A stretch of 15,846 bases of DNA, from the NCBI GenBank assembly GCA_038893995.1, contig JAWAQK010000053.1, forward strand, positions 1 through 15,846, written 5' to 3'. Both the position numbers and the translations under genes were made by a program. Origin of the DNA: Candidatus Thorarchaeota archaeon (GTDB lineage: Archaea; Asgardarchaeota; Thorarchaeia; Thorarchaeales; Thorarchaeaceae). The notes beneath the pieces are model-generated. The model saw only the letters and a list, made by a program, of their open reading frames with translations, had not been told where the DNA came from and ran no database searches. Every line of letters starts with the position of its first letter. Positions within the stretch are counted from its first letter, which is position 1. This document shows positions 1-15,846 of the stretch, piece by piece.

Positions 1-3000
1 GCAATCTCGTAGTACTGCTTGGTGAAGTATATGGCAATGTCCCGAGGCGCCAGACCTGCATGTACAAACGTGCTGTTCAGCACGAACGAGTATGTGCCAT
101 CCCCGTTGTCGATGAAGGTCCCGACGACAGACTCGACGCTGTACTCTCCGAGTGCGCCAGGAACAGGCACATCATTGTGCGCGTCATAGAACATGACGGT
201 GAACGTGACATTGCGACCGTAGTATACACTGACCAACGGAGAACCAACGAAGACAATTCGAGTTGGAACTCGTTTCACCTGTATGAATGCCTGATTGCTG
301 GCCGGTCGGTATCCGTCCTTGCCAGAATACACTAGAATCGTGTAGTACCTCGTCTCAAGGAGACCTGTGGGTACGAGTGCGCGGTAGTAGCCATCTCCCA
401 GTTCACTGAACTGTCCAGTGACGTTTCCGACACTGAAGGAGATAGTCGCTCCGAGGACTGGCAGGTTCAGGTCTGTGTTGTTCAGGTACACCGTTACGAC
501 GGCGTAATCGCCCCAGATGACGATGCTCGAAATGTCGTGCACAACGAGATTGGTTTCGATGATCTTGATCTCCAGTACCAAGACAACTGTGACGGTCCTA
601 TAGTTGGCTGACGAGGCCTGTATCATTATCGAGTGGCTACCCACGGGAACGTTCTCGACGAGAATATAGCCAACGTATCTAGAGATAGAGGCATTCCAGT
701 AGAGCTTTCCTGTGCCACCGACCCAACTGAAGGTCAATACACCCTGAGAGATAGTATCGTTGGTCGACTCTGCCACGTAGTCAGCCATGACCATCACTGT
801 CTGGCCGTTCACTGCTGCTGGAGACGCCAGAGCGGCAGAGAGGACCGACGACTGCTTGAGTACCCGCACGAGAAAGCCCTTGATCAGGAGCTCATGATTG
901 ATCTTCGAGACACGTACCGACAGTATGAGGTCTCCCGCTTCAAATGCTCCAGTGTCAATTGTACAGTTGTAGAGACCGCCCCCCAGCTCTTGTACAGTCA
1001 AGTTGACATTGCCGAAGACCGCTAGGACCGTAGCACCGATTATCGGTAGACCACTCCTGCGGTCCGTCACGTTCAGAGTCACATGCAGACGATCGCCAAA
1101 TGTGGGCGTTGAGGGGAGGAACGTAGCCTGGACGCTCAGCGGGATTGCAGCAATCTGAACCTCGACATCCACAGACCTGTTGACATAGAGGTACTTCGAG
1201 GCACTTATCGAGAAACCATAGGAGGTCGCGTTCAGGCCAGCAGTGTCAATCGTCAGCCGATAGATACCGCCTCCTACCTCTGCCATCGAGGCACCGCCCC
1301 CATACAACGCGTTCCAGTTGGTCTGGACCTGAGCACCCTCTATGCCAATGCCGTTTGAAATCACAGAGAATGAGATGTTGATACTTATGATGTCTCCAAG
1401 GTAATAGACTGCGCCTGGGATGAGAATCAGTCTGAGGTCCGTAGCGGCAGGATTGACCTGGATGTAGAACACGATGCCGGAGCGGTTCTGGTAGAACGGT
1501 GATCCGGACCATCTTAGCTCCGCAACAAACTCGTAACGACCAAGTCCGTACTGGAGAGAGTTCGTATCGACTATCAGTGTGTACGTACCGTCGCCATTGT
1601 CCACAGTCCAGCTGACAATCGAGCTGTCGTTCGTGCAGACAAGGCTCACTGATGCACCTCGTATGCCAGTACCACGGAGGTAGTCATAGTATCCGAGCTT
1701 GGCAGTGGCGTTGTAGTAGTAGTCTGCAGCAGGCGCAGAGACGACGCTTGCAAAGGTGAACCTGCTGATGGTAGTCACATCCGTGCCAGCCGTTCCGTTA
1801 GAGTAGTACGGCGCAGTATTTCCCCAGACGATCATTATGATGAGGGGGTGGTCACTCACGAGCCTCGTGGACAGCAGGGTCGAATTCATCCTGATGACAT
1901 AGCCCGATTCGCTCTTCACAAGGCTGAAATCAGAGGGCCCCAGCAACAGACCCGGACCGTGGTAGATGTATAGCATGGACTTGCCGATCGTCAGGGAGTT
2001 TCCGTTGAGAGCATCTAACACGGTGATCTCCAGTGAGATGTTGTCAAGGTAGGGAGTGTTCAATGGCGACCTGACGACTGTGACTGTCAGAGGTCTGCGG
2101 ATAACCACCGCGACCACGTCACGATATCTTGTCTGGTAGTAGGGAACTCCTGACCTACCTGCCGTGATGTGTATCACGTATTCGCCGAAATTGCCCAGGG
2201 CCGTAGTCTCTATTCGTATCTCATACCTCCCATTTCCGAGATAATAGACATAATAGTTCGAGCCCAGTACAAGCGGCGAAGTGGAGTTATCACACTCGGC
2301 CGTGACCGATGCCCCCGCAATCCCCGCACCCGTCGAATCGTCAATGTATACCACTGTGATATTTGCAAGGGAGAGGTACGGTGCAGAGTCGGGCACCAGT
2401 GCGGTCAGCTGGGTCGCCCGAGTTGTTATCGTGATGTAGAATATGTCCACGGCGTCTGTACAGTATCGTGTTCCAGAATAGTGGATTGTCACGTTGATCA
2501 TGAAGACGCCTGTCGAACCGAATGCAGATGTGGCGAGTGTCAGACGGTAAGTACCGTCGAGGTTATCAACCACGGAGTATTGCCCTGCAAGCCAGGCATC
2601 GAGAGTCAAAGTAGACCCAGCAATTCCACTCACCGGCGAATCGTCCAAGTCACTGTAAGTGAACACTACTACGATGCTGTCAAGATACTGTGCTGGTGAG
2701 TATGCGCCATGGGTGAGGCTCGTCTGGCGCTCACGGACTACTACCGATATGGGGATGCCTGTCTGGTTCCTGTAGTAGGGCTCTCCGTACCAGAGAATAC
2801 TGACATGAAACACACGAGTACCTGGCGGCCAGGAAGCACTGTTTATCTGGATGATGATCACCCCGCCCAATGACGGAGAGGCAAACACCGTGTAAGAGAT
2901 CGGTTCCGTGAGATAGACCGATATCTTTCCCACTTGTGGAATGACCGGTAGTCCTGTGTATACATCTCTGAAGACAATCGAGACATTGAACATCGTGTCA

Positions 3001-4661
3001 TAGGGAATAACAGGGATAGCCTGAATGTCCACGACTGTGTTGCGGCTCGCAGTATAGACTGTGATCGTGATAGTCCTGTTTTCGTAGAGTGGTAGTTGTC
3101 CCTTGGTCCAGTTGAACATTATCTTGAACTGACAGGCACCCAAACCCTCCAGGAGCGACGTATTGAATCGGAACAGGTACCTACCGGGAGTAGACATCGG
3201 GTCCAGTTCCGCGATGATCATCATGCTCTGAGTGATCGTCTGCCCAGGCGTCAGCACTACCACATAGATGTGCACATGCCCTGGGTAGGGGCCCGTAGTG
3301 TTGGCGATTCCAGATGCGGCCTCTACGTCAAGGTAGACAAGTACAAAGCTGACGTTCTCACCATAGGGCGTGACTGGGGGATTCTGATCGACATAGAGAT
3401 ACGTGGGCGCACCAGTGACTCGCACCGATGTGACGATCTGGCGATCATAATACTTCTCAGTCGGACCAGTCCACTCCACGTAGATCGTCAAGTCCTTGGT
3501 ACCGATGGACCCCCACTGGTCAGCGGGCATGATCACCAGATACTCCCCGGGAGCACTCCCATTGAACACAGAGAAGATCACAGTTGCCAGACCAGGAGAC
3601 TCTACATAGATGCGCACATAGTAACCAACTGTACTGCCGTTCTCAATTCCGACGCCTGCATCAACATCGTAGTACACCACGGTGAATCTGATGTCTGCCG
3701 TGTAGGACGTGGGAAGTATCGAGTTCAGCAGATAGAACGAGGTGAGGTGGGTCCTCAGGACCACTGTCAGATAGAATGTGTGATTCTGCGCACCATACCT
3801 GCTCACGCTGACCATCACAACGTAGGAACCTAGGACATCGGTGTCGAGGGACAGGATACTGACATTGTAGACACCGGGTGTCGACGTCTCCCGCACGGAG
3901 TAGGAGCCATGTGAGCCAGTCCAGTTCAACTGGAACGCGCTGGCAGCGCCCGATATGGGGACTGAATGGTCCGTGTCGGTGTAGGTGACAGTGAACCATG
4001 ATTCGTAACCGACGGGCACTGAGACCAGACTCGTTGAGGGGATGGCAGACGTATACAGCTCGCGAACCCGCACCGACAGTATGATGGTACGTGACTCGAC
4101 AAAGCTCTTCTTGGCAGTGATGCTCACCTTGTAGTATCCAAGGGGCACATTGTCGGTCTCCAGTTCAAGAACGTACTGACCAGGCTGACCGACGACGGGA
4201 GTGACCTGATAGTTATCGAGAGACCAGTTACATGAGATCATGGCTCCTGTGATTCCCTGACCAAGCTGGTCCTTGAACTGAAGGCGGAGTTCGGCGTCGT
4301 ATCCCCTCGGAATCGCCACTCCTGGAGCATCTGGAGACATGAGTTCAGACTGGAGAATCACGTTTAGGGTAAATACGCGATATATGCTGTCATAGTACGA
4401 CTTTGACCAGCTGAGTGAAACCTGGAATCCGCCCCCAGAGGACAATACGGATGTGTCGAGAGGCACTGCATATTCGCCCGTGCCTAGGTCGCTGACAACT
4501 CCTGAACCGCCAGCCCATGAATACGTCATCACGCCACCAGGTAGGAATGAGCCCGTGTCCGAATCACTTACCCTGAGTTGAAGTAGCACGACAGACCGAT
4601 ATGTCGTGTTGTAGGACCACTGTCCCTCAACGGGATATCGCACGGTCATGCTGGTGGAATG
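1..4661 (-). repeat. Array of at least 15 divergent ~100-120 aa Ig-like beta-sandwich repeats within the giant protein
   Basis: Recurring pattern: T-x-L ... PY(G/L/D) ... hydrophobic strand-Y-x-D ... (P/G)I-x-GA ... D/E-x-G-x-G-x-Y-x-h-x-h-(D/N)-T ... (K/P)-x-Y. Examples are DNGDGTY at 90-110 and 1581-1601 and DNLDGTY at 2547-2567. The repetition is at protein level; I saw no long exact DNA repeats. The Ig fold is inferred from the pattern. Confidence 0.8.
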
Positions 4662-7379
4662 GTGCACTGCAAAGGCCCTGCGGAAATAGCCCACATTCCT
4701 GACAGATTCGCTGGAGGCCGCATCCACAGCAAAGGCCTGCACCTCCCACGAGCCTACTGATGCATTGAGAGCACCAAGAGTGACAGTTGTGGTGGTGGCA
4801 ATTCCAGAGGGGTCAACGGTAGCCTGAAGTGTCTTCCACACAGCCCCAGCGGGGTCGTACACGACGAAGACCACATTCCGAGATGCATATTCTGGGGACA
4901 GTACTGCCCTGAATCTGGTGACACTGTTTGCACGGAATACTGCTGTCTTCGTCCACGATGAACTCCCCGAGTTCCAGACCAGCACGCTAGATATGATGTT
5001 GGGCGAACTACCCTTGATATACCAGAACCCGTTCTGTGCAGTCCTAGTCACCTGGTACACTGAAACGTTCAGCGCCCCGTCTCCAGGATCACCAAGTGAC
5101 CAACCGCGAGTAAGGTTGACATAACGATATCTTGGTTCGGCCACGTAGTCTATGTCGCGATTGAGCGGAAGTGAGACGTTGAAGAAGAAGTAGTTGCCAT
5201 ATCCCCCGGGGACAGCGACGTAGTGGTTGGTCTCCCACCGAACGCGAGTGGCATTCTGCACGTAGTAGTTGTCACCCGTGGTGAAGTACTCGGTGTTATT
5301 GATCGAGGCTATATTGTGTCTCCTTGCACTCACCGTCACAGTGGCATCCATCTCGACCCAGATGGGCAGATTTGGATCTGGAGGATAGGGGGACGGGCTC
5401 CAGGAGAAGTTAGCGAATGCCAGGCCATTTGTCCAAGGCACACTAGGAACGTATGTGACCGTGCCCAGCCCGAACACTGGACTGCCGCCCTGCATCACAT
5501 TCTGGACGTTCACTCCATTCATCCTGAGGCTCAGGCTGCTGGGGGTCGCCTTGGCCTTGATGTACAGGACAATGTTGTCCAGTCGTCCCTCAGGACGTAT
5601 GTCAGGATCTCTGTACCACTCTGAGGCGGTCACACGCAGTCCTGCCATGAATGGAACATTCGGCGTGGTTATCATATTCGGGTCAACTGAGATGAGTCTC
5701 GTCGAATACCAGGTTCGAGTCAGTGGTATTGAGTCGAACTTGCGACTCCACAAGTAGCTCCCGCCTGCGTCTGGGTCTCCTATTGACGCAAATAGCTCGA
5801 AGAAACCGGTCATGTAGTTGGACCAGCCCCGGCAGTCTGCGTAGAAATCGAGAGAAAGTCCAGCCCACGTGACTTGCCCTCTGTCTACGTACAGTTGCTG
5901 CCGTACGAAGGCCTTGTCGCCAGGATTGTACCAGAATCCGTACAGTCCACTACCGGCGTCGTGCCAGTAGCCATCGATCTGGAATACCGACGAGGGGTTG
6001 CCGGTCCCGTGGCCATCGCTCAGCCAGTTGGCATCCATCCTACCGAACCCCCCTGCCTCGGCCACGTACACATTGCCAGTGGACGACACTGCGATACCTG
6101 TGCCAAATCGTATGTTGTTGTTCCCAGTGCCATCGGTACCCCACCGGCCCGAATATGTCCCTGTTGATGTGAAATACTGGACTCGATGGTTGCCAAGATC
6201 ATTCACATAGATTCTAGTACCATCAGCATTGACTGCAACACCCATGGGAGTACGGAACTGACCATTTCCACCCCCTCCATTGGCGACATATGAGCCAATG
6301 TAACTCTGGTAAGTGCCAGTACTGGAGAAGCGAATGACTCGATTGTTGCTCGAGTCCGCAACAATGACTTGCCCCTGCTGTGTACCAGCAGGAATGACTG
6401 CAATTCCGGTCGGCATCCTGAACTGGTTGGTCCCGGTACCAGAAGACCCCCACCCACCCTGCCATACACCCTGGGTATTGAAGTACTGTACCCGATCGTT
6501 GCCAGTATCCGTCACGTACAGATATCCATTGACGTTGTTATACGCAATCCCGGTGGGTGATCGAAACTCTCCATTGTCTACCCCTGAGGAACCCCACTGT
6601 CTCTGATACACGCCCTGTGAGTTGAAGACCTGAATGCGGTCATTGCCCGAGTCAACAACGTAGATCAATCCGCTCCCATCCACTGCAATCCCGGTGGGAC
6701 GATTGAACTGGCCATTACCGGTCCCGAAGCTGCCCCACTGCCGAATGAAAGATCCTGTGCTTGAGAAGACCTGAATCCTGTTGTTCTGAGTGTCAGCGAC
6801 ATAGATGTTGCCTGAGCTGTCAAAGGCAATGCCCCACGGGTCAATAAACTGACCAGCGCTGCTACCCCTAGACCCCCACATGCCGACGTGGGTACCTGTC
6901 GACGTGAAATAGTGGATCCGATTGTTCCCGTTGAACCAGCCCTCGCGGTACGATGTGCCGAACGACCAGACCGAGTCGTCCGTGAACTGGTAGTTGGTCA
7001 GCCAGGTCCTGTTCTCTGTTATGCTAGATATGCTCGCGTTCACTCTGTACCCCTCCCAGTCGTCGCCTAGCGGTACAGAGAGGCTCGCCGTGGTGAGGCT
7101 CCCTGGTGAGTACTTCATCCGCACACTCTGAAACAGGTCGGTCCTCGTACCGTACTCAGATGCGTAGAGGGGAGCGCCTGTCCCGGCAACACTGGTCGGG
7201 ACTGAGGAGATCTCGTACTTCAGGAGCACTTCATCTGGCGCAACCTCGATGAAGTCGCCATTGCCCAGGTCGACCAGAGTGGGTGACCCTGTATACCCAA
7301 CTGGGCCAGAATCAAGAGATGAGACAATGATCATGGGAACTAGAATCAGGATAGCGAGCAGAGCTGTACTGAATCTCAC
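1..7379 (-). CDS. Giant secreted/cell-surface protein (>2459 aa, 3'-truncated by the window): signal peptide, NHL beta-propeller, jelly-roll-like domain, >=15 Ig-like repeats
   Basis: Manual minus-strand translation gives one stop-free frame from GTG 7379 to the window edge. It begins MRFSTALLAILILVPMIIVSS (basic residue plus hydrophobic core). A GGAGG Shine-Dalgarno-like motif lies 9 nt upstream. Alternative starts are TTG 7385 and GTG 7415; the upstream in-frame TGA is at 7431-7433. It contains clear NHL repeats, beta-rich repeats and many N-x-S/T sequons. It has no stop in the window, which explains its absence from the ORF track. Confidence 0.95.
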   Translation of the reverse strand, partial: MRFSTALLAILILVPMIIVSSLDSGPVGYTGSPTLVDLGNGDFIEVAPDEVLLKYEISSVPTSVAGTGAPLYASEYGTRTDLFQSVRMKYSPGSLTTASLSVPLGDDWEGYRVNASISSITENRTWLTNYQFTDDSVWSFGTSYREGWFNGNNRIHYFTSTGTHVGMWGSRGSSAGQFIDPWGIAFDSSGNIYVADTQNNRIQVFSSTGSFIRQWGSFGTGNGQFNRPTGIAVDGSGLIYVVDSGNDRIQVFNSQGVYQRQWGSSGVDNGEFRSPTGIAYNNVNGYLYVTDTGNDRVQYFNTQGVWQGGWGSSGTGTNQFRMPTGIAVIPAGTQQGQVIVADSSNNRVIRFSSTGTYQSYIGSYVANGGGGNGQFRTPMGVAVNADGTRIYVNDLGNHRVQYFTSTGTYSGRWGTDGTGNNNIRFGTGIAVSSTGNVYVAEAGGFGRMDANWLSDGHGTGNPSSVFQIDGYWHDAGSGLYGFWYNPGDKAFVRQQLYVDRGQVTWAGLSLDFYADCRGWSNYMTGFFELFASIGDPDAGGSYLWSRKFDSIPLTRTWYSTRLISVDPNMITTPNVPFMAGLRVTASEWYRDPDIRPEGRLDNIVLYIKAKATPSSLSLRMNGVNVQNVMQGGSPVFGLGTVTYVPSVPWTNGLAFANFSWSPSPYPPDPNLPIWVEMDATVTVSARRHNIASINNTEYFTTGDNYYVQNATRVRWETNHYVAVPGGYGNYFFFNVSLPLNRDIDYVAEPRYRYVNLTRGWSLGDPGDGALNVSVYQVTRTAQNGFWYIKGSSPNIISSVLVWNSGSSSWTKTAVFRANSVTRFRAVLSPEYASRNVVFVVYDPAGAVWKTLQATVDPSGIATTTTVTLGALNASVGSWEVQAFAVDAASSESVRNVGYFRRAFAVHHSTSMTVRYPVEGQWSYNTTYRSVVLLQLRVSDSDTGSFLPGGVMTYSWAGGSGVVSDLGTGEYAVPLDTSVLSSGGGFQVSLSWSKSYYDSIYRVFTLNVILQSELMSPDAPGVAIPRGYDAELRLQFKDQLGQGITGAMISCNWSLDNYQVTPVVGQPGQYVLELETDNVPLGYYKVSITAKKSFVESRTIILSVRVRELYTSAIPSTSLVSVPVGYESWFTVTYTDTDHSVPISGAASAFQLNWTGSHGSYSVRETSTPGVYNVSILSLDTDVLGSYVVMVSVSRYGAQNHTFYLTVVLRTHLTSFYLLNSILPTSYTADIRFTVVYYDVDAGVGIENGSTVGYYVRIYVESPGLATVIFSVFNGSAPGEYLVIMPADQWGSIGTKDLTIYVEWTGPTEKYYDRQIVTSVRVTGAPTYLYVDQNPPVTPYGENVSFVLVYLDVEAASGIANTTGPYPGHVHIYVVVLTPGQTITQSMMIIAELDPMSTPGRYLFRFNTSLLEGLGACQFKIMFNWTKGQLPLYENRTITITVYTASRNTVVDIQAIPVIPYDTMFNVSIVFRDVYTGLPVIPQVGKISVYLTEPISYTVFASPSLGGVIIIQINSASWPPGTRVFHVSILWYGEPYYRNQTGIPISVVVRERQTSLTHGAYSPAQYLDSIVVVFTYSDLDDSPVSGIAGSTLTLDAWLAGQYSVVDNLDGTYRLTLATSAFGSTGVFMINVTIHYSGTRYCTDAVDIFYITITTRATQLTALVPDSAPYLSLANITVVYIDDSTGAGIAGASVTAECDNSTSPLVLGSNYYVYYLGNGRYEIRIETTALGNFGEYVIHITAGRSGVPYYQTRYRDVVAVVIRRPLTVTVVRSPLNTPYLDNISLEITVLDALNGNSLTIGKSMLYIYHGPGLLLGPSDFSLVKSESGYVIRMNSTLLSTRLVSDHPLIIMIVWGNTAPYYSNGTAGTDVTTISRFTFASVVSAPAADYYYNATAKLGYYDYLRGTGIRGASVSLVCTNDSSIVSWTVDNGDGTYTLIVDTNSLQYGLGRYEFVAELRWSGSPFYQNRSGIVFYIQVNPAATDLRLILIPGAVYYLGDIISINISFSVISNGIGIEGAQVQTNWNALYGGGASMAEVGGGIYRLTIDTAGLNATSYGFSISASKYLYVNRSVDVEVQIAAIPLSVQATFLPSTPTFGDRLHVTLNVTDRRSGLPIIGATVLAVFGNVNLTVQELGGGLYNCTIDTGAFEAGDLILSVRVSKINHELLIKGFLVRVLKQSSVLSAALASPAAVNGQTVMVMADYVAESTNDTISQGVLTFSWVGGTGKLYWNASISRYVGYILVENVPVGSHSIMIQASSANYRTVTVVLVLEIKIIETNLVVHDISSIVIWGDYAVVTVYLNNTDLNLPVLGATISFSVGNVTGQFSELGDGYYRALVPTGLLETRYYTILVYSGKDGYRPASNQAFIQVKRVPTRIVFVGSPLVSVYYGRNVTFTVMFYDAHNDVPVPGALGEYSVESVVGTFIDNGDGTYSFVLNSTFVHAGLAPRDIAIYFTKQYYEI
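6054..6929 (-). repeat. Six NHL repeats (six-bladed beta-propeller) within the giant protein, approx. aa 151-442
   Basis: Six G(I/V)A motifs: DPWGIAF, RPTGIAV, SPTGIAY, MPTGIAV, TPMGVAV, FGTGIAV. Six N-x-R-(I/V) motifs: NNRIHYF, NNRIQVF, NDRIQVF, NDRVQYF, NNRVIRF, NHRVQYF. They are joined by WGSxGxGxGQF-type segments, matching the NHL consensus. Confidence 0.95.
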
Positions 7380-7446
7380 CGGCAACTTCCTCCACTGCGT
7401 GTGCGGAGTACCCACGATGGGCTGTTCACATCATTCGGGATAGGGA

Positions 7447-7456
7447 GTAATAAAGC
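7447..7456 (-). promoter_or_regulatory. Putative archaeal TATA box for the giant surface-protein gene
   Basis: The minus strand reads GCTTTATTAC, an AT-rich element in GC-rich context, about 35 nt above GTG 7415 and 70 nt above GTG 7379. Confidence 0.45.
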
Positions 7457-7757
7457 ATGCCCCGCTCACAGGCCTTCGAAAAATCGATGGGCGATTGTAG
7501 CCGTGCCTGGTCTGGCAGAGGGGGATCCGCAGTTCCATCTTGGCTTGCCATTGACTCGCGATCCTCTGATAGCGATCAGCAAGACAGACCAATGTCATAG
7601 AACTGCCCACGATATCTCCGCCAACTGAGTATCGCAGATATCACCTCAGTCCAAGCCCTGGCAATGAAAATGAGCAGAGTCTGATGTGCCCACTGCCCCC
7701 TGTGCTGGGGAGAGGCACCGGAACAGTGGGCCATGTTTCCGGAGTCTGGGTTGCGGG

Positions 7758-9920
7758 TCAGGTACCAGAGGGATGCCTGGACCTGGCAAACACCACAACA
7801 ACAGCAGCTGCACTCACTATTGTCCCCACGGTCAACGCCGGCACCACCCACGAGCCCCACGGAGACCTGTTGTCGAGCACAATCGACCAGTCTGTCTCGG
7901 CCATATTGAGGGCCATGTCAAGTGCAACAACCCGGACTGCCACATAGGAGACCGAAGTCGGATCGTAGAGACGTGGGATCTGTACGGTCCAGTTTGAGCC
8001 AGTTGTCTGACACATGAAGACGTTCTCAGTACCGTCGATGTCAACCACCACTGTCACATTCTCGATGCCAGACATGTCGTCGCGGACATAGGCCCACACG
8101 GTGAGTGAGGCTGTGTCATTATCAGTTTCAGTAGACATGCCCCACGACACTATCTCGGGAGCACGATCATCATATATGCAGTACATCATGGAGCTAGTCA
8201 GGGCCCACGCCCTCTTCAGGGCATCGAAGCATCCGGTCCAATTCATGTTACAATACATTGAATCGGCCACTGCAAATGCCTCAAGTGCCTTCTGTCGCAG
8301 GAACTCGGCCCTGGGGGTCATGACGCCAGATATTGATGCGTACACTCTCTGATACCGGCCCATGTACTCGGCCCACATCTGGTCGAGGTACGTACTCTGC
8401 ACGAAGTTGTCGTCGTAGACCGAGGTGCCGTTGTGGAAGGCATGGTAGACCATCGGGCTTGAGCAGAAGTCACCAACGTAGTGACCGTAGGTCCATGTGT
8501 GCATGATTCCTATTGCGTGCATGGTCTCGTGAAGTTGAACGAGAGAAACACCACTCTTTGGTGTGACGCCGTCATCCCGGTAGTATCGTTCCCACGACTT
8601 CCATATGACTGTCTGTCCGCCTCCTCCCAGTCCAGTGAAGGTACCTCCGTAGACGTACATCACCATGTTCTTCTTCACAAAGACCACGCCAAAGACATTG
8701 ATGTCAGTCGATGACACATCGACGTGGCGGGACCTCATCTGCATGTAGATTGCCTCGAACATTCCCAGACCGTCGACTACAGTCTTGCCACCAACGACCT
8801 GAGCATAATCCCAGAAGAGTTCCTCCCAGTCAGGGTGGTCGCGGATGTCTGAGAACTCCACATCGACATTCCATTTCACAAATGGCATGAGCTTCCGAAG
8901 GTAATCGCGAAGGAGGTCCTCATTCGTGATCCATCGCAGGCTGTCGATCGAGATACCATCCTCAACATCCATGCAGAAGACCAGAGTCTTGAGGTTACCT
9001 CTACTCACGTATGCAGCTGGTTCGTGCTGATAGGGAAACATCACCATGCCCAGAGGGTCATGGAGGTAGTTTCCAAGGTAAGTCGAGAGAGTCTCACGCC
9101 CGCCCTGCGTGTGCAGATCGAGGAGACTGGAATACGCATCTAGGTCGTACACCGTGTGAGGCGGTACCTCCGTGTCCTCCCACCATATTGAGGCCCATCT
9201 CAGGTACCACTGATTCGCCGAGGGATCGAGGACGTAGATGTTTCCACGTTTGCCCCCAAAGCCGGGATAGTGAAACACCACATTGGGGTTGAGCGAGTTA
9301 TCCCACTCCAACCTGAACCAGTCCTGTCGTTGACCGCTGTCCGGGTCAACGGGGTTGTAGTCAAACCAGTGTTCCCATCCAGGGCTATCAAACTCTGAGA
9401 AGTTCAACAAGTACACGGTGTAACCCGGAGTGGGAGCAGGCACAGCAGGATTGTCGAGGAGCCATGCCTCAATCGCGTCAGCATCGATGGACATGCCGGC
9501 ACGAGGGTAGAAGATCCTCTGTGGCTCAGACGGGTGCTCCCTCTGGTACAAGAGAGCGTCCACGTCTAGACGGGTGCCGATGTCGACTCCCGATCTTGAG
9601 TTTGCGAGGGCTACTCCTGTCAGTGCACCGGCATAGCTGCCATTCGCATAGACGACGTTGTAGTGTATCAGATACTTAATGGTGAGATCCTCCAAGTAAT
9701 ACTGCCTCTGGTCAGGCAGACAGGCTAGCAGGACGGACTCCACAATCACCGAGGGATCATAGTTCACAAGGACAATGTTGACGTACCAGTCTCTCGTCAG
9801 TGTCCCAGGAAGCATGGAGGGACTAGACGACACTTCAGCCTCAGCATGGCAGACAGTGTCGCTGGCGACGGGGACCATCAGTAGGCATAGAACAGACGCC
9901 AGTAGTAGCACGCAGCGCAT
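7758..9920 (-). CDS. Secreted, C-terminally membrane-anchored zinc metallopeptidase (metzincin-type), about 720 aa
   Basis: HETMHAIGIMH at 8499-8531 matches HExxHxxGxxH and is followed by SSPMVY (Met-turn candidate, Met at 8451-8453). ATG 9920 gives a signal peptide (MRCVLLLASVLCLLMVPVAS) and is preferred to the track start at 9995, which lies in AT-rich promoter-like DNA. The C-terminus has an Ig-like segment (DDRAPEI...DDMSGIENVTV...VVALDMALN), a TM helix (WVVPALTVGTIVSAAAVVVVFA) and a basic RSR tail. Confidence 0.9.
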   Translation of the reverse strand: MRCVLLLASVLCLLMVPVASDTVCHAEAEVSSSPSMLPGTLTRDWYVNIVLVNYDPSVIVESVLLACLPDQRQYYLEDLTIKYLIHYNVVYANGSYAGALTGVALANSRSGVDIGTRLDVDALLYQREHPSEPQRIFYPRAGMSIDADAIEAWLLDNPAVPAPTPGYTVYLLNFSEFDSPGWEHWFDYNPVDPDSGQRQDWFRLEWDNSLNPNVVFHYPGFGGKRGNIYVLDPSANQWYLRWASIWWEDTEVPPHTVYDLDAYSSLLDLHTQGGRETLSTYLGNYLHDPLGMVMFPYQHEPAAYVSRGNLKTLVFCMDVEDGISIDSLRWITNEDLLRDYLRKLMPFVKWNVDVEFSDIRDHPDWEELFWDYAQVVGGKTVVDGLGMFEAIYMQMRSRHVDVSSTDINVFGVVFVKKNMVMYVYGGTFTGLGGGGQTVIWKSWERYYRDDGVTPKSGVSLVQLHETMHAIGIMHTWTYGHYVGDFCSSPMVYHAFHNGTSVYDDNFVQSTYLDQMWAEYMGRYQRVYASISGVMTPRAEFLRQKALEAFAVADSMYCNMNWTGCFDALKRAWALTSSMMYCIYDDRAPEIVSWGMSTETDNDTASLTVWAYVRDDMSGIENVTVVVDIDGTENVFMCQTTGSNWTVQIPRLYDPTSVSYVAVRVVALDMALNMAETDWSIVLDNRSPWGSWVVPALTVGTIVSAAAVVVVFARSRHPSGT

Positions 9921-9942
9921 GGGCGAGGGCCCAACAGCGGCC

Positions 9943-10015
9943 CGTATTAATATTGCTGAACTCGCAGGGTACTTCATAACAATGTATATTAACAATCATT
10001 ACAATATCTTAACAT
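9943..10015. promoter_or_regulatory. AT-rich promoter region of the peptidase gene with repeated ACAAT/ATTGT motifs
   Basis: TATA-like AATATTAATA on the minus strand about 25-30 nt above ATG 9920, which fits a leaderless transcript. ACAAT occurs at 9979-9983, 9992-9996 and 10001-10005. Confidence 0.55.
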
Positions 10016-10298
10016 GCGTCGGCGACCCTGCAAGAAAACATGGACGAGCAGACAGAACTCACCCAGACCATCCATCAATCTCCCGGAAACCCGTAGACTC
10101 CGCCGACGCCTCCTTTCTTGCTCGAAGTATCCCATCGCAGACATACAGATGCTGTCTGCAGTCCCGGCATGCTGTGCGATCATTGACGTCAGATGCAGGG
10201 CTAGAAAGACGTGACGGGTCGATCCTCTGGGGTCCTTCGTCACGGGTGTCTGTTCGACGACAGAAACACGTATAGCATTCCAAGTATAAGTAGAGACC

Positions 10299-11168
10299 AT
10301 GTGCGCGGAGAGCACGACCTGTACATGTGAAGTGCCCGACACCAGTTCAGACATGCTCACGCAGTGGTGGAATGATAGGACGGTTCGTATGTTCGTCCTG
10401 TTGATGGCGCCAGTCGGAGTAGTCGATTCAATAACCACTGTCATTCTCGTCAACGAGTATGGCGTCCATATAGAGTATAACCCGATCGTGAGATGGCTGC
10501 TGACGACTCCGCTCTGGCCAGTCTGGTTCGCACTCAATGCGATCGTGTTTGCAGTATTCATCATGGCTGCTGGATCGTACTACATCAGTACGAGGACGAG
10601 TGGCAACTACCCTGCGGATCTTGTCGCGCTTGTCATAGCAATACGGACTGCGCTCACAACAGGAAATCTACTCTTTGCGCTGGGTAGTGGGATGGCCCCT
10701 GCTGTATCGCTGGGGATGGGACTGGTGATATTCAAGCTCGTGAGGGACTCCTTCGGCGGGCGGACAATGCCGACGCCACGGACGATCATCCTTGGCCTGA
10801 AAATGAAATACATGCGCCTCAACCACTACCTGATAGTGAGGCAATTACGGAGAAAGATCCCACGCACGCGCCAGAAGCAATTATCGGAGACAGTCAGGTT
10901 GACCCGTTCCCTCTCTCTCTCGTCGCTGGTACGACGAATGGTCTACGCAACACTCGCCGCGGCCGTGTTCCTTGCCGCGCCGCTGTTCGCATGGGTAATC
11001 GGTCAGCTTCCAGTCCTGAGCAGCCAGAGCTGGCGGCACGAGGGGCCGTTCTTCTGGACACACGAGGCATCCGCCATCTTCCTTTCGGGATTCGCACTTG
11101 TCTCTCTGATCGTCGCAATATCTGTCTACCTCGTCCTGAAGGCCGTAGAGGTAGAGGAGGCATTCTGA
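10299..11168 (+). CDS. Multi-pass membrane protein, DUF5658-like N-terminal domain plus a C-terminal two-TM module
   Basis: 289-aa ORF with several hydrophobic helices. VDSITT...YG...EYNPIVRWLL resembles the D-x-x-TT...G...E-x-NP signature I recall for DUF5658. An Arg/Lys-rich linker precedes two further TM helices. The start is uncertain (ATG 10299 or 10353). Confidence 0.75.
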   Translation: MCAESTTCTCEVPDTSSDMLTQWWNDRTVRMFVLLMAPVGVVDSITTVILVNEYGVHIEYNPIVRWLLTTPLWPVWFALNAIVFAVFIMAAGSYYISTRTSGNYPADLVALVIAIRTALTTGNLLFALGSGMAPAVSLGMGLVIFKLVRDSFGGRTMPTPRTIILGLKMKYMRLNHYLIVRQLRRKIPRTRQKQLSETVRLTRSLSLSSLVRRMVYATLAAAVFLAAPLFAWVIGQLPVLSSQSWRHEGPFFWTHEASAIFLSGFALVSLIVAISVYLVLKAVEVEEAF

Positions 11169-11234
11169 TATACTCCAGATTATTTGGGACCCTGACGGAC
11201 AGCTGGCAGACATGAGTCCAACGAGGAGTCGGAC

Positions 11235-11522
11235 ATGAAGGACGAAGGAGCAGCAACTTCGAAGCCGAGAATGACGCTCGGAAGGCGGGCAGGTAGGGTC
11301 ATCATTGCACTCCTGCTCTTCATTGCAATCCCATTTGCGCTGCAAGCAATATCGATACTGACCGGCGCCGACCTATACAGGCGTATCTACGAGGGCCTCA
11401 TCGTCTGGAACGAGCATTCCGGCGCAATATTCCTTGCTGGGTTCTTTGTGACAGTACTGATGATAGGGGCGATAACATACCTCATAGCGTCAGCCCTCGA
11501 ACCAGATGAGAGCGAGTGGTAG
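11235..11522 (+). CDS. Small two-TM membrane protein, paralogue of the C-terminal module of the upstream gene
   Basis: 95 aa. GAGGAG Shine-Dalgarno-like motif at 11223-11228. Two hydrophobic helices. Aligns without gaps to aa 210-289 of the upstream protein. Confidence 0.85.
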   Translation: MKDEGAATSKPRMTLGRRAGRVIIALLLFIAIPFALQAISILTGADLYRRIYEGLIVWNEHSGAIFLAGFFVTVLMIGAITYLIASALEPDESEW

Positions 11523-11658
11523 CGGACATCACTGTCCACACCACTCGGATCCACATCATGAATTCGCACACGGTCACACCGTGGACTGCTGGGTACCCCT
11601 TTCCTGAACACCAGAGACGCGTGAACTGGTCCAGAGTTTCACTAGTGTGAGACATCCC

Positions 11659-11904
11659 CTACTGAGAGGCGTCCAGACTCTTGAGTTCGTTCTGGATCTG
11701 CATGCCTCGCAGTGTCAGCCTCGTGAGCATTATCTTGTATTCTTCTTCGCTCAGCACGCCCCTCCTATGATCCTCGTGCAGAGTCTGTCGCTCCATTCTC
11801 AAGTTCTCAGCCGCCCTCATGAGCGCCGCTCGTCTTATCTGAGCGAGTGCTCTAGAACTCCCCGTTGAAGGACCACTGCATCGATTGTCGTCCAACACCG
11901 TCAT
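11659..11904 (-). CDS. Small helical protein with a SHOCT-like motif
   Basis: 81 aa with coiled-coil-like composition. LHEDHRRGVLSEEEYKIML resembles the SHOCT pattern L-x(5-6)-G-x-(I/L)-(S/T)-E-E-E-(F/Y). A strongly AT-rich promoter-like tract lies directly upstream at 11916-11956. Confidence 0.7.
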   Translation of the reverse strand: MTVLDDNRCSGPSTGSSRALAQIRRAALMRAAENLRMERQTLHEDHRRGVLSEEEYKIMLTRLTLRGMQIQNELKSLDASQ

Positions 11905-11915
11905 CGGTCTCCGGA

Positions 11916-11956
11916 TATCTTCTATTGTATAATATGATGTAATATTGTATATATAG
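11916..11956. promoter_or_regulatory. AT-rich promoter/operator tract with a 9-bp direct repeat
   Basis: TATTGTATA at 11923-11931 and 11943-11951 (20-bp spacing), and TATATATA at 11948-11955. It lies between divergently oriented genes. Confidence 0.6.
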
Positions 11957-12219
11957 GTTGTTCTGTGGTCAACCTACTGTACATGACTGGATGATATCAA
12001 CTCCACCATACTGCCCAGAGGGCCTTGGATGTCCGTGCCTGACGATGTTGGCCGTACGGACCACGGTCAATCCCGGTACGGACACCTGAATATGACCTGA
12101 GAGGCATGCCAGACTGACATTGTCAATCAGGGCAACTCGCAGTACCATCATCATGCGCCGTGGAAGATCGACGACGCGACTCCATCTTAGATTTAAGCAG
12201 ATGTGTACACACAAGGGGT

Positions 12220-14817
12220 ATGCGTCGAGTCGTGGGTGGCAACTTGGTCAGAGTCGTCCTCGCATCTGTTGGAACAGCACTTCTTGTGGCAACGATAATG
12301 ATGCCACTTGGTCCACTTGGGGGCGGACTCGCTGTCCTCTCTCCAGTGGGCGGAATGTTTGACACTGGGCGTTCTGTGAGGGCCCCTGTACCATCAATCG
12401 TGTCTCTGGACTGTCTCAGTTCCGACGTAGAGGTGCTTGTTGACGAGTATGGGATACCTCATATCTACGCGCACTCACTTGAGGACGCATATGCGGTCCT
12501 TGGCTACTTCCATGCCCGAGACCGCCTATTCCAGATGTTCGCACAGAACAGATATGCGGCAGGTCGCATGTGTGAGGTCACTGGGCCTCTACAGAGTTCC
12601 GTCGTCTCAGACAAGTTCTACAGGACCATTGGTCTTGCAAGAAGTGCGCAGAAGACGCTTGAATGGTACGAGGAAAATGCGGAGTCCAATCCAAATGTTG
12701 CACTTGCCCTGCGAGTCATCGATGCAGAGGTCGCCGGAGTCAACGCCTACATTGACTCACTCACCACGACAGACCTTCCACTCGAGTTCAAGATCCTGGG
12801 GATATGGCCCGAACACTGGACAAGACATGACGTATTCCTCTGGTCAAAGATGATGAGCTGGAGTCTCTCAGGCAGTACGATTGATCTGTACAGGTACTGG
12901 CTCAGATCGTCCATAGACAACGAGTCTGTGTATCGGACGATCATGGCAGATCTTGCAACACCGTATTCTGTGCCGATAGTCACCGAACAGACCAACCTGA
13001 GTCTATCGGAGTACCCGAACGCGCCGGGAGGCTACCCTGCCGTGTTCGAGCCTCCGGCAAATGGTACGTACGCCGACAACTCTGCCGACATCAGGCTCGA
13101 CCATCTAAAGATCCTGCTGGACACTCTGAGCAGTGTGAGGACGCCCCTGAGTCCAATGGGCATCGTGGGCTCAAACAACTGGGCCGTGAGTGGATCGAGA
13201 ACGTCAACAGGCAAACCGATGCTGGCGAACGACCCCCATCTACAGCTTCAGGCCCCGTCACTATGGTACGAGGCACATATAGTCGTGCCAGGAGTAGTGA
13301 ATATCATTGGCGTCACGCTACCGGGACTACCTGGGATATTGCTGGGCCACAACGAACACACTGCGTGGGGATTTACGAACGTGGGAGCTGACGTGGTGGA
13401 CTTCTTTGTGGAACAGGTTGATCCCAACAATCAGAGCAGATACCTATACAACAGTGAATACAGGGAGTTCAGGGAGATCGACGAGTCAATAGCCTGCAGG
13501 GATGGCAGTAGGATACCGTTCACTGTCCGAGAGTCTGTACACGGTCCAATCATCGATGGTATACTCGATACAAGCGGGATCATCAACCTGGCAATGAACT
13601 GGACGGGCAATGGAGTCACTCACGAGATCCTCTCTCTGACGATGATCAACATGATGCAGGATATTGATGACTACTTTGAGGCGGTGTACTGGTGGGACTG
13701 CCCAGCCCAGAACATAATATACGCAGACGACAGCGGAAACATAGCGATAACCGTCGCAGGAAGGTATCCAGTCAGGGCGGGATATTCCGGAGAGGTACCA
13801 GTAGTAGCAACAGACGACTCCACTGGCATGGTGGGAAGCATTCCCTACGCGTTTATCCCGAGGTCTGTGAACCCATCGCAGGGATATCTACAGTCAGCGA
13901 ATCAGAACCCGGTCGACCCGACCGACTACGGATATACAATTCTGGGACCCTTCGATGATGGCTACAGGGGTCGAAGGATAGACAGCCTTCTTGCGGCAGA
14001 CTCGAACGTGACTGTACTGGACATGATGAGGTATCAGGCGGACTCGCTAGAGGTTCGTGCCCAGAGGCTAGTGCCACTGGTGATAGAGGCGTGGGATGCC
14101 TCCGGAGAGAGTAACACCACAGTCGCCAATGCTGTCGAACTCCTTCGGGACTGGAACTATGTGATGGACACGGACACAGCGGCGCCAACACTGTGGATGT
14201 TCCTGCTGAAGTCCATTCATGTAGAGGTGTTTGACGAGGCTCCGGACATCGACCCGAGTCTTCTCACATCGAGGACATCGGTGCTGGAATGGATCCTGCA
14301 CGAGAACGCAACATATCTCATAGACGATCATAGGACTGGTGACAGAGTGGAAACTCGTGGAGAGATACTGGTCAGAGCGCTGTACAGGGCCCTGGAGATG
14401 ATTGTCGCATATACCGGCACCGCTGACCCAACAGGATGGTCATATGGTAACTATCATCAGATACATCTGAACCACGTCGCGTTCGGACCCGCAGTCCGGA
14501 TAGTAGGTGGGCCTCACAGGGGACAGGCCACTCTGAATGCAGCTCCCGGCTGGAACGTGGGACACGGACCCTCGTGGAGGATGGTCATCGACCTGTCCAA
14601 CATTGCTGAGTCGTACGGAGTCTATCCCGGGGGTCAGAGTGGTAGCTTCCTGAGTCCCCACTGGGAGGACCTGTTCAGACTCTGGTATGCGTTCGATCAG
14701 GAGAGCCAGACGTATGGCTATGCGAACATGTACTTCTACGGTACTGCTGCGATGTTCCGAGCAGCCGATAGCGACAGAATAGAGTACTCTGTCACCTTTA
14801 CGGCGGGAGGTTCCTGA
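12220..14817 (+). CDS. Penicillin acylase family protein (Ntn hydrolase, peptidase S45), N-terminal signal/anchor, about 865 aa
   Basis: Alpha-chain motifs DEYGIPHIYA and GYFHARDRLFQM. Beta-chain start GS|NNWAVSGSRTSTGKPMLANDPHL with the nucleophile Ser codon at 13171-13173. Further family motifs: PSLWYEAH, PAQNIIYAD, SANQ, GPSWRMVIDL and PGGQSG...SPHW. ATG 12220 is preferred because a hydrophobic segment follows it and TTTAAG lies about 25 nt upstream. Confidence 0.95.
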   Translation: MRRVVGGNLVRVVLASVGTALLVATIMMPLGPLGGGLAVLSPVGGMFDTGRSVRAPVPSIVSLDCLSSDVEVLVDEYGIPHIYAHSLEDAYAVLGYFHARDRLFQMFAQNRYAAGRMCEVTGPLQSSVVSDKFYRTIGLARSAQKTLEWYEENAESNPNVALALRVIDAEVAGVNAYIDSLTTTDLPLEFKILGIWPEHWTRHDVFLWSKMMSWSLSGSTIDLYRYWLRSSIDNESVYRTIMADLATPYSVPIVTEQTNLSLSEYPNAPGGYPAVFEPPANGTYADNSADIRLDHLKILLDTLSSVRTPLSPMGIVGSNNWAVSGSRTSTGKPMLANDPHLQLQAPSLWYEAHIVVPGVVNIIGVTLPGLPGILLGHNEHTAWGFTNVGADVVDFFVEQVDPNNQSRYLYNSEYREFREIDESIACRDGSRIPFTVRESVHGPIIDGILDTSGIINLAMNWTGNGVTHEILSLTMINMMQDIDDYFEAVYWWDCPAQNIIYADDSGNIAITVAGRYPVRAGYSGEVPVVATDDSTGMVGSIPYAFIPRSVNPSQGYLQSANQNPVDPTDYGYTILGPFDDGYRGRRIDSLLAADSNVTVLDMMRYQADSLEVRAQRLVPLVIEAWDASGESNTTVANAVELLRDWNYVMDTDTAAPTLWMFLLKSIHVEVFDEAPDIDPSLLTSRTSVLEWILHENATYLIDDHRTGDRVETRGEILVRALYRALEMIVAYTGTADPTGWSYGNYHQIHLNHVAFGPAVRIVGGPHRGQATLNAAPGWNVGHGPSWRMVIDLSNIAESYGVYPGGQSGSFLSPHWEDLFRLWYAFDQESQTYGYANMYFYGTAAMFRAADSDRIEYSVTFTAGGS

Positions 14818-14819
14818 GA

Positions 14820-15233
14820 ATGAGGAAGATCGATGAGATGGTGCCAGACCTGGGGTTACTGAAGTCCGTGCTAGTCGTCATGGCAATTGCCGTCGTCCTA
14901 GAGCTGACTGGTGTCTGGGCGACAATGGTATTAGCTGGCGGCGTCGGTGCACTGTTCGTCAGGAGCGGAAAGAGGGCGTTCTTGGTAGGCCTCGCAGGAG
15001 TCGGGGCAGCCTGGACCCTGATCTTTGCATACCTGATCGTATTCGCTCAAGCACTCGAGATCGCAGACTTCTTCGCCGGACTGATGGGTGCAGTGGGAAT
15101 GGGAGGCATCATCATTGGTATGAGCATCCTGCTGGGAGGTCTCGTCGGTGGGTGTGGTGGGTTCTTGGGGAGGTCCATGATAGAACTCGTTGATGCGCTC
15201 GTGGACCGTCACCAGGGACCGGCCCCCGCATGA
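14820..15233 (+). CDS. Small Gly-rich membrane protein (3-4 TM), probably co-transcribed with the acylase
   Basis: 137 aa, almost entirely hydrophobic with GxxxG-type motifs. ATG is 2 nt after the acylase TGA. Confidence 0.85.
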   Translation: MRKIDEMVPDLGLLKSVLVVMAIAVVLELTGVWATMVLAGGVGALFVRSGKRAFLVGLAGVGAAWTLIFAYLIVFAQALEIADFFAGLMGAVGMGGIIIGMSILLGGLVGGCGGFLGRSMIELVDALVDRHQGPAPA

Positions 15234-15354
15234 TGCTGAAACGGGTATCATACGAGTCGCAGTGTCGAAAGAGTGAGGGTGCCTGGATCCATCCCCACCA
15301 AGAGACATCACCCCATCACTGAGCTGTCCGCACAGGGAGCGGGGGAACGTCCTC

Positions 15355-15372
15355 AAGAAATGACTTTTATCA
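15355..15372 (+). promoter_or_regulatory. Putative BRE/TATA for the flavodiiron gene
   Basis: Purine-rich AAGAAA followed by TTTTATCA, about 25-30 nt above GTG 15396. Confidence 0.5.
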
Positions 15373-15395
15373 TCACGAGGCCTTCTCAGGCATGG

Positions 15396-15846
15396 GTGAG
15401 TATCTTGCACCGGGAAGTATCCAAGGGAATATACTATGTCGGAGTCGATGACCACCACACAGAACTGTTTGAGAGTCTCTGGCCTCTCCCCCACGGGGTA
15501 TCGTACAACAGCTACCTGGTCGTGGGTGACAAGATAGCCCTCATTGAGACCGTCAAGAATGCGTGGGCCGACGAGTGGATCGCGAACATTCGTGAGGTCG
15601 TCGACCCTGCGAAGATCGACTACATTGTGATGAACCACATGGAACCAGACCATACTGGAGCCTTACCAGACATTGCAGCATTGGCCAGGAATGCGACCAT
15701 GATATACACACAACGTGCCTCTGAGATGCAGAAGTCGTTCTACGATGTTCCTCTCAAGGAGCGGGTCGTCAAGGATCTCGAGGAGATACCCCTCGGTGGG
15801 AAGACCCTCAAGTTCGTCCACGCGCAGTTCCTCCACTGGCCTGAGA
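15396..15846 (+). CDS. fprA: Flavodiiron protein / A-type flavoprotein (metallo-beta-lactamase domain), 3'-truncated by the window
   Basis: Manual translation: ...GIYYVGVDDHHTELFESLWPLPHGVSYNSYLVVGDKIALIETVK...IDYIVMNHMEPDHTGAL...LGGKTLKFVHAQFLHWPE. It carries the HxExDH diiron motif and the HWP(D/E) motif diagnostic of FprA/NorV/Roo. The start is GTG 15396, or TTG 15405 with GGTGA upstream. Not in the ORF track. Confidence 0.95.
   Translation, partial: MSILHREVSKGIYYVGVDDHHTELFESLWPLPHGVSYNSYLVVGDKIALIETVKNAWADEWIANIREVVDPAKIDYIVMNHMEPDHTGALPDIAALARNATMIYTQRASEMQKSFYDVPLKERVVKDLEEIPLGGKTLKFVHAQFLHWPE

Follow-up and report, generated by a model that had tools for sequence, protein, structure and literature searches.

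An uncultured Asgard (Thorarchaeota) archaeon encodes a predicted membrane-anchored surface glycoprotein of ~2,890 residues, the first 2,460-2,470 of which are specified by one minus-strand frame in the stretch of DNA analysed here (the window, 15,846 nucleotides). The window carries 85% of the gene, designated A, a member of a Thorarchaeota pair of tailed giant surface glycoproteins; as the window is the entire contig C53, the gene is truncated by the assembly. From its N-terminus the protein comprises a signal-peptide-like segment, a small β domain, a jelly roll resembling carbohydrate-binding modules (CBMs) into which an NHL propeller is inserted, a β-rich middle region, a macroglobulin (MG)-like domain and 15 Ig-like repeats. 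The order of signal peptide, NHL-bearing head and Ig-like stalk proposed in an initial annotation of the sequence thus holds, as does its attribution to an Asgard-type protein, the organism being an Asgard archaeon. A probably acts as a long, glycosylated fibre or receptor that captures a ligand at a distance from the cell.

The frame spans positions 3 to 7415 of the minus strand and consists of 2,471 codons with zero stops, remaining open at the contig end. It is absent from the ORF track, as the initial annotation had recognized, because it is listed only when open ends are allowed; a listing without open ends omits it. The same annotation had placed the start at 7379 and had called for a check on in-frame stops, of which there are none. 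GTG 7379 is the likely start and is favoured over GTG 7415 because a GGAGG sequence and a TTTATTA box lie upstream and because a database protein, P0003, 99.6% identical, starts at the residue encoded by GTG 7379. A scan for σ70-type promoters and terminators was uninformative, the host being archaeal. The features of gene A are as follows (residue numbers are those of the 2,471-codon frame).

7448..7454, minus strand: TTTATTA, putative TATA-like box of archaeal type ahead of gene A, recognized by reading the sequence
7389..7393, minus strand: GGAGG, Shine-Dalgarno-like, 9 nt before GTG 7379
3..7379, minus strand: portion of gene A within the window; 2,459 codons if begun at GTG 7379, 2,471 if begun at GTG 7415, no stop, exits the contig end
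7311..7379, minus strand: predicted signal-peptide-like N-terminus, aa 13-35 (MR, hydrophobic core, SSLDSG); same feature in every orthologue
7026..7298, minus strand: N-terminal β domain, aa ~40-130; strands at pLDDT >89 in an orthologue model; kept in A and B
6945..7025, minus strand: first strand(s) of the CBM-like jelly roll, aa ~131-157, with a TENRTW...W motif
6051..6944, minus strand: NHL β-propeller, probably six-bladed, inserted in the jelly roll, aa 158-455; Pfam NHL E 4.8e-35
5556..6050, minus strand: remaining CBM-like jelly roll, aa 456-620; CBM structure matches in the orthologue model
5016..5555, minus strand: middle β-rich head region, aa 621-800; all β, pLDDT >90 in the orthologue model, barely sampled by fold searches
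4665..5015, minus strand: MG-like β-sandwich, aa 801-917; MG matches in the orthologue model
3..4664, minus strand: R1-R15 of the stalk, aa 918-2471, each 97-121 aa long and joined by short linkers; R15 truncated at the contig edge

Full-length orthologues of 2,870-2,923 aa and 58-66% identity occur in many genomes. The initial annotation had reckoned with a well-characterised full-length homologue; none turned up among the relatives, every one of which is annotated 'hypothetical protein' or '6-bladed beta-propeller', and a literature search found no paper describing the Thorarchaeota A/B gene pair.

The signal peptide was called by eye and by hydropathy, residues 13-31 forming the sole hydrophobic stretch of the window protein, and the head that follows ends at about residue 917. 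Within it, the NHL repeat (Pfam PF01436) scored 118.3 bits against a cut-off of 20, with 5 units matched, while six G-[IV]-A...D..N.R[IV] units can be counted by reading the sequence, an NNRIHYF strand leading. The Pfam family DUF5128, '6-bladed beta-propeller', scored E 5e-14 on the same region. The remainder of the head was modelled on an A orthologue that lacks NHL and whose head is 58% identical (mean pLDDT 88.8). Residues 104-297 of this model matched CBM16, CBM4, CBM61, hyaluronan- and alginate-binding modules and MAM at Z 10.4-11.9; for CBM16, CBM4, CBM61 and CBM22, Z was 9.5-11.9 with an rmsd of ~3 Å over 130-168 aligned residues, and the CBM matches returned by Foldseek had TMt values of 0.56-0.65. 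As modelled in the orthologue, the head contains a β-jelly-roll resembling CBMs (galactose-binding-like), a likeness at the level of fold. The MG-like domain (model residues 480-594) matched alpha-2-macroglobulin MG (2p9r; Z 11.0, rmsd 2.1, 92 aa) and also complement C5/C3.

Comparison with relatives traces the history of the propeller. NHL is absent at the same jelly-roll site from the paralogue B and from NHL-less A orthologues; the insert is missing from many A lineages and from every B, and the remainder of the protein is retained. The insert was acquired once and lost repeatedly, and the gene in the window belongs to the NHL-bearing A sub-lineage. Because NHL is lost in many A lineages and never found in B while the rest is kept, the propeller cannot be the core function of the protein. 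The nested head constitutes a natural experiment in modular head evolution.

Repeats were counted with an HMM registered to structural domains. At least 15 Ig-like repeats reaching the edge of the window had been claimed, and R1 (918-1020) to R15 (2382-2471) were indeed found there, 14 whole and the last ~13 aa short. The window repeats are divergent, with 14-25% identity to R1, the first row of the alignment. Two more, R16 and R17, lie on another contig of the same genome, C66, bringing gene A to 17, the number in every complete A and B of 14 related genomes and in this genome's own B. Tandem β-sandwich folding, which the initial annotation had proposed for checking, is seen in the models of R16 and R17 (pLDDT ~95) and of an orthologue's R1. 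For the C-terminal model, the best Foldseek matches were the tandem Ig domains of titin Z1Z2, invasin, filamin and SbsC (E ~1e-7); there were at least 500 matches at E ≤ 0.001 and, among the matches listed, almost all were tandem Ig-like or FN3 domains. On these models, and given the homology of the window repeats to those modelled, the stalk is predicted to be a series of tandem Ig-like β-sandwiches. Against PDB sequences the repeat profile matched FdeC (best, E 3.6e-5), invasin and InvD; the FdeC match suggests a distant relationship only, and Pfam Invasin_D3 scored 22.9 bits, under its cut-off of 33, leaving the repeats outside Big_1 or invasin-type membership. A filamin-repeat reading, prompted by a D-N-G-D-G-T-Y motif, yielded only a gelation-factor match (E 0.023-0.15) and was dropped.

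The missing end of gene A was located in a 5'-open ORF at C66:1-1242, whose product comprises R16, R17, a single TM helix and a conserved tail of ~185 aa that is acidic and helical. The window protein can be aligned to the orthologue P0004 up to residue 2445, and the C66 ORF covers P0004 residues 2461-2873 (62% identity). Across C53 and C66 the gene order is protease-like, A, B, tRNA-synthetase-like and LPG-synthase-like, the same as on complete contigs of relatives. Judged from sequence, C53 continues into C66, with ~13 residues lost between the contigs. Two hot-spring metagenome runs of one study contain 95% of the window's sampled words; no RNA run is listed as containing them. Public contigs of these source runs break in the same region, and no Logan contig from them, placed on window positions 1-1500, bridges the contig end, the longest reaching only 2 bases past position 1. 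In a model of the C-terminal part (mean pLDDT 85.9), two β-sandwiches precede a TM helix (199-229), after which comes a helical tail. The leftward extension suggested in the initial annotation has therefore supplied, on C66, the predicted C-terminal TM anchor that it expected beyond the window, together with a cytoplasmic tail.

The tail (pI ~5) ends in ...GGDKD and is conserved in both A and B. Its HMM matches the tail of gene A at E 1e-76 and otherwise detects it, within this genome, on B and on one giant of 4,213 aa alone; of 43 same-family genomes, 42 have the tail. Among 1.84 billion representative proteins, just 149 contain it. These reach lengths of up to 5,543 aa and bear it nearly always at the C-terminus, a few with extra C-terminal copies behind it; the tail occurs almost only in Thorarchaeota-like Asgard genomes, in giant proteins. 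The tail has no significant match in Pfam (up to E 10) and none in NCBIfam. Its profile found nothing significant among PDB sequences (best Thf1, E 0.04, and RAP D3, E 0.56), and feature and structure searches of the ESM Atlas likewise found nothing significant (TM ≤ 0.35 on the query). The last ~55-aa unit gave sub-threshold RecX_HTH1 matches in tandem-unit relatives. No GTPase or longin gene lies within ~10 kb of the third tailed giant, on contig C7.

Gene A is followed by B, its NHL-less paralogue, which overlaps it by 4 nt: on C66 the stop of A lies at 1240-1242 and the TTG start of B at 1239. This geometry recurs in 10 of the 13 related genomes with one A-B pair, and the gene in the window has the features of the A member: its stalk numbers 17 repeats, a single TM helix and the conserved tail come after them, and B is next. 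A complex prediction with R17, TM helix and tail of each protein, using alignments, scored 0.29 (mark 0.32), which counts neither for nor against a contact. On the other side of A lies a conserved, co-oriented neighbour:

7758..9995, minus strand: 745-aa type-I membrane protein upstream of A, with HExxHxxGxxH and a Met-turn-like SSPM

A membrane-tethered HExxHxxGxxH protein is found directly upstream of A in 9 of 14 related genomes, and both the motif and the SSPM that follows are invariant in 7 orthologues of the neighbour. No Pfam family passes for it, weak M66, reprolysin and matrixin matches appearing in one of seven members, and its profile has no match among PDB sequences; neither of these searches brings up a likeness to PIG-S/Gpi17. 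The fixed 17 repeats, the ~185-aa cytoplasmic tail and the overlapping gene pair with its upstream HExxH protein had escaped the initial annotation.

The protein is unevenly conserved over its length. Against six orthologues, the head and R1-R5 show the highest identity (54-64%, the jelly roll at 64%), and values in R6-R15 are mostly lower (33-57%); the higher distal conservation is consistent with a conserved distal binding function. The head was found in 21 of 24 same-family genomes. N-x-S/T sequons number 50 in the ectodomain versus 25 ± 4.5 in shuffles, and the tail has none.

The analysis establishes the frame, domain order, contig join, fixed repeat number, gene pair, synteny and restricted distribution of the tail; we infer export, glycosylation, ligand binding, any contact between A and B, and the action of the tail. 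The reading that we prefer, with reasonable though far from complete confidence, is that A is an exported, TM-anchored rod whose CBM/NHL head binds an external ligand and whose tail docks a cytoplasmic partner, the whole paired with B. The protein would be exported through its predicted N-terminal signal peptide and anchored in the membrane by the single C-terminal TM helix encoded on C66. Its 17 Ig-like domains, joined by very short linkers, would form a rod that holds the head up to roughly 60-70 nm from the cell if fully extended. There the jelly roll with its nested propeller, probably of six blades, and the further β domains most likely binds a conserved external ligand, for which a glycan, a partner cell and another copy of the system are candidates. 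On the inner side, the acidic helical tail most likely docks a cytoplasmic partner, and A would be made together with B, whose start overlaps its stop.

The leading alternative, which we regard as possible but doubtful, is a structural one, in which A and B form a tall S-layer-like or glycocalyx-like coat with the 17-domain rod as a spacer of fixed height. Such a coat would fit the invariance of the repeat number in every complete A and B, the near-universal presence of tail and head in the family and the density of sequons in the ectodomain. It also has a precedent in PySLP of Pyrobaculum arsenaticum, a 292-kDa S-layer protein with 19 Ig domains (bioRxiv 10.64898/2026.08.21.746120). PySLP and A are both type-I membrane proteins of archaea, ~290-310 kDa in mass, and have a signal peptide (predicted in A), a long array of tandem Ig-like domains and a C-terminal TM helix, and the top Foldseek match of the whole head is a Nitrosopumilus S-layer protein, at E 5e-8 but with a TM score of just 0.12. 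However, PySLP has a short, highly basic, lysine-ended tail, 14 cysteines, a crown domain and a lattice-forming core (bioRxiv 10.64898/2026.08.21.746120), whereas A, compared by description, has an acidic folded tail, a CBM/NHL head, few cysteines (7 in the 2,471 aa of the window protein) and a gene pair. Moreover, PySLP diverges more at its exposed surface while A is most conserved in its distal head, and the surface of Asgard archaea cultured from other lineages bears amorphous proteins and no lattice (PMC9834061; 10.1101/2025.11.06.686947).

Distinctly less probable is a role in nutrition, with the jelly roll and NHL propeller binding polymer food, or the propeller even processing it, and the stalk presenting them past the cell coat. 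The nearest folds of the jelly roll are CBMs of glycoside hydrolases and lyases, and the NHL region weakly matches the enzyme propeller families SGL (E 1.6e-5) and Arylesterase (E 3.4e-4), both under their cut-offs, as well as ScyF (E 4e-49, yet 168 bits against a cut-off of 350). No catalytic family of Pfam or NCBIfam scores up to its curated cut-off, however, the propeller cannot be the core function, as described above, and a conserved cytoplasmic tail is unexpected for a mere substrate hook. Finally, although the gene is interrupted at the contig end, in a region where public contigs of the source runs also break, a chance open frame, pseudogene or assembly chimera is scarcely credible, being already contradicted, in sequence comparisons, by the 2,471 stop-free codons, the full-length orthologues, the domain-by-domain colinear conservation and the kept synteny.

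The preferred rod-and-head design can be set beside several known systems. The Big_1 rod adhesins (invasin, intimin, FdeC, InvD) share with A the logic of a rigid Ig-like rod and a distal binding head, but have an outer-membrane β-barrel anchor, 4-10 or so domains and a C-type-lectin-like tip, whereas in A the head is N-terminal and the TM helix and tail are C-terminal. Giant bacterial repeat adhesins such as the Marinomonas ice-binding adhesin (PMC4083281) have the head, extender and anchor design in common with A, and the tandem extender repeats of PDB 6xi3 match the MG-like domain plus R1 of the orthologue model (Z 11.0, 18% identity); they differ in having ~120 near-identical repeats, type-1 secretion and an outer-membrane anchor (PMC4083281), in contrast to the 17 divergent repeats of A, whose number never varies. 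Eph receptors and RPTP mu (MAM-Ig-FN3) are, like A, single-pass proteins with a folded cytoplasmic part and a jelly-roll head on an Ig/FN3 stalk, although A has no kinase or phosphatase domain. The whole-head model matched their ectodomains at Foldseek E 2.7e-7 to 1e-6 with TM scores of 0.15-0.25, a likeness of layout and common folds in which homology is not demonstrated.

A bolder extension of the preferred reading, which we consider unlikely, is that A and B form a heteromeric transmembrane receptor, in which binding of a ligand or partner cell at the distal CBM/NHL head would be signalled through the single TM helices to the shared, Asgard-specific tail, recruiting an intracellular partner, with maturation or shedding of the ectodomains falling to the tethered HExxH protein. 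If true, close relatives of eukaryotes would have evolved an adhesion-signalling system independently of integrins and cadherins. In place of an S-layer, cultured Asgard members bear complex surface proteins, which are considered to bring about their syntrophic cell-cell contacts (PMC9834061). The A/B family is a concrete, nearly universal Thorarchaeota candidate for such contact structures: two predicted glycoproteins of ~300 kDa, each a rod whose length does not vary, that combine a lectin-like head with a folded cytoplasmic tail almost absent elsewhere. The ligand of the head, the pairing of A with B and recruitment by the tail thereby become directly testable questions.

The hidden minus-strand giant frame proposed in the initial annotation was recovered by an ORF listing that allowed open ends: gene A occupies 3..7415 (−), with 2,471 codons and no in-frame stop. 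Two GTG codons, at 7415 (from which residues are numbered here) and 7379, are candidate starts. The second, which had been called originally, follows a GGAGG by 9 nt and a TTTATTA box by ~70 nt, and the 99.6% identical database protein P0003 begins at the residue it encodes; this start is the better one and gives a product of 2,459 aa inside the window. The sole hydrophobic stretch among the window protein's 2,471 residues (aa 13-31) is a feature of every orthologue. Because the window is an entire contig, C53, the truncation of gene A reflects assembly, not biology. The genome (2.33 Mb, 82 contigs, 91% complete) appears to derive from a hot-spring metagenome.

A C-terminal transmembrane (TM) anchor had been predicted outside the window, to be reached by extending the contig leftward. 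The missing end was located on contig C66 of the same genome, where the product of a 5'-open ORF (1-1242, 413 aa) is 62% identical to the C-terminal end (residues 2461-2873) of P0004, a full-length orthologue. Since the P0004 alignment of the window protein stops at residue 2445 and resumes on C66 at 2461, about 13 residues are placed in an unassembled gap between the two contigs, exactly what R15, the cut Ig-like repeat, lacks. The model of the C66 product (mean pLDDT 85.9) contains two beta-sandwiches, R16 and R17 (pLDDT ~95), the expected TM helix at 199-229, and a helical tail. Full-length A is ~2,885 aa, or ~314 kDa before glycans, and its ectodomain carries 50 N-x-S/T sequons, twice the 25 ± 4.5 expected; the tail has none.

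Self-comparison revealed a period of ~100 aa downstream of the head. A domain-registered HMM delimited 15 repeats in the window, from R1 (918-1020) to the truncated R15 (2382-2471), and 15 units were also returned by a first HMM whose units straddled domain borders; the earlier count of at least 15 Ig-like repeats thus stands, their fold being modelled on R16 and R17. The best Foldseek matches of the C66 model are tandem Ig domains (among them titin Z1Z2, invasin, filamin and SbsC), and a search of PDB sequences with the repeat profile picked out FdeC, invasin and InvD, with a best E of 3.6e-5. Linkers between the domains are a few residues long. Gene A has 15 repeats in the window and two on C66, and exactly 17 are present in every complete A and B of 14 related genomes and in this genome's own B. 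Compared with six orthologues, the head and R1-R5 show the highest identity (54-64%), and R6-R15 are mostly less similar (33-57%). The head lies at window 4665-7298 (−) and the stalk at 3-4664 (−), with R6-R15 membrane-proximal; the lowest repeat identity, 33%, is that of R12.

The NHL propeller assigned to the head from the outset is matched by Pfam at ~aa 160-455 (NHL repeats, E 4.8e-35; 6-bladed-propeller family, E 5e-14), and six blade motifs are readable by sequence. No Pfam family matched the ~460 residues between propeller and repeats. For folding (30-row alignment), an A orthologue that lacks the NHL insert and shares 58% identity over the head was selected, because the propeller would dominate fold searches. 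The resulting model is all-beta (mean pLDDT 88.8) and comprises:

Model 104-297, window protein aa 131-157 + 456-620: jelly roll, resembling CBM16, CBM4, CBM61, hyaluronan- and alginate-binding modules, MAM and reelin subrepeats (Z 10.4-11.9)
Model 298-480, window protein aa 621-800: beta-rich region
Model 480-594, window protein aa 801-917: macroglobulin MG domain (2p9r, Z 11.0, rmsd 2.1 Å)

Whole-head Foldseek matches, at low TM scores, are multi-domain ectodomains (Nitrosopumilus S-layer protein, RPTP mu, Eph receptors). Comparison with paralogue B and NHL-less orthologues places the propeller as an insertion directly past the first jelly-roll motif. In a head tree built without the propeller columns, NHL-bearing proteins are confined to the A clade and 2-3 changes are needed. 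The constant insertion site, the divergence of the insert in step with the flanking head (44-65% versus 47-66% identity) and this tree placement make one old gain followed by losses the simplest reading of these sequences.

The tail (~185 aa) is acidic, helical and strongly conserved, with motifs including SVPK..R, G.IP and ...M.PSER.GF..EVI.QE.ARRA and a terminal unit L..LR..L...G....E.E.I.EQA..LSKA...ALL..LG. No match was found in Pfam, NCBIfam, PDB sequences or Atlas. Its only carriers in this genome are A, B and a giant of 4,213 aa encoded on contig C7 (C7:34016-46654, +; locus cut L003:4017-16655), in which the tail HMM scores E 1.5e-38 and the repeats are related at ~27% identity. About 6 kb upstream of that giant lies an 876-aa protein (C7:25364-27994, +; locus cut L044:11365-13995) with a CarboxypepD_reg-like beta domain and a C-terminal EAP30/Vps36 domain of ESCRT-II type (E 1.5e-9). 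Across 201 genomes of the phylum, 42 of the 43 from the same family have the tail, as does the only remaining genome of that order; in other families it is weak in a few and absent from most. The genomes of relatives each encode 2-14 giants bearing the tail, their open frames reaching ~6,200 aa. Among 1.84 billion representative proteins, 149 matches were obtained, in proteins of up to 5,543 aa; the match is C-terminal in nearly all, and in a few it is followed by additional copies of the last unit. The metagenome proteins or fragments P0152 and P0154 consist of four tandem last units (~55 aa, L..LR..L...G....E.E.I.QA..L......LL), so this unit is a self-standing, repeatable module; it resembles the RecX three-helix repeat weakly, below the threshold.

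Paralogue B adjoins A on C66: the TTG with which B starts overlaps the TGA stop of A. B (2,579 aa) is 35% identical to A over aa 452-2442, lacks the propeller and shares the TM helix and tail. The A-B tandem was found in every related genome looked at; in the related genome G002 (contig C22, locus cut L043 and beyond), three to four tandem family copies replace the two. A 5.8-billion-protein collection yielded 57 head homologues, all Thorarchaeota or unnamed metagenome proteins, and those with names are called "hypothetical protein", "6-bladed beta-propeller" or a generic beta-propeller label; none is a characterised full-length homologue. Neighbours of gene A in the window include:

7758-9995 (−): type-I membrane protein, 745 aa, with invariant HExxHxxGxxH, GGGGQT loop and SSPM
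10299-11168 (+): multi-pass membrane protein, 289 aa; weak DUF5658 match (E 6e-4, below cut-off)
12160-14817 (+): penicillin-amidase-family protein, 885 aa (E 7e-188), with a hydrophobic N-terminal segment

The first of these has no Pfam family. In 9 of 14 genomes, with NHL-bearing and NHL-less A alike, its counterparts (720-750 aa, HExxHxxGxxH and SSPM invariant) lie directly upstream of A and co-oriented; in two more the distance is at most 9 kb. The protein may serve the giants as a maturase or sheddase. Adjacency of the amidase-family gene is not kept in the relatives examined, and the conserved downstream genes are housekeeping genes on the opposite strand.

The secretion-type N-terminus, sequon-rich ectodomain, 17-domain Ig-like rod, distal lectin-like head, single TM helix and conserved, folded tail point to a type-I fibre, and we consider it probable that A works together with B as a binding fibre or receptor. 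The main competing reading, that A and B form a structural coat of fixed height, draws on the invariant repeat number and near-universal presence of the genes and is rated unlikely. The nearest published system, the colossal S-layer protein of Pyrobaculum (PySLP; bioRxiv 10.64898/2026.08.21.746120), has its layout in common with A, but the C-terminal tail is short and basic in PySLP-type proteins and long and acidic in A, which argues against a coat; a literature search found no paper describing the A/B family. A role in substrate capture or as a surface enzyme is rated much lower still, since many lineages do without the propeller.

The distal end of A is its best-conserved part, which speaks for a conserved ligand or partner rather than an arms race; for PySLP the reverse pattern has been reported. 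The gene A product would then be a type-I surface fibre, holding out its binding head at a distance from the membrane while coupled to something within the cell.
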